This document shows, one piece after another, positions 1 to 64,000 of a stretch of 64,000 nucleotides of DNA. The position numbers and the translations under genes were made by a program. The notes beneath the pieces are model-generated. The model saw only the letters and a program-made list of their open reading frames with translations, made no database searches and had not been told where the DNA came from. Within the stretch, counting starts at the first letter, position 1. Each line of letters starts with the position of its first letter. Origin of the DNA: Robbsia sp. KACC 23696 (lineage in GTDB: Bacteria > Pseudomonadota > Gammaproteobacteria > Burkholderiales > Burkholderiaceae); assembly GCF_039852015.1 (NCBI RefSeq), contig NZ_CP156626.1:1024249-1088248 (forward strand), read 5' to 3'.

Positions 1-655
1 TCTGCAGGTCAAGATGATTCCGATCACATCGCAGAATCGGATCTCCCTGCTGCAAAACGGTACGATCGATTTCGAATGCGGTTCGACCACGAACAATCTC
101 GACCGTCAGAAGCAGGTGGCCTTCTCGGATACGTTCTTCGTGATCGGTACGCGCCTGTTGACGGCCAAGGACTCGGGCGTCAAGGATTTCGCCGACCTGA
201 AGGGCAAGAACGTCGTGACGACGGCCGGTACGACGTCTGAAGCATTGCTGCGCAAGATGAACGCCGACCAGAACATGGGCATGCGTATCATCAGCGCCAA
301 GGACCATGGCGATTCCTTCCTGACGCTGGAAACGGGCCGTGCGGTCGCGTTCATGATGGATGACGCGCTGCTCGCGGGTGAACGTGCGAAGGCGAAGAAG
401 CCGGACAACTGGGTCATCGTCGGCAAGCCGCAGTCGAACGAAGCATACGGTTGCATGGTCCGCAAGGATGATGCAGGCTTCAAGGCATTGACCGACAAGG
501 TCGTGGCGAAGGCCGAAACCGATGGCGAAGCAATGAAGTGGTATCACAACTGGTTCGAACAACCGATCCCGCCGAAGGGCTTGAACCTGAATTTCGCGTT
601 GAGCGACGATATGAAGACCCTGTTCAAGGCACCGAACGACAAGGCATTCCAATAA
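1..655 (+). CDS. gltI: Glutamate/aspartate ABC transporter periplasmic substrate-binding protein (5'-truncated by window edge)
   Basis: The ORF track frame 14..655 is open to the window start. The translation is a solute-binding protein family 3 C-terminal half (…TTAGTTSEALL…GKPQSNEAYGCMVRKDD…). It is followed by the gltJKL permease/ATPase genes. Confidence 0.8.
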   Translation, partial: LQVKMIPITSQNRISLLQNGTIDFECGSTTNNLDRQKQVAFSDTFFVIGTRLLTAKDSGVKDFADLKGKNVVTTAGTTSEALLRKMNADQNMGMRIISAKDHGDSFLTLETGRAVAFMMDDALLAGERAKAKKPDNWVIVGKPQSNEAYGCMVRKDDAGFKALTDKVVAKAETDGEAMKWYHNWFEQPIPPKGLNLNFALSDDMKTLFKAPNDKAFQ

Positions 656-784
656 ATTGTTTTTGCCAGCGTTGCAGGCAGCTTACACTCGTGTAAAGTT
701 CCGCTTGCGGTGACTGGCAGCAATTCGGAAAATTCGCATCCATTGTGACCGTGTTCTGACGGACTGGATCAAGGACAATGGAAG

Positions 785-810
785 GGCCCGCGCGCTGCGG
801 GCTTTTTGTT
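785..810 (+). terminator. GC-rich hairpin (GCCCGC-gcgct-GCGGGC) + TTTTTGTT; intra-operon attenuator between binding-protein and permease genes
   Basis: Stem-loop and U-run seen directly in the gltI-gltJ intergenic. This is the usual arrangement for ABC operons that over-express the binding protein. Confidence 0.45.
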
Positions 811-889
811 ATGTATCACGCGCGTCTATCTTGCTGTATGTGTACGATTTGCGTTAGCAAACCGGTTTTTTCTTGTTCTGGAGTTCACC

Positions 890-1630
890 ATGGCTTATCA
901 CTGGAACTGGGGCGTCCTGACGAGCCCGGTTTCCACCGGCGAGCCCACCACCTACCTCGGGTGGATGCTGTCGGGATTGGCAGTCACCGTGGAGCTGTCG
1001 ATCGCGGCATGGATCGTGGCGCTGATCTGCGGGTCGTTTTTCGGCGTGTTGCGGACCGTCCAGGGCAGATGGCTTCCTGCCATTGGCACGATCTACGTGG
1101 CGGTGTTTCGTAACATCCCATTGATCGTTCAATTTTTTATCTGGTATCTGGTCATTCCGGAACTGTTGCCGAAGGCATGGGGTGATTGGTTCAAACAGTT
1201 GGATCCCACCGTCCAGTTTTTCTCCTCCAGCATCATCTGCCTCGGGCTTTTTACCGGAGCGCGGGTGTGCGAACAGGTGCGTTCCGGCATCCAGGCCTTG
1301 CCGCGCGGCCAACGTAATGCCGCCTACGCCTTGGGCCTGACGCAGCCGCAGGCTTATCGCCATGTGCTGCTGCCGGTGGCATTCCGGATTATCGTGCCGC
1401 CATTGACGTCCGAATTCTTGAACATCTTCAAGAACTCCGCCGTGGCATCGACGATCGGTCTTCTTGAGTTGTCGGCGCAGGCTCGTCAACTTGTCGATTA
1501 CACGGCGCAGCCGTACGAGTCGTTCATCGTCGTGACGTTCGCGTATTTCCTGATCAATATGATCGTGATGTCGTTCATGCGCTGGATCGAAAAGCGCACG
1601 CGGCTGCCTGGCTATCTGGGAGGCAAGTGA
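890..1630 (+). CDS. gltJ: Glutamate/aspartate ABC transporter permease
   Basis: In-frame ATG at 890 ([10 protein letters not shown]…) within track ORF 806..1630. Polar amino-acid ABC permease with the EAA-like motif region (…[25 protein letters not shown]…). Confidence 0.85.
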
Positions 1631-2310
1631 TGCATCACGAATTCGATTGGTCTTCGATTCCGGCGTCGTTCAATACGCTATGGCATGGCGCCATCGTGAC
1701 GTTCGAGATCACCGTGTGTGCCATTGTCATCGGCATCCTTTGGGGGACGGTTCTCGCGCTGCTGCGACTGTCGCCGGTGAAGCCCTTGGCGTGGTTCGCG
1801 ACGATCTACGTCACCTTGTTCCGCTCCATCCCGCTGCTGATGGTGCTGTTGTGGTTCTTCCTGTTGGTGCCGCAACTGTTGCAGTCGTTCTTCGGTCTGT
1901 CGCCGTCGGTCGATATCCGCTTCGTCTCGGCCTTGACCGCGTTCTCCTTGTTCGAGGCCGCGTATTATTCCGAGATTATCCGGGCCGGCGTGCAGAGCGT
2001 GGCGCGAGGACAGGTGCAGGCTTCTTCGGCGCTCGGGCTGACGTACACGCAATCGATGCGCTATGTGGTGTTGCCGCAAGCCTTCCGTGCGATGGTGCCG
2101 TTGTTGCTGACGCAGGGGATCGTGTTGTTCCAGGATACGTCGTTGGTGTACGTGATCGGCCTGGCCGATTTCTTCCGTACCTCCACCAATATTGGCGACC
2201 GCGACGGTACGATGGTCGAAATGGTATTGTTTGCTGGCGCATGCTACTTCGTGGTTTCGGTAATCGCGTCGACGCTCGTCAAACGGATGCAAAAAGGGGT
2301 GAGCAGATGA
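1627..2310 (+). CDS. gltK: Glutamate/aspartate ABC transporter permease
   Basis: 227-aa ORF with a 4-nt overlap on gltJ. His/Glu/Gln/Arg/opine family permease signature (…[28 protein letters not shown]…). Confidence 0.85.
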
Positions 2311-3032
2311 TCGTAATGAAGGACGTGTCGAAGTGGTATGGTCAGTTTCAAGTGCTGACCGACTGCACGACGGAAGTGAAGAAAGGGGAAGTGGTGGTGG
2401 TGTGCGGTCCGTCCGGTTCCGGCAAGTCCACACTGATCAAGACCGTCAATGGCCTGGAGCCGATTCAAAAGGGCGAGATCCTGATCGATGGCGTATCGGT
2501 GACGGACAAAAAGACCAACCTGTCGAAGCTGCGCGCGCGCGTGGGCATGGTGTTCCAACACTTCGAGTTGTTTCCGCATCTGTCGATCACGCAGAATCTG
2601 ACGCTCGCGCAGATGAAAGTGCTTGGCCGAGGCAAGGACGAATCGACGCAGAAAGCGCTGAAGCTGCTGGACCGTGTGGGCCTGCGATCGCATGCGGATA
2701 AGTTTCCGGGACAGATGTCCGGCGGTCAGCAGCAGCGCGTGGCGATTGCGCGCGCATTGTGCATGGACCCGATCGCGATGTTGTTCGACGAACCGACGTC
2801 GGCGCTCGATCCTGAAATGATCAATGAAGTGCTCGACGTGATGGTCGAGCTGGCGCAGGAAGGCATGACGATGATGTGCGTGACCCACGAAATGGGTTTC
2901 GCGCGCAAGGTCGCGCATCGCGTCATCTTCATGGATCGGGGGTTGATCGTCGAGGACGACCGTAAGGAAGCGTTCTTCGACAGTCCGAAGTCGGATCGCG
3001 CCAAGGACTTCCTGGCGAAGATCCTGCACTGA
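2307..3032 (+). CDS. gltL: Glutamate/aspartate ABC transporter ATP-binding protein
   Basis: ATG at 2307 overlaps the gltK stop. Walker A (GPSGSGKST), ABC signature ([15 protein letters not shown]) and Walker B ([11 protein letters not shown]) are present. The longer 1647..3032 track ORF is a frame artefact upstream of this start. Confidence 0.9.
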
Positions 3033-3060
3033 CACGACCTTAAGACAGCGCGGCAGAGGG

Positions 3061-3120
3061 GGCCGCGAGCAGGGCAAGGCCAAGCGCCGAACCCTACTCG
3101 CGGCCCTTTGTCTTTATCTG
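3061..3120 (+). terminator. Stem (GGCCGCGAG…CTCGCGGCC) followed by CTTTGTCTTTAT; putative operon terminator after gltL
   Basis: 9-bp GC stem with a long loop and a T-rich tail, 30 nt after the gltL stop. Confidence 0.35.
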
Positions 3121-3122
3121 CC

Positions 3123-3266
3123 TCAGTAGCAGAAGCGGGAACATTGCGAGGCGCCGACAAGCGCGCCGCCGACGACCGCACCGGTCAGGAAGGTCTGGAA
3201 ATTCGTGGCACATCCCTGTGTGCCGAGCGCCGCAACGACGCCGATGATCAACGCGAGCTTACGCAT
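3123..3266 (-). CDS. Small (47 aa) putative lipoprotein / Gly-zipper membrane peptide; not in ORF track (below length cut-off)
   Basis: Minus-strand ATG at 3266 is preceded by AGGACA. Translation is MRKLALIIGVVAALGTQGCATNFQTFLTGAVVGGALVGASQCSRFCY, with a signal peptide plus Cys, then a GxxxG-rich stretch. Third-codon positions are strongly G/C as in bona fide genes of this genome. Confidence 0.5.
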   Translation of the reverse strand: MRKLALIIGVVAALGTQGCATNFQTFLTGAVVGGALVGASQCSRFCY

Positions 3267-3324
3267 GATATGTCCTATATCAAGTGTGGGCTGGGGACAG
3301 CGTGCCGCGATCCGATGTCTTGTT

Positions 3325-3792
3325 TTACAGCAACAGCGAAACGATCCCGCCTACTGTCAGGGCTGCGCCCACCCATTTGCCGGCCGAATACCAATGGTCG
3401 GAATTCTTCTGTGCTTCTTCCGGACTCTGCAGTCCCAGTGCCCCGTAGGCGAGGGATTTCACGGCGGAGGCGTCCTTGGCATCCGCGGCGGCATCCGCTG
3501 CCTTTTTTTCCTCGGCGACCGCGGCATCGTTTTCCGACTTGACGCCGACGGTCGTGCCGGTCGCCTTGTCGGCTGCCTTCGATCCGCTTGCCGTCTCGGC
3601 CGCCTTGCGCTGTTGGTCCGACTCGTGTGCCGCCTTGGCTGCCGACGACAGCGACACCTTGCTACTGGCAGGCGCGGCATGATGCGACGGCGCGGCAGAA
3701 GACGACGCCGCTTTCGCGTCGACGTCCTTGCGTTTGCCGGCCGCCACGCTCGCCGTGGTGGCGGCGGTGGAAGAGGCGTTCGTCACATCCAT
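3325..3792 (-). CDS. Ala/Lys/Ser-rich low-complexity protein with C-terminal hydrophobic anchor (possibly ElaB/YqjD/DUF883-like tail-anchored protein)
   Basis: Internal ATG at 3792 (MDVTNASS…) is preceded by AGGA at −8. It lies within track ORF 3325..3861. The C-terminus is …DHWYSAGKWVGAALTVGGIVSLLL. Confidence 0.5.
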   Translation of the reverse strand: MDVTNASSTAATTASVAAGKRKDVDAKAASSSAAPSHHAAPASSKVSLSSAAKAAHESDQQRKAAETASGSKAADKATGTTVGVKSENDAAVAEEKKAADAAADAKDASAVKSLAYGALGLQSPEEAQKNSDHWYSAGKWVGAALTVGGIVSLLL

Positions 3793-4036
3793 GACAGCGT
3801 CCTGTGCGGTAACAAGAAAAAATGTCGGGCTGCCGGGGCGCTCGACGCGCATGCCCGGCAACGCCGGCGCGCATGATGAAGATAACGGCCGGGCGAAGGA
3901 GGATCTTGAGGGAAAAAATGTAAATGCGGGAAAAAGTCTTATCGATTCGAAGACTTAGCGGCGTCGATGTGGCCGCGGCGCGACGATTGATCGGCGGCGG
4001 CGACGCGCAGGCAGGCGTCGACCGCATCCGCCTTTT

Positions 4037-4945
4037 TCAGGGGGTCAGTACCGGGTGAAACGGCGTCGTGCTCGGGAAGGTCAACGCGGCGCGCGGGAGC
4101 GCTGCGGCTTCGGACGGATAGCGCTCGCGTGGGCGTGCCGCTACGGCCAAAACCGCTTCGGGGACGGCCAGCCGGCGCGACGCGATGCGCTCACCGTTGC
4201 GGAATAGAAAGAGGTCACCCGGGGCGAACGCTGTCCACACTTCGTTGTCCGTCAGCGGCAGTGTGCCGATGACGGTGACGCGATCTTCCGGCGTGGTGTA
4301 TTGCGCGAAATCGATCGACATGTCCTCGTCCACCAGATGGGCGGTCGAGAAAGGCCATTGCCGAGTGAGGTATTGCAGATGCGTCGAACAATGCGCAAAC
4401 ATCGCCTGGCCGTTCGACATCAGGAAATTGAAGGTGCCGTGCTGACTGATGCGCGCGGTGATCTCGGCCACCGCATCGAATAGTTCGTCGAGCGGCGGCT
4501 GCTCGCTCGGGAAACGCTGGCGCAGGCCTTCGAGCATTTCACAGAAAGCCAGCTCGCTATCAGTGCTGCCCACCGGCTGAAAGAAGCCCGTCAAATCGGG
4601 TGAGTACTGCTTCAGATCGCCGTTGTGCGCGAAAATCCAATGCCGTCCCCACAGCTCGCGCATGAAGGGGTGGCAGTTTTCGAGCAAGGGCGCGCCCTGC
4701 GTGGCCTTGCGAATATGCGCGATGGTGTTCTTTGATTTGATCGGATATCGCTTGACCAATTCGGCGACCGGCGACTGGCACGACGACTGGTTATCGATGA
4801 ACAGCCGGCAGGCTTTTTCCTCGAAGAAAGCGATGCCCCAGCCATCTGCATGGTGGTCCGTGATGCCGCCACGCGCAGCAAAGCCGGTAAAGGAGAAGCG
4901 GACATCGGTGGGTGTCGCGCAATTCAGACCCAAAAGCTCACACAT
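4037..4945 (-). CDS. yafJ: Class-II (Ntn) glutamine amidotransferase, YafJ-type
   Basis: Begins MCELLG… (Cys2 nucleophile). GATase_2 family hallmarks (…WGIAFFE…IAHIRKAT…HPF…WIFAHNG…). Confidence 0.8.
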   Translation of the reverse strand: MCELLGLNCATPTDVRFSFTGFAARGGITDHHADGWGIAFFEEKACRLFIDNQSSCQSPVAELVKRYPIKSKNTIAHIRKATQGAPLLENCHPFMRELWGRHWIFAHNGDLKQYSPDLTGFFQPVGSTDSELAFCEMLEGLRQRFPSEQPPLDELFDAVAEITARISQHGTFNFLMSNGQAMFAHCSTHLQYLTRQWPFSTAHLVDEDMSIDFAQYTTPEDRVTVIGTLPLTDNEVWTAFAPGDLFLFRNGERIASRRLAVPEAVLAVAARPRERYPSEAAALPRAALTFPSTTPFHPVLTP

Positions 4946-5286
4946 AAGGCTGGCGGCTCCCTGGGCCGCGGCAATCTAATAAGCGCGGTCCATGGCGCAT
5001 GGACCCGGTCGGACGCCATCGAGCGTCGGTGCGAACTGCCCGTCGCAGGTGGACGTCGGTACAATAGACGCGTTTCTGCATGGCGTGATGCACAAACAGA
5101 CGACGCGCCAAGCATAGCATTGCGACGTTTGTCTTAAAAGTTCCCAGAAAAGTCATTTTGGCTGTCACAGCCGAAGTGCGGCGACCGGGCAACACCGTGT
5201 GCCGCGCCTGCCGACGGGGATGTCCCACGCCGCCCCGACCGATTAGACTCTCCCGCAGTTTGCATTCTTCTTTTATCGACGCCATC

Positions 5287-6393
5287 ATGACCTCTGCCGT
5301 TTCCGCAGCTGCCTCCGCTTCCCCGTCTGTGTCCGCCGCGCCTGGCGCGACGTTGGAATCCTTGACGATCGTTCGTCCCGACGACTGGCATCTGCACGTG
5401 CGTGACGGCGTGATGCTGGCCGAAGTGCTGCCGCATACCGCGCGGCAATTCGGTCGCGCGATCATCATGCCGAATCTGCGGCCGCCGGTGACGACCACGG
5501 CCCTGGCGCAGGCCTATCGCGAGCGGATCGTCGCGGCCTTGCCGGCCGGCGCCGCGTTCACGCCGCTGATGACGCTGTATCTGACCGACAACACGCCGCC
5601 CGAAGAGATTCGCCGCGCGCGCGACAGCGGCATCGTCCATGCGCTGAAGCTGTATCCGGCCGGCGCGACGACGAATTCGGATGCGGGCGTCACCGATCTC
5701 GCGAAGTGCGGCAAAACGCTGGATGCGATGCAGGAAGCCGGTTTGCCATTGCTCGTGCACGGCGAGGTGACGCATGCGGACATCGATCTGTTCGACCGCG
5801 AGCGCGTCTTCATCGACGAGGTGATGATTCCGCTGCGCAAGCGCCATCCTGCGTTGAAGGTGGTGTTCGAGCACATCACGACGCGCGAGGCTGCGGACTA
5901 TGTGCTGGAGGCGGATGCATTGCCGGGGACGCTGGCCGCGACCATCACGCCGCAGCATTTGTTGTACAACCGCAACGCCATTTTCACAGGCGGTGTCCGT
6001 CCGCATTATTACTGCCTGCCGGTATTGAAGCGGGAGACGCATCGCGTGGCGCTGGTGGCCGCGGCGACGTCGGGCAATGCGCGTTTCTTCCTCGGCACCG
6101 ACAGCGCGCCTCACCAGCAGGACACGAAGGAAAACGCCTGCGGCTGTGCCGGGTGCTTTACGGCACCGCATGCGATGGAGCTGTATGCCGAAGCGTTCGA
6201 GCAGGCGGGCGCGCTGGACAAGCTGGAAGCGTTCGCCAGCTTCAACGGCCCCGATTTCTACAACTTGCCGCGCAACACCGACACGGTGACGCTGCGTCGG
6301 GAATCGTGGACGCTGCCGGCTGTCTATGGCAGCGATCAGAGTGCGGTAGTGCCGCTGCGCGCTGGCGAAGTGTTGCGTTGGAAGCTGGTCTGA
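5287..6393 (+). CDS. pyrC: Dihydroorotase (homodimeric class II, E. coli type)
   Basis: ATG at 5287 (MTSAVSAA…) in track frame 5158..6393. Metal ligands HLH (DWHLHVRD) and the …ATITPQHLL…[10 protein letters not shown]… motifs are present. Confidence 0.9.
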
Positions 6394-6418
6394 TCGGCGC
6401 GCGTGCTACACTCCGCTT

Positions 6419-6852
<434 letters not shown>

Positions 6853-6861
6853 CTTTTTTCA

Positions 6862-6897
6862 GCGCCCCGCCATCCGAAAGGATGCGCGGGGCGTTTT
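6862..6897 (+). terminator. Rho-independent terminator (CGCCCCGC…GCGGGGCG + TTTTT) downstream of rnpB
   Basis: 8-bp GC stem, 15-nt loop, U-run 6893-6897. Confidence 0.5.
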
Positions 6898-6950
6898 TCA
6901 TCTTGCCGCGGCGTGGCACGATCCGCGCCACGCCGCGCCGATCGGACCGA

Positions 6951-7382
6951 TCAGGCTGCCGCGCTATCGACGATGTCGAACGAATGGCTCAGCTCGGCGG
7001 TCTTGCCGAGCATGACCGACGCCGAACAATACTTGTCATGCGACAGGTTGATCGCGCGCTCGACCTTCAACGGGTCGAGGTTGCGGCCGCTCACCGTGAA
7101 ATGAAAATGGATCTTCGTGAAGATCTTCGGATCTTCACTGGCGCGCTCGGCGGTCAGCTTGACGCTGCAATCGTGGATGTCCTGGCGGCTTTTCTTCAGG
7201 ATCATCACGACATCGTAGGCCGTGCAGCCGCCGGTTCCCACCAACAGCATTTCCATCGGCCGCGGCGACAGGTTACGGCCACCGCCTTCCGGTGCGCCGT
7301 CCATCGTCACCAAGTGTCCGCTACCGGTTTCGGCCGCGAACGCCATGCCCTCGGGCCCCATCCAACTGATCTTGCATTCCAT
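6951..7382 (-). CDS. osmC: OsmC/Ohr-family peroxiredoxin-like protein
   Basis: ATG at 7382 (MECKISWMGPEG…) with GGAG 7 nt upstream. OsmC-like domain with conserved Cys pair (…GTGGCTAYD… …HDKYCSASVML…). Confidence 0.85.
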   Translation of the reverse strand: MECKISWMGPEGMAFAAETGSGHLVTMDGAPEGGGRNLSPRPMEMLLVGTGGCTAYDVVMILKKSRQDIHDCSVKLTAERASEDPKIFTKIHFHFTVSGRNLDPLKVERAINLSHDKYCSASVMLGKTAELSHSFDIVDSAAA

Positions 7383-7613
7383 CTTGGCTTCACTCCTCTG
7401 AGACGCGCATTCTACCCCCGGAGAAATCATAGCTTGCTCACGGCATATGATTGCCCCCCTAAACGTCAGGGGAAAGTGCTTGTTCTATCTGGGTTTATGA
7501 CGATCGAGAGACCGAAATGCTGCAAATCAATGAATTTGCGGCAATCTCGTTCATTCGTTTCAGTGTCGCATTTTTCGCAATGCGAAAGACGTTTTCATAT
7601 GACGAACGGCTCC

Positions 7614-7642
7614 TTGCGATAGGTGAGAAGGGCGTCTATAGT
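7614..7642 (+). promoter_or_regulatory. Sigma70-like promoter TTGCGA-N17-TATAGT
   Basis: −35 at 7614-7619, −10 at 7637-7642, 17-nt spacer. Predicted TSS ~7649. Confidence 0.45.
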
Positions 7643-7648
7643 GAATCG

Positions 7649-7792
7649 AACAGGCACGCGTCCTGCGACAGTCCCGCTTGTATGGCCGTCATCACGCGTC
7701 GCGTTATCGCTTTTCCCTGTCTCCTCCATCCGCTGCAGACGAATGTCGCGTGGGTGGATTTGCCCGGAGGGCTCCCTTCCGGGCATTTTTTT
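7649..7792 (+). ncRNA. Candidate small RNA (~145 nt) with CU-rich (UUUUCCCUGUCUCCUCCAUCC) putative anti-SD seed
   Basis: Bounded by a near-consensus promoter upstream and a strong intrinsic terminator (7762-7792). Contains internal complementary segments CACGCGUCCUGCGACA / UGUCGCGUGGGUG. Reading frames across it are low-quality. Confidence 0.4.
7762..7792 (+). terminator. Rho-independent terminator GCCCGGAGGG-ctc-CCTTCCGGGC + A TTTTTTT
   Basis: 10-bp stem (one G·U), short loop, 7-U run. Confidence 0.6.
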
Positions 7793-8139
7793 GCGCGGTC
7801 AACTGAGACTGTTTCTACCGATCTCATATCTTTCGCGTCGCGTCCGCGCCCGACATGCCGCGGGACGTCCTGCCGACCACGGTCGCGCGAAACCCACGAC
7901 GCTGGGCTCTCGTTTGCCGCGGCGCTCTTCCTTTTGCCAAAAGTGCGCTATACTCGCAGGCTCTCCCGATAAAAGCTCGTCGGGAAGGACGGTTGCAAGA
8001 CCGGGCAAGTCATGCCGACCACGCCGATTGGACAATCGTTTTTCGATCGTGCGGCGTGGAACGAAGGCATCACCGCTGCAGGCGCAGGGAAACGGAGGAG
8101 GGCGGGGCCGATCGGCCGGGTCATCCAATAAGAGTTCCG

Positions 8140-8175
8140 CACGCCTTAAGCGGTGCCGTAAGGGCGCTTTTTTTT
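8140..8175 (+). promoter_or_regulatory. Terminator-like attenuator hairpin + U8 tract located 13 nt upstream of rplM start codon (leader regulatory element)
   Basis: Hairpin CGCCTT-aaGCGGtgCCGt-AAGGGCG followed by TTTTTTTT, then ATTTGGATCAGTC-ATG. There is no room for a promoter between it and rplM, so rplM transcripts must read through it. Confidence 0.45.
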
Positions 8176-8188
8176 ATTTGGATCAGTC

Positions 8189-8617
8189 ATGAAGACATTT
8201 TCTGCAAAGGCCGAAACGGCCACGCACGAATGGTACGTGATTGACGCGACGGATAAGGTTCTCGGCCGTGTCGCCAGCGAAGTGGCACGCCGCTTGCGCG
8301 GTAAGCACAAGCCTGAATTTACTCCTCACGTCGATACCGGCGATTTCATCATTATCGTCAACGCCAGCAAGTTGAAGGTTACCGGCAAGAAGACGACGGA
8401 CAAGAAGTACTTCCGTCACACCGGTTACCCGGGCGGCATCTACGAGACGACGTTCGGCAAGATGCAAGAACGTTTCCCGGGCCGCGCGCTGGAAAAGGCG
8501 GTGAAGGGTATGCTCCCGAAGGGTCCGCTCGGTTACGCGATGATCAAGAAGCTCAAGGTCTACGCCGAGGGTACGCATCCGCATTCGGCGCAACAGCCGA
8601 AGGCGCTCGAGATCTAA
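8189..8617 (+). CDS. rplM: 50S ribosomal protein L13
   Basis: 142 aa, [27 protein letters not shown]…, canonical uL13. Confidence 0.95.
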
Positions 8618-8629
8618 GGAGCCTATACC

Positions 8630-9022
8630 GTGATCGGAAATTGGAATAACGGCACTGGCCGCCGCAAGAGCGCAGTTGCCCGTGTCTTCATCAAGTCGGG
8701 TTCGGGCAAGGTCGTTGTGAACGACAAGCCTATCAACGAATACTTCTCGCGTGAGACGTCGTTGATGGTCGTGCGCCAGCCGCTGGAACTGACGGGAAAC
8801 CTCGAAAAGTTCGACATCAAGGTCAACGTCCATGGCGGCGGTGAAACGGGTCAAGCCGGCGCAGTGCGCCACGGCATCACCCGCGCACTGATCGACTATG
8901 ACGCGACGTTGAAGCCGAGCCTGTCGGCTGCCGGTTTCGTGACGCGTGATGCACGTGAAGTCGAACGTAAGAAGGTTGGTCTGCGCAAGGCACGTCGCGC
9001 AAAGCAGTTCTCGAAGCGTTAA
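8630..9022 (+). CDS. rpsI: 30S ribosomal protein S9
   Basis: GTG start 12 nt after AAGGAG. …[12 protein letters not shown]…[12 protein letters not shown]-terminus typical of uS9. Confidence 0.95.
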
Positions 9023-9086
9023 TTCGTTTCAGGACCGCCGATATGGCGGCAGTTTCCTCGGATACGCGCCGCCTTATCATGCAAAA

Positions 9087-9130
9087 CGCCGTTGGATGCC
9101 TTTGGCAGATCCAGCGGCGTTTTTGTTTTA
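9087..9130 (+). terminator. Rho-independent terminator of rplM-rpsI (CGCCGTTGGA…TCCAGCGGCG + TTTTTGTTTT)
   Basis: 10-bp stem with one G·U, followed by a U-run. Confidence 0.6.
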
Positions 9131-9282
9131 TGCTTGCGCGCTGTTGCTTTCCTGATGCGGCAAGTCCCTGTCGCTGGCAGGTGTACCAGTGCAATTCGCC
9201 GCGTTTCGCCACTTCGGACTAAAATCGGGGCTATGCACATGGCTCGCGCCACAGAACAAGCAGTATCCCCCTGGAGAGATCA

Positions 9283-9663
9283 ATGAATGCTGTGACAGAC
9301 ACGCCGGTCGCTGAAGTGGCCGTTGCCCCCGCCCCGACGTTCCTTGTCTTCACCGATTCGGCAGCTAGCAAGGTGAAGGAGCTGATCGACGAGGAAGGCA
9401 ACCCGGATCTGAAGCTCCGCGTGTTCGTGCAAGGCGGCGGTTGCTCCGGCTTCCAGTACGGCTTCACGTTCGACGAGGAAGTGAACGAAGACGACACGGT
9501 CATGGATAAGAATGGCGTCCAGCTGCTGATCGATTCGATGAGCTACCAATACCTGGTGGGTGCCGAGATCGACTATAAAGACGATCTGACCGGCGCGCAG
9601 TTCGTGATCAAGAATCCGAACGCGACCACCACCTGCGGCTGTGGCTCCTCGTTCTCGGTCTAA
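9283..9663 (+). CDS. erpA: Iron-sulfur cluster insertion protein ErpA (A-type carrier, HesB/IscA family)
   Basis: 126 aa. C-terminal CGCGSSF motif, with the third Cys in …GGGCSGFQY…. Confidence 0.85.
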
Positions 9664-9738
9664 GAACGGGGCGGAACCGTATCAGGCACAGGATGCACAA
9701 GCGTCTTCGTCTGGTCGATAAAGTAGCGCGGTATTGCG

Positions 9739-9783
9739 AATGGCCCGGACGCCGTAAAGGCGGATCGGGCCATTTGTGTTTGG
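9739..9783 (+). terminator. Rho-independent terminator AATGGCCCG…CGGGCCATT + TGTGTTTGG
   Basis: Perfect 9-bp stem. Sits between convergent erpA and anmK. Confidence 0.6.
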
Positions 9784-9811
9784 TCGCCATCCCGCTCTGG
9801 AGTAGGTGCCG

Positions 9812-10987
9812 TTAGCGTGGATACAGCGCGCCCAGTACGCGAAGACCGCGCGCGCCGGTGACGGCGGGGAGATTGCCCGGGGCGCGTTGGCCGAATCGCG
9901 CCGCAAGCCAGGCAAAGGCCAATGCCTCCACATGTTCGACGTCCATGCCCAGTGCTTGCGTACTGACAACGTGCGCAACCGACGGGGCTTTCTCCCGTAG
10001 GGCGGTGCGCAAGGCGCGCATCAGTGTTTCGTTGTGCGCGCCGCCGCCGCACACATAGACCGCGTCGCAACCCGGTGCGTGAATCGCGATTTCCTCGGCG
10101 ATGGTGCGTGCGGTCAATGCCGTCAATGTCGCTTGGATATCGGCGGCGTGCTCCGCTTTGTCGACAGCGTCGCCAATCCCCGCATCGCGCCATGCCTGCA
10201 ATTTGCCGTCGAGCCAGGCGGTATTGAACAGGTCGCGACCGGTACTCTTCGGTGGTGATGCCGAAAAAAACGGTTCATCGAGCAACTGCTTCAGCAGGGT
10301 CTCATCGACGGTTCCTGCCGCGGCCAGTCGGCCGCCCTCATCGTAGGGGCGCCCGAGTGTGCGTTCCGCCCACGCGTCCAGCAAGGCGTTGCCGGGACCG
10401 CAGTCGAAGCCGTGCACCTCGTCCTTGCCGCGAAGGATCGACAGATTGCTGATGCCGCCGATATTGCAGATCACACGCGTCTGCCCCGGCGCGCCGAAAA
10501 CGTCGGCGTGAAATGCCGGCACCAGCGGTGCGCCTTGGCCCCCAGCCGCCAGATCGCGGCTGCGGAAATCGGCGACTACATCGATGCCGGTCAGCTCGGC
10601 GAGTCGCGACGGGTCGTTCAGTTGACGCGTATAGCCTCGTTCAGGACGATGACGAATGGTCTGTCCATGGACGCCGATGGCGACAATGTCCGCAGCCTGA
10701 AGCGCCGTTTCCTGCAGCAATGCCGTGCAGCAGTCGGCATAGACAACGACGAGCGCCTGCGCGGCGAGGGCTTCTCGGTCGATTTCGTTGTCGCCGGGGG
10801 ATTGCAAGGCGAACAAGGCGTCGCGTAACGGTGCCGGAAAGGGCAGGTGGACGTGCGCCAGAACCTCGGGTTGCGGTGCGAATGTCGCGAGTACCCCGTC
10901 TACGCCGTCCATGCTGGTACCGGACATCAGGCCGATGTAGTGGCGCGCCGGTGTTCCGGCGGAGGAGGGGGCTGAGGCGTTGGACAT
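9812..10987 (-). CDS. anmK: Anhydro-N-acetylmuramic acid kinase
   Basis: …[17 protein letters not shown]… N-terminus. …ICNIGGISN…, …[10 protein letters not shown]… and …YVCGGGAHN… motifs of AnmK. Confidence 0.85.
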
Positions 10988-11208
10988 GAAATCGACGTCG
11001 GAGGAGCGGATCGGTCCATCGCACGGCGTCGGCGAACCGTGCGCACGATGAAACGGTCATTCTACCCGCTCGTCCGAGTCGCAAACGCGTCGGGGCGAGG
11101 ATGCCCGGTTAGGGGGAGTGGCGTATCGTTGCTACAATACGGACTTTTCGGCGCTGCCGTATCGATACGGCATTCGCCCTGGCTCTCCAGTTACTCCCAC
11201 GGTTTCGT

Positions 11209-12477
11209 ATGAACGCTGATGCTCTTTCCCCTGCCAATGCGTCGTCCTCGCCGGACAGCGCCGCGTTGCCGTTGACGGCATCGGTGCTGGACACGCTTGC
11301 CGAAGTCAAACGCGGTTGCGACGAATTGCTCGTCGAGTCCGAGTTCGCGCAGAAGCTTGCGCGCGCCGAAAAGTCCGGCACGCCGCTGCGTATCAAGCTC
11401 GGCCTGGACCCGACTGCGCCCGACATCCATCTGGGGCACACCGTTGTGCTCAACAAGATGCGCAAGCTGCAGGATCTGGGCCATACGGTGATCTTCCTGA
11501 TCGGCGGTTTCACGTCGCTGATCGGCGACCCTTCGGGGCGTAACAGCACGCGGCCGCCGTTGACGCAGGAGCAGATCGATACGAATGCGCATACCTACTT
11601 CGAGCAGGCAGCCCTGGTGCTGGATCGCGAGAAGACGGAAATGCGCAACAACACCGAATGGCTGGAGCCGCTGGGCGCCGCCGGCATGATCAAGCTGGCA
11701 TCGCAATCCACGGTGGCGCGGATGTTGGAGCGCGAAGATTTCACGAAACGCTTCCATGGCGGCGTGGCGATTTCGATTCACGAGTTCCTATATCCGTTGC
11801 TGCAAGGCTATGACTCCGTCGCGCTGAAGTCCGATCTCGAACTCGGCGGTACCGATCAGCGCTTCAATCTGCTGATGGGGCGCGAGCTGCAAAAGGCGTA
11901 CGGGCAGGAACCGCAGTGCGTGCTGACGATGCCCTTGCTGGAAGGCTTGGATGGCGTCGAGAAGATGTCGAAGTCGAAGCACAACTACATCGGCATCAGC
12001 GAGAAGCCGAACGATATGTTTGGCAAGCTGATGAGCATCTCCGATACGCTGATGTGGCGTTACTTCGAATTGTTGTCTTTTGAGTCGCTGGGCCGTATCG
12101 CTGGTTTCAAGGCGGAGACCGAGGCGGGCCGCAATCCACGCGACTTCAAGGTGCTGCTGGCGCAAGAAATCGTCACCCGTTTTCACAGCAAGCAGGCAGC
12201 GGAAGGGGCGTTGGAAGACTTCAACCACCGTGCGCGCGGCGGGGTGCCCGACGACATTCCCGAGGTCGCATTGAACGGTGCGCCGTTGGGTATCGCGGCG
12301 TTGCTGAAGCAGGCGGGCCTGGTGCCGTCGACGACGGAAGCAAACCGCAATATCGAGCAGGGTGGCGTCAAGGTGGACGGTACCGCCATCAGCGATCGCG
12401 CCCTGAAGCTCGACGCCGGGACCTACGTCGTGCAAGTGGGCAAGCGCCGTTTCGCGCGCGTCACGCTGTCGGCCTGA
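11209..12477 (+). CDS. tyrS: Tyrosine--tRNA ligase
   Basis: HIGH-type motif (…PDIHLGH…), KMSKS (KMSKSKHN) and a C-terminal S4-like domain. 422 aa. Confidence 0.9.
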
Positions 12478-12484
12478 GTTGCCG

Positions 12485-13345
12485 ATGATACGTGCAGCCG
12501 ACGTTGCCGCCACGCAGGAAACCGTGCCTGCCGCCTTGGCGCCGACGATCGTTCTGCTGATACGGCATGGCGAAACGGCATGGAACGCGGTCAAGCGTAT
12601 CCAAGGCCAGATCGATATTCCGCTGTCGGAGGTCGGACTGGCGCAGGCCGAGGCGCTCGCACGTCGCTGGACGGCTTCGATCGCGGGAGCAGCGGCCGAT
12701 TCGACGCCCGATGGTGGCGATGCGGGCGGCCTGGCTGCGATAGCCGGCGCCCCTTTGATCGGCGAGGTTGGGTCGTCGGTGCCGCGCGATGCGTCGGCCT
12801 GGGTGGCGCCCTTGTCCGCGATCGTGAGCAGCGATCTGTCGCGCGCGATGCAGACGGCCGCGCCGTTGCTGCGGGTACTTGCTCCCGATGCGGCCGCAAC
12901 CGATGTCGTGCAGGCAGTGGGGCTGCGTGAGCGCCTGTTCGGCGTGTTCGAGCGGCACGATAAAGCGGCGATCGCTCAGCGTTGGCCCGCGGCCTACGCA
13001 CAATGGATTACGCACGATCCGGACTTCGCGCCCGAGAGCGGCGAGTCGATCCGGACACTGTCGCAACGGGTAGTGCAGACCTTGGGCGAACAGGCGCGTC
13101 GATATGCGGGGGGAACGATCGCCTGCGTGGCGCATGGCGGCGTACTCGATTGCGCGTTACGGTTTGCGCAGGGCGTGGCCCTCGATGCGCCGCGCCCGGG
13201 CGTTCTGTTGAACGCCAGCATCAATGCGCTGCGTTGGTATCCCGGCCAGACGCCGGCGGAAGATCGGGCCGAGGTGCTGGCGTGGGGCGATGTCGCCCAC
13301 CTCGGCGATTTCGATGCGAAAGGCGTCGGCGACGATCGCGTCTAA
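12485..13345 (+). CDS. Histidine phosphatase family protein (phosphoglycerate-mutase-like)
   Basis: LIRHGETAWN (RHG catalytic motif) near the N-terminus. ATG at 12485, the track start at 12479 being a TTG. Low-complexity insertion between the two half-domains. Confidence 0.7.
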   Translation: MIRAADVAATQETVPAALAPTIVLLIRHGETAWNAVKRIQGQIDIPLSEVGLAQAEALARRWTASIAGAAADSTPDGGDAGGLAAIAGAPLIGEVGSSVPRDASAWVAPLSAIVSSDLSRAMQTAAPLLRVLAPDAAATDVVQAVGLRERLFGVFERHDKAAIAQRWPAAYAQWITHDPDFAPESGESIRTLSQRVVQTLGEQARRYAGGTIACVAHGGVLDCALRFAQGVALDAPRPGVLLNASINALRWYPGQTPAEDRAEVLAWGDVAHLGDFDAKGVGDDRV

Positions 13346-13350
13346 GCGAA

Positions 13351-14247
13351 TCAGTCGGCGTCGCCCTTGCCGGCCGCCACGCGTGCCCGCGCACGTTTCG
13401 ATACCCCATTGGTCAGCGCCCAGCGCATGATTTTTCCCACGCCGTGTACACTGGGGCGCAGCGCCAGCCTGCGCGCCGCCGCATAGCGATCGAGTCCGAA
13501 CATTTCCTGCGCCCAGGGCGGCAACAGGTCTGGCCCCGCGTGCAACAGCAGGCGCGCGGCCGGCCAGATCGCCTTGTTCGGCGCCGGCGCATGCATCAGC
13601 ACCTGCAGCACTTCCTGCGTGCGTGCATCACATCGCAGCGTCGGACGCATCCGCGCGATATAGCTGTCGATCTCGGCGCGGTTGCGCGGCACGCCGCGGC
13701 CGCCGAGCATCTCGGTGACCAGCGCCGTTTCCGCGTAGTAGCGGTCCTGCTCCTCGCCGCTCAGCGCTGGATTGACGTAGACCATGTAGGCATGCAGAAA
13801 GCACGACATCTCCGCCACATGGACCCACGTCAGCAGATCCGGATCGTCGGCCGCATAGGGTCGACCGTCCGGTGCGACACCGGTAATACGGCGATGAATC
13901 GCCTTCACGCGCTCGATCATCATCAAGGCGTCGGCGCGGCTGCCGAAGGTAGTGGCGGCGATAAACGTCGCCGTTCGTCCCAGGCGGCCGTGGATATCCT
14001 GACGGAACGTGGAGTGATCCCAGACGCCCGCCAATGCCAAGGGGTGCAGCATCTGCAGCAGCAGGGCGGCAACGCCGCCCACCAGCATCGACGTGAAATC
14101 GGCATGGACGCGCCAGCAGACGCTGTCGGGCCCGTAGAGCCCGAGATCGCCGGGCGGTTGGCTGTAATCGATGCGCAGGCGGCTGTCCGTGGTGACACGG
14201 TTCACGCCCTGCACGATCCGTTGTTTCAGAAAATCGCCGGCGCCCAT
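13351..14247 (-). CDS. MpaB/DUF2236-family oxygenase-like protein
   Basis: 298-aa ORF. Family assignment rests on overall composition and motif recollection (…WRVHADFTSMLVGG…HP…) and should be confirmed by HMM search. Confidence 0.55.
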   Translation of the reverse strand: MGAGDFLKQRIVQGVNRVTTDSRLRIDYSQPPGDLGLYGPDSVCWRVHADFTSMLVGGVAALLLQMLHPLALAGVWDHSTFRQDIHGRLGRTATFIAATTFGSRADALMMIERVKAIHRRITGVAPDGRPYAADDPDLLTWVHVAEMSCFLHAYMVYVNPALSGEEQDRYYAETALVTEMLGGRGVPRNRAEIDSYIARMRPTLRCDARTQEVLQVLMHAPAPNKAIWPAARLLLHAGPDLLPPWAQEMFGLDRYAAARRLALRPSVHGVGKIMRWALTNGVSKRARARVAAGKGDAD

Positions 14248-14255
14248 CGCGGCCC

Positions 14256-15326
14256 CTACGCCTGGGACGGCGCGGGAGGAGCCGGATCGGGCGTCGACGT
14301 CGTGCTGCCCGGCGCCGTCAGACCGAAGTGGCGATAGGCGAGCAGCGTCGCCATCCGACCCCGCGGCGTCCGTTGCACATAGCCCTGTTGGATCAGATAG
14401 GGTTCGATGACATCCTCGATCGTGTCCCGTTCCTCGCCGATGGCGGCTGCCAGATTATCCAGTCCGACCGGACCGCCGTCGAATTTCAGCAGGATGGCTT
14501 CCAGCAGCGTCCGGTCCATCAGGTCGAAGCCGACGGGGTCGATATCGAGCATCTTCAGTGCCGCGTCGGCGATCTCCGGGGTGATCTGGCCATCGGCTTT
14601 GACTTCGGCATAGTCGCGTACGCGACGCAGCAGTCGGTTCGCGATACGCGGCGTGCCGCGCGAACGCCGGGCGATTTCCATCGCCCCTTCCGGGCCGATC
14701 GCCGCGCCGACCAGGCCCGCCGACCGTTGCACGATGCGCGACAGTTCGTCGGCCGTATAAAACTCGAGTCGGGCGACGATGCCGAAGCGATCGCGCAAGG
14801 GATTCGTCAGCATGCCGGCACGGGTCGTCGCGCCCACCAGCGTGAACGGCTGCAGGTCGAGCTTGACGCTGCGCGCGCCCGGACCCTCGCCGATCATGAT
14901 GTCGATCTGGTAATCCTCGAGCGCCGGATACAGGATTTCCTCGACCACCGGCGAGAGCCGATGGATTTCGTCGATGAAGAGCACATCGTTGGGTTCGAGG
15001 TTCGTCAGCAACGCGGCGAGGTCGCCGGCGCGTTCGAGCACCGGCCCCGACGTCTGTCGCAGATTGACGCCCATTTCGCGCGCGATGATGTGCGCGAGCG
15101 TGGTCTTGCCCAAACCCGGCGGCCCGAACAGCAGCACATGATCCAGTGCCTCGCTGCGGTTACGGGCGGCCTGGACGAAAATCTCCAACTGGCCGCGCAC
15201 CTTCTGCTGCCCGACGTAGTCGTCGAGTTGCTTCGGACGCAATGCGCGTTCATACGCTTCTTCGCGCGCCGAGACCGGCGCGGCGGAGATCAGTCGGTCA
15301 CCCGAGAGTTTGTCTGTTTCGATCAT
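14256..15326 (-). CDS. ruvB: Holliday junction branch migration ATPase RuvB
   Basis: Walker [10 protein letters not shown], …[10 protein letters not shown]…, sensor and winged-helix regions. 356 aa. Confidence 0.95.
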
Positions 15327-15348
15327 GCAGCCATTGTACCGCCCAACG

Positions 15349-15942
15349 TCAGGCCTTCGACAAAGTCTTCAGCGCCTGGCGGATGCCGTTTGACACGTCG
15401 ATGTCGGGCGGCAGCAAGCGGATCGCGGCGGCCGATTCTTTTTCCGAGTAACCGAGGGCGAGCAGGGCCTGCAGCACGTCGCTTCCGGTGTCGCCGGCAG
15501 TGGGAACCGTGCTCGCGCCCTGACCCAAGGCACCCAGATCGGCGCCGAGTTTGCCCTTCAATTCGAGCAGCAGACGTTCGGCGGTCTTCTTGCCGATGCC
15601 GGGAACCTTGGTCAGGCGCGCGACTTCCTGCGCCGTCACCGCCTGCGCCAATTCGGCCACGCTCATCCCGGACAACACGGACAGGGCCATGCGCGCGCCG
15701 ATGCCGCTGATCTTCAACAATTCACGGAAGGCGCCGCGCTCCTGCGCCGTCGCAAAGCCGAACAACAGGTGTGCATCTTCGCGCACGATCTGCTGTACCA
15801 GCAGCACCACCGGTTCGCCGAGGTGCGGCAGGTGATAGAAGGTGCTCATCGGCACCGAAATCTCATAACCGACGCCGGCACAGTCGACCAGGATGGAAGG
15901 GGGATTTTTTTCGAGCAGCTTGCCAGCGATACGACCGATCAT
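15349..15942 (-). CDS. ruvA: Holliday junction DNA helicase RuvA
   Basis: [12 protein letters not shown]…, HhH motifs (…[13 protein letters not shown]… …[13 protein letters not shown]…), C-terminal RuvB-binding domain. Confidence 0.9.
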
Positions 15943-15999
15943 GATCAGCGGAGAGAGGGGGAGGAAAGGGAGGCGCCGACTATCGCACGCCGCGCGATG

Positions 16000-16599
16000 T
16001 CACGATTCGATCAATCGGCCACGCCGGACGCGCATGCCGCGACGCGCCAGTTCAGGGGCCATCGTGCGCAATTGGCCAAGCACGTCGCCGGCATGGGCAT
16101 GGCAAATCGCCACGCCCAACGCATCGGCGGCATCGGTGCCCGGCAGGCCGGACAGGCTCAACAGGCGCGCGACCATTTCCTGCACCTGTTCTTTCTTTGC
16201 GCGCCCGCTGCCCACCACGGCCTGCTTCAATTGCAAGGCCGTATATTCGGCCACCGGCAGATCGGCGGTCACCAGGCCGCAGATTGCGGCGCCGCGGGCC
16301 TGGCCGAGCAGCAGCGTCGATTGCGGATTCACATTGACGAAAACTTTCTCGATGGCGGCGCAGTCGGGTTTGAATTGCGCGACCAGCTCACGCACCCCCT
16401 CGAAGATAACCTTCAGGCGCGCGGGCAGATCGCCTTCGCCGCTGCGGATCACGCCGCTGCTGACATAGGTGAGGACATGCGCGCGCTGTTCGATGACGCC
16501 GAAGCCGGTGACGCGCAAGCCCGGATCGATACCGAGAATGCGGGTCGGCACGGCGGCTTGCGCCGTGCCGACAGGGACCGGCTGAAGCGCGCGAACCAT
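16000..16599 (-). CDS. ruvC: Crossover junction endodeoxyribonuclease RuvC
   Basis: …[15 protein letters not shown]… with catalytic Asp, …AIEKVFV…. N-terminal ~20 aa may be an over-extension. Confidence 0.85.
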
Positions 16600-18176
16600 C
16601 AGTGACGGAAGTGACGCGTGCCCGTCATCACCATCGCGACATTCTGCTCGTCTGCCGCTTCGATGACTTCACCGTCGCGCATCGAGCCACCCGGATGGAT
16701 GACGCACGTCGCGCCGGCCTTCACGACCACATCCAGACCGTCGCGGAACGGGAAGAAGGCATCCGAGGCGACCGCCGAGCCTTGCAGCGTCAGACCGGCA
16801 TTCGTTGCCTTGATTTCCGCGATGCGCGCCGAGTCGATGCGGCTCATCTGGCCCGCGCCAACGCCCAGCGTCTGACCGTTTGCGCAGAACACGATGGCGT
16901 TCGACTTGACGAACTTCGCGACGCGCCATGCGAACAGCAGATCGTCCATTTCCTTCGGCGTCGGATGACGCTTGGTGACCACCCGCAATTCATGCGGCAA
17001 CACGTTGCGCGTGTCCGCCGATTGCACCAGCAAACCGCCGCCCACACGCTTCAGGTCGAGCGCATTATGCGAGGCGCTGTCCTTTGCCGGCAACGCAATT
17101 TCCAGCACGCGGACGTTTTGCTTGGCGGCCAGCAACGCTTTCGCGCCGGCGCTGAACGACGGCGCGATCAGCACTTCGACGAATTGCTTGCTGACGGCGG
17201 CGGCGGCCGCTTCGTCGACTTCCTTGTTGAAGGCGATGATGCCGCCGAACGCCGAGGTCGGGTCCGTCGAAAATGCCTTCTGATACGCGGCTTCGGGCGT
17301 TTCCGCGATGGCCACGCCGCACGGGTTCGCGTGCTTGACGATGACGCAGGCCGGCACGTCGAAGCTCTTCACGCATTCCCACGCGGCATCGGCATCGGCG
17401 ATGTTGTTGAACGACAGTTCCTTGCCCTGCAACTGCGCATACGCCGCCAACGCGCCGGCCGGCGTCACCAGGTCGCGATAGAACGCGGCGCCTTGATGCG
17501 GGTTCTCACCGTAACGCAGGTCCTGCACCTTTTCGAACGACAGATTCAACGTGGCCGGATAGTCGTTGCGATCGCTGTGCTGCAGGTTGTCCTTCAGGCT
17601 GGTCAGGTAGTTCGTGATCGCGCCGTCATATTGCGCAGTGTGCGCGAAGACCTTCGTCGCCAGGCGGAAGTTCGTCGGATAGGCGACGGTGTTCTGATTG
17701 GCGCGCATCTCGTCCAGCACGACCGCATAGTCGGCCGGATCGACGATCACAGTGACGTCGCGGTGGTTCTTTGCCGCGGAACGCAGCATCGTCGGGCCGC
17801 CGATGTCGATGTTCTCGATCGCTTCTTCCAGCGTCGCATCGGACTTCGCGATCGTTTCGCGGAACGGGTAGAGATTCACGACCAGCAGATCGATCGTCGG
17901 GATCGCGTGCTGTTCCAGCGCGGCGACGTGCTCGGGCAGATCGCGACGGGCCAGGATGCCGCCGTGGATCTTCGGGTGCAGCGTTTTCACGCGGCCGTCG
18001 AGCATTTCAGGGAAGCCGGTGTAGTCGGCCACCTCGGTGCAGGCAATGCCTTCGGCGGCCAGCAACTTGGCGGTGCCGCCCGTCGACAGGATCGTGACGC
18101 CCAGATCGGCGAGTGAACGGGCAAAGTCGACGACGCCCGACTTGTCGGATACGGAAATGAGCGCTTGCTTGATCAT
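16599..18176 (-). CDS. purH: Bifunctional AICAR transformylase / IMP cyclohydrolase
   Basis: ATG at 18176 ([15 protein letters not shown]…) inside the longer track ORF. MGS-like and AICARFT domains (…[11 protein letters not shown]…). Confidence 0.9.
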
Positions 18177-18389
18177 GTCAAAAGAACGGCAAAGAAGAAC
18201 AAAGGCGAAAGAAAGGACGTCACGAGAACGTCGAGCGTGAGACGGATGGTGCATGGCGCGATGACCCATCGACCGCCGTTTGCCGCCTGTCCGGACGATT
18301 CCCTAAGCGGACATCGTGGAGGGCGCGGCATCGATGGATGCCGGCTGCATCGCCTGCTTGTCGGCAGACCCTGCAGTCGGCTCGCCGGA

Positions 18390-18626
18390 TCACTTGATCA
18401 GGCCGTGATCCTTCAGCTTCTTGCGCAAGGTATTGCGGTTGATGCCTAAGTATTCGGCGGCCAGGGACTGATTGCCGCTGGCGCGCTCGAGTACCACTTC
18501 CAGCATCGGTTTCTCGACGCAGGAAATGATCATTTCGTAGATCTCGTTCGGGTTCGATCCGTCGAGGTCCCGGAAGTATTCATCCAGGCTCTCGCGGACG
18601 CACCGCTCGATATTATGTCGGCTCAT
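18390..18626 (-). CDS. fis: DNA-binding protein Fis
   Basis: 78 aa, C-terminal HTH …GNQSLAAEYLGINRNTLRKKLK…. Overlaps the dusB stop (dusB-fis operon). Confidence 0.85.
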   Translation of the reverse strand: MSRHNIERCVRESLDEYFRDLDGSNPNEIYEMIISCVEKPMLEVVLERASGNQSLAAEYLGINRNTLRKKLKDHGLIK

Positions 18627-19726
18627 GCGGCAAGGGGTTGCGAATTGTCCGTATGGTCCGCATCGCGGCTGCCGTCGATGCCCGCCGAGGCGGCATCGTC
18701 CGGCGCGTCATATACGAGGCGGTCCGACAACAACTTCTGTTCTTCAAAAAACGCGTTGACCGCGGCCAATTGTTCGCGCGTAGTGTCCAGCGTATTCATC
18801 TGGTGGCGGAACGCGTTGGCGCCCTTGAGCACCTTCGTGTACCAGCCGATATGCTTGCGTGCGGTTCGGACGCCGGTGAATTCGCCGTAGAACGCATAGT
18901 GATCTTCCAGGTGCCGATTCATCACGGCCTGGATATCGTCGACGCGCGGCGGCGGCAGCACTTCGCCGGTTTCCAGATAATGCGCGATCTCGCGGAAGAT
19001 CCAGGGCCGTCCCTGCGCCGCGCGGCCGATCATGACGGCATCGGCGCCGGTCACGCGCAACACGTGCGCCGCTTTTTGCGGCGAGTCGATATCGCCGTTG
19101 GCCACCACCGGGATGCCGATTGCCGCCTTGACCGCGGCGATCGTTTCGTACTCGGCGTCGCCGCGGTACAGATCGGCGCGCGTCCGGCCATGAATCGTCA
19201 GCATCGAAATGCCCGCCGCTTCCGCGATATGCGCAATCCGCAGCGCATTGCGGTTTTCCGGATTCCAGCCGGTGCGGATCTTCAACGTCACCGGCACGGC
19301 GTCGGGTCCGACGCCGACCGCGTTGACCACGGCCTCGACGATGCGTGCCACCAGCGCTTCGTTCTGCAACAGCGCGGAGCCGGCGGCGACGTTACAGACC
19401 TTCTTCGCCGGACAGCCCATATTGATGTCGATGATCTGCGCACCATTCGCGACATTATGTCGCGCTGCGTCGGCAAGCATCTGCGGATCGGCACCGGCGA
19501 TCTGTACCGAGATCGGTTCCACTTCGCCCTGATGATTGGCCCGTCGTAATGTCTTCTCGCTTTTCCACAGCAAAGCGTTGGACGCAACCATCTCCGACAC
19601 CGCATAGCCGGCGCCCAAATGCTTGCATAACTGACGGAATGGCCGATCCGTCACGCCAGCCATCGGCGCGACAAACAACGCATTACGGAGCGTATGCGAT
19701 CCGAGTTGGGGTCCGGTAGGAAACAT
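18623..19726 (-). CDS. dusB: tRNA-dihydrouridine synthase B
   Basis: …LRNALFVAPMAGVTDRPFR…, FMN-binding TIM-barrel motifs. Start chosen at MFPTGPQLGSH (19726). The track ORF extends to 19828. Confidence 0.75.
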   Translation of the reverse strand: MFPTGPQLGSHTLRNALFVAPMAGVTDRPFRQLCKHLGAGYAVSEMVASNALLWKSEKTLRRANHQGEVEPISVQIAGADPQMLADAARHNVANGAQIIDINMGCPAKKVCNVAAGSALLQNEALVARIVEAVVNAVGVGPDAVPVTLKIRTGWNPENRNALRIAHIAEAAGISMLTIHGRTRADLYRGDAEYETIAAVKAAIGIPVVANGDIDSPQKAAHVLRVTGADAVMIGRAAQGRPWIFREIAHYLETGEVLPPPRVDDIQAVMNRHLEDHYAFYGEFTGVRTARKHIGWYTKVLKGANAFRHQMNTLDTTREQLAAVNAFFEEQKLLSDRLVYDAPDDAASAGIDGSRDADHTDNSQPLAA

Positions 19727-19927
19727 GCGATCGGGGCCGATGGGCGGCAAATCAAGGCGGGGACTGAGTGTGGCCGTGTCAGGCACGGCTGCAGTGCCGC
19801 CAAAGCGCAAACGCGTATTGTATCGCAAGCGCTGCGCGCGCCGTTAAGAAGCTGCACACAAACGACGCAATCGTGCTGCGGTGCAGCGTCCCGCCGCGAT
19901 CACTCGCCTCCCGCGCCTCCCGTGCGC

Positions 19928-21376
19928 TTAGCGACGCTGGCCGAACATCATCTGACGGGCGAGCCAGGTTTTGGCACCAGGCAGGCAATCGAGCGCTGCC
20001 AGGGCGACGCCGCGCAGATGCGCCAGCGGCGGGAAGGGGTGGGTGAAGCCGCGGGCCAGCGCATCGGTCAGGCCGATCGTGATGCGTCGATCCCACTGCC
20101 GACTTGCGGCAAACGCCTGCAATGCCGCTGGCGTCGTACCGTGCCGGCCGATCGCCAATGCCAATGCCTGCGCGTCGCGAACGCCCAGGTTCAGGCCTTG
20201 GCCCGCGACTGGATGCAGCGTCTGCGCCGCATTGCCGATCGTCGCGATGCGGCCGTCGGCCAGTAAGTCGGTGGCACGAAGGCGCAGGTCGAAGGTGGCG
20301 CGGCCGCTGATACCGATGAACTGCCCAAGACGGTCACCGAAGGTGCCGTGCAGTTCCGCAAGAAAGGCCGCATCGTCCATTGCCATGCGGGCGGCCGCCT
20401 GTTCCGGCGATTGACACCACACCAAGGCGTAATCGGCCGGTGCCGCCGCCGTGGGCGCACCGGCAGCCGTCGCGGGGCCGTCGAATGCTCCGGACTCGGC
20501 GAGCGGCAGCAGTGCCAACGGCCCTTCATCGGTGAAACGCTCCCACGCCACCCGAGGTTGCGGGGCGCTGGTCCGTACCGCCCCGACGATGGCCGTCTGC
20601 GCATAGTCGCGCGTCCGATCCGTCGTGCTGTCCGCCGCGTGATCCGGACGCGTGGGCGTGACCCGACCCCCTTCCGCGTGCACGACCAGGCGGGCGCGCA
20701 GCGTCGTCGGGAAGCGCGTGGCCGTAGAATCCGATGCGGCCGCCGCCCCGCCGCGCTTGTTCGCCTCGGCTGGGCTGGCCGGCATCAGCGTCAAGGAAAC
20801 GCCGTCGGCGTCCTGCACGATCGCGGTCGCCGTGCATCGTTCATACAGCGTCAAGGCTGCGTGCTTCGTTTGCGCGCTGCCGCCGCTGCCACCCATGTCG
20901 CCGATGCTGACGTCGGCTTGATTGCGCCGCGCGGCCAGGCGCAGGACGCCGTCCCGCAGCGCGCCGGCAATCGCACCATAGCGCACGACGTAGCCCAGCG
21001 CGGGCAAGCGATGCGCGTCGTGGCGGATCAGCGCGCGACCCAGATAGCCGCGCTGCGAGACATGGATCGTTTCGATCGGTGTGGCCTGTTCGGGCCAGCC
21101 CAGCGGCGCCAGCAAGGCCTGGCTCCCATGCGACAGCGCGAGCACGCGCGGGTCCCGGTCGGCGGCCGCGCGCGTGCGCGAATCGATCAAGGTCAGCGAC
21201 AGTCCGGCCGTGGCGCTGTGCCGGGCCAGCGCACCGGCCAGCGCCAGGCCGACCGGGCCCGCGCCGATAATGACGATATCGACGGACGGAATCGTCGCCG
21301 CCTGCGCGACGGGAGACATCGACGCGACGTCAGGCGGAAGGGAGGCCAAATCGGCGTCGAGGTGCTGCGGATTCAT
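19928..21376 (-). CDS. ubiH: FAD-dependent monooxygenase of UbiH/UbiF/VisC(UbiI) family (ubiquinone biosynthesis hydroxylase)
   Basis: N-terminal Rossmann …DIVIIGAGPVGLALA…, …GRIATIGNAAQTLHPVAGQGLNLGVRDA… fingerprint. Contains low-complexity insertions. Sits next to pepP as in the pepP-ubiH-visC cluster. Confidence 0.7.
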   Translation of the reverse strand: MNPQHLDADLASLPPDVASMSPVAQAATIPSVDIVIIGAGPVGLALAGALARHSATAGLSLTLIDSRTRAAADRDPRVLALSHGSQALLAPLGWPEQATPIETIHVSQRGYLGRALIRHDAHRLPALGYVVRYGAIAGALRDGVLRLAARRNQADVSIGDMGGSGGSAQTKHAALTLYERCTATAIVQDADGVSLTLMPASPAEANKRGGAAAASDSTATRFPTTLRARLVVHAEGGRVTPTRPDHAADSTTDRTRDYAQTAIVGAVRTSAPQPRVAWERFTDEGPLALLPLAESGAFDGPATAAGAPTAAAPADYALVWCQSPEQAAARMAMDDAAFLAELHGTFGDRLGQFIGISGRATFDLRLRATDLLADGRIATIGNAAQTLHPVAGQGLNLGVRDAQALALAIGRHGTTPAALQAFAASRQWDRRITIGLTDALARGFTHPFPPLAHLRGVALAALDCLPGAKTWLARQMMFGQRR

Positions 21377-21449
21377 GCAATTGGGCGGTTAGGGTTCCGG
21401 ACAGGGCGTCCGGACACGGGGCACTCGGCGAGGCAAACTGCGGGCGGGC

Positions 21450-22940
21450 TCATGTACCGCGCATCAGCGCTTCGATCTCGTCGGCGGACACCGGCACGTC
21501 GCGCGTCAGCAGCGTGCAGCCACTGTCGGTCACGACCGCATTGTCCTCGATGCGGATGCCGATGTCCCAGTATTCGGGCGGTACATCGTCGGCGCGTCGC
21601 ACGTACAGGCCCGGCTCGATCGTCGAGACCATGCCGGGCTGCAACAGCGTCGAGCGCGGCGCGGCCTTGCCGGCGTCCGACGACGCCTTCGGTGCCTCGG
21701 TCTGGCTGTCCGATGGCGTGGCGGTGTCGATATAGTCGCCACAATCATGGACATCCAAGCCGAGCCAGTGGCCGGTGCTGTGCATGTAGAAGCGGGCATA
21801 GGCGCGATCGGCGATCGCATCCTCCACGCTGCCGTGCGCGTCGCGTTTCAACAGGCCGGTGTCCAGCATCCCTTGCGTGAGGATGCGCAGGGCGGCTTGA
21901 TGCGCATCGTCGAAGCGCGCTCCGGGGCGAGTCGCCGCAACAGCCGCTTCGTTTGCCGCCAGGACGATGTCGTACAGGGTCCGTTGCGGGCCGGTGAATC
22001 GACCGTTCGCCGGAAACGTCCGGGTGATGTCGGAGGCGTAACCGTCGAGTTCGCAGGCGGCGTCGATCAGCACCAGATCACCGTCGCGCAGTACGTAGTC
22101 GCCCGCCGCATAGTGCAGCGTGCAGGCGTTGGCGCCCCCGGCGACGATCGACGTATAGGCCGGGAATTGGGCACCGCTGCGCCGGAAGTGATACAGCAAC
22201 TCGGCTTCCAGCGCGTATTCGGGAATCCCGACGCGCGATGCCTGCATCGCGCGGATATGCGCCTGCGCCGAAATCCGGCCGGCCGTCCGCATGCGGGCGA
22301 TTTCATGCACGTCCTTGACCTGGCGCATCGGCTCGACGATGCGTGCCAGATCGAGCACAAGGCCGGGGGTCGTCACGCGTCTGCGCCCGCGCGCGTCGCG
22401 CAACCAGCGCGCGACATCGGCTTCCAGCGGCCCGTGCGTCAGCAGGGGGTAGGCGATCACGGCCGTGCCGACGATCAGATCCGGCACATGACCGTCGCGC
22501 GCGCTATTGGGCAGGGCCAGATCGAAGCCGAAGGTGTCGCGGGCGGCCACCGGGCCGTAGTGAAAGCCTTCCCACGTTTCGCGCAGCGGATCCTTTTCCC
22601 GGCAGAACAGCGTCGAACCCGGTTGATCGGCACTGCCGCGACCACGACTGTCGATCACGAGCAGGGCGTCGGGTTCGTTGAAACCGGTCAGGTAGAAGAA
22701 GCTGCTGTCCTGGCGGTAGGGAAATTCGCTGTCGCGGCTGCGCACCGGCGCCGGTGCCGAGGCGATCAAGGCAATGCCGCCGCCGGCGGCGCGCAGTGCA
22801 TCGGCAACCCGCGCGCGCCGGGCCGCGAAGACCTCCGGCGCGAAGCCGCGTTGCGGGGCCAGGATCCACGCGCTGTCGGCGCCGACGGTGTCGGGCGTTT
22901 CGGCGGGGGCGACGGAAGCGGGAGCGAGAGGATTCGTCAT
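21450..22940 (-). CDS. pepP: Xaa-Pro aminopeptidase
   Basis: M24B motifs (…HYAAGDYVLRDGDLVLIDA…, …HSTGHWLGLDVHD…, …IEPGLY…). Confidence 0.8.
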   Translation of the reverse strand: MTNPLAPASVAPAETPDTVGADSAWILAPQRGFAPEVFAARRARVADALRAAGGGIALIASAPAPVRSRDSEFPYRQDSSFFYLTGFNEPDALLVIDSRGRGSADQPGSTLFCREKDPLRETWEGFHYGPVAARDTFGFDLALPNSARDGHVPDLIVGTAVIAYPLLTHGPLEADVARWLRDARGRRRVTTPGLVLDLARIVEPMRQVKDVHEIARMRTAGRISAQAHIRAMQASRVGIPEYALEAELLYHFRRSGAQFPAYTSIVAGGANACTLHYAAGDYVLRDGDLVLIDAACELDGYASDITRTFPANGRFTGPQRTLYDIVLAANEAAVAATRPGARFDDAHQAALRILTQGMLDTGLLKRDAHGSVEDAIADRAYARFYMHSTGHWLGLDVHDCGDYIDTATPSDSQTEAPKASSDAGKAAPRSTLLQPGMVSTIEPGLYVRRADDVPPEYWDIGIRIEDNAVVTDSGCTLLTRDVPVSADEIEALMRGT

Positions 22941-23743
22941 GGTGCGATTCTAGCGGACGTTGTTCGCAGCTGCGCGTCGAGTTCGGCCAGCTGCGCCGGT
23001 GTCCCGACATTGCACCAGGGACCGTCGAATCGCTCGCCGGTGACGCGCGCCGCCTCGATGCCGACACGCATCATCGGTCCGAGTGCGGCTGCGGGAAGGG
23101 GGCGTTGCGCGGCCAGCGCCGTGAACAGGCGCGTGTCGTAGACGCCGATATTGCCGAATGTCAGGCGTTCGCCGCCATCGAGGCAAAGCCGGCCGTCTGG
23201 CAGCAGGCCGAAGTCTCCCGCCGGGTGAAAGGCCGGATTCGGCACCATGATCAGATGCATGCCGGGCGCATTATCAGACGATTCCGCCGGTTTCGAGGTG
23301 TGGCCGTGACGCTCGGCGTCGCGTTGCCGCAGTGCCGCATAATCGAACGCGCAATAGACGTCGCCGCTGACGGCGACGAAACGCTTGCCCTGTTCGGCCG
23401 GCGTGTCGTCCAGCAGCAGGGGCAAGGCCTGGGCGATCCCGCCTGCGGTTTCCAGCGCGCGTTCCGGTTCCGCCGAGTAATGCAACGTCACCCCCCAGCG
23501 GGAGCCGTCGCCTAGCGCCGGCGCGATCAGCTCGCCGAGCCAGGCGTGATTGATGACGATCCGGCGGAAGCCGGCGCGAGCCAGTGCCTCGATCTGCCAG
23601 ACGATCAATGGTTTGCCGCCAGCCTCCAGCAATGGCTTGGGCATGCGGTCCGATAAAGGGCGCATGCGCTCGCCGCGCCCGGCCGCGAAGATCATCGCGG
23701 TGTCCATCGTCGCCAGTCCTGTCGCTTCTGTCATTACACCCAT
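22937..23743 (-). CDS. murU: Nucleotidyltransferase, MurNAc-alpha-1-phosphate uridylyltransferase-like
   Basis: …MIFAAGRGERMRPLSDRMPKPLL… sugar-1-P NTase G-loop. Immediately downstream of the amgK-like kinase. Probable true start at 23707 (MDTAMIF). Confidence 0.65.
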   Translation of the reverse strand: MGVMTEATGLATMDTAMIFAAGRGERMRPLSDRMPKPLLEAGGKPLIVWQIEALARAGFRRIVINHAWLGELIAPALGDGSRWGVTLHYSAEPERALETAGGIAQALPLLLDDTPAEQGKRFVAVSGDVYCAFDYAALRQRDAERHGHTSKPAESSDNAPGMHLIMVPNPAFHPAGDFGLLPDGRLCLDGGERLTFGNIGVYDTRLFTALAAQRPLPAAALGPMMRVGIEAARVTGERFDGPWCNVGTPAQLAELDAQLRTTSARIAP

Positions 23744-23751
23744 CGCCGATA

Positions 23752-24960
23752 CTAGAAGGTATAGCCCACTTGGGTTTCACAGCTCTCGAACTTGTCGAGC
23801 AGGCGTGCGAGCGGCCGTAATTCACGGTAACGATGCGCGACCTTGCGTGCGTAGGCGAGGAAGCGTGGCGTATCGGCCAGATAGCGGGGCTTGCCGTCGC
23901 GATACTGCAGTCGAGCGAAGAGACCCAGGATTTTCAAGTGCCGTTGCAGACCGATCCATTCGACGTCGCGGTAGAACTCGAAGAAGTCGCTGTTGACCGG
24001 CAGTCCGGCAGCCTTCGCTTCGCCCCAATACCAGGCGATGCAATCGAGCTCGAATGCCTCGTCCCAACTGAGGAAGGCGTCCCGCATCAAGGCCGCCACG
24101 TCATAGCCGATCGGGCCGTACACGGCATCTTGAAAATCGATGACGGCTGGCGACGGATCGCTCAGCATCAGATTGCGCGGCATGAAATCGCGATGTACGA
24201 AGACCTGCGGCTGCCGCAACGCGGCATCGATCAGCAACTGGCTGATCGTGGCATAGGCTTTCTGGTCCGCCTCGTCGAAGGGCCGGCCCAGGTGACGCCC
24301 GGCGTACCATTCGGGAAACAAGTCGAGTTCCCGGCGCAGCAGGGCATCGTCATAGGGCGGCAGGACGTTGGGGCGCGAGGCCGCCTGCCAGCGGATCAGC
24401 GTGCGCAGCGCATCGCGCATCAGCGGCTTGGCACGGTCCTCGTTCGTGCCGTCGAGCAGGTCGATATAGGCGGTGCTGCCCAGATCGGACAGCAGCATGA
24501 AGCCTTGCGCGACGTCGGCGGCATAGATCGCCGGCACGTGGATGCCGGCCGTCTGCATCAATTGCTGGATATCTCGGAATTCGCGCGCTTTTTCCGGTGG
24601 CGGCGCGTCCATGACGACGAGCGATCTGCCGTCGGCCGCCTGAATGCGGAAATAACGCCGAAAGCCCGCATCCTCGGACGCCAGTCGCAGTGTCCCGAGA
24701 TCCAGCGGCAGCAATGCCGGGAGTTGCGCCGCCTGCGGCGCGCTCAGGTCGGACGCATCGCTGCCTGCGGCCCCGATCGCAGTGGAAAGCCCGGCCAGCC
24801 AGAGCCGCAGCGGTTCCCGGCGCCTATCCGGCGCTTCGGATGCGCCCGGCGAGGGAGGCGCCGCGGCGTTTTCAAGCGTGTCGATCGGCGTCGTGGAGAC
24901 GGGGGCGGACGGCGTGCCGGACGGGGTATCATTTCCGGCATCGGGAGAGGGTAGCGGCAT
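23752..24960 (-). CDS. amgK: Aminoglycoside-phosphotransferase-fold kinase, anomeric MurNAc/GlcNAc kinase-like
   Basis: APH/ChoK-like motifs (…VHRDFMPRNLM…, …IDFQDAVYGP…). Paired with murU and divergent from lptD, as in Pseudomonas. The ~60-aa Pro/Ser-rich N-terminus is possibly an over-extension. Confidence 0.65.
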   Translation of the reverse strand: MPLPSPDAGNDTPSGTPSAPVSTTPIDTLENAAAPPSPGASEAPDRRREPLRLWLAGLSTAIGAAGSDASDLSAPQAAQLPALLPLDLGTLRLASEDAGFRRYFRIQAADGRSLVVMDAPPPEKAREFRDIQQLMQTAGIHVPAIYAADVAQGFMLLSDLGSTAYIDLLDGTNEDRAKPLMRDALRTLIRWQAASRPNVLPPYDDALLRRELDLFPEWYAGRHLGRPFDEADQKAYATISQLLIDAALRQPQVFVHRDFMPRNLMLSDPSPAVIDFQDAVYGPIGYDVAALMRDAFLSWDEAFELDCIAWYWGEAKAAGLPVNSDFFEFYRDVEWIGLQRHLKILGLFARLQYRDGKPRYLADTPRFLAYARKVAHRYRELRPLARLLDKFESCETQVGYTF

Positions 24961-25111
24961 AATCCAGTCAATTCGGCGAGGGGATTCCCATGCGCCCGGT
25001 CAGTTTGCAGACTTTGCCATATATAATACCCGACGAATTCTGAGACCCTTCGTCTGGATGGACTTGACGCAGTCCGGTGTAAGCCGCGCCGTTGGCGCGA
25101 TTTGATCCAGC

Positions 25112-27535
25112 ATGCCCCTGCTTGTAGCCCGATTCATGCCGCCTAGACCGCCACACCGTTCACCTTTCCTTCGACATCGCGCCCCGGCGCCGCAGCGCGT
25201 TACGCGGATTGCCGCGGCCCTGCTGGCCGCCGGTCTGGCCGCGCCGTTGCCTGGCTTCGCCCAATTGAGCGGCGACGCCGCGCAGCCCATCCCGCTGGAT
25301 CGCGATTGGGGATTCAGCCTGGCGCCGCAGATCATCGAGCGCAAGGTGCCGGAGGGAACGACCCCGGGCAGCTTCTCGCTGGGCGACAATGCGAGCGCGG
25401 ACGGCAGCCAGACGACGTTGACGGGCCATGCCGAGCTGCGCCGCTATGGGTCGATCATCCGGGCGGACAAGCTCCACTACGACGCCGATACCGATACCGC
25501 CGACGCCTACGGCAATGTCCGGATCAACGACCACGGCAATCTGTTCGTCGGTCCCCGGGCGCAGATGCAATTGGAGGCGCGGGTGGGCTATATGCTCACG
25601 CCGACGTATCACTTCAACACCACCGGCGGCAGCGGCAAGGCCGAGCGGATGGACATGGTCGACGACGAGCGCACGCGGTTCACGCACGCGACCTATACGG
25701 CTTGCGACTGCGAGAAGCCCGCCTGGTATATCAAGGCGAGCCAATTCGACGTGGATCAAGGCGAGAACGTCGGGTATGCGCACAATGGCCTGGTTTTCTT
25801 CCAGGGCGTGCCGATTTTTTACAGTCCGTGGTTGACGTTCCCCTTGTCGAATGAACGGAAGTCGGGCCTGTTGCCGCCGACTTTTTCGATCAATTCGTCG
25901 AGCGGTTTCGATACGACGATTCCGTATTATTTCAATATCGCACCGAACCGCGACCTGACGCTCCGGCCCCGGATCATGCAGCAGCGTGGCGCGTTCCTGG
26001 GCGCGGATTTCCGCTATCTCGGGACGACCTATCGCGGCACGCTGACCGGCGAATACATGCCATGGGACGCGAAGGCGAAGTTGAGCAACCGTTACGCGAT
26101 CTACTGGCAGCATAACCAGGATCTCGGCAATGGTTTCGGCGCCTATGTGAATTACAACAAGGTATCGGACAAGACCTATACCTCGGATCTGGCGAACAAC
26201 GAGAACATCGTCTACAACGGCGCGCAGCTGCTGTTCCAACAGGAAGCCGGTGTCACGTACAACAAGGGACCGTGGTCGGTGTTGACGCGCGTGCAACGCT
26301 GGCAGTCCTTGCAGAGCGATATCGTGCCGCCGTACTCGCGCGAGCCGCAAATCAATATCAACTACGCGAAGTACGACGTAGGTGGCTTCGATTACGGCGC
26401 AGCGGCGGATTTCACGCGTTTCCAGTCGTCGAACGTGACGATGCCGGAAGGCAATCGCGCCGTCCTCGATCCTTACGTCAGCTATCCGATCGTGCGGCCG
26501 GGCTGGTTCTTCATTCCGAAGGCCCAGTACCACATCGCGTCGTACGATATGACGCGGATTCCGTCGGCGATCAACGCCATCGAGCCGAGCGTTATCGCTA
26601 AAAATACCAGCGTCGCGATCCCGACGCTGAGCGTGGACACCGGCATGCAGTACGAGCGGCATATTACGCTGTTCGGCACCGATTACATCCAGACGCTGGA
26701 ACCGCGCCTGTATTACACCTATACGCCGTACCGGGATCAGTCGCAGATCCCGGTATTTGATACGGCGCCGTCGGATTTCGGTCTGGCGGAAATCTTCACG
26801 TCGAATACCTTCGTCGGCGAAGACCGTATCGCCGACGGCAGTCGTCTTACCGCTGCTTTGTCGACGCGTTTCATCAATGCGGGCAGCGGCGACGAGCGCG
26901 CGCGCTTCCTGGTCGCGCAGCAGTATTATTTCCGCGAGCAACAGACGACGATGCCGAACGAGTCGGTCAGCAATGCGGCGCGCTCCGATTTGATTTTTGG
27001 CGCTTCGTTCAAGTTGTCGAGTACGTTTGCGACGCAGAATGCGATTCAGTACAACACTGGCAGCAGCACCGTCGATCGTCTGAACACCGGTTTTGCGTGG
27101 TCGCCGGAAGATCGCAAGGTGATCAATCTTGCCTACCGTTACACGCGTCCGAACCCGACCAATCTTGCCAGCACTTACTTGACGACCGGCATCAAACAAA
27201 TCGTGGCATCCGCGCAGTGGCCGATCTCGCGTAATGTGTACGCGGTGGGTCGGATCAACTACGCCTTCGATTCGCACCGTCTGGTGGACGGGCTGATCGG
27301 TATGCAATACGACGCACCGTGCTGGGTGCTCGGCGTCGCTTTCCAGCAGTATGCAAGCGGGATCAACAGCAGCGGCCAACCGGCGTCGGGCAAGCGTGTG
27401 CTCGTGCAACTGACGCTGAAGGGCCTGGCAAACGTCGACAACGGCCTGGTCACGGCCTTCCGCAACAGCGTGCCGGGTTACGTACCGCCGCCGCCGCCGG
27501 CCGCGCCGTTGTCGCGATTCTCCGACTATGACTGA
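25112..27535 (+). CDS. lptD: LPS-assembly outer-membrane protein LptD
   Basis: 807 aa, signal peptide, N-terminal OstA domain and large beta-barrel. Followed by surA-pdxA-rsmA. Confidence 0.9.
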   Translation: MPLLVARFMPPRPPHRSPFLRHRAPAPQRVTRIAAALLAAGLAAPLPGFAQLSGDAAQPIPLDRDWGFSLAPQIIERKVPEGTTPGSFSLGDNASADGSQTTLTGHAELRRYGSIIRADKLHYDADTDTADAYGNVRINDHGNLFVGPRAQMQLEARVGYMLTPTYHFNTTGGSGKAERMDMVDDERTRFTHATYTACDCEKPAWYIKASQFDVDQGENVGYAHNGLVFFQGVPIFYSPWLTFPLSNERKSGLLPPTFSINSSSGFDTTIPYYFNIAPNRDLTLRPRIMQQRGAFLGADFRYLGTTYRGTLTGEYMPWDAKAKLSNRYAIYWQHNQDLGNGFGAYVNYNKVSDKTYTSDLANNENIVYNGAQLLFQQEAGVTYNKGPWSVLTRVQRWQSLQSDIVPPYSREPQININYAKYDVGGFDYGAAADFTRFQSSNVTMPEGNRAVLDPYVSYPIVRPGWFFIPKAQYHIASYDMTRIPSAINAIEPSVIAKNTSVAIPTLSVDTGMQYERHITLFGTDYIQTLEPRLYYTYTPYRDQSQIPVFDTAPSDFGLAEIFTSNTFVGEDRIADGSRLTAALSTRFINAGSGDERARFLVAQQYYFREQQTTMPNESVSNAARSDLIFGASFKLSSTFATQNAIQYNTGSSTVDRLNTGFAWSPEDRKVINLAYRYTRPNPTNLASTYLTTGIKQIVASAQWPISRNVYAVGRINYAFDSHRLVDGLIGMQYDAPCWVLGVAFQQYASGINSSGQPASGKRVLVQLTLKGLANVDNGLVTAFRNSVPGYVPPPPPAAPLSRFSDYD

Positions 27536-27599
27536 CAAGCGTGATACTCTCGCGATTTGATTTTTTGCCGAATGCGGTAACCCGAAGGAGTCGACGTTC

Positions 27600-28976
27600 G
27601 TGATGGTGAAGACTGTACGGCTGGCCTGGCTGGCCAGCGCAACGATGATGGCCGGTATGCTCGGCGCGACAGCGCCCGCACACGCGCAGGCCTTGCAGGG
27701 CGCGACGTCGAAGAGCGTGCGCCCGACGGGACCCGGCGTCGAGGTCGATCGGATCGTCGCGATCGTCAACAACGGCGTGATCACCGAGCGGCAACTCGAC
27801 CGTCGCATGCAAATGGTCAAGAACCGCATGCAAGGGCAGGCGGGTGTGCAGGTGCCCCCGGACGCCGATTTGCAGCAGCAGGTGCTGCAGCAGATGATCA
27901 TGTCCGAAATCCAGTTGCAGCAGGCCGATCAGGATGGAATCCAGATCAGCGATGCGCAGGTGGATCAGACGCTCGAGCGTCTGGCTCAGGCCAACGGGCT
28001 GCCGCTTCCCGAATTCCGTGCACGCGTCGAGGCACAAGGCGTAGAGTGGGATACGTTCCGCAGCGATGCGCGCGATGAAATGACGCTGAACGAGCTGCGC
28101 CGCCGCGAGGTGGACAGCAAGATCACCGTGTCCGACGGCGAAGTGGCGAACTACATCGCAAGTCAGCACGGCGTCAGCACGACGCCGCCGGACCTGCAGA
28201 TCGCGCATTTGTTGGTGCCGGTGGCGGCGAACGCCAGCGACGCCCAGGTGCAGGCAGCACAGCAAAAGGCTGCCGGTCTGATCAAGGACGCGCGCAGCGG
28301 CGACAATTTCGCACGCCTCGCCCGCTCGAATTCGGCGGCCGCCGATGCGAAGAAGGGCGGCGACCTCGGCTTCAAGGCACAGGCGGCGTTGCCGCCGGCC
28401 TATGTCGAGGCGGCGTCGCGCCTTGCCCCGGGTCAGGTCGCACCGGAGCCGATCCGCACCGCTGACGGTTTCGAGGTCGTCCGCCTGGAGGCGCGCCGTC
28501 CGGCCGCCAATCCGGTGGACCAGATCACGCAGACCCATGTCTCGCACATCCTGATTCGTGTCGAGGAAGGCGGCAACGAAGGCGCGGCCTTGCAGAAGCT
28601 GCAGGCGGTAAAGCGGGATATCGAAGCCGGCAAGGGCACGTTCGCGGACTTCGCGCGGACCACCTCGCAGGACGGTTCGGCCGGGAATGGCGGCGATCTG
28701 GGCTGGATCAATCCGGGTCAGACGGTGCCGGAATTCGAGCGCGTCATGAATACGCTGCAGCCGGGTCAGATCAGCAATCCGGTGCGCTCGCGCTACGGCT
28801 ATCACTTGATCGAAGTTCTGGGACGTCGTCAGGTTTCGGCGTCACCGGCCGAACAGGAAGACGCCGCGCGTCAGGCCGTCGGTTCGCGTAAATCCGAACA
28901 GTCGTACGGCGACTGGTTGCGTCAGTTGTATGATTCGGCCTACGTCAAGGTCCTGCTGAATCAGCCGGATAGTTGA
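27600..28976 (+). CDS. surA: Periplasmic chaperone / peptidyl-prolyl isomerase SurA
   Basis: Signal peptide. Two parvulin domains (…GGDLGF… / …GGDLGWI…). Confidence 0.9.
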   Translation: MMVKTVRLAWLASATMMAGMLGATAPAHAQALQGATSKSVRPTGPGVEVDRIVAIVNNGVITERQLDRRMQMVKNRMQGQAGVQVPPDADLQQQVLQQMIMSEIQLQQADQDGIQISDAQVDQTLERLAQANGLPLPEFRARVEAQGVEWDTFRSDARDEMTLNELRRREVDSKITVSDGEVANYIASQHGVSTTPPDLQIAHLLVPVAANASDAQVQAAQQKAAGLIKDARSGDNFARLARSNSAAADAKKGGDLGFKAQAALPPAYVEAASRLAPGQVAPEPIRTADGFEVVRLEARRPAANPVDQITQTHVSHILIRVEEGGNEGAALQKLQAVKRDIEAGKGTFADFARTTSQDGSAGNGGDLGWINPGQTVPEFERVMNTLQPGQISNPVRSRYGYHLIEVLGRRQVSASPAEQEDAARQAVGSRKSEQSYGDWLRQLYDSAYVKVLLNQPDS

Positions 28977-29098
28977 TCTGACGCGGACGCCGCCGACCCT
29001 TGAGCCTGACGGCGCAGTCTGCAAGCGCTCGCGGGCGTTGGCTTAGGGCAACGGCGGATCGGCGGTCCGGATGGACATGAAAAGTGAGCGGGTCTGGG

Positions 29099-29157
29099 AA
29101 CCAGGGGGCGATAACGGCATGAGGCCGGCGATCGCCCCCTGGTTCTTTTGGTTTTTT
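29099..29157 (+). terminator. Strong rho-independent terminator (14-bp perfect stem AACCAGGGGGCGAT/ATCGCCCCCTGGTT + CTTTTGGTTTTTT) between surA and pdxA
   Basis: Perfect inverted repeat and U-tract. Confidence 0.65.
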
Positions 29158-29194
29158 CAGAGAAGCATGAGTACCGAGAGGACGGAGCGCGGCG

Positions 29195-30439
29195 ATGGAT
29201 GCAACAGGCGCTGACGGACCAGCAGTGCGCGGTCAGGCGCTGACGCTGGCGATTACCACGGGTGAGCCGGCGGGCATCGGGCCGGAGCTGACGCTGGCGG
29301 CATTGGCCTACGGCGCGCGCACGCGACGATGGGGCGCGTGTCGGTTTGTCGTGCTGGGCGATGCCGTCCTGCTGGCCGAGCGGGCCCGTGCGGCCGGGCT
29401 GGACACGGCGTGGGTATCGGCCGCCGGGACACCCGACGCGTCCGCGTCGGCGTCGGATCAGTGCTTTATCGTCGAAGGGCCGACGGTGGATGCCGCGGTG
29501 ACCCCGGGCGTGCTCGATCCGCGCAATGGTCCCTATGTGCTGCGCCTGCTGGATCTGGCGATCGACGGCGCGTTGTCGGGCGCCTACGATGGCATCGTCA
29601 CCGCGCCTTTGCAAAAAAGTACGATCAACGATGCCGGCGTGCCGTTCACCGGCCATACCGAATATCTGGCCGAGCGCACCGGCACCGAGCAGGTCGTGAT
29701 GATGCTGGCGGGGCCGGTTTCTTCGTCGGCGCACGGGGCGGTCTTGTCCGCGAACGCAAGCGGGGCGGGCGTCGATCCGGAGAGTCACGCCGGCGGCAAT
29801 GGGGCGGAGGCGCCGGTCCTGCTCTCCCCGAGCGATGCGCGCCTTGCGGCGTCGTATATGTTCCGCGTGGCGTTGGCGACCACTCACTTGCCTTTGTCGC
29901 AGGTGCCACAGGCCTTGAATGTCGACATGCTGGTCCGCACGCTGGAGATCATCGATGCGGATCTGCGCCGCGATTTCGCGATTGCCCAGCCGCAGATCCT
30001 GGTGACCGGACTGAATCCCCATGCCGGCGAAAGCGGTTATCTCGGCCGGGAAGAAATCGATGTGATCGCGCCTGCGCTGGCGCGTGCTCGCCAGGCCGGA
30101 ATCGACGCGCGTGGCCCGTATCCGGCCGATACCCTGTTCCAGCCGCGTCATCTGGCCGATGCCGATTGCGTGCTGGCGATGTATCACGACCAAGGTTTGC
30201 CGGTGTTGAAGTACGCGACGTTCGGCGAAGGTATCAACGTCACGCTGGGATTGCCGATCGTGCGTGTGTCGGTCGATCATGGCACGGCACTGGATCTTGC
30301 CGGCACCGGCCGGGCGGATCCGGGCAGTATGCTGGCCGCCATCGACACCGCCGTGCAGATGGCACGCAACCGCCGCGCGCATCAGGATCGGCCGATGGGC
30401 TCGTCCGTTGGCGCGCCGGTGCCCGATGTTTCAAAGTAG
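29195..30439 (+). CDS. pdxA: 4-hydroxythreonine-4-phosphate dehydrogenase
   Basis: …[11 protein letters not shown]…, …GHTEYLA…, …LNPHAGE…, …MYHDQGL…. Carries a ~60-aa low-complexity insertion relative to canonical ~330-aa PdxA. Confidence 0.85.
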
Positions 30440-30448
30440 AGTCAAATC

Positions 30449-31336
30449 ATGAGTGGATCGAATCGCAGCCCGGTTCAGGGGCATATTGCGCGGAAGCGTT
30501 TTGGACAGAATTTCCTGGTCGACAAGGGGGTCATCGACGGCATCGTCCGATGCATCGCACCGCGTGCCGGCGAAACGATCGTCGAAATCGGCCCGGGCCT
30601 GGGCGCGTTGACGACGCCGCTGTTGGAGACGCTGGAGGCGGCAAAGCGCGCGGGCGGCGAGGCTGAGGCTGCTCGCTATGAGCCACTGCACGTCGTCGAG
30701 TTGGATCGCGATCTGATCAAGCGTCTGCATTCGACCTTCGGCACGCGGTTGACGGTGCATGAAGGCGATGCGCTTAACTTCGACTTTGCCAGCCTGGCGC
30801 ATCGCGGCGGTGCCGACGCCACAGCAGCGCTCGAGGCGGTGCCGTCGCTGCGCGTGGTCGGCAACCTGCCGTACAACATATCCAGTCCCTTGCTGTTCCA
30901 TCTGATGCGGGTGGCCGATCGCGTGATCGACCAGCACTTCATGTTGCAAGACGAAGTGGTCGAACGGATGGTCGCGGAGCCCGGCAGCAAGGCGTACAGC
31001 CGTCTGAGCGTGATGCTGCAATATCGCTACGCGATGGAGAAGTTGATGGACGTGCCGCCGGGCTCGTTCGATCCGCCGCCCAAGGTCAATTCGGCCATCG
31101 TGCGGATGTTGCCGCATCGGGTGGTGGATTTGCCCGACGTCGATCAGGGCGTGTTCTCGTCGGTCGTGACGGCGGCTTTCTCGCAGCGGCGCAAGATGTT
31201 GCGCAACACCTTGAGCGTCTATCGCGATCAAATCGATTTCGATGCGATCGGCTTCGACCTGTCGCGCCGTGCCGAAGACGTGCCGGTCAGCGAGTATGTG
31301 GATGTCGCGCAGCGGGTTCAAGCGGCGCGCGCATAA
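30449..31336 (+). CDS. rsmA: 16S rRNA (adenine1518/1519-N6)-dimethyltransferase
   Basis: …KRFGQNFL… N-terminus, SAM-binding [10 protein letters not shown], …[12 protein letters not shown]…. Confidence 0.9.
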
Positions 31337-31427
31337 GCGCGGCTTCGATGCTTGCATCATGGCTGTCCTGACGCGATCGCCTTGATCGCGACGGCAGGTA
31401 TCGTGCAGTAAGAAAAGGGGACGCGCA

Positions 31428-32579
31428 TCACGCCGGTTGTCGCAACGTCACCAGCCCGTTCAACACCTGATCCAAGCCACCGAACACGGTGATCTTGTCG
31501 ATGCGCTCCGCCACGCGCTCCAGTGTCTCCAGCTCTTTCATCCGCAACGCCACGGGATTGTCCTCCATCACCTTGGCGGTATTGAGCAGCGATCGCGTCG
31601 CCGCCGTTTCCTCTCGTCGACGAATGACATTGGCTTGCGCCGCCTTTTCCGCTTGCACCACCTGCGCCAGGATCACCTTCATGTCGCCGGGCAGGACGAT
31701 GTCCTTCACGCCGGCACTGTCCAGCGCCATGCCATGGTCCGACAGGTGCTCGGTCACGTGGGCCATCACACTGTCATCGATTGCCGATTTGTTTTCCAGC
31801 AACTCGTCGAGCGTGCGCGTGCCGACCGCTGCGCGCAAGCCGAATTGCAGCGCGCGATACAAATGTTCGGCGGGCTTTTGCAGCTGCATGAAGGCTTTGA
31901 GGACATCGGTATAGCGCCAGGTGGCCGACAGGTTCAAGCGCAAGCCGACTTTGTCTTTTGTCAAAATCTCCTGACCTGAGACGTCGAGCACCTGCATACG
32001 CAAATCGATCAGCTCGATCGCGATATGACGATTGAATTTCCAGTAGGCATGCGCGCCGGGCTGTAGTAACGGCTGGACCTTGCCGTCGATGATCAGGATG
32101 CCGACACTGGATTCCGGCACCTGCAGCGAGAGCACGCCGTCGAGGCCGATCACGCCGCGCTCGCGCATTTGCGTCTGGATCAGACGGGTCACCAGCGTCG
32201 GCGGCAATACGGCGGTTTCATCGATATCGATCACCTCGATCTTCACATCGATCAATCCTTTCCAATACAGGCGACGCGTGCCGGGCGCCAGCACCTCGAT
32301 CAGCACGCCGTTCTCGCTGCGCAGACCAACCTGCGTCTCGCCCAGATCCACCTGCACGAACTCGGCGGCGAGAACGTCGGGTTCGTGCGCCATCAGATAA
32401 GCACTCGCTTCGTGGGTGAATGCCGTTTGTGCCAAGCCGAAGATCTCGGCGTGAAGGCGATCAACCGCGCTGACAAGCCAATGCTTGCCAGGCTGCAGCA
32501 CGCCAGCGAAGTCGCCGTTGCGCAGCAAAATGCCGCGTTCGCTTTTCTTTACGACAACACGCTTGATCGTCACGGCCAT
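31428..32579 (-). CDS. SPFH/band-7 domain protein (flotillin/YqiK-like), no obvious N-terminal TM segment
   Basis: 383 aa. SPFH-like core followed by a coiled-coil-like E/A/Q-rich C-terminus (…AQVVQAEKAAQANVIRRREETAATR…). Confidence 0.6.
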   Translation of the reverse strand: MAVTIKRVVVKKSERGILLRNGDFAGVLQPGKHWLVSAVDRLHAEIFGLAQTAFTHEASAYLMAHEPDVLAAEFVQVDLGETQVGLRSENGVLIEVLAPGTRRLYWKGLIDVKIEVIDIDETAVLPPTLVTRLIQTQMRERGVIGLDGVLSLQVPESSVGILIIDGKVQPLLQPGAHAYWKFNRHIAIELIDLRMQVLDVSGQEILTKDKVGLRLNLSATWRYTDVLKAFMQLQKPAEHLYRALQFGLRAAVGTRTLDELLENKSAIDDSVMAHVTEHLSDHGMALDSAGVKDIVLPGDMKVILAQVVQAEKAAQANVIRRREETAATRSLLNTAKVMEDNPVALRMKELETLERVAERIDKITVFGGLDQVLNGLVTLRQPA

Positions 32580-32844
32580 GCGCTCCAGATGACTTCGGTG
32601 TGTTGCCCGGATTGGGCAATTCGTAAAAAGAAAGTGCCGTTACAGCAGTGGCGGCGGGCCTCGAAGGTCATGGTGTGGGGCATCCCGGCGCGCGTCGGTG
32701 TTTCGCTTTCGCTAAAAGACACCTCGGCTTGCCGCGGGCGAGCACCGGACGGTTTCAAGGCACGGGCCGACACCGCTGATGGGCCGCGTACTGCCCACTT
32801 TCGGCGAGGAGGTCTTGCGACCGGAGGTCAACGTCGACCTGCAT

Positions 32845-32913
32845 TTATCGGTACGGGAATCGAACCCGTTACACACGCATGAACGCCGCGCTACCCAATG
32901 CGCTACACCGATA
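32845..32913 (-). other. Degenerate tRNA-like element (acceptor stem, D-arm, perfect T-arm ACGGG-TTCGATT-CCCGT, but anticodon arm ~5 nt short; no CCA)
   Basis: Minus-strand sequence is TATCGGTGTAGCGCATTGGGTAGCGCGGCGTTCATGCGTGTGTAACGGGTTCGATTCCCGTACCGATAA. The 7-bp acceptor pairing TATCGGT/ACCGATA is present, but the element is 69 nt with no foldable anticodon stem. Confidence 0.4.
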
Positions 32914-32916
32914 AGG

Positions 32917-32968
32917 TGGCCGATCAGGAATCGAACCTGTCGCCATTGCTGGCGCTGCCACAGCGGCC
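32917..32968 (-). other. Truncated tRNA-like element (acceptor-like stem + GNRA hairpin + T-arm; 52 nt)
   Basis: Minus-strand sequence is GGCCGCTGTGGCAGCGCCAGCAATGGCGACAGGTTCGATTCCTGATCGGCCA(CC). It lies directly 5' of the first element. Confidence 0.35.
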
Positions 32969-33259
32969 TACCGACCGTTTTCCGCGAGCACGGCATGCGC
33001 CGACACAACAGGCGCGTCAGAGACGGGCCCGGCTATGGCGCACCGGCGAGGCGGGGGTAAGCCCAAACCCCGGACCTGTGCGTGCTTGCCTTGAACGGTG
33101 GATTTTCGATGCTAGCGTGAGGCGCCGCATCAACCTTCAACAATCCTGGGGACGTGGCGAAGCGGGAGAGGGTGGTGCGTCGGCGCGCCGTGCTCTTGCT
33201 TATATCGTCGGCGCGCCGAGGAGGTGCGGTGGGGGAGATGGACGATGCGCGCGTGACGC

Positions 33260-33667
33260 TCAGTCTTTCGCGCTTTGACCGCCGACCTTCTTCTGAATCA
33301 ATTCGATTTTATAGCCGTCCGGATCTTCGACGAAGGCGATGACCGTGGTGCCGTGCTTCATCGGACCGGCTTCACGGGAAACCTTGCCGCCACGTGCGCG
33401 CACATCGTCGCAGGCTTGCGCGGCGTTTTCCACTTCCAGCGCGATATGGCCGTAGGCGGTGCCGAGTTCGTACTTCTCGGTGCCCCAGTTATAGGTCAGC
33501 TCAATAGCCGACTCTTCGGATTCGTCCCGGTAGCCGACGAACGCCAGCGTGAACTTGCCTTCCGGGTATTCATGCTGGCGCAGCAGCTTCATGCCGAGCA
33601 CGTTGGTGTAGAAGTCGATCGAGCGAGGCAGGTCGCCGACGCGCAGCATCGTGTGCAGGATTCTCAT
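33260..33667 (-). CDS. gloA: Lactoylglutathione lyase (glyoxalase I)
   Basis: [20 protein letters not shown]… and …[11 protein letters not shown]…. 135 aa, typical Ni/Zn GloA. Confidence 0.9.
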
Positions 33668-34154
33668 AATGTTCTCGGGGATAGATGTTGTAGCTGCAAG
33701 GGCAGCATTTTACCAATACGGGCCGCCTCCCGCCCGCAGGCGGTAGAAACCCCGGGTTCGCGCCTGCTTCAGGCGTAATGTAAAGAAAGACTCTGGTGCT
33801 GCCGAGCGCGTGCGCGAGGCGATAGCGGAGGCGAATTTGGCTGCTTGCCACTAGGATTCGATCGGCCCAAACGCATGCCGGATTGATTTAAACACTTGTT
33901 TTAAGTGTCCAATCGAAATCGGACGCATCGGGAAAATGCTGTGTCGCTTTCCTGCACAGGCACCAGAATTTACTTTCAACGTATTACTTATGTATTACAC
34001 TCGCTTCGCATTGAGATGTAGCACATTGTTACATTTGATCGCGGCGCCCTCCGCCGCGATCGATCGACGTCAGAATTTCTGCTGTTTCAAACTGCTCGCG
34101 CTTTACCTGAAAGCCGGGCGGAATGCATGACATCATTGCGTGTGAGTAGATAGT
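33668..34154. other. AT-rich (low-GC relative to flanks) intergenic tract preceding the heptosyltransferase gene; contains palindromes (ACACTT-gttt-AAGTGT; GATCGCGGCG-ccctc-CGCCGCGATC at 34037-34061)
   Basis: Visible compositional shift (runs of A/T, TTTAAACACTTGTTTTAAGTGTCC, TTACTTATGTATTACAC). A 10-bp perfect inverted repeat lies ~95 nt upstream of the ATG at 34155. Confidence 0.5.
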
Positions 34155-35642
34155 ATGACTAAGCAGTACCGTGATTTGGCAGACGTTGCAGCAAAGACTG
34201 ACGCTGGCTTGGAGGGAGGCGTCGACGCGCGTTTCGCTGGCGCCAGCCAATCGCCTGAGCAGCGCAACGAGCCTGCATCGGCACCGCGTGTAGCGGATGC
34301 ATCGACATCGCCTGCCGTGAGGTCCGCCGTTTCATCGCTTTTCGACGCTGCGGCCAGCGCGGCGCAGACGCAAGCACACGCCGATGCGACACATATCGGC
34401 CTGCCGCGGTCGACGGAAGCGCCCATTGCGCTCGCGTCCACCGCACCCGTCGCAGCGCTTATTCCGTCGGAAAAGAAAGCTTTTGTCGAAGCGCCGGCGG
34501 TGCCGACCCAGCAAGGGGCGGCCAATATCCGCTTCGATTTCAACGACGGCTGCCGTGTGGTTTTGCCTCAGGGGGATTGGCACGTCACGTTGCGCGATAG
34601 GGAAACCGACAACACGCTTTTTGAGACACGCCTGAGCGCCGGCAGCATTGCGAGCAGCAAGAAGTACTACGTGCCATTCTCGATCGACGTCTCTTCGGGC
34701 GGAAATCCGGTCTTCCATCACGATTTCGATCCAAAAGGAAAGCGCGTCCTCATTCAGTTTCCGGTGGGAACGCTCGGCGACCTGGTGGGTTGGTTCCCCT
34801 ATGCGGCGAAGTTTCAGGCGCAACACGGCTGCGAGCTGACGTGTTCGATGTCCGAGCTTATCAGTCCCTTGTTCGCCGCTTGTTATCCGCATATCCAATT
34901 CATCACGCCGGACAAGATCGACGCGTCCTCGTATTACGCGACCTACCGTATCGGGCTGTTCTTCGATGACAGCGCGAACATTCATCAGCCGTGCGACTTT
35001 CGCCTGGTAGGGCTGCACCGCACGGCCGGCTATATTCTGGGCGTCGATCCAGAGGAGTCGCGGCCGCAGGTATCGCTTGCGGACGAGACTCGGCCGATCG
35101 CGGAAAAATACGTCTGTATCGCGACGCAGAGTTCCACGCAGTCGAAGTATTGGAACCACCCGAGCGGCTGGCGTGAAGTCATTGCGTTCTTGAAGTCGAA
35201 TGGCTATCGCGTCATTTGCATCGATCAAAAGCCGACGCATGGCCACGGTCTGGTTTGGAACCATATCCCGCACGGATGCGAGGACGAAACCGGCGACAGA
35301 CCGCTGATGGAGCGCGCACGCTGGCTGAAGCACGCCGATTTCTTTATCGGCCTGTCCAGTGGACTGACGTGGCTTGCCTGGGCGATGCAGACGCCGGTCG
35401 TGATGATCAGTGGATTTACCCATCCATCGAACGAATTCGCGACGCCGCATCGTGTGATCAATTATCACACCTGCAATAGCTGTTGGAACGATCCGCATGT
35501 GCGGTTCGACCATAAGGACTTTCTCTGGTGTCCGCGTCATGCGAATACACCGCGCCAGTTCGAATGCACGCGGCTTATCACGCCGCAGCAGGTGAAATCC
35601 ACCATCTCCCGCATCCCCATCTTCGTCGCACAGCCGCAATAA
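34155..35642 (+). CDS. BAHT/TibC/AAH-family autotransporter-adhesin heptosyltransferase with ~80-aa Ala/Ser/Pro-rich N-terminal extension
   Basis: 495 aa. The C-terminal region HTCNSCWNDPHVRFDHKDFLWCPRHANTPRQFEC has Cys spacing C-x2-C-x15-C-x11-C. This is identical to the TibC iron-finger Cys358/361/377/389 spacing. The gene sits immediately upstream of an AIDA/TibA-like autotransporter. Third-codon positions are lower in G/C than in core genes. Confidence 0.75.
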   Translation: MTKQYRDLADVAAKTDAGLEGGVDARFAGASQSPEQRNEPASAPRVADASTSPAVRSAVSSLFDAAASAAQTQAHADATHIGLPRSTEAPIALASTAPVAALIPSEKKAFVEAPAVPTQQGAANIRFDFNDGCRVVLPQGDWHVTLRDRETDNTLFETRLSAGSIASSKKYYVPFSIDVSSGGNPVFHHDFDPKGKRVLIQFPVGTLGDLVGWFPYAAKFQAQHGCELTCSMSELISPLFAACYPHIQFITPDKIDASSYYATYRIGLFFDDSANIHQPCDFRLVGLHRTAGYILGVDPEESRPQVSLADETRPIAEKYVCIATQSSTQSKYWNHPSGWREVIAFLKSNGYRVICIDQKPTHGHGLVWNHIPHGCEDETGDRPLMERARWLKHADFFIGLSSGLTWLAWAMQTPVVMISGFTHPSNEFATPHRVINYHTCNSCWNDPHVRFDHKDFLWCPRHANTPRQFECTRLITPQQVKSTISRIPIFVAQPQ

Positions 35643-35649
35643 ATGACTC

Positions 35650-35673
35650 GATGGGGCGCCCATGCGCCCCATC
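35650..35673 (+). repeat. Perfect 10-bp inverted repeat GATGGGGCGC-ccat-GCGCCCCATC between heptosyltransferase and autotransporter genes
   Basis: Seen directly. No adjacent U-tract, so it is not a canonical terminator. Confidence 0.6.
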
Positions 35674-35713
35674 GAGAAAATTCGACAAGCAACACTGATA
35701 AGCATTCCTTAAT

Positions 35714-38700
35714 ATGAAGCCCCTTTCGTATCGCCGCAGGTATTGTGTCCACACCTTCGGCCGGCGGCCGCAACGCCTTGCCGGGCTGACCTACGCGATG
35801 CTGGCGGGCGCCGGACTGATCAGCGTGTTCTTTGCGCCCGAGCACGCCTATGCGGATACGGTCGCGGCGGGACAGACGTCCTCCGGCGGTTCGGTATCCA
35901 ATGGCAATCCGCAGTTGGTGTACGGCACCGCAAACAACTACTCGGTGTATTCGTCCGCGACGCAGACGGTTTTCGCCGGTGGCGTCACCAGCGGAACGAC
36001 TGTCTACGGCACGTCGGGGACGCAGGTCGTATCCAGTGGTGGTGTGGCGAACAGCACCACCGTCAACGGCTATTTCGCAAATCAAACCGTATCGAGCGGT
36101 GGCGTGGCGAACAGCACGACCGTCCAATACGGTAGCCAGTCGGTTCTGGCTGGCGGTCATGCCACCGGCACCACGATCGGCAATGCCGGAAGCCAGACGG
36201 TCGCAGCGGGCGGCACGGCCCAGGACACCGCGGTGAGTAGCGGTGGGCGGCTGTATGTCAGTTCAGGAGGTGTTGCAAACAACGTCAATCAGAGCAGTGG
36301 CGGCGCGCTGATCACCAATACGTCGGCGACGGTCAATGGCAGCTCGGTCAATGGAACGTTCACGATCTCGGGCAATCATGCGAGCAATGTACTCGTCGAG
36401 AACGGCGGCTATCTGACGGTGCTCAACGGCGGCTCGGCAGATGCGACGACCATCGGTCGTTCGGGAACGCTGGAAGTGTCGTCAGGCGGCTCGGCAACGA
36501 ACGTCGATCAGTTGGCCGGCGGGGCATTGGTGACGGACACGTCGACAAGTGTGAACGGGTCGAGTACGGCTAGCGGCAGTTTCTCGATCAGCAACAATAC
36601 CGCGACGAATGTCGTCGTCGATGCAGCGGGTCGACTGACCGTCCTGAGCGGCGGCTCGGCGAACGAAACCAGCGTGCTGAGTGGTGGCACCCTGGTGGTC
36701 GGCTCCGGGGGCACCGCCAACGACGTCGATCAACGGAGCGGCGGCGCGTTGCAGACCACGACCTACAACACGGTCATCAGTGGCACGAATCGCAACGGAA
36801 CGTTTTCGATCAGCGCCGGCTCGGCCAGCAATGTCGTCCTCGAAAACGGTGGCTATCTCGATACCGTCGGGGCGACCTCGTCGTTCGATACGACAGTCGG
36901 TTCCGGCGGCTACCAAACGGTCGAGAGCGGTGGCGCGGCCAGCAACACGACAGTGCAGGCCTACGGTCGCCTGACCGTGGCCGCTGGCGGTAGCGCGACA
37001 ATGATATCGCGAGACAACAACGGATCGATCGTCACGAATACGTCGGCCACGCTCGACGGCACCAACACCGCCGACGGGACGGATTTTTCAATTGCATCGA
37101 ATGCCGCGTCCGGTCTCGAACTGGAGTACTACGGCTCGCTGACCGTGTCGAGCGGCGGCACGGCGACGTCGACGACGATCGCGTCTTCTTCGACGATGCT
37201 GGTGAACAGCGGCGGCAGTGCGACATCGACAACGATCAATGGCACCGGTTCGGCCACGATCGCCGCCGGCGGTTCGGCTTCGGCGGTGGCGCTCAACTCG
37301 GGCGGACGCTTGTACGTGTCCGGTGGGGCGACAGCGCTGGAGGTGACGCGGGCCGATGGCGGCGCGCTGATTACCAATACCTCGGCGACATTGGCAGGAC
37401 ACAATGTCTCGGACGATACGGACTTCGCTATCAGCGGTAACGTTGCGACCAATGTCGTTATCGAAAACAGTGGTTCGCTGATCGTCAATAGTGGTGGCGT
37501 CACCAGCAACACGATCGTACGAAACGGCGGCACGGTGACGGTGGCCGTTGGTGGCGTCACGCACGCAACGACGATAAGCGGCGGCGTCACGTCCAACTTC
37601 GGTGCCGAGTACGATACTGTCGTCTCCGGCGGGTCCGACGTGACGGTTGGGACCGCGTCCGGCACACTCGTCGCCGGGGGCACGCAGTATGTCAGTGGCA
37701 CCGCGACGGCGACCACGATCACCGGTGGCTCGCAATACATTTCCGCAATGGGAACGGCGTCTGGCACGACCCTGACGTCGGGATCCCAGTATGTGTATGG
37801 CGCCGCGACGAATACGACGGTCAACGGCGGACAGCAAAGCGTCGGCAGCGGCGGTCGCGCGACGTCGACGACCGTATCGGCCCACGGTACGCAAACGGTC
37901 GCATCGGCAGGGTCGGCTAGCTCGACCACCGTCGATAGCGGCGGCATGCTCAATTTGGCGGCCGGCGGCACGGCAACCACGCTGGTCGTCAGCAGCGGCG
38001 GGGCCTTGATCACGAACACCTCGGCGACGATGACGGGGACGAATGCCGACGGGCAGGCAATGTCGATCGCCGGCGTATCGGCAACCAACCTGATCCTGGA
38101 AAACGGTGGCGCGCTGTCGGTGCTGTCGGGCGGCCAATCGACTGCAACGATCGTTCGCTCCGGCGGCACTGAAACGGTGGCCAGCAGCGCAACGGCGCAC
38201 GGCACCACGGTCAGCAGCGGTGGCACGCAATCGGTCAACGGCGGTGTCGCCAGCGCGACGACGGTCAGCAGTGGCGGCACGCAGACGCTCAACTATGGTT
38301 CGTCGATTGCGACCGTGCTGGACGGCGGTTCGCAGGCACTGAATGGCGGCACGGCCACGAATACCACGGTCAATGCGGGCGGCGTGCAGACCGTTGCCGG
38401 CGGTATCGCGTCGGGCACGACGGTGAATGCCGATGGTAGGCAGACGATTACCGCAGGCTCGGCCATCGGTGCGGTCATCGAAGACGGCGGCCAGCAAGTG
38501 CAAAACGGCGGCACGACGATCGGCACGACTGTCTCCAGCGGCGGCGCGGTCACCGTGAATGCGGGGACGGCGTCGGGGACCGCGCTGCTGGAGGGCGCGA
38601 CGATGTCGATCAACGGCGGTCAATCGGTCGGTACCACGGTGAATGCCGGTGCCGAGCAGACAGTGATCAGTGGCTCTGCATCGTCGACCACCGTGCTGTC

Positions 38701-41700
38701 GGGCGGGCTGTTGACAGTGTCCGGCGGCACTGCCGTACAAGCGGTGCTATCGGGTGGCACGGCGAATATCGGCAGCGGCGGAAAGGCGTCCGGAACGACG
38801 ATCCGCGCGGGCGGCGTTCAAACCGTTGCCAGCGGCGGCCTGGCTTCCGGCTCGGTCGTTTCCTCCGGTGGCGTGCAGAGCCTGGAGGACGGCGCGACTG
38901 CCTCCGGCACGGTCATCGCGTCCGCTGGACAGGAAGTCGTGTCGTCCGGTGCATCCTCTTATAACGGCACCGTGCAAAGTGGCGGTTTGCAAGACGTCTA
39001 CGGCGTGACGAGCGGCATGCTGATCGCCGGTGGGTCGCAGCACCTCTATGACGGTGCAAGTGCCATTTCGGGGTCCGTGACTGCCGGAACGCAGTATGTC
39101 GACGACGGCGCGGTGGTATCGGGCACCGTCATCTCGGGGACGGGCGTGCAGTCCGTCATGAGCGGCGGACAGGCAAACGGCGTGACGGTCGGCGGGGGTT
39201 CGCAAATCGTGGCGAGCGGGGCAAGCGCCGATGCCACGACCATCACGGCGGGCGGTTTGCAAACGGTGGCGGGATCCGCGACGAACGCCGTCGTCAGCAG
39301 CGGCGGCACTCAGACTGTCAGCGGTGGTGCGGTATCGGGAACCACGGTCGCCGGCGGCACGCAGATCGTCTCCTCGGGTGGCACGGCGACGTTGACGACA
39401 CTGACCGGCGGCAACCAGATCATCGGTGCAGGCGGTTCCGTCACCTCGACGACATTGACTGGCGCGACGCAAACGATCACGTCCGGGGGCGTTGCCACCA
39501 GTACGATGGTGAACGCCGGCGCGACGCAGAACGTCTCAGCCGGTGGTGTGGTGAGCAATACGACCGTGGCAAGCGGCGGCATACAGAATGTGCTGAGCAA
39601 CGGTGTGGCGTCGGCCACCACGGTGGGCAATGGCGGCACGCAAAACGTCGCGTCTGGTGGTACGGCATCGGAAGTTCATGTGCAAAGCGGGGGCCTGCAG
39701 ACGATCACCGACGGATCGATCGTCACGGACATCACCGTCGAATCGGGCGGTACCCAAGCGGTGCTGACGGGTGGCACCGCGAGCGGTACCGCGGTGAGCA
39801 GCGGCGGAACACAGACTGTCAGCTCGGGCGGCACGATCAACACGGCCGTCAGCGCGGGTGGGACGCAAACGGTGGCGGACGGCGGCGTCAGCACCAGTGC
39901 GACGGTCAACGGTACGCAGACGGTGAGCGGGACCGGCGTCGTCTCGGGATCGCAAGTGTCGAGCGGCGGCAGCGTCATCGCCTCGTCCGGTGGCGTGGCG
40001 ACCGGCACTGTCGTCAATAGCGGCGGGACCTTGTCGGTGCTAGGCGGTGGTACATCGTATGCGACGATCGTCAACAGTGGCGGCCTCGAGTATGTCGACG
40101 GCGTGATCGAAGGCTATGCCTACGGCACCACGGTCAATAGCGGCGGCGTCCAGGAAGTCGCGTTCGGCGGTTATGCGAGCGGTACCACGGTGCACAGTGG
40201 CGGGGTACAAACGGTCGATTCGGCCGGCTCGGCCGTGACGACCTTGCTCGATGGCGGCGCGCAGATCGTGTCGTCCGGCGGCTATGCCAGCGCTACGACA
40301 TTGCAGGCCAATGCGACGCAGACGATTCAAGCAGGGGGCTATGCGACCGACAGCATCGTGGGCTCCGGAACGCTCATCGTCTATGGCACGGCCGATGCGA
40401 TCACGACGGCGAACGGTGCAACCATTACCGGGACCGGCGTCGTCGATTCGGCTTTGACGATGAACAGCGGTAGCACGCTCGTGGCGAATACGATCGGCAG
40501 CGGTTTGACGGTGCAAGGCGATCTGACGCTGGCGTCCGGCTCGACCTATGCCGTGTCGAGTAATGCGCAAAGCCAGAGTGGCGTCACCCAGGTGTTGGGC
40601 AATGTGACGCTCGGAAGCGGTGCCACGCTTGCCATTACCGCGCTGTCGGGCGTCTATACCGCCGGCCTCACCTATACGGTGCTGACCTATACCGGAACGG
40701 AGACGGGGACGTTCGGTACCGTGACGTACAACCTCGCCTATCTCGATCCGATCGTGAGTTATTCGGGTGGGACGATCTCGTACACGCTGAAGGAAGTCGC
40801 CGATTTTGCGCGTCCGGCGGTACGCACGAATCAGGCGGCGTTCGGTAACGCGTTGACGCTGGCTTATCGCAGCAACCGTCTCGATCCGATCGCGCTGCAG
40901 TTGCTGCCGATGACAAACGATCAGGCGCGAGCCGCGTTGACGTCGCTCTCCGGTGACGAAGCACTGGCTTTCACGCAGATGGCCGAACGCCGGATGAACA
41001 GTGCGCAGTACGCCGTGTCGGATCGCCTGTCTCTGGTCGCGCCGGCCGCGCAGCGTAGCGGTGACAGCGGCGCGGTGCCGACGTCGCGTGATGCGTGGGC
41101 AAGCTTCAGCCATGACAGCACGCGGGCCGGGGGCAGCGACACCAGCGGGACGGGAAGCTATATCGATCGGACGTTCGCCTTGTCATTCGGGCATGACCGC
41201 CAAGTCTCGGAAAACCTGCGCGCAGGGGCCGGTATCAGTGCGAACGATGACACGGTCAGCTATGGCGATCGCAGCAGTAATGCGCGTCAGGACGGCGCGC
41301 AGCTGATGCTTTACGGCGTGTACACGCCGTCGGCGACGCCATTCTTCATCAAGGGCGTTGCAAGCGTGGGTTGGTGGGAGAACACGCTCACGCGTAATCC
41401 GACGGTCGGATCGTTGACGGGGCGTACGCGTGGTTCCTTCGACACGACCGGTGAAGCGTTGTACCTGGAAGCGGGAATGACCGTGCCGACCGCGTTCGGT
41501 ACCGTGCAGCCCTATGCGGGCGTGAGCGGCGGCCGTTACCAGCAACAGGGTTTCGCCGAATCGACCAGCGCGGGGAGCAGTGTGATGGATCTGCGCTATA
41601 ACGGCACCCATACCACTGCCATGTCGACGTTGCTCGGTGTTCGCTACGCGCATTCGGGCATCACGTTGGGCCACAGCGCGACGTCATGGCAAGCCGACGC

Positions 41701-41938
41701 CGGCTGGGTACATCGCTTTGGCGCGCAAGCGAACGCCTTGACTGCCGCCTTGGTCGAAGCACCCGCGTTTGGTTATCGCATCGAGGGGACGAAGATGGAT
41801 AGCGATCAGATGCGCTTGATGCTGGGCGGTACGGTGTCCTTGACCAAGTCCGCGTCCGTGACGTTGAAGGCCGGCACGCAGATCGGAGCGCATACCCATG
41901 CGTACGGTGTGAGCGGCGGCGTGAAGTGGCAGTGGTAG
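35714..41938 (+). CDS. Giant AIDA-I/TibA-like (self-associating) autotransporter adhesin: extended signal peptide, ~1650-aa passenger of imperfect 19-residue repeats, C-terminal beta-barrel translocator
   Basis: 2074 aa. The N-terminus MKPLSYRRRY…LISVFFAPEHAYA is an ESPR-like long signal peptide. The passenger is dominated by repeats such as SSGGVANSTTVNGYFANQTV and SGGTATSTTIASSSTMLVN. The C-terminal ~300 aa has alternating amphipathic beta-strands and ends …GVSGGVKWQW, an aromatic terminal residue typical of the autotransporter beta-domain. Confidence 0.85.
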   Translation: MKPLSYRRRYCVHTFGRRPQRLAGLTYAMLAGAGLISVFFAPEHAYADTVAAGQTSSGGSVSNGNPQLVYGTANNYSVYSSATQTVFAGGVTSGTTVYGTSGTQVVSSGGVANSTTVNGYFANQTVSSGGVANSTTVQYGSQSVLAGGHATGTTIGNAGSQTVAAGGTAQDTAVSSGGRLYVSSGGVANNVNQSSGGALITNTSATVNGSSVNGTFTISGNHASNVLVENGGYLTVLNGGSADATTIGRSGTLEVSSGGSATNVDQLAGGALVTDTSTSVNGSSTASGSFSISNNTATNVVVDAAGRLTVLSGGSANETSVLSGGTLVVGSGGTANDVDQRSGGALQTTTYNTVISGTNRNGTFSISAGSASNVVLENGGYLDTVGATSSFDTTVGSGGYQTVESGGAASNTTVQAYGRLTVAAGGSATMISRDNNGSIVTNTSATLDGTNTADGTDFSIASNAASGLELEYYGSLTVSSGGTATSTTIASSSTMLVNSGGSATSTTINGTGSATIAAGGSASAVALNSGGRLYVSGGATALEVTRADGGALITNTSATLAGHNVSDDTDFAISGNVATNVVIENSGSLIVNSGGVTSNTIVRNGGTVTVAVGGVTHATTISGGVTSNFGAEYDTVVSGGSDVTVGTASGTLVAGGTQYVSGTATATTITGGSQYISAMGTASGTTLTSGSQYVYGAATNTTVNGGQQSVGSGGRATSTTVSAHGTQTVASAGSASSTTVDSGGMLNLAAGGTATTLVVSSGGALITNTSATMTGTNADGQAMSIAGVSATNLILENGGALSVLSGGQSTATIVRSGGTETVASSATAHGTTVSSGGTQSVNGGVASATTVSSGGTQTLNYGSSIATVLDGGSQALNGGTATNTTVNAGGVQTVAGGIASGTTVNADGRQTITAGSAIGAVIEDGGQQVQNGGTTIGTTVSSGGAVTVNAGTASGTALLEGATMSINGGQSVGTTVNAGAEQTVISGSASSTTVLSGGLLTVSGGTAVQAVLSGGTANIGSGGKASGTTIRAGGVQTVASGGLASGSVVSSGGVQSLEDGATASGTVIASAGQEVVSSGASSYNGTVQSGGLQDVYGVTSGMLIAGGSQHLYDGASAISGSVTAGTQYVDDGAVVSGTVISGTGVQSVMSGGQANGVTVGGGSQIVASGASADATTITAGGLQTVAGSATNAVVSSGGTQTVSGGAVSGTTVAGGTQIVSSGGTATLTTLTGGNQIIGAGGSVTSTTLTGATQTITSGGVATSTMVNAGATQNVSAGGVVSNTTVASGGIQNVLSNGVASATTVGNGGTQNVASGGTASEVHVQSGGLQTITDGSIVTDITVESGGTQAVLTGGTASGTAVSSGGTQTVSSGGTINTAVSAGGTQTVADGGVSTSATVNGTQTVSGTGVVSGSQVSSGGSVIASSGGVATGTVVNSGGTLSVLGGGTSYATIVNSGGLEYVDGVIEGYAYGTTVNSGGVQEVAFGGYASGTTVHSGGVQTVDSAGSAVTTLLDGGAQIVSSGGYASATTLQANATQTIQAGGYATDSIVGSGTLIVYGTADAITTANGATITGTGVVDSALTMNSGSTLVANTIGSGLTVQGDLTLASGSTYAVSSNAQSQSGVTQVLGNVTLGSGATLAITALSGVYTAGLTYTVLTYTGTETGTFGTVTYNLAYLDPIVSYSGGTISYTLKEVADFARPAVRTNQAAFGNALTLAYRSNRLDPIALQLLPMTNDQARAALTSLSGDEALAFTQMAERRMNSAQYAVSDRLSLVAPAAQRSGDSGAVPTSRDAWASFSHDSTRAGGSDTSGTGSYIDRTFALSFGHDRQVSENLRAGAGISANDDTVSYGDRSSNARQDGAQLMLYGVYTPSATPFFIKGVASVGWWENTLTRNPTVGSLTGRTRGSFDTTGEALYLEAGMTVPTAFGTVQPYAGVSGGRYQQQGFAESTSAGSSVMDLRYNGTHTTAMSTLLGVRYAHSGITLGHSATSWQADAGWVHRFGAQANALTAALVEAPAFGYRIEGTKMDSDQMRLMLGGTVSLTKSASVTLKAGTQIGAHTHAYGVSGGVKWQW
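35900..40500 (+). repeat. Tandem imperfect 57-nt (19-codon) coding repeats, many tens of units (~70-85), within the autotransporter passenger
   Basis: Periodic recurrence of (S/A)GG-x-A-x-x-T-x-V-x-x-GG-x-Q-x-V units in the translation. Generates numerous spurious long antisense ORFs. Confidence 0.8.
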
Positions 41939-42056
41939 TCGGGCCGGCTTCGGCGATAGTGATCCGTCGCCGAACGCGAGGTGCCGCAGGAAAATAGCGA
42001 GAGGGGCCCGGAGCGCGGATCGAAAGGCGCGCGATCCGGGTACTTCAAGCCATGTA

Positions 42057-42926
42057 TCACCAATGCGGCAGCCAATCCGCCGTCGGTCCGCGCAAGCGTG
42101 CGCGGCGTTCGCCGTAGTCGGGCATTTCCCGCGCGACGATGGCCCAGAAGCGATCGCTGTGGTTCATTTCGCGCAAATGCGCTAGTTCATGAACGACGAC
42201 GTAGTCGAGCAGCGTCAGCGGCGCATGCGCCAGGCGCCAATGCAGGCGAATCTGGCCGGTGCTCGAACAACTGCCCCATCGCGTTCTTGCCGACGACAGA
42301 CCGACGGCCGCATAGCGCACGCCCATCCGGGCGGCATAATGGTCCAGCCGCGCCGCGAATACGCGCCTGGCCTCACCCTGTAACCATCGAAACAGCGCCA
42401 GTCGCACCGCGGCTGGATCGGACGGGTCGCGCAACATGATCGTCAAGGTCCGCATCGTCGGTTGCGCCAGGACTTTGGCGCTGCCGCGACCCGCGCCGCT
42501 CGCCATGCCGATGATCCTGAGCTGATACGGCTCGCCGAACACCGGGAAGGCCATTCCGTCCTGCCATTGGATCGGGCCGGACGGCTCCGCTTCGAGTTTC
42601 GCCAGCCAGTTATCGAGCTTACTGACGATCCAGTGCTGCTTCGACGCGATGGCCTCGTCGAGCACGCTCAGAGTCAGCCGCAGCGGTGCCGTGACGGTCA
42701 GCCCTTCGCGATCGATGACGAAGCCCACCGTACGTCTCGCGGAGCGTTTCAGCGTGTAGTCGATGACGCGGTCACCCAAGCGAATCTGACGTCGCTGGGC
42801 CGCGGCGGGCGCATGCCCGCGTGGCTTGGTTGCGCTCGGCGTTTCGCGTCCGCCTGCATCGCCGGCACGACCGGTCGTGCCGCCGTTCGTGCCGTTTCCG
42901 CGGCGAAAGAGATCAAGGAGTCGCAT
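42057..42926 (-). CDS. ygjP: M48-family metallopeptidase / YgjP-like (DUF45) zinc-dependent hydrolase
   Basis: HEXXH as VVHELAHLRE near the C-terminus. Start taken at MRLLDLFRR (42926). The Arg-rich upstream extension in the track ORF is probably not translated. Confidence 0.65.
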   Translation of the reverse strand: MRLLDLFRRGNGTNGGTTGRAGDAGGRETPSATKPRGHAPAAAQRRQIRLGDRVIDYTLKRSARRTVGFVIDREGLTVTAPLRLTLSVLDEAIASKQHWIVSKLDNWLAKLEAEPSGPIQWQDGMAFPVFGEPYQLRIIGMASGAGRGSAKVLAQPTMRTLTIMLRDPSDPAAVRLALFRWLQGEARRVFAARLDHYAARMGVRYAAVGLSSARTRWGSCSSTGQIRLHWRLAHAPLTLLDYVVVHELAHLREMNHSDRFWAIVAREMPDYGERRARLRGPTADWLPHW

Positions 42927-43719
42927 CGACGGTCGGCGTGACGGCGGACGTTGTCGCCGACGTGGCACGGACGCCCGATGCCGAGGGCGTGTCGGACGGA
43001 TAGGCCGCGGCATCGATGCGCCGCATCTCGGCTTCGATCCACGCCGCCACTTCCGCGTTGAGCTCGTCGTTGCTGCGGCCGGCCGTCGAAATCACCGGGC
43101 CGATCGACACGGTGACGAGCCCCGGCGTCTTGACCAGCTTGTTACGCGGCCAGACGCGACCGGCATTGTGCGCGATCGGCACGATATCGGCACCGGTGGC
43201 CATCGCAAAGCGGCTGCCGCCGGATTTATAGACGCCGGTGACGCCGGTGGGCGTGCGCGTGCCCTCCGGGAACATCACGACCGACGAACCATCGGCGATG
43301 CGTTCCTTGCCCTGACGGATCACCGACGCGAAAGCGCGCGGCCCCTGCTTGCGATCGATATGAATCATCTTCAGCAGGCCGAGTGTCCAACCGAAGAAGG
43401 GAATGTAGAGCAGGGAACGCTTGAAGACATAACACTGCGGGCCGCGCAGCAACGCGGGGATGGCAATGGTTTCCCAGGCCGACTGATGCTTCGACAGCAT
43501 GACCACCGGTCGGTCCGGTAGATTTTCTGCGCCGATCACACGGTATCGGATGCCGCAAATCACGCGCGCGCCATCAATCACCAACTTGCACCAGACGCTG
43601 ACCATCGACCAACGCTGATGGGCATTCAACAGCATGAAGACCAACAGACACGCTATTGCATAAAGCGGGGTCAACACCACCATATATAGCAGAAACAATA
43701 CGGAACGCAGCAAGCGCAT
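42913..43719 (-). CDS. plsC: 1-acyl-sn-glycerol-3-phosphate acyltransferase
   Basis: ATG at 43719 (MRLLRSVLFLLY…, TM helix), H(X)4D motif region …SKHQSAWETI…, …VMFPEGTRT…. Confidence 0.8.
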   Translation of the reverse strand: MRLLRSVLFLLYMVVLTPLYAIACLLVFMLLNAHQRWSMVSVWCKLVIDGARVICGIRYRVIGAENLPDRPVVMLSKHQSAWETIAIPALLRGPQCYVFKRSLLYIPFFGWTLGLLKMIHIDRKQGPRAFASVIRQGKERIADGSSVVMFPEGTRTPTGVTGVYKSGGSRFAMATGADIVPIAHNAGRVWPRNKLVKTPGLVTVSIGPVISTAGRSNDELNAEVAAWIEAEMRRIDAAAYPSDTPSASGVRATSATTSAVTPTVDATP

Positions 43720-43729
43720 GACTCCAACC

Positions 43730-44347
43730 TCAATCCACGTGATGCGCCAGAAAATCCAGCGCGAATTGCCGCAGGTCGTCATGGATGCGCGTACCCGGCG
43801 GCAGTGCATGGGTCGCGCTTTTCGTGTCGGCATCGGACAAGGTTTTCTCTCCCTTGCCGGTCTTGACCAGATGCGGTATGAAGCCTGCCGCGGCACCGCT
43901 TTGCAAGTCGCGCAACGCATCGCCGACCATCGGCACTTTGCTCGGGTCGTTGATGTCGTACCGCTCGGCAATCTCCGTCAGCATGCCCGGCAATGGCTTG
44001 CGGCACCCGCAGGCATCCATATTCGTATGCGGGCAGAAAAATACCGCTTCGATCCGCGCTCCGGCCGCAGCCGCGGCACGATGCATCTTTTCGTGGATGT
44101 CGTTGAGCATGGCGGTATCGAACAGGCCGCGGCCGATGCCGGACTGGTTTGTCGCGACGACTACCCGATAGCCCGCGCGGTTCAGCCGCGCGATGGCTTC
44201 AAGGCTGCCCGGAATCGGATGCCATTCATCCGGCGACTTGATGAAAGCGGCGGAGTCATGGTTGATGACGCCGTCGCGGTCGAGCACGACCAGCTTGCGG
44301 CCGTGCGCCGCGCCGCGCTGTCCGTCCTGATTGCCATATGCACCCAT
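43730..44347 (-). CDS. gmhB: D-glycero-beta-D-manno-heptose-1,7-bisphosphate 7-phosphatase
   Basis: HAD motifs I (…LDRDGVIN…) and III, plus the CxH…CxC zinc insert (…FFCPHTNMDACGCRKP…). Confidence 0.85.
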   Translation of the reverse strand: MGAYGNQDGQRGAAHGRKLVVLDRDGVINHDSAAFIKSPDEWHPIPGSLEAIARLNRAGYRVVVATNQSGIGRGLFDTAMLNDIHEKMHRAAAAAGARIEAVFFCPHTNMDACGCRKPLPGMLTEIAERYDINDPSKVPMVGDALRDLQSGAAAGFIPHLVKTGKGEKTLSDADTKSATHALPPGTRIHDDLRQFALDFLAHHVD

Positions 44348-44386
44348 AGATCCTCCGCCTGGATAAGCCCCGCCGCCCGATGCGCG

Positions 44387-46540
44387 TCAGCTGGCCAGTT
44401 TCGAGATGTCGGCCACCGCGTTCATCGCGGCATGCAGGTCGCGCAGCAGGGCGAGCCGGTTAGCCCGCAGCGCGGGGTCCTCGGCGTTGACCATCACGTC
44501 ATTGAAGAAGGCGTCGACGCTGCCACGCAAACCCGCCAGCACCGTCAAGGCCTGCGCGTATTCGCCGGCCGCACGGTGCGCACGCGCTTGCGGCGCGACA
44601 CGCTGCAAATCGTCATACAGCGATTTTTCCGCCGCTTCTTGCAGCAGTGCCACTTGCACACCGGACTCATCGGCCGATGCGTTCGAGAGCGCGCCGTCCT
44701 CCGATTTCTTCAAGATGTTGCCGATCCGCTTGTTGGCTGCCGCGAGCGCGTCGGATTCCGGCAGCGCCGCGAAGGCACGCACCGCATCGAGACGGGCGAT
44801 CACGTCGTCGAAGCGCGTCGGCGCGTCGGACAACACTGCTTCGATTTCGTTCGACGCATAGCCGCGATCACGCAACAGCGGTCGCAAGCGGTCGAGGAAG
44901 AAGCCGTACAACGCGTCCACCGGGTCCGTCACCGTGGCTATCGATGCGAACGGCGCATAGGCGGCGCGGAGCAGGGCGAGCAGATCGAGCGGCAATTGCT
45001 TTTCGATCAGGATTCGCAGCACGCCGAGTGCGTGTCGACGCAAGGCAAACGGGTCTTTTTCACCGGTGGGTGCCAGGCCGATGCCCCAGATACCGACCAG
45101 CGTTTCCAACTTGTCCGCCAGCGCCACGACGGTGCCCGTTGGCGTGGTCGGCAGCGTATCACCGGAGAATCGCGGCTGATAATGCTCCGAACACGCGAGC
45201 GCGACCTCGTCCGCTTCGCCGTCGTGACGGGCATAGTAGGTGCCCATCGTGCCTTGCAGTTCCGGGAACTCGCCGACCATATCGGTGATCAGGTCGGCCT
45301 TTGCCAGGCGCGCCGCACGGGCCGCCATGGTCAGGTCCGCGCCCATGCGCGGCGCGATGGACTCGGCGATCGCCACCATCCGTTCCGTACGCGCCAACTG
45401 CGAGCCCAGCTTGTTGTGATAGACGACATTGCCGAGCAGCGCGACGCGATCGGCCAGCGGCTTCTTCTTGTCCTGCTGGAAGAAGAAACGCGCGTCGGCC
45501 AGGCGCGGCCGAATCACCCGAGCGTTGCCCTCGATGATGTCCTGCGGCGTTTCCGTGTCGATATTCGATACCACCAGGAAGCGCGACCGCAGCTTGCCGG
45601 CGGCATCCGTCAAGGCGAAATACTTCTGGTTCGTCTGCATCGTCAGAATCAGACACTCCTGCGGCACCTCCAGGAAGGCTTCATCGAACTGGCAGGCGTA
45701 GACGCGCGGCCATTCGACCAGCGCCGACACTTCGTCGATCAGGCTTTCCGGCATCACGACCTGGTCGCTACCGGCGATGTCGTGCAATTGCCGCACGATC
45801 GATTCGCGACGCGCCGTCTGATTTGCCACCACGCGACCTTGCTGTGCCAGGACATCGGCATAAGTGTCGGCATTGGGCAGAACGATATCGCCGCTCGACA
45901 GGAAACGATGTCCCAGCGTCGCGCGGCCGGCCGGTAAACCGAATGCCGAAACCGGCACGATCGCCTCGCCGTGCAGGGCCGTCAGGCGTTTTACCGGACG
46001 CGCGAAATTGACGACTTCGACCTTGCCCGGTGTGTAGCGCTGATAAGTCATCATTTTCGGCACCGGCAGCTTCGCCAGTGTATCCGTCAGCGCCGACTGA
46101 AGGGCGTCCGCCAGAAATGCGCCGGGTGCCGTGTAGTTCAGGAACAGCGCCTCGGCCTTGCCGTCCGGCGCCCGTTCGAGTTCGTCGATGCCGATGTCGG
46201 GGAAACCCAGCGCTGCGAGCTTTTTCGTCAGCGGCGCCGTCGCCTGGCCATTCGCATCCAGCGCAACCTGTACCGGGAGCACCTTCTGCCGAACGCGTTG
46301 CTCGGCGCCCTGGGCGCGCACGCCTGGAATCAGGACGGCGAGCCGGCGCGGCGTGGAGAAGGCGGTGTAGACGGGGCCGCTGCCCGAGGGCGCGGCCGCG
46401 TCGGTGTCGAGCAGATGCTCGGCGGCCAGACGGGTGGCAATCCCGTTTGCAAAGGCTTCGCCCAGCCGGGCCAGCGCCTTCGGCGGCAGTTCCTCGGTCA
46501 GGAGTTCAACGAGTAGCGTGGCAGTATGCGTCATGGTCAT
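44387..46540 (-). CDS. glyS: Glycine--tRNA ligase beta subunit
   Basis: 717 aa, tetrameric-type GlyRS beta subunit, directly downstream of glyQ. Confidence 0.9.
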
Positions 46541-46664
46541 TCAAGAATCGATCCGGGACCGGAGCAAGCCCGTCCATTAATCCGTGCTGCAGCGGCATGA
46601 AGCGCGCAGCGTTGTCCGTCGCCGCGCGTCGTCACCGTAGGTCGGCAGCGGCGGACGCGCGGGT

Positions 46665-47606
46665 TCAGGCCGCTTTTGGCGGCGCGGCAGGCGTCATCAG
46701 CGCGCGTGTTTCGGGCGGCGCCATCGGGAAGCCGAGGGTTTCGCGCGACGTGTAATAGGCCTGCGCGACGGACCGTGCCAACGTTCGGATGCGGCCGATA
46801 TACGCAGCACGCTCGGTCACCGAGATGGCACCGCGGGCATCGAGCAGATTGAACGTATGGGCGGCCTTCAACACCATTTCGTAGGCCGGGAGTGCCAACG
46901 GCACTTCCATCAGCTTCTTCGCTTCGGCTTCGTACTGCGTGAAGAAATCGAACAGCATCGGCGCATTCGCGTGTTCGAAGTTGTACGTCGACTGCTCGAC
47001 TTCGTTCTGGTGGAAGACGTCGCCGTACTTCAGAACGCGTCGCTCGCCGTTCTCTTCCCACTCGGTCCAGACCAAGTCGTAGATATTCTCGACCTTCTGC
47101 AGATACATCGCCAGGCGCTCGATGCCGTACGTGATTTCACCGAGTACCGGCATGCAATCGATGCCACCGACCTGCTGGAAGTAGGTGAACTGCGTCACTT
47201 CCATCCCGTTCAGCCACACTTCCCAGCCCAGTCCCCAGGCGCCGAGCGTGGGGTTCTCCCAGTCATCTTCGACCAGTCGGACGTCGTTTTGTTGCAGATC
47301 GAGTCCGAGCGCCTTCAGCGAACCGAAATACAGTTCGATGATGTTGTCCGGCGCCGGCTTCATAACCGTCTGGAACTGGTAGTAATGCTGCAGACGGTTT
47401 GGATTTTCGCCGTAACGGCCGTCTTTCGGCCGACGCGAAGGCTGCACATAGGCGGCGCGCCAATGTTCGGGACCGATCGCGCGCAGGAACGTGGCGGTGT
47501 GCGACGTGCCCGCCCCAACTTCCATGTCGTAGGGCTGGAGGATCGCACAGCCTTGCTTGTCCCAGTACGACTGCAAGGTCAGGATGATTTGCTGGAAAGT
47601 GAGCAT
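46665..47606 (-). CDS. glyQ: Glycine--tRNA ligase alpha subunit
   Basis: [34 protein letters not shown]…, highly conserved GlyQ. Confidence 0.95.
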
Positions 47607-47748
47607 GGAAAAACGAAAAACGTCAAAAGCGGTCGGGAGCGGCGTGAGGCGGCTCGGAAACCCTCGATTCTAGCCTCTTTCACCGGGTCCCGGCCTGGGA
47701 TATTCCGGCCGACAGGCGCCTGGGGCGTCTGTCGGCGACCGTGGGCGT

Positions 47749-49551
47749 CTAGACGCGTCGTTTCCGGCCGGCGAAGAACGTGCCGAGCAAAACGAGCAGG
47801 GACACGATCAGAACGGGCACATTACCGAAGCGGATATAGGGCGTGGCGCCTTGCATGCCCTGCACCGTGGCGTCGAGCGCGCCGACCGTTTCCGTCGGCA
47901 GTCGCGCTTGGACATCGCCGTTTGCATCGATCGCCGCCGTCGTGCCGGTGTTGGTGGCGCGGATCACCGGGCGCTGCATTTCCAGGGCGCGCATGCGCGA
48001 AATCTGCAGATGCTGATCCAGCGCGATCGTGTTCCCGAACCAGGCGAGATTCGTCGAATTGACCAGCACGCCGGCCGGCAGCGCCTGGCCACGCAGATTG
48101 GCGGCGATTTCCTCGCCGAACAGATCCTCGTAGCAAATATTCACGGCGAAACGCTCGCCCTTGACGACGAATGGCGGCTGCACCGGGTTGCCCCGCGCAA
48201 AATCGCCGAGCGGAATCTGCATCAGATTGACGAACCAGCGGAAGCCCCACGGGACGAATTCGCCGAAGGGCACCAGATGATGCTTGTCATAGCGATAGAG
48301 CAAGGGCTGCCCGGGGCTCAGTCCGAACGTTGAATTCGTATAGGACGGATGTCCATCGCGCTCGATGACGCCGGCAGCACCGAGCAGAATCGACGAGCCG
48401 GTGCGATCGACAAAGGCGCGGGTGGCTTGCGCGAAGGCTTCCGGGGTGTCGTTGATCAGTATCGGCAGCGCCGTTTCCGGTGTGACGATCAGATCCGCCG
48501 GTTTCGCCGTGATCAGCTGCTGATACAGCGCCAGGGAATGATCGAGCCCCGATTGCGAAAACTTGATGCTCTGGCCGATATTCCCCTGCAGCAAGCGCAC
48601 CGTCAGCGGTGCGGTATCGGGATGGGTAAAGTGCAGCCAGCGCCCCCCGATGCCGAGTGCGACCAGCAGCACCGCCGCGGCGCCACAGGCCAGGCCGGTC
48701 GCGTTCGCATGGCGGCGCGCGCCGGCCACGCACTGCGCCAGCAGCGCGCCACAGGTCGCGGTGACGAAACCAACCCCGTAGACCCCGAGCAAGGAAGCGA
48801 GGCCGTTGAAGGGGCCGTCTACCTGGGCATAGCCGATCGATAGCCAGGGAAAGCCGGTGAACACGGTGCCGCGCAGCCATTCGCCCAACGCCCAGGTCGC
48901 GCCGAACAAGACGGCCGACAGGACAAGGCGCGCGAAGCGGCGCGCGCGCACCGGCCGGGTGGGCGTGCGATCCAGCCGCAGCGGACGCCACGGCAGGCCG
49001 CGAATCGGCATATTAAAAGCCGAGAGATCGGCGTCCGATACCTCGTTCGCGGCGTCCGGGTTGCGCGAGGCGGCCAGATTCAATGGGCCGACCGATGCCG
49101 GGTCATTGGAGAGCGGCGTCGCGACGAACCATGCGCCGGAGGCGAGCGCCGGATACACGGCGAGATAGGCGGAAAACAACACGACGGCAGCCGCGGCCAT
49201 CGGCGCGGGCATTTCGCCGTAGTGATGCATGCTGATGTACAGCCAATACAGCCCGCTGACAAAGCTGCCGAGGCCGAACAGAAAGCCGGTCGCCAAGGCG
49301 CTCAGGCGATCGCGCGACAGCGCCAGCAAGGCGAACAGGACGGCGAGCAGCGGCAATTGCAGCCAGCCGCCATGCGGCATCGGCGCGAAGGTGAGGGTCG
49401 AGACGCCGCCGAGGGCCAGCGCACCGACGCTGCGGCGCCAGCCGATGCCGGCCAGCGCGCCGCGTATGCGCGCCCAACGGCTCGGACGCCGCTGCGTCGA
49501 CACGCCGGATGTCGCCGGTTGGCTGCCTGTATCCTGGTTTTTGCGGCCCAT
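47749..49551 (-). CDS. lnt: Apolipoprotein N-acyltransferase
   Basis: Multi-TM N-terminal region plus CN-hydrolase domain (…VNICYEDLFGEE… contains the catalytic Cys). Carries a low-complexity periplasmic insertion (600 aa total). Confidence 0.85.
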   Translation of the reverse strand: MGRKNQDTGSQPATSGVSTQRRPSRWARIRGALAGIGWRRSVGALALGGVSTLTFAPMPHGGWLQLPLLAVLFALLALSRDRLSALATGFLFGLGSFVSGLYWLYISMHHYGEMPAPMAAAAVVLFSAYLAVYPALASGAWFVATPLSNDPASVGPLNLAASRNPDAANEVSDADLSAFNMPIRGLPWRPLRLDRTPTRPVRARRFARLVLSAVLFGATWALGEWLRGTVFTGFPWLSIGYAQVDGPFNGLASLLGVYGVGFVTATCGALLAQCVAGARRHANATGLACGAAAVLLVALGIGGRWLHFTHPDTAPLTVRLLQGNIGQSIKFSQSGLDHSLALYQQLITAKPADLIVTPETALPILINDTPEAFAQATRAFVDRTGSSILLGAAGVIERDGHPSYTNSTFGLSPGQPLLYRYDKHHLVPFGEFVPWGFRWFVNLMQIPLGDFARGNPVQPPFVVKGERFAVNICYEDLFGEEIAANLRGQALPAGVLVNSTNLAWFGNTIALDQHLQISRMRALEMQRPVIRATNTGTTAAIDANGDVQARLPTETVGALDATVQGMQGATPYIRFGNVPVLIVSLLVLLGTFFAGRKRRV

Positions 49552-50453
49552 CAGTCGTCGTGCACCTGACCGTCGGCATCGTGTTGCGACGGCTCGGGCA
49601 AGCGCGTCACCAGCAGCACGTGCAACTGCCGGGCGTCGCCGCGCAGGATCTCGAACGAGAAGCCTTCGATATCGACCGTTTCGCCGCGATGCGGTACCCG
49701 GCCGAAGCGATGCGTCACCAGGCCGCCGATCGTATCCGCTTCCTCGTCACCGTATTGCGCGCCGAACACCTCGTTGAACTGCGAGATTTCGGTCAGCGCG
49801 CGGACGCGGTAACGGCCGTCCGGTGCCGCGATGATATTGTCCTCTTCCTCGTCGAAGTCGAATTCGTCTTCGATATCGCCGACGATCTGTTCGAGCACGT
49901 CCTCGATCGTGATCAGCCCGGCCACGCCGCCGTATTCGTCGACGACGATCGCAAGGTGGTTACGGTTCACGCGAAAATCGTGCAGTAACACATTCAGTCG
50001 CTTGGATTCGGGGATGAAGACGGCGGGCCGCAACATGGCGCGGACATTGAACGCCTCGCGATGTTCCGGGGCCTCTTCCTTGTAGAACTGGAGCAGGTCC
50101 TTGGCGAGCAGCACGCCGATGACATTGTCGCGGCTGCCTTCGTAGACCGGATAGCGCGAGTGCGCCTTGTCGAGCATGAATGGCAGGAAGGTATCCGGCG
50201 ATTCGTCGATATTGATGGCATCCATCTGGGCGCGCGGCACCATCACGTCGCGTGCGCTCATTTCGGCGACCTGGAAAACACCCTCGATCATCGACAAGGA
50301 GTCGGCGTCGATCAGATTGCGCTCGTGCGCATCCTGCAGGATTTCGAGCAGCTCGGCCCGCGAATCCGGTTCCGGCGAGATCAGGTCGGTCAGCCGTTCG
50401 AGCAGGGAACGGGGTTTGTCAGGGGTGCGTCTACTAGGATATGGGTCGTTCAT
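49551..50453 (-). CDS. corC: Mg2+/Co2+ efflux-associated protein CorC/YbeX (CBS pair + CorC_HlyC domain)
   Basis: ATG at 50453 (MNDPYPS…). Two CBS domains and a C-terminal transporter-associated domain. The lnt-corC-ybeY-ybeZ synteny is conserved. Confidence 0.8.
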   Translation of the reverse strand: MNDPYPSRRTPDKPRSLLERLTDLISPEPDSRAELLEILQDAHERNLIDADSLSMIEGVFQVAEMSARDVMVPRAQMDAINIDESPDTFLPFMLDKAHSRYPVYEGSRDNVIGVLLAKDLLQFYKEEAPEHREAFNVRAMLRPAVFIPESKRLNVLLHDFRVNRNHLAIVVDEYGGVAGLITIEDVLEQIVGDIEDEFDFDEEEDNIIAAPDGRYRVRALTEISQFNEVFGAQYGDEEADTIGGLVTHRFGRVPHRGETVDIEGFSFEILRGDARQLHVLLVTRLPEPSQHDADGQVHDD

Positions 50454-50741
50454 GGTGGAGCGTCGCCGTCGGCGGCACATCTCGGCACCGTGATGCGCAA
50501 TGCCGCTCCCCACGTTGGCGGGCAGGCAGGCGCAGCAGCAGTCGGACGAAGGCGGCCGGGGTGTCTGGACGCAATGGTGACGTTCAAGACTGGGAGCATA
50601 CACTATCGGCGACGTTCGGCCAGAAAAGCGCGCACTCGGCCGAATCGCATGTCGTCTCGGTCAAGGACGAGGCCGAAAACATCGGGTTTTAGGGCTTCCC
50701 AGGCTGTTTTTTCGCCGGACGTCATCATCGCGTCATATTGA

Positions 50742-51545
50742 TCAGGCCTGACGCTGCACGCCTTCCGCCGTCCGTTCGGCACCGTCGGTCGCTTCGTCGT
50801 CATTGCCGGCGCATTGCGTCGTCGACCCGCAGCGGCTCAGCAATTGTTCCAGGTGCTTGTCCGGAATGCCGGCTGCGCGCAGCGCCAACACTGTTTTCTC
50901 GACATATTCCCGCGTCGTGCCATAAGTGCCGCGCGCTTCGCGCAGCACGTGGCGCAGCACCGCATCGGGCAGCGTGCCGGCATAGGCGGGGGAGTCACGT
51001 TTGATGACGAAGCTGAGCGCCCGGATGCGCCGGCCGTCGATCAACCGGCACGGCAACCATGCGGGGCGATAGGCGCCTAGGGACATTTCGCGTTGCCACA
51101 GCGTGGTCAGATGCGCGGCGCTGTCGTCGTAGGGGAGGCGGAATGCCATGCCGGGACAGGAACCGCCACGGTCGATCGCGAGCACGAGGCCTGGTTGCTC
51201 GACGGTGCCGCGGTTGCGCCGCGACCACATGAACAGGCCGCGGTGATAGCCGTGGACCTGTGCCCGCACCGTCTCGATCACCGGCAGGCCGGGATTCCAG
51301 ATCAGGGAGCCATAGCCGAAGATCCAGATGTCGTCGGGCGCCGGATGCGTGGCGAAGGCCTGCGCGCGCGAGGCGTCCAGTTCCGCGTCCGAGAGATAGA
51401 CGACGGCGCCGTTCGGCGGGGGGTAGATGCCGGCCAGGCCCTCGCCGCCCGCGCCACTGTCGAGCGCCTTGCGTGCCGCGGCGTCGGTAGGAAGGCCGGT
51501 GCGATCGGCGCCGCCGATGATCGCTTCAGGCGACGGCTTCTTCAT
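50742..51545 (-). CDS. chaC: ChaC-like gamma-glutamylcyclotransferase
   Basis: …[14 protein letters not shown]… GGCT-fold signature. Start ambiguous (51545/51560/51569) and overlaps the ybeY 3' end. Confidence 0.65.
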
Positions 51546-52059
51546 CGGCGTCCTTTCCATCGTCGGCATAAGGGTCGGGGAAACCTAGGCTTTCGAGCAG
51601 TTCGGTTTCGATGCCCTCCATCTCCTCGGCCTCGGCCTCGTCTTCGTGGTCATAGCCTTGCGCATGCAGGACACCATGGATGATCAGGTGCGCATAGTGC
51701 GCCAGCAGCGGCTTGCCTTGCTGCTGCGCTTCGCTTTCGACCACCGGGCAGCACAATACGATGTCGCCGGTCACCGGGTCGTCTTCCGACTCGGCATACG
51801 CGAAGGTCAGCACATTGGTCGCATAGTCCTTGCCGCGATAGCTGCGGTTCAGCGTCTTGCCTTCGTCCGCATCGACGAAGCGCAGCGTCAACATCGCATC
51901 GGCGAAAAGCGCGGTTTCGACCCAGCGCTTTACGGTCGCCTTGCTCAGCAGCTTGCGATGCGCGGCAAAAGCCGGCGCGGCAAACTGCACTTCCAGTGTC
52001 AGCGCTGGGGGCACCTTGTCGATATCGGCTGCGCCCGGGGGGGCGTCTTCGAGGGTCAT
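51526..52059 (-). CDS. ybeY: rRNA maturation endoribonuclease YbeY
   Basis: H-x-x-x-H-x-x-G-x-x-H zinc motif ([15 protein letters not shown]). Confidence 0.85.
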
Positions 52060-52113
52060 ATCGGTATCGGGGTCGTCGTTTTCGTCAAGCGCGTCGCGTT
52101 GCGGCGCACACCA

Positions 52114-53526
52114 TCAATGCGGCGACGGCACGTCGCTGCGTACGACGGGCGTCGTTGGTGCGGGGTCGCCGGCATCCGACGAACGGTCCGCGTGTTGCGC
52201 ACTTCGATCCGGGCGCGCACCGCGCGATCCGGACTCGTGGTGGCCGCCGCGTCGTGAGGTGCCACGTCCGTCCGGGTGATCGCGCTCTTCCTGCTTGGCA
52301 TGCGCCTCGTAGGCATCGACGATCCGTCCCACCAGCGGATGGCGTACGACATCGACGCTGGTGAAACGCGTCATCGCAATCCCGCGTACGTTGCCCAGCA
52401 CTTCCTGCGCGTCCAGCAGGCCGCTGCGATGGCCGCGCGGCAGATCGACCTGTGTCGTATCGCCGGTCACCACGGCCTTCGAGCCGAAACCGATCCGCGT
52501 CAGGAACATCTTCATCTGCTCCGGCGTCGTGTTCTGCGCCTCGTCGAGAATAATGAAGGCGTGATTCAACGTCCGCCCGCGCATGTAAGCAAGCGGCGCG
52601 ATCTCGATCATCTGCTTCTCGAACATCTTGGCGGTGCGATCGAAGCCGAGCAAATCGTACAGCGCGTCGTACAACGGCCGCAGATAGGGGTCCACTTTCT
52701 GCGTCAGATCGCCCGGCAGGAACCCCAGCCGTTCGCCGGCTTCGACTGCCGGCCGCGTCAGCACGATTCGTTTGATTTGATCGCGTTCGAGCGCGTCCAC
52801 CGCACAGGCCACGGCGAGATAGGTCTTGCCGGTGCCCGCCGGACCGATGCCGAACGTGATGTCGTGCGACAGGATCGCTTTCAGATAGGCATGTTGCGTC
52901 GGGGTGCGACCGCGCAGATCGGATTTGCGCGTGTGCAGCACGATCGCATCCGGCCCGAGGTGCGTCGGCAACGCGTGCGGGTCGGCGTCCGCCGCGACCG
53001 GGGCAATCTGATCGCGCGCGGTCAACTCGACGGTGGGCGGCAGTTCCGGTCCGGTCGGATAGCGCGTCTGTCCGGTGCGTGCCGCGCCGCGGCCGGCCAC
53101 CGACGTCCGGCTTTTTGCCGCGGTCTTGTTTTCTGCCTTGGCCGCTCCGCTTGCCTGTCCCGATCGGGACGTCCTGCCGGCGGGCAAGGTGGTCACCATC
53201 CCGGTGTGGCGCGCTTCGACCAATCCCAACTGCACGTCTTCCAGCGATAACGGCACGCGTGCGCGGTTATAGAAGTTTTCCAGCGCCGCGACGGCCGTCT
53301 TGGCATTCCTGCCTCGCACGGCAATCCGGTGGCCACGCCGTGCCAGCGTGACATCCAGGGCCTGCTCGATCTGACGCAGGTTCTCATCCAGCGGTCCGCA
53401 CAGGTTCGCGAGACGCTGATTATCGTCGCGCGGGGCGGTGAATTCTTCTTGGGCGATTTTCAACGCGAGACAGCCATCCTTTCCACATAAAGAGATCGCG
53501 GGCCGACGTCGGTCCCGCGATTGCAT
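52114..53526 (-). CDS. ybeZ: PhoH-like ATPase YbeZ (with low-complexity insertion and tail)
   Basis: Walker [12 protein letters not shown], Walker B …FIILDEAQN…. The N-terminus, rather than KH-like, carries …[14 protein letters not shown]…. Confidence 0.8.
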
Positions 53527-53598
53527 TATTACACCGCGCCGGCTTGTCTGCCCGGTTTTGGGACCGCCCTGCCGGCTGCGCGGTCTTGAAAAAAAGGA

Positions 53599-55068
53599 TC
53601 AGGCCAAAGGCGGCGTCTCGTCCGCGGTGATGATCTGGCCCCGCAGCGAGTGCGGGAAGGCCTGATCGATATACACGTCGATCATTTGCCCGGTCAGGCG
53701 CGCATGGGAGGCGAGCGGGGCCGGGAAATTCACGACGCGGTTGTTCTCGGTGCGACCATGCAGTTCATTCGGATCCTTGCGCGACGGACCCTCCACCAGA
53801 ATCCGCTGCACGCTGCCGAGCATGCTGTCGCTGATGCGTCGAACATTGGCTTCGATCGTCGCCTGCAGGTGCATCAGGCGCTTCAGCTTCACCTCATGCG
53901 GCGTATCGTCGTGCAGATTCGCCGCCGGCGTGCCGGGGCGGGGGCTATAGATGAAGGAGAAGCTGGTGTCATAGCCGATATGCTCGACCAGGGCCATCAT
54001 CTTGTCGAAGTCGTCGTCGGTCTCGCCGGGGAAGCCGACGATAAAATCCGTGGACACCGACAGGTTCGGGCGAATCGCCCGCAGCTTGCAGATGACCGAT
54101 TTGTATTCGAGCACCGAATAGCCGCGCTTCATCGCCATCAATACGCGGTCGGAGCCGTGCTGAACCGGCAGATGCAGGTGATCGACCAGTTTCGGCACCT
54201 TTGCGTAGGTGTCGATCAGGCGCTGCGTGAATTCCTTCGGATGCGACGTCGTGTAACGGATGCGTTCGATGCCGGGAATATCCGCGACCAATTCGATCAA
54301 GCCGGCGAAGTCGATCTTTTCCGCGTCCGCGTCATGGGCCAGATCCTTGGACAGCGGCGCCAGATAGGCGTTGACGTTTTGCCCCAGCAACGTCACTTCG
54401 CGTACGCCCTGTTCCGCCAGCTCGGCGATTTCGGTCAGCACGTCGTCGAGCGGGCGCGATACTTCCTCGCCGCGCGTGTAGGGCACCACGCAGTAACTGC
54501 AGTACTTGCTGCAGCCTTCCATGATCGAGACGAAGGCACTCGGCCCTTCGACACGCGCCGGCGGCAAGTGATCGAATTTTTCGATTTCCGGAAAGGAGAT
54601 GTCCACCTGCGAGCGCCCGGTGTCCCGACGCGCGTCGATCATCTTCGGCAGCCGATGCAGCGTTTGCGGTCCGAATACCACGTCGACATAAGGGGCGCGG
54701 GCGACGATCGCCGCGCCTTCCTGGCTCGCCACGCAGCCGCCGACGCCGATGATCAGGTTCGGATTCTTTTCCTTCAGCATCTTCACCCGGCCGAGTTCCG
54801 AAAACACCTTCTCCTGCGCTTTCTCGCGCACGGAGCAGGTGTTGAACAGGATGACGTCGGCGTCTTCGGGCGTCTGGGTTTGCACCAGACCTTGGGCAGC
54901 GCCCAGCACGTCGGCCATTTTGTCCGAGTCGTACTCGTTCATCTGGCAACCGTAGGTCTTGATGAAGATCTTCTTCTGGTGCGGGACCGCGGCGGCGACG
55001 GTGTCGTCGGCCAGGTGCGCCAAGGAAGCCGGGCTGGCATCCTGCAGGGTGTGGTTTTGCGTTGTCAT
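53599..55068 (-). CDS. miaB: tRNA-2-methylthio-N6-dimethylallyladenosine synthase
   Basis: ATG at 55068 ([10 protein letters not shown]…). UPF0004 Cys triad (…[10 protein letters not shown]…), radical-SAM CxxxCxxC (CSKYCSYC), TRAM domain. Confidence 0.9.
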
Positions 55069-55779
55069 CGTGGGGGCGCCGATCGCAGTGGTTGACCTGG
55101 GGGCGTGTAAAAGTAGGGGTGAAACGTACTGTGCTGCTTCCATTTTCGGTAGCGGGCGCGCGGATCCGATCGCGGACGCGGTCTCTGGCAGCACGGCGAG
55201 GAAATCAAACGGGAGATTATAACGCCATGCGCCCGGCAGATCGACCGGGACGCCCCTCCCGCCGTGCGGCAGCAACACGTGGGGTAGGATGGGTGGGCAT
55301 ACCTTATGCTTTTCGCGTCGCCATTAGATGCCGCGGTCCTTCAGTTCGATGAAACGTCGCCGATGGGGAAATAGCCGTACGCGAAGCACGGCGATGCCCG
55401 CGTCGATGCGATGCCATAAAATAATGTAAAACGCGGCAATAGCGCGTGAAATTTTTACCAGTCCGTCGAATATGACTGAATGCTTTCAAATGCTTACGGT
55501 TATTTAACGACGGATACGCGAATTTCGCACCGGATTAGGAACCGTTGATCTCCCAAAGGTCATAGGGTGTAACGCGCGTTCGTCCAAATTTCTTTATGAT
55601 GGCGAAGATGGATCTGAAGGCAGACAGATGAAAGTTCCGTAATCGTCGCGCGCGACGCGGCGGCGTCGCAAGGCACCGGTTCCTGGCCGCACCGGACGAC
55701 GCGTGGAGCACGTCAGTCGGACCGACAGCGTCTCAAGATCATCCTGATAAACCATTCACGCGCTCGCCATGCGGGTGGA

Positions 55780-56649
55780 TTGAGAAAAGACATGCAAGAC
55801 ATGGCTCTCGGAGGCAGCAAAGTGCAAACCGGACATGTTCCACCGCTACCGTGGCGACTCGAGGATATCGACTTTGCGTCGATCCAACCCGAGGTGGTCG
55901 CCCGTAACGAGGACCTCGTCGCGCTGTTGTGCGCGTCATCGTTCATCGAAAGCGGCTCTGATCTCTACAGCCGAAACCTAGTCGAATATTTCGCCGGCGA
56001 TCGCGAGGTGGAGGATTGGCTCAACACGAGCTGGGAAGCGGAGGAGCTTCAGCACGGCCGTGCATTGAAGGCGTATATCGCTTACGTCTGGCCCGATTTC
56101 GATTGGGATGCGTCGTTCGCGCGCTTCTTCGACGAGTATTCGAAGACCTGCTCGATCGAAGAGTTCGAGAAGACGAAAGCGCTGGAAATGGCGGCACGCT
56201 GCGTGGTCGAGACAGGCACGGCCACGCTGTATCGCGCGATCAACGAATGTACCGACGAGCCGATCCTGAAGCAGTTGACGTCGAACATTCGCGCCGACGA
56301 AGTGCGGCACTACAAGCATTTTCTGCAGTATTTCAAGCGCTATAACGCGGCCGAGAAAAACGGGCGCTGGAAGGTGCTCGGTGCGCTGGTGCGCCGTGTC
56401 ATCGAGATCAAGAGCGAAGATTCCGACATCGCGTTGCGCCATGTCTTTGCCGAGCGTCACCACACCGAAGCGGTCGATACGCCGCAGTATCGTGCGATGA
56501 GTGGCCGCGTGAATCGTCTGGTGCGGCGCAATCTGTCGGCCGATATGTGCTTGAAGATGCTGATGAAACCGCTCGATCTGCCGCGTAAATTGCAGTCGAC
56601 GATTCAGCCGCCCCTCGCGGGGGTGCTCCAACATGTTTTCTTCCGCTAA
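55780..56649 (+). CDS. Ferritin-like diiron-carboxylate protein (two E…ExxH half-sites); possible MiaE-like hydroxylase
   Basis: Four-helix ligand pattern: …ARNEDL…, …EAEELQH…, …EMAARCVVE…, …ADEVRH…. Divergent from miaB. Confidence 0.55.
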   Translation: MRKDMQDMALGGSKVQTGHVPPLPWRLEDIDFASIQPEVVARNEDLVALLCASSFIESGSDLYSRNLVEYFAGDREVEDWLNTSWEAEELQHGRALKAYIAYVWPDFDWDASFARFFDEYSKTCSIEEFEKTKALEMAARCVVETGTATLYRAINECTDEPILKQLTSNIRADEVRHYKHFLQYFKRYNAAEKNGRWKVLGALVRRVIEIKSEDSDIALRHVFAERHHTEAVDTPQYRAMSGRVNRLVRRNLSADMCLKMLMKPLDLPRKLQSTIQPPLAGVLQHVFFR

Positions 56650-57259
56650 GCCGGGCAGCAGCCGGCACGCGGTTAGCGACTTGGACGGTTTGGCCTCTGC
56701 CTTACGCTTCGCGATGGCCGACGGCGATCCGGCGGACCGCTTGCTTACTGCGGCGCCGCGCGCCCCGATGGACGCCGTGGCGGCCGATGGCGGCGATGGA
56801 GTCGAGCCCGACGGCCCCCAGTTCACCTTGTCTTTGTTGACGACCGGCACCGATGGTTGGCCGGTGACGTCGTTGCTGGGGCCCGGCGAAGTGGTCGTGA
56901 TCGACGCGGTGCGCGTGCGCATCGCGCTATGGTCGTCGGCGCGCGCCAACGGCAATCTCGCCCGCGAGGAGCGTGCCACGCTCGACTTTATTTTCGAGGG
57001 CTGCTTTTTTCAGCTAAGACTGCGCTCCATGGGCCATGCGCCGCTGGTGCTAAGCAAACGCGCGCGAGCGGATGCCACGACGTCGACCTTGGTTTGCCAT
57101 GAGCTGCTTCTGGTGGAGGGGGAAGCCCAACGCGTGCCCTATGCCGAGCTGACCTCGGGTATTCGGTATCGCTTGACCGGCGATGCCACGGCGCGCGCCG
57201 ATACGGCCGAGCGGTGGCGTGCGCAGCAGGCGGCACTGGCGGCGTTTTCCTGGAGCTGA
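56633..57259 (+). CDS. Hypothetical protein, translationally coupled (17-nt overlap) to ferritin-like gene
   Basis: 208-aa ORF with GC3-biased codons. No recognisable motif. Confidence 0.4.
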   Translation: MFSSAKPGSSRHAVSDLDGLASALRFAMADGDPADRLLTAAPRAPMDAVAADGGDGVEPDGPQFTLSLLTTGTDGWPVTSLLGPGEVVVIDAVRVRIALWSSARANGNLAREERATLDFIFEGCFFQLRLRSMGHAPLVLSKRARADATTSTLVCHELLLVEGEAQRVPYAELTSGIRYRLTGDATARADTAERWRAQQAALAAFSWS

Positions 57260-57417
57260 GTGGGAGCAGGGTGCGGCACACGTTTGACGTATCGCCAAAG
57301 CAAAAGCCGACGAATGAATCATTCGTTGGCTTTTTTGTTTATGCGCGTCCCGCATGCGTTGACATTGCAGGGAGACATGCCGGCCCTCTATCGAGAGGGC
57401 CGTGACCGGTTCACCGC

Positions 57418-59040
<1,623 letters not shown>

Positions 59041-59708
59041 GAATTTTCGTGTTTCGCCGGTTCGTCGCAACAGGTGCGCCAATCTGGAACCGGTCGAATG
59101 ATGGGTCGCGCCATCCGCGTTGACTGGAACCCGCGGATGGCGAAAAAAGGGGCGTCGCAATCGTATGGCGACAAATACGTCGAAATACGATGTCACACGG
59201 CGCATGTCCGGCTGGGGTGCATTGCAGCGATGCACGCCGGCATGGACGATCAATCTCACTGTATGACGCAGTGGTACTCCTTGGGCGCAACGCAAGGCGC
59301 TATCGGGAGCGGGACACGACGGAAGTCGGGTGACAGCGCGCGTCTTACGCACACTGCTTGGAACCCGTGCGCGTCTCAGGCGCACCGCTGATTTCACGAC
59401 GGCGCGCTATCGCATGGAAGGCGCGCGACGACGAAGACGACGAACAACGTGCTTTCCGCAGCGAACAGCCGATAACCGTCCGCTTCACCGCGCGTCGTTA
59501 CCGATCCTCACGTCGAGCACATGGCCGTCCTGCAAGACATCGGTAATCTGTGTCGACACGCAGCGGAACACTGCTTGTCACGGCCATTAGAGTAGCAGTC
59601 AGACCCTATAAAGCGCAACCGATAAGCTCGACCATCGCGCGATCCAAGAGGCTTTCGCGGGCCTGTCGACAGCGATATGCAGGCGGGCCTCGGCTTTGAT
59701 ACGACCGT

Positions 59709-59763
59709 TTAATTGGCAACGATTCATTGGCAACGATCGACCCAGTTTATTTGTATTGGCAAC
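59709..59763 (+). promoter_or_regulatory. Three direct repeats ATTGGCAAC(GAT) at 59711, 59725, 59754 upstream of LuxR-type regulator gene
   Basis: Seen directly: ATTGGCAACGATTCATTGGCAACGAT…TATTGGCAACT. Probable regulator-binding array. Confidence 0.4.
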
Positions 59764-59925
59764 TGAAGCAGGGCGACGCGGCGCGCCACCACGGGGATTG
59801 CGACGAAGGATCAGACTTTTCTGGTTTCTCTGTCGATCGCTTGGATCACCGACAGGCGCTCGCGATAATGCAGCGGGCAACGACGATCCGTCGTATTGCA
59901 TTAGATGTGATAACACAGCGACGAG

Positions 59926-60612
59926 GTGACGATGAACGGGGACCCGGGAAATGCGAAGGCGAGGGCATGGCGCGTGGTGCTGGTGGACGACCATCCGCTG
60001 GTCCGGGAAGCGTACGGCGCGATCATCGATGCACATCCCGATCTGACGGTGCTCGCGAGCCTGGCCGACAGTGCATCGCTGACGCCGGTATTGCGGCGTG
60101 GCGGCGTCGATATCGTGCTGCTCGATCTGCAATTGTCCGATGACGACGTTGATGGCATCGCATTGATCCAGCGCCTGCGCGTGCGCTTCCAGAGCATACG
60201 GATCCTGGTCTGTTCGGCGCTCGACGACATCGTGACGACACGCGCCGTATTCAGCGCCGGCGCGCACGGCTTCCTGTCGAAGCGCCAAGCGGTCCGGGAT
60301 ACGATCGATGCCCTGTATGCGGTGGCGGCCGGCAAGCGCTACGTTACCGGGGCGACCTATGACGGCAGAGAGTGCGCCGCGTGGCAGGCGCCCTCCGACG
60401 TGGCTGCGCCGTCGCCGCGTGCCGCATTGACGGCGAAGGAATGCGATGTCCTGCGATGTTGTCGTCAAGGTTTGTCGCCGACCAAGGCGGCCGCGAAATT
60501 GAAACGCAGTGTCAAGACCGTCAGCGGACACAAGATGACTGCCTTCCGAAAGCTGGGATACGAGACGGAAGTGGCGATGCATTACGCCTGGCCGCGCGCA
60601 AAGGATCGCTGA
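59926..60612 (+). CDS. NarL/FixJ (LuxR-HTH) family response regulator, orphan (ErdR/ErbR-like)
   Basis: REC domain (…VVLVDDHPLVRE…, …DIVLLDLQLSDDD…) plus a C-terminal LuxR-type HTH. No sensor kinase adjacent. Next to an aldehyde dehydrogenase. Confidence 0.8.
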   Translation: MTMNGDPGNAKARAWRVVLVDDHPLVREAYGAIIDAHPDLTVLASLADSASLTPVLRRGGVDIVLLDLQLSDDDVDGIALIQRLRVRFQSIRILVCSALDDIVTTRAVFSAGAHGFLSKRQAVRDTIDALYAVAAGKRYVTGATYDGRECAAWQAPSDVAAPSPRAALTAKECDVLRCCRQGLSPTKAAAKLKRSVKTVSGHKMTAFRKLGYETEVAMHYAWPRAKDR

Positions 60613-60788
60613 GGAACGACGCGTTTCGCGTGGCGTCCCGCTGTCCCGGTCCGCTGCACGCGGGTCAGGGTTCCCCCGATGCTGAAAACCAGCATTGCCT
60701 AAGCGGTCTGTAACCCTGATAACCAGCATGGATCGCGCCGATCGCGCCATCCACCAGTGCAACGACTTCAACGATAACGGAGACGGCA

Positions 60789-62309
60789 ATGAACCATGCT
60801 GACATGCAATTCCTCGGTGTTCCCTTCCCGTTCAAGCCGCAGTATGAAAATTTCATCGGTGGCGCCTGGGTGCCTCCGGTCGATGGTGTCTATTTCGACA
60901 ATGTTTCGCCGATCACCGGGCAAGTATTTACGTCGGTGCCGCGATCGGGCGCCGCGGATATCGAATTGGCCCTCGATGCCGCGCATCGGGCAAAGGATGC
61001 GTGGGGGCGGCAGTCGGCGGCGGATCGTGCGGCGGTCTTGTTGCGCATTGCCGATCGCATGGCGCTCCATCTGCCGCAACTCGCCTTTGCCGAATCGATC
61101 GACAACGGCAAGCCGATCCGCGAAACGCGGGCCGCGGACATTCCGCTCGCCATCGATCACTTTCGCTATTTCGCCGGCTGTCTGCGCTCGCAGGAGGGCG
61201 CGATCAGTGAGATCGATCGCGACACGATCGCCTATCATTTTCACGAACCTCTCGGCGTTGTCGGGCAGATCATCCCGTGGAATTTTCCGATCCTGATGGC
61301 GGCGTGGAAAGTGGCGCCGGCCTTGGCGGCCGGTAATTGCGTCGTGCTGAAGCCGGCCGAGCAGACGCCGGCGTCGATTCTCGTGCTGGCCGAACTTATC
61401 GCCGATCTGCTGCCGCCCGGCGTATTGAACATCGTCAACGGATTCGGCACGGAGGCAGGGCAACCGTTGGCATCCAGCAAGCGCATTGCAAAGATCGCGT
61501 TCACCGGGGAGACCTCCACCGGACGCCTGATCATGCAATATGCGAGTCAGAATCTGATTCCGGTAACGCTCGAATTGGGTGGCAAGAGCCCGAATATTTT
61601 CTTCGACGATGTGATGGCCCATGACGATGCATTCTTCGACAAGGCGCTGGAAGGCTTTGCGATGTTTGCGCTGAACCAGGGCGAAGTATGTACCTGCCCG
61701 TCGCGCGCTTTAGTTCAAGAAAGCGTCTATGAGCGATTTATTGAACGTGCGGTGGCGCGCGTGGAGAAAATCCGCCAGGGGCATCCGTTGGACGACAAGA
61801 CGATGATCGGCGCGCAAGCATCGCAGGAGCAGCTGGACAAGATCCTGTCCTACATCGAGATCGGTCGAGGGGAAGGTGCGACCTGCCTCACCGGCGGAGT
61901 TCGCGCGCGACTCGACGGAGAACTGGCGAACGGGTATTACATGCAGCCGACGATTTTCCGCGGCGACAACAAGATGCGCATCTTCCAGGAGGAGATCTTC
62001 GGGCCGGTGTTGTCGGTAACGACGTTCAAGGATGAAGATGAAGCGCTGGCGATCGCGAACGACAGTGCCTATGGTCTCGGAGCGGGGCTATGGACACGCG
62101 ATGTCCATCGAGCCTATCGGATGGGGCGCGCCATTCAAGCCGGGCGCGTCTGGACGAACTGCTATCACGCCTATCCCGCGCATGCGGCGTTCGGTGGGTA
62201 CAAGCAATCCGGCATTGGTCGCGAGAACCACAAGATGATGCTGGAACATTATCAACAGACGAAAAATCTGCTGGTCAGTTACGGTACGTCGCCGCTCGGT
62301 TTCTTTTAA
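60789..62309 (+). CDS. NAD+-dependent aldehyde dehydrogenase (acetaldehyde dehydrogenase AldB/ExaC/AcoD-like)
   Basis: 506 aa. Catalytic Cys in …[11 protein letters not shown]…, Glu in …LELGGKSP…, NAD-binding …GFGTEAGQ…. Confidence 0.9.
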
Positions 62310-62492
62310 AGAACGCCGGTCTCACGAATTACATCGGGGCTAGGGCATCCGAGTATAATGCTTCGTTAAAATCGGTTGCGCGATCTGTCGGTGAGGTGGC
62401 GCAATCGTTTCGCTTCGCGTAGGCCTGACGGCTCCGGCGTGCCACGCCGAACCTGTTCAATAGCAGCGCGAGGGACAGGAGCGTAGGCACGT

Positions 62493-62849
62493 ATGCAAGA
62501 ACAAAAAGATCTACTGGTCGTTGACGACAATATCGATTCGGCTGAAAGCCTCGCGATGTTGCTGGAAATTCACGGCTATACGGCCCGCGTCGTCCACGAT
62601 GGACCGGCGGCGCTCGCGGCGGTGGCCGAACGGTTGCCTGATGCGGTCATCCTGGACATCAGCATGCCGGGCATGGACGGATTCGAGGTCGCGCGGCGAC
62701 TTCGGACCCAATTCAACGCCGATCAGTTGAAACTGATCGGTTTGTCCGGCTATGGCGACGACGGCAGCCGCCGCCAAGCGCACGCTGCGGGCTTCGATCA
62801 ATTGTTGGTCAAGCCGATCGACGTCGAGGGTGTCATCGCCGCGCTTTGA
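62493..62849 (+). CDS. Single-domain (CheY-like) response regulator
   Basis: …LLVVDDNIDSAE…, phospho-acceptor Asp in …VILDISMPGMDG…, …LIGLSGY…K…. Confidence 0.8.
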   Translation: MQEQKDLLVVDDNIDSAESLAMLLEIHGYTARVVHDGPAALAAVAERLPDAVILDISMPGMDGFEVARRLRTQFNADQLKLIGLSGYGDDGSRRQAHAAGFDQLLVKPIDVEGVIAAL

Positions 62850-63892
62850 TCGTCTGGCGTCGGGTTGCGCGGGTCACCCGCGCCGTCACCCACGTAGGCG
62901 CGCGCCTGACCGAGCAGCCATTCCCGGAACATCTGTAGCGGCGGGTTGTGGCGCGCCTCGGTGGGATAAACGAGGTAGTAGGCGGCATCGGCGTCGCGAT
63001 GGCGCGTGCCGTTATCGCCGTCCAACGCCGCGCCGTCTCCCTTATCTCCTGACTTCTTCCTCGCCCCCCGCCGTTGCGCGGCCTGCCTGCTCGGCCAATC
63101 GGCAAAGGGCATCGCCAGGCCAGGATCGCCCCACAGTCCGTCGAGAAAGAAGCGCGGCACTAACGCCACGCCTAGCCCCGCGCGCGCGCCGCTGATCAAC
63201 ATCGTGAACAGTTCGTAGCGCGCGCCGCGCATCGCGCGCGGATCGTCTACGCCGCATTGCAGCAGCCAGTTCTGCCAAGCGTCGGGACGCGTGGTGGAGT
63301 GCAGCAGCGGCAAGTCGAGCAGCGCTGCCGGATGCGTCGGAAGGTCTCCCAGCGTCGCCAATAAGGCCGGCGCGCACACCGGCACCACCTCTTCACCGAA
63401 CAAACGGTCCGCCATCGTGCCGGGCCAATTCGGCGGTCCGTAGTGAATCGCGGCCTCGAAATGCGTCTCGCCAAACGCGAACATCTCCGTCTGCACGCCA
63501 AGATTGACCTGTAGAGAGGGATGTCGGGCGCTTAAATCGTGCATCCGCGGAAGCAACCATTGCGAGGCGAAGGTCGGCAGGACCGCCAGTTCCAATGCAC
63601 CGGCACCGCTGCCGTGGGCAATGATGGCCAGCGTGTCGCGCTCCAGCGCATCGAGCGTGCGCCGCACCTGCGCGCTATACAAGGCCCCCGCGCGCGTCAG
63701 GATCACGCGCTGTTTCGCGCGGACGAACAGACGCACGCCCAGCTGACTTTCCAGGGCACTGACCTGGCGCGACACGGCACTCTCCGTCAGCGACAAGGCG
63801 CGGGCAGCCGCGGTGAAATGTTCGTAGCGGGCAGCGGCATCGAACGCGATCAATGCCCCCATATTCGGTAGTCTGCGGCGGCGCATCGTCAT
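62798..63892 (-). CDS. LysR-family transcriptional regulator (with atypical C-terminal extension)
   Basis: N-terminal HTH …LIAFDAAARYEHFTAAARALSLTESAVSRQVSALE…. 364 aa, so the C-terminal ~60 aa extends beyond the typical LysR length and overlaps the convergent CheY gene. Confidence 0.7.
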   Translation of the reverse strand: MTMRRRRLPNMGALIAFDAAARYEHFTAAARALSLTESAVSRQVSALESQLGVRLFVRAKQRVILTRAGALYSAQVRRTLDALERDTLAIIAHGSGAGALELAVLPTFASQWLLPRMHDLSARHPSLQVNLGVQTEMFAFGETHFEAAIHYGPPNWPGTMADRLFGEEVVPVCAPALLATLGDLPTHPAALLDLPLLHSTTRPDAWQNWLLQCGVDDPRAMRGARYELFTMLISGARAGLGVALVPRFFLDGLWGDPGLAMPFADWPSRQAAQRRGARKKSGDKGDGAALDGDNGTRHRDADAAYYLVYPTEARHNPPLQMFREWLLGQARAYVGDGAGDPRNPTPDDQSAAMTPSTSIGLTNN

Positions 63893-64000
63893 GAAGTTGA
63901 TTCCAAAAACGCATTACCTGCCGATTTTATCGTGCTTTACGTCGGCGCCGTAGAGGCCAATAATCAGTTCACATGGGTAGGAAAGAAAAGGAGGAGAACA

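Follow-up and report, generated by a model that had tools for sequence, protein, structure and literature searches.

The window, a stretch of 64,000 nucleotides of Robbsia DNA, includes an OsmC-family gene and the gene of ribosomal protein L13 (rplM), separated by a spacer in which the small RNA (sRNA) element studied here is found (Table 1), in the osmC–rplM intergenic location given in the original prediction. Pfam OsmC and Ribosomal_L13 domains were identified at matching positions on a near-identical contig. An exact-sequence look-up of the OsmC protein of the window gave no match, and the corresponding look-up with rplM returned one near-identical contig, too similar to be informative. 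Among named matches, the OsmC protein was closest to that of Robbsia andropogonis (91% identity), which places the window in a Robbsia-like member of the Burkholderiaceae. The relatives included 80 loci collected via rplM, representing Burkholderia, Paraburkholderia, Caballeronia, Trinickia, Pandoraea, Cupriavidus, Limnobacter, Herbaspirillum, Polynucleobacter, Dechloromonas and others, and four closer loci added via exact-protein look-ups. Robbsia-type sequences were four in number: the window, L081, L082 (the R. andropogonis type) and L083.

Table 1. Features in and around the osmC–rplM spacer, with their positions in the window.
Feature	Position	Strand	Description
RNase P RNA, bacterial class A	6422–6853		295.6 bits; adjoins osmC on the side away from the sRNA
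OsmC-family gene	6951–7385	minus	left flank of the spacer
osmC–rplM spacer	7386–8188		803 nt; houses the sRNA element
Tandem dyad-symmetric boxes	7573–7587 and 7593–7607	plus	TTTCGCAATGCGAAA and TTTCATATGACGAAC; directly 5' of the −35, 20 bp apart
sRNA promoter, sigma-70-type (consensus scan)	7614–7642	plus	−35 TTGCGA 7614–7619; 17-nt spacer; −10 TATAGT 7637–7642
5' leader (predicted)	7650–7717	plus	predicted start ~7650, an A, 7 nt past the −10; 68 nt
Seed, anti-Shine-Dalgarno motif	7718–7728	plus	UGUCUCCUCCA; exactly RF02278 consensus positions 1–11
Hairpin 1, Robbsia-specific extended form	7725–7758	plus	UCCAUCCGC-U-GC-A-GAC GAAU GUC-GC-GUGGGUGGA
Intrinsic terminator (hairpin 2)	7761–7785, U7 7786–7792	plus	3-nt loop
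rplM (ribosomal protein L13)	8189–8617	plus	right flank of the spacer; rplM–rpsI from 8189 onward

At the Rfam gathering thresholds the spacer was empty, the element of the window falling below the cut-off. The Rfam check suggested with the original prediction, run as a sensitive scan, nevertheless gave one clear match to RF02278 (Betaproteobacteria toxic small RNA) at positions 7718–7792, covering the full model (1–64) with 41.2 bits, below the curated gathering cut-off of 50 bits. The E-value of the match was 1e-6 in the search of the spacer (871 nt) and 7.4e-5 in the search of the whole 64-kb window against all 4227 families, where it was the only sub-threshold match. At the gathering cut-off, RF02278 was found in none of the four Robbsia-type sequences, but at the same position in 15 of the 15 non-Robbsia loci tested, with scores of 52.8–76 bits (72.3 in Pararobbsia). 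The score remains below the threshold because of an insertion in hairpin 1, the interior of which is 20 nt long in the window and 9 nt in the model. The spacer matches to mir-2162, ncS037, anti-hemB, SorX, AgvB and suhB were rejected, as they were either far below the threshold or overlapped the same terminator.

A canonical copy of the RNA (TGTCTCCTCCACCCTCCTCCTTTGGTGGATT, followed by the terminator) is present 200–1000 nt 5' of rplM in most of the fetched loci. In the window and in the syntenic loci examined the sRNA lies in the same order and orientation, between an OsmC-like gene and rplM and transcribed towards rplM. The order RNase P RNA, osmC, NcS27-type sRNA, rplM–rpsI is kept in 13 of the 19 relatives scanned, and the RNase P RNA adjoins in every locus that extends far enough. 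In Burkholderia cenocepacia J2315, the 92-nt ncS27 is located between BCAL3348a, encoding an exported protein, and BCAL3349, encoding an OsmC-like protein (Sass 2017, Supplementary Table S1), and BCAL3348 encodes ribosomal protein L13 (Sass 2017, supplement). Since the osmC/rplM position is the same in J2315 and in the window, the element is, judged by its genomic context, the positional ortholog of NcS27. Identification of the rplM-linked copy as ncS05, a guess made from the arrow pattern in Sass 2015, was rejected and corrected according to the supplement of Sass 2017: ncS05 has a glyoxalase gene and an MGMT gene as its neighbours, and the copy at osmC/rplM is ncS27. In one Burkholderia cepacia-complex locus (L007), a 102-aa ORF with a signal peptide (positions 1881–2189, minus strand) separates the sRNA from rplM on the opposite strand; it probably corresponds to BCAL3348a, and a counterpart is absent from the Robbsia spacer.

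The location of the element 5' of rplM on the same strand, together with the terminator at its end, is also the geometry of an attenuator, and the RNA could accordingly be read as a cis-acting leader of the rplM–rpsI operon instead of a trans-acting sRNA. This reading is very improbable, as the distance from the terminator to rplM is about 400 nt and the first ~130 nt of it are unconserved (25–47%), a separately conserved TATACT box (7949–7954) precedes the conserved rplM 5'UTR, and in B. cenocepacia a start mapped 113 nt upstream belongs to rplM itself. Furthermore, an oppositely oriented gene separates the sRNA from rplM in Burkholderia, and paralogs of the RNA are found at unrelated loci.

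The rplM gene of the window has an apparent promoter of its own, with TATACT (7949–7954) as the −10 box, and apparently also a 5'UTR of some 230 nt, 59–76% conserved within Robbsia. The 5'UTR opens with a hairpin (CUCCCGA...UCGGGAAG) and closes with a terminator-like hairpin (8152–8168) followed by U8, 20 nt before the ATG. The motif UUUUUUUUGGAUC ahead of the rplM start codon recurs in B. cenocepacia, within its mapped 113-nt rplM 5'UTR. No Rfam match was found for the rplM 5'UTR region (7926–8188), and its overall fold was not significant (z −1.3). The 5'UTR could be a candidate autoregulatory leader for L13/S9. At the Cupriavidus lacunae locus (L020), a group II intron domain (RF02012, 118 bits), unrelated to the sRNA, was detected 3' of rplM–rpsI at positions 4675–4825.

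The two hexamers upstream of the element, described in the original prediction as a near-consensus sigma70 promoter, are present with the stated 17-nt spacing, but they match the consensus in 9 of the 12 positions, and in a stretch of 1.9 kb 0.5 such sites are expected and one was seen. Because the consensus match alone is at chance level, the promoter call depends on conservation, which supports it. The −10 block CTATAGTGAATC and the terminator, the conservation of which had been put forward as a check, are invariant in the four Robbsia-type sequences, and the Pararobbsia version of the block is CTATACTG (TATACT). In 45 of 50 loci the motif CTTGCG(YY)GCACAA, followed after ~10 nt by TATAAT, occurs 5' of the homologous RNA core. 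The counterpart in the window is CTTGCGATAGGTGAGAAGGGCGTCTATAGT at 7613–7642, and sequence comparison makes the promoter of the window a homolog of the conserved CTTGCG...TATAAT promoter of the family.

The tandem dyad-symmetric boxes 5' of the −35 are the only two matches to TTTCRYAWTRYGAAA (at most two mismatches) within the 64-kb window; the consensus scan had mislabelled the first of these paired TTTCGNAATNCGAAA-type boxes as 'terminator-like'. Similar box pairs (aTTTCgcATTATGaaa and aTTTCGyAATGCAAAT) are present 5' of the −35 in Burkholderia, Paraburkholderia, Caballeronia, Trinickia, Pandoraea, Cupriavidus and Pararobbsia. An upstream DNA motif shared by ncS03, ncS05 and ncS27 has been described (Sass 2017). 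The boxes are probably a candidate operator, to which a transcription factor would bind. A long imperfect inverted repeat with the centre TGCAAATCAATGAATTTGCG was also observed in the divergent osmC/sRNA control region (7500–7561). It was the source of the spurious mir-2162 match (E-value 9e-4, far below the threshold), its CTGCAAA and the adjacent bases are kept as far as Pararobbsia, and it is possibly a candidate operator of osmC.

The CU-rich tract UUUUCCCUGUCUCCUCCAUCC, which the original prediction had regarded as unpaired, is present at about 7710–7730. In the fold of the 77-nt core, nine nucleotides are free at 7716–7724 (CCUGUCUCC), but in all folds UCCAUCC of the tract is taken up into hairpin 1 as its 5' arm, and the tract is thus unpaired only in part. 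Of the 45 distinct syntenic cores, 42 have the seed in identical form. Hairpin 1 has been extended to 34 nt by a 12-nt insertion, found among the 45 distinct syntenic cores only in the Robbsia sequences, which replaces the CUCCUCC loop of the other genera. Consequently the second CU-rich motif (CUCCUCC) is absent from the hairpin-1 loop, which is GAAU, with no CUCC in the interior. This motif is missing also from the Polynucleobacter and Undibacterium copies, and as one of these (L071) still passes the Rfam cut-off with 52.8 bits, the loop motif is typical but not obligatory. In isolation, hairpin 1 folds with −14.6 kcal/mol (z −2.8). L083 and L082 retain its stem, with one U–G pair changed to U–A among the Robbsia sequences, and the loop varies between GAAU, AAAU, GAUC and UUC.

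The linker GGAUUU joins hairpin 1 to the terminator, so that AUUU precedes the terminator as in the rest of the family, and the terminator is aligned to positions 31–64 of the RF02278 model. A strong terminator with a U7 tail was recognized already in the original prediction, which had given it a GC stem of 10 bp; the stem consists of 11 pairs, eight of them G–C. As predicted from the sequence, the AUUU linker and the U7 tail would be compatible with Hfq binding. The region 7645–7792 was more stable than all 200 shuffled sequences (z −3.3). In the fold of the 77-nt core, the free 9-nt seed precedes two hairpins (z −4.9), and processed NcS27 has the same topology with a z-score that is also −4.9. 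When the 45 cores were aligned with MAFFT and analyzed with RNAalifold, the terminators were poorly aligned, too poorly for a count of covariation.

The core (7718–7792) is 89% identical to L083 and 88% to L082. The downstream spacer (7793–7925) is 47 and 25% identical, and the leader (7650–7717) 50 and 36% identical, to the same two sequences, respectively. In the comparison between relatives called for in the original prediction, conservation above the flanks is thus found in the core (88–89% against 25–50%), but not in the leader itself (36–50%). This distribution bears on the possibility that NcS27 is decaying in Robbsia and that the element is a relic of it, which has lost one seed, gained an insertion and no longer functions as a regulator. 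Such decay would agree with the sub-threshold Rfam score in all four Robbsia-type sequences and with the loss of the CU motif of the loop. It would also agree with the rarity of the extended-hairpin form: of the ten stretches returned when metagenomes were scanned for the extended hairpin 1, just one further contig (L093), the same as the R. andropogonis type, was a true homolog, and the other nine, in which the terminator was absent, were rejected as chance matches. A relic is nevertheless highly unlikely. The core forms an island of conservation between the diverged flanks at OsmC identities down to 91%; the seed, the AUUU linker, the terminator and the −10 of the promoter are intact and invariant in the Robbsia-type sequences; hairpin 1 varies in its loop but keeps its stem; and the insertion stabilizes hairpin 1 instead of disrupting it.

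The pattern of conservation also argues against a small or hypothetical protein, encoded by a 42-aa ORF at 7678–7806 or a 189-aa ORF at 7623–8192. ORFs of 42, 63, 151 and 189 aa do exist over the region, and genes have been called at the equivalent place in two relatives, with products of 183 aa in L081 and 192 aa in L083. The two calls are, however, on opposite strands, no gene is called in R. andropogonis, and no Pfam match was found. In addition, many of the indels are not multiples of three, the conservation peaks on the RNA structure and not along an ORF, and long spurious ORFs are expected in GC-rich DNA of this kind. The probability of a protein-coding function is therefore close to nil, and the original prediction's statement that no credible ORF is present agrees with the non-triplet indels and the inconsistent gene calls. 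The called proteins themselves, L081 1022–1573 (plus) and L083 497–1075 (plus), extend across the sRNA and spacer on opposite strands relative to rplM; they resemble the spurious ORFs that GC-rich DNA produces, here overlying an unannotated sRNA.

The start of the transcript was placed at ~7650 by analogy with the NcS27 start mapped by dRNA-seq, which is the A lying 7 nt after TATAAT, where the sequence reads AUUGG. With this rule the primary transcript is predicted to be ~143 nt long (about 7650–7792), in line with the size of ~145 nt originally proposed, and the same rule applied to the Pararobbsia copy gives 92 nt, exactly the length of NcS27. The leader alone does not fold better than shuffled sequences (z +0.36). 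The predicted leader of the window cannot be aligned with the NcS27 leader. Leader length varies across the family: it is approximately 0 nt in Caballeronia sp. J97 (L002), Ca. Paraburkholderia calva and P. sediminicola, ~30 nt in Burkholderia, Paraburkholderia and Pararobbsia, 57–59 nt in Limnobacter, 68–116 nt in Robbsia and 96–118 nt in Cupriavidus. As the leaders range from 0 to ~118 nt, the long leader of Robbsia is not unusual.

NcS27 is reported to be processed at CGA/AUG, one nucleotide 5' of the core, with removal of the 30-nt leader. This processing motif is absent just 5' of the core of the window, and the processing of the leader in Robbsia is therefore uncertain and stands as a possibility. 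It is distinctly unlikely that the sole product is a transcript of ~75 nt started at an unrecognised promoter immediately 5' of the core, the hexamers at 7614–7642 being irrelevant or serving something else. In its favour, the −10 box is located 6 nt from the core in Caballeronia, Ca. P. calva and P. sediminicola, which gives leaderless RNAs of about 60 nt, three of the four B. cenocepacia paralogs are short (57–67 nt; Sass 2017), and the leader of the window is poorly conserved with no significant fold. The consensus scan, however, found no promoter-like hexamers at 7650–7717, and the stretch is not conserved among Robbsia. The distal promoter with its −10 block, on the other hand, is shared by all Robbsia-type sequences and has its homolog in the family promoter, and the same promoter is followed by long leaders in Cupriavidus and Limnobacter.

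NcS27 is expressed in B. cenocepacia, its start has been mapped experimentally and its 3' end confirmed by RACE (Sass 2017). Its level is raised in biofilm, in stationary phase and under starvation; growth is attenuated when it is overexpressed, and an antisense directed at its CU-rich 5' end has the opposite effect (Sass 2017). For the double-hairpin RNAs, 55–80% of the predicted interactions were located at ribosome-binding sites or gene start regions (Sass 2017), and according to a review NcS27 alters the expression of genes for phenylalanine and tyrosine catabolism and sugar transport. The toxic small RNA family first came to notice through its toxicity when cloned in E. coli, and discrete expression and growth inhibition have been published for B. 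cenocepacia and Herbaspirillum only.

In comparison to NcS27 (Sass 2015, 2017, 2019), the element of the window has the same position, with the RNase P RNA beyond osmC, the same promoter type, an identical seed and the same order of seed, hairpin 1, A/U linker and terminator. Both have a 5' leader, that of the window being predicted, but the lengths are 68 and 30 nt, and the leader of the window is without the small 5' hairpin, the extra CCUCC and the CGA/AUG site of NcS27. The predicted total length is ~143 nt against 92 nt, and the sequence of the terminator stem differs. Hairpin 1 is a 5–6-bp stem with the loop CUCCUCCUAA in NcS27 and a 34-nt structure with a 4-nt GAAU loop in the window, which means that the second anti-Shine-Dalgarno motif is missing. 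As this motif is absent from the loop, regulation may differ from that of NcS27.

The seed and both hairpins are also in register with the other RF02278 or double-hairpin RNAs, ncS03, ncS05 and ncS62 and the Herbaspirillum RNAs Hsnc59, 63, 86 and 107. The hallmark of the family is CU-rich single strands complementary to ribosome-binding sites, and the element of the window has the seed. The RF02278 paralogs are dispersed at other loci, mostly leaderless and 57–67 nt long, whereas a leader is predicted for the window. Structural similarity has also been noted for the sibling sRNAs NmsR/RcoF of Neisseria meningitidis (Sass 2017). They are likewise betaproteobacterial and have CU-rich unpaired stretches complementary to ribosome-binding sites of central metabolism, a likeness taken from the literature only, but unlike the element of the window they form a tandem pair and have two CU-rich stretches.

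Taken together, the element is very likely the Robbsia-lineage ortholog of the Burkholderiales sRNA NcS27, a member of the RF02278 family that would act in trans as an anti-Shine-Dalgarno sRNA. The ortholog call is based on sequence and structure homology, synteny, promoter homology and the conservation island. The element is not a new kind of RNA, as the family is known and has been studied experimentally; it is a real, divergent and probably functional member. The original proposal of a discrete ~145-nt sRNA with a CU-rich anti-Shine-Dalgarno seed is supported, in accord with all of the findings, among them the significant RF02278 match of its 3' half and the positional equivalence with NcS27. 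The original prediction did not include the membership in a known family, the restriction of the conserved module to the last ~75 nt or the variable nature of the first ~68 nt, the leader.

In the proposed mechanism, the sigma-70 promoter, under the probable control of the two dyad boxes (7573–7607), would drive a primary transcript of ~143 nt that ends at the strong intrinsic terminator at 7792. The working part would be the last ~75 nt, in which the single-stranded CU-rich seed CCUGUCUCCUCC is followed by the stable hairpin, the AUUU linker and the U-tailed terminator hairpin. The seed would mimic the 3' end of 16S rRNA, pair in trans with the Shine-Dalgarno regions of the targets and block the initiation of translation; the putative targets would be ribosome-binding sites of the GGAGGAGA type facing the seed UCUCCUCC. 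By analogy with NcS27, carbon and amino-acid metabolism would be tuned as growth slows. The 68-nt leader would be a fast-evolving appendage that processing may remove, as it does the 30-nt leader of NcS27. Transcription, processing, targets and any Hfq dependence in Robbsia we infer by analogy, as we do the trans-acting anti-Shine-Dalgarno action, which would be that of NcS27 but with a single seed. In a crude RNAduplex scan of the seed region against candidate starts within the window, the duplexes were long and weak and fell at doubtful internal starts, and none pointed to an interpretable target.

In the minimum-energy fold of the full-length transcript, CCUGU of the CU-rich tract pairs with the extreme 5' end. 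It is possible, though rather unlikely, that NcS27 has been remodelled in Robbsia into an RNA with a single seed that is lengthened upstream (UUUUCCCUGUCUCCUCC) and partly masked by the 5' end of the leader, so that the transcript would be an inactive precursor, become active after removal of the leader and have a narrower set of targets. The masking would be through the pairing of ACAGG of the leader with CCUGU, and the loop anti-Shine-Dalgarno motif would have been replaced by a rigid extended hairpin.

The main value of identifying the element as an NcS27 ortholog is in annotation. The curated Rfam threshold misses the RNA in all four Robbsia-type sequences examined, and standard pipelines therefore leave the spacer blank or, as in two relatives, call a spurious ORF over it. 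No new mechanism is revealed. Across much of the Burkholderiales the NcS27 locus, promoter included, has a fixed place between osmC and rplM, and a probable operator is shared within the Burkholderiaceae. The variable length of the leader, from 0 to about 118 nt, and the dispensability of the second seed help to define the essential parts of this sRNA family.

Follow-up and report, generated by a model that had tools for sequence, protein, structure and literature searches.

A probable TibC/TibA- and AAH/AIDA-I-type glycosylated-adhesin cassette in an accessory insertion between ygjP and gloA of Robbsia sp. KACC 23696

The window analyzed here is a stretch of 64,000 nucleotides from the chromosome of Robbsia sp. 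KACC 23696. The host Robbsia is a plant-associated soil bacterium. Two adjacent open reading frames (ORFs) lie on the forward strand, 34155..35642 (495 aa) and 35714..41938 (2074 aa), both intact and free of frameshifts and internal stops, with the coordinates, lengths and order given in the initial annotation of the locus. They are bordered by core genes on the reverse strand that stand outside the system: gloA, encoding lactoylglutathione lyase, on the left (33260..33667; TIGR00068, 174.5 bits, cutoff 120) and a gene for a ygjP-like M48/SprT metallopeptidase on the right (42057..42926; PF01863, 193.5 bits). The product of the latter is 100% identical to Robbsia sp. KACC 23696 protein P0121.

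The 495-aa protein matched the equivalog model TIGR04414 at 651.5 bits, for which the cutoff is 200 bits, as well as PF21129 TibC_1st (86.6 bits) and PF01075 (49.3 bits). Its alignment with crystallized TibC (PDB 4RAP) covers 376 aa (aa 109–487) with 57% identity and an E value of 6e-144, and these four results exclude a similarity restricted to the cysteine motif. [quoted passage not shown] The cysteine codons of the finger fall within 35472–35567 and specify C440, C443, C459 and C471, which have the C-x2-C-x15-C-x11-C spacing noted initially and occupy the alignment columns of the TibC iron ligands Cys-339, Cys-342, Cys-358 and Cys-370. D209, K331, R387 and W406 correspond to TibC Asp-110, Lys-230, Arg-286 and Trp-305. 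In TibC, these residues and the four iron-binding cysteines are functionally essential (PMC4358343); all of the equivalents are kept in the Robbsia enzyme. TibC Thr-226 is replaced by Ser (S327), and S401 stands at the position of TibC Pro-300. As first proposed, the ORF is identified by full-length homology as encoding a TibC/AAH-type autotransporter O-heptosyltransferase (BAHT).

The TibC alignment begins at aa 109, and the preceding aa 1–108 (34155..34478, +) form a low-complexity, Ala/Ser/Pro-rich extension with no counterpart in TibC. Extensions of this kind, variable, poorly conserved and 25–110 aa long, were found in all 10 of the Burkholderiaceae homologues aligned. Because frame-wise analysis of 34155..34478 found no GC3 enrichment in any frame and the sole alternative in-frame start is a GTG at codon 116, translation of the putative 108-aa extension is rated as likely, and the true start is uncertain.

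The second ORF begins with a predicted Sec signal peptide (aa 1–47; 35714..35854, +), read from the translation, with a long basic n-region, a hydrophobic core and a putative cleavage site between AYA and D. The N-terminus, MKPLS[YF]RRRYCVHTFGRR..LAGLTY, is unusual and is kept in the closest cassette, found on metagenome contig L087 from an organism of ~52% GC. It is followed by a passenger (35891..40273, +) of ~76–79 imperfect strand-loop-strand rungs of 18–20 residues with the consensus VSSGGTASGTTVSSGG..., delineated by TIGR04415 (607 bits, 38 stretches), PF16168 AIDA (422 bits, 17 stretches) and periodicity; a self-built HMM gave 78–79 repeat matches. The 18–20-residue periodicity spans aa ~60 to 1520, with a lag-19 identity of 0.22 against a background of 0.12. 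The passenger is rich in Gly (19%), Thr (16%) and Ser (14%), and residues 48–1520 contain 215 Ser and 233 Thr. Comparison with the passenger structures of TibA, the AIDA-I family and Ag43 gave E values of 1e-34 to 1e-43. The passenger is predicted to form a right-handed beta-helix and to serve as the heptosylation substrate. The repeats are degenerate as protein, and TRF found no tandem array at the DNA level. The initial description of a hyper-repetitive passenger built on 19 residues holds structurally, but not as a recent duplication.

Beyond aa ~1520 the 19-residue periodicity is gone. The non-repetitive segment that separates the repeats from the PF03797 match (aa ~1521–1794; 40274..41095, +), comprising the C-terminal passenger, junction and linker, may act as an autochaperone or linker by analogy with AIDA-I-type architecture. 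The remainder of the ORF (41096..41938, +) encodes the autotransporter beta-barrel translocator domain (aa 1795–2052), a tail and the stop codon. A scan of the full-length protein missed this barrel; it was found, where the initial annotation expected it, when the C-terminal 399 aa were scanned alone (PF03797, 127.3 bits, E 1.2e-36, model positions 2–253 of 255). Its nearest relatives are just 37%–44% identical and belong to autotransporters of 700–930 aa from R. betulipollinis, Paraburkholderia and Pararobbsia. On this domain content, the ORF is classed as a type Va autotransporter.

The enzyme of such a pair might not glycosylate its partner. BimC, a BAHT-family member from the same bacterial family as Robbsia, has a four-Cys iron finger that in B. 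thailandensis reportedly binds the BimA transmembrane domain and leads to polar targeting (PMC11499645). Retention of the four cysteines would be consistent with a comparable role for the Robbsia protein, chiefly that of a targeting factor or chaperone that relies on the iron finger to place the autotransporter, for instance at a cell pole. However, the identity to TibC is well above the ~44% reported for BimC (PMC11499645), the TIGR04414 cutoff is exceeded threefold, and the catalytic base and sugar-binding residues are retained. Moreover, the partner is a classical type Va protein with TIGR04415 heptosylation-target repeats, not a trimeric BimA-type autotransporter. A mainly BimC-like function is very improbable, and targeting and glycosylating roles are not mutually exclusive.

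The chromosomal position of the pair was compared with the syntenic site in three related Robbsia lineages. Two of them, L081 and R. betulipollinis, have nothing inserted between ygjP and gloA, and R. andropogonis has unrelated cargo there. Since the pair is absent from this site in all three, it is accessory and inserted; the initial annotation had likewise foreseen that it would not be universal among related genomes. On the left, synteny resumes at 33723 with R. andropogonis and at 33681 with L081; on the right it resumes with L081, L084 and L085 at 42056, the stop of ygjP. In L081 and L093, gloA adjoins ygjP directly. No repeat of at least 9 nt is common to the two insertion ends, and no bounding repeats, integrase, tRNA gene or other recognizable mobility signature was detected. 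The left neighbor is gloA and not, as first described, the SPFH gene, which belongs to a separate insertion beyond gloA (31343..33256). That insertion also contains the tRNA-like element (32846–32912; Rfam 34.4 bits, ARAGORN negative) and a second T-arm copy (32927–32940), so that of the flanking features initially assigned to the island the AT-rich tract stands and the tRNA-like elements do not. The lower GC3 ascribed to the pair is confirmed for the heptosyltransferase gene (0.70, z = −2.85, lowest among the 40 genes in the window) but not for the autotransporter gene (0.77, z = −0.34), in which codon usage is near host values; composition deviates modestly, and in the former gene alone. The initial annotation had named three observations that would speak against it, namely similarity limited to the cysteine motif, lack of a barrel domain, and universal presence with core-like codon usage, and none of the three was made.

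The gene gmhB (43730..44347, −; NF006506, 236.6 bits, cutoff 178) does lie 1.8 kb from the island, as reported. Its reading as a local donor supply was rejected, since glyQ-glyS-gmhB-plsC-ygjP is core synteny, identical in relatives without the island, and the proximity is a coincidence.

A 70%-identical BAHT lies at another site in the R. betulipollinis genome, so horizontal transfer and intragenomic relocation both fit the insertion. The pair would in the latter case derive from an ancestral Robbsia cluster of BAHT and autotransporters and have reached the ygjP-gloA site by an intragenomic move, without being foreign. The R. betulipollinis enzyme is accompanied by three AIDA-type autotransporters, one of which (927 aa) has the closest known translocator domain (43% identity). 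Yet Paraburkholderia and Trinickia BAHTs are equally or more similar (70%–72%), and in the ~52% GC organism represented by L087 the BAHT is 72% and the autotransporter N-terminus 55% identical, while core YgjP is just ~45%–49% identical between these groups. In addition, R. betulipollinis has its BAHT downstream of the autotransporters, and the low GC3 of the Robbsia BAHT gene sets it apart within the window. Vertical descent followed by relocation is considered unlikely.

The left end of the insertion (33724..34154, +) is a 431-bp non-coding region of 52% GC. It holds the AT-rich tract (~33876–34030), the lowest-GC 150-nt stretch in the entire window (39%–42%), and probably serves the cassette as promoter and regulatory region. 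The upstream regions of this cassette and that of L087 have the motif TGATTTAAAC..TTGTTT.AA in common. A scan of the upstream region for sigma-70-like promoters gave a sole match (34127–34156), not above shuffled sequences, and no obvious Shine-Dalgarno sequence precedes either gene. The 71-nt intergenic spacer contains a perfect 13-bp GC-rich stem-loop (35647..35676, +; −27.9 kcal/mol, z = −6.3 against shuffles), which could limit read-through into the autotransporter gene. It lacks a U-tract on the forward strand, a terminator scan flags the reverse strand only, and the L087, L089 and L090 cassettes lack a conserved counterpart of the hairpin. At the right end, a 117-nt GC-rich spacer (41939..42055, no strand assigned; fold −54 kcal/mol, z = −2.0) is convergent with ygjP.

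These features might be read as those of silent or decaying cargo, an old insertion that is transcriptionally silenced or a non-functional relic with no present role. An AT-rich upstream region would be a typical target of xenogeneic silencers, the scans gave neither a significant promoter match nor an obvious Shine-Dalgarno sequence, the hairpin between the genes is strong, and the absence of mobility scars suggests that the insertion is not recent. Nevertheless, both ORFs are intact across 1.5 and 6.2 kb, although a repetitive ORF of 6.2 kb would be expected to decay fast without selection, the functional residues are all conserved, and the near-host GC3 and codon usage of the autotransporter gene suggest long residence under selection. 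A loss of function of this sort is quite improbable.

The preferred interpretation, held with a probability of roughly 0.8, is that the two genes form a glycosylated-adhesin cassette of the kind known from TibC/TibA and AAH/AIDA-I, carried by an 8.3-kb accessory insertion at the ygjP-gloA site. The analysis establishes directly that the genes are intact and accessory, to which families their products belong, how the domains are arranged, and that the residues for catalysis and metal binding are conserved. Enzyme activity, oligomeric state, glycosylation sites and adhesive function are predicted from homology to TibC and AAH. By this homology, the enzyme would fold as an iron-containing GT-B heptosyltransferase, probably assemble as a ring-shaped dodecamer, and bind the still-unsecreted passenger in the cytoplasm. 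The housekeeping LPS-core pathway would supply ADP-heptose, from which the enzyme would place heptose on numerous Ser residues within the 19-residue repeats. The enzyme is predicted to take ADP-L,D-heptose besides ADP-D,D-heptose, because the stereoselectivity position is occupied by Ser-401, matching Ser-294 of AAH, where TibC has Pro-300. The modified precursor would leave via Sec, its C-terminal beta-barrel would enter the outer membrane, and the beta-helix would be displayed at the surface; at ~4.8 Å per rung, the ~76–79 rungs would measure ~35 nm, ~2× the length of AIDA-I. There the passenger would most likely mediate adhesion, autoaggregation or biofilm formation.

Among known systems, TibC/TibA of enterotoxigenic E. 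coli H10407 (PDB 4RAP, 4RB4, 4Q1Q) has the same order of enzyme then autotransporter. TibC shares the N-terminal barrel, GT-B core, four-Cys iron finger and Asp/Lys/Arg/Trp set, and the TibA structure is matched by the Robbsia passenger at E 2e-43. Unlike TibC, the Robbsia enzyme has the 108-aa low-complexity N-terminus and Ser at the donor stereoselectivity position; its partner is 2074 aa long with a translocator domain unrelated at the orthologue level, and the genes are chromosomal, amid housekeeping genes of a plant-associated betaproteobacterium. AAH/AIDA-I of diffusely adhering E. coli shares the enzyme family, the 19-residue repeat type and PF16168, although the Robbsia passenger has more rungs. 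The partial match to NF033176 (544 bits, cutoff 1200) led to rejection of AIDA-I orthology. The passenger also shares its repeat class and beta-helix with the self-associating Antigen 43 (Ag43/Cah; structures, E 1e-36 to 1e-42), and its match to NF033177 again falls below the cutoff (472 bits, cutoff 1200). Ag43 is not known to have a heptosyltransferase of its own next to it, and its expression is phase-variable via Dam and OxyR. Because both orthologue cutoffs are far missed, the biological target is not transferable from AIDA-I or Ag43, nor are the autoproteolytic cleavage site and receptor specificity of AIDA-I.

The initial view that such systems are characterized only in enterics makes the pair more novel than it is. 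In 2014 the BAHT family was defined to include several Burkholderia species and Laribacter (PMC4358343), and one of its members, BimC, has been studied in B. pseudomallei and B. thailandensis (PMC11499645). BimC is likewise a four-Cys iron-finger protein encoded beside an autotransporter in Burkholderiaceae, but BimA is of a different kind and serves actin-based motility, with BimC described as a polar-targeting factor (PMC11499645); in Robbsia the enzyme is far nearer to TibC and is paired with an AIDA-type repeat protein. Within the library of papers searched, none joined Paraburkholderia, Trinickia or Robbsia with the BAHT enzyme family. Enzyme followed by autotransporter is the family norm (PMC4358343), and this order also occurs, in unrelated contexts, in Trinickia terrae, Paraburkholderia sp. 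SOS3 and L087. The annotated but uncharacterized cassettes of Paraburkholderia, Trinickia and R. betulipollinis encode enzymes 70%–72% identical to that of Robbsia, with N-terminal extensions, and downstream or neighboring autotransporters of 927–1848 aa with TIGR04415 repeats; they occupy other chromosomal sites, and their translocator domains are not orthologues of the one described here (for the SOS3 partner, E 0.68). The 2074-aa Robbsia protein is the longest among the cassettes examined. Homologues of the enzyme number in the thousands, many of them in Paraburkholderia and Trinickia and already bearing the exact annotation, and BAHT genes were found on 213 plasmids. The Robbsia cassette is a clear but ordinary addition to a well-known, automatically annotated and widely mobile system.

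The initial annotation placed both open reading frames exactly. The enzyme gene occupies 34155..35642 (+, 495 aa) and is followed on the same strand, after a spacer of 71 nt, by the autotransporter gene at 35714..41938 (+, 2074 aa). The product of the first is a BAHT heptosyltransferase: it matches positions 2-374 of the 374 in the NCBIfam model TIGR04414 (autotransporter strand-loop-strand O-heptosyltransferase, hepto_Aah_TibC) with 651.5 bits against an equivalog cutoff of 200. Residues 121-182 match the N-terminal flattened β-barrel domain TibC_1st (PF21129, 86.6 bits, cutoff 27), and residues 301-426 match the GT9/GT-B catalytic domain Glyco_transf_9 (PF01075, 49.3 bits, cutoff 22). When the PDB was searched with the enzyme, TibC was the sole match (4RAP, 4RB4; E ~1e-143), with residues 109-487 aligned to TibC residues 8-386; of the 376 positions mapped residue by residue, 57% are identical.

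The iron ligands of TibC are Cys-339, 342, 358, and 370, its catalytic base is Asp-110, and the sugar is bound by Thr-226, Lys-230, Arg-286, and Trp-305 (PMC4358343). The four cysteines map to C440, C443, C459, and C471 of the enzyme, which are invariant across 11 aligned Burkholderiaceae sequences. The motif C-x2-C-x15-C-x11-C, first recognized by its spacing, is aligned with the ligands of the 1Fe-0S iron finger of TibC. The counterpart of Asp-110 is D209, and those of the sugar-binding residues are S327 (a conservative change from Thr to Ser), K331, R387, and W406. Because ligand and active-site residues of TibC map onto the enzyme, the cysteine spacing is homologous and not a chance resemblance. 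Judged from its sequence, the enzyme has all the defining features of a BAHT that can be read at this level. The N-terminal 108 residues of the predicted protein form a low-complexity extension that carries no GC3 coding signal. The annotated start is the ATG at 34155, the sole alternative being a GTG at codon 116, and extensions of a comparable kind are present in all aligned homologues.

The second gene encodes an AIDA-type autotransporter of type Va. Its product matches the strand-loop-strand repeat model TIGR04415 in 38 stretches (607 bits) and the Pfam AIDA repeat PF16168 in 17 (422 bits), and structures solved for the passengers of TibA, Ag43, and an adhesin of the AIDA-I family are matched with E values of 1e-34 to 1e-43. 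Autocorrelation of residue identity peaks at lags of 19 and 18, with a periodic zone spanning approximately residues 60-1520. A self-trained repeat HMM resolves 78-79 units with the consensus VSSGGTASGTTVSSGG, a number consistent with the TIGR04415 result, since 38 stretches were found with a model of 38 residues. Residues 48-1520 contain 215 serines and 233 threonines. The passenger is the longest among those examined. Its repeats are degenerate at the protein level, and Tandem Repeats Finder detected no tandem array of the passenger in the DNA, just one 1.9-copy array of 30 nt, which rules out a recent DNA-level expansion. Together these observations indicate an old β-helix.

The predicted C-terminal β-barrel was found when the last 399 residues were searched alone: PF03797 aligns as a near-complete model to residues 1795-2052 (127.3 bits, E 1.2e-36). 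The same domain is absent from the output of a Pfam scan of the whole 2074-residue protein. The precomputed Pfam annotation of homologous long autotransporters on two contigs with comparable cassettes (L089 and L090) also has no PF03797. As the full-length scan misses the domain and the annotation of these homologues is blank, repeat-rich autotransporters are probably under-counted by domain-based surveys. At the other end, as read by eye, a long basic n-region and a hydrophobic core precede an AYA|D site after residue 47. The N-terminus thus reads as a putative Sec signal. Unusual as it is, it is conserved in the closest cassette, on the metagenome contig L087. The protein falls short of the orthology cutoffs for AIDA-I (NF033176, 544 bits versus 1200) and Ag43 (NF033177, 472 bits versus 1200). 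It therefore has the architecture of an AIDA-type type Va autotransporter and is an orthologue of neither AIDA-I nor Ag43.

The surroundings of the pair are those of a core region. On the + strand, the gene order begins with lptD, surA, pdxA, and ksgA. An SPFH-domain gene (31428..32579, −) lies between ksgA and a tRNA-like relic, and gloA (33260..33667, −) is the left neighbor of the pair. To the right are ygjP, plsC, gmhB, glyS, and glyQ, all on the − strand. The ygjP product is 100% identical to its counterpart in Robbsia sp. KACC 23696, which assigns the window to the chromosome of this strain. The neighborhood of ygjP was compared in three related lineages. In the close relative L081, which has ~81% DNA identity to the window over the syntenic region and an 83% identical YgjP, ygjP is followed directly by gloA and then ksgA. 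In Robbsia betulipollinis Bb-Pol-6 (contig L093; YgjP 49% identical), the ygjP-gloA site is likewise empty, and the gap between the two genes in these lineages is 79-106 bp. In R. andropogonis (YgjP 75% identical), the site holds an unrelated cargo of 8.26 kb (L084 10847..19110, L085 10847..19111). Among the products of this cargo is a protein of 141 aa that has an AvrPtoB E3 ubiquitin-ligase domain and resembles a type III effector. Fragments of a DUF772 transposase and of a filamentous-haemagglutinin-like protein are also present, as are several large ORFs without a Pfam hit. R. andropogonis is a plant pathogen.

Because the syntenic site is empty or differently filled in all three relatives, the pair is accessory, and the proposal that it had been inserted into the chromosome holds. 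BLASTN places one break-point at the stop codon of ygjP (42056) and the other at 33681 or 33723, ~45-55 nt upstream of gloA, so the insert corresponds to 33724..42055, ~8.3 kb. No integrase or transposase genes were found within 33724..42055, and no repeats of ≥9 nt, direct or inverted, are common to the two ends of the island.

The evidence for an island that the initial annotation had cited is weak. The tRNA-like elements do not flank the pair; they are located in a separate insertion, and gloA stands between them and the island. A tRNA gene as the integration site is ruled out, as ARAGORN found no tRNA gene in the window and the one weak, degenerate Rfam relic lies elsewhere. The lower GC3 is confirmed for the enzyme gene (0.70, z = −2.85) but not for the autotransporter gene (0.77, z = −0.34), relative to a core mean of 0.778 ± 0.027; codon usage gives log-likelihood z-scores of −1.7 for the former and −1.9 for the latter. 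The gene gmhB is indeed nearby (NF006506, 236.6 bits, cutoff 178) but is not part of the cassette. It belongs to the conserved core synteny glyQS-gmhB-plsC-ygjP, which excludes it as a component of the system, and since genomes that lack the island have the identical block, the nearness of gmhB is uninformative about the cassette. The AT-rich tract is real: no 150-nt stretch of the whole window has a lower GC content than the one at ~33876-34030, which lies inside the insert. Situated just upstream of the enzyme gene, it is best read as a putative promoter or regulatory region.

The separate insertion, 31343..33256, is independent of the first and absent from all three Robbsia relatives, in which the gap between gloA and ksgA is merely ~120 bp. 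It comprises the SPFH/Band-7 gene (31428..32579, −, 383 aa) together with a non-coding stretch of 680 nt that holds the tRNA-like relics. The degenerate element at 32846-32912 (−) matches the Rfam tRNA model with 34.4 bits, has a shortened anticodon arm, and is negative in ARAGORN. A second T-arm-like copy is present at 32927-32940, 71 nt from the first. Elsewhere in the window, an ordinary RNase P class A RNA gene (6422..6853; RF00010, 295.6 bits) is unrelated to the cassette.

No significant promoter or Shine-Dalgarno matches were found for the genes of the cassette. A perfect 13-bp GC-rich stem-loop (35647..35676; −27.9 kcal/mol, z = −6.3) begins 5 nt past the stop codon of the enzyme gene and is followed on the coding strand by an A-run, not a U-run. 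It could act in attenuation, contribute to RNA stability, or terminate antisense transcription, and in its position between the two genes it might modulate read-through. Three other cassettes lack it, which rules it out as a conserved feature. The AT-rich motif TGATTTAAAC(N2-3)TTGTTT(T)AA is common to the upstream regions of the cassette in the window (33886..33912) and on L087 (~1900..1930), and is absent upstream of the enzymes of Trinickia and Paraburkholderia SOS3. The match could reflect an operator or be due to chance in AT-rich DNA. With this short motif shared with L087 and nothing shared with Trinickia or SOS3, the case for conserved upstream regulatory DNA across cassettes was too weak and was rejected.

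Homologues of the enzyme are abundant: the protein collection has >4,300 of them at E < 1e-20. Identity is 61-74% among the best 120, many of which come from Paraburkholderia and Trinickia and already bear the name autotransporter strand-loop-strand O-heptosyltransferase. Among the matches listed, the closest cassette is that of L087 (~52% GC), with a 72% identical enzyme, a 55% identical autotransporter N-terminus, and the same signal peptide. An enzyme gene followed by an autotransporter with TIGR04415 repeats is also found in Trinickia terrae (1198 aa) and Paraburkholderia sp. SOS3 (1848 aa), in unrelated chromosomal contexts and with non-orthologous translocator domains. BAHT genes are present on 213 plasmids in PLSDB, including 170 from E. 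coli as well as replicons of Paraburkholderia, Burkholderia, Pandoraea, and Caballeronia. The spread of homologues, the varied contexts, and the plasmid copies argue that the BAHT/autotransporter module is mobile and widespread.

The copy in KACC 23696 may have arrived from outside Robbsia or may have been relocated within the lineage. In R. betulipollinis, a 70% identical enzyme is encoded elsewhere in the genome, in a cluster with three autotransporters of this type, and the closest known translocator domain, in the 927-aa protein of that species, has just 43% identity. In the R. betulipollinis Bb-Pol-6 cluster (L092 5252..19093), the TIGR04415-repeat autotransporters are of 1517, 927, and 1267 aa. 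The single BAHT gene is at the downstream end, an order opposite to that of the canonical enzyme-first pair. As read from the gene content, this arrangement is one of a single enzyme with several predicted substrates.

The mechanism rated most likely is modeled on TibC and AAH (PMC4358343). By homology, an iron-containing, probably dodecameric enzyme would hyper-heptosylate serine residues of the passenger repeats in the cytoplasm, with ADP-heptose as the donor. Sec export and insertion of the β-barrel would follow, and the long glycosylated β-helix would finally be displayed on the surface, where it may have a role in adhesion or aggregation. At the position governing donor stereoselectivity (Ser-294 in AAH, Pro-300 in TibC), the enzyme has a serine, S401, as do 10 of the 11 aligned Burkholderiaceae sequences. 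With this AAH-like residue, the enzyme should also accept ADP-L,D-heptose, which is a directly testable biochemical prediction.

The presence of unrelated, effector-like cargo in R. andropogonis points to the ygjP-gloA site as a probable hot spot for cargo with roles in host interaction. Its states are an adhesin cassette in KACC 23696, AvrPtoB-type and other cargo in R. andropogonis, and nothing in two lineages. A more extended reading, which we consider unlikely, would have ygjP-gloA and the neighboring gloA-ksgA spacer form a scar-less hot spot at which host-interaction cargo is swapped in Robbsia. The ~35-nm β-helix, potentially heptosylated several-hundred-fold, would then serve as an adhesin for plant or fungal surfaces, its extreme length and AAH-like donor tolerance being adaptations outside the enteric paradigm. 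A site that is empty, adhesin-bearing, or effector-bearing in sister species is informative about the turnover of accessory genes in Robbsia. An intact enzyme-substrate pair, single-copy within the window, on the chromosome of a plant-associated member of the Burkholderiaceae would lend itself well to work on two questions: whether bacteria on plant or soil surfaces adhere or aggregate with the help of hyper-heptosylation, and how a probably dodecameric enzyme processes a substrate with ~2x the rungs of AIDA-I.

The view that such systems are characterized only in enterics needs qualification. "Several Burkholderia species" were listed among the BAHT hosts in 2014, when the order of enzyme and autotransporter genes was also noted (PMC4358343), and BimC is a studied protein of the BAHT family in B. 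pseudomallei and B. thailandensis (PMC11499645). It remains correct that the function of heptosylated adhesins of the AIDA, TibA, and Ag43 types has been studied almost only in enteric pathogens. In the library searched, no paper was found to connect Paraburkholderia, Robbsia, or Trinickia with enzymes of the TibC/AAH family, and a functional study of BAHT systems in these genera appears to be still lacking. The pair adds to an already known class, standard annotation pipelines name both genes correctly, and current understanding of the BAHT/autotransporter system is unchanged by it. Like other members of the BAHT family, the KACC 23696 pair has the enzyme gene ahead of the autotransporter gene. 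It is slightly unusual in the length of the passenger, with a rung count approximately twice that of AIDA-I, in a donor-selectivity residue like that of AAH, and in its location at ygjP-gloA, a variable cargo site in Robbsia.
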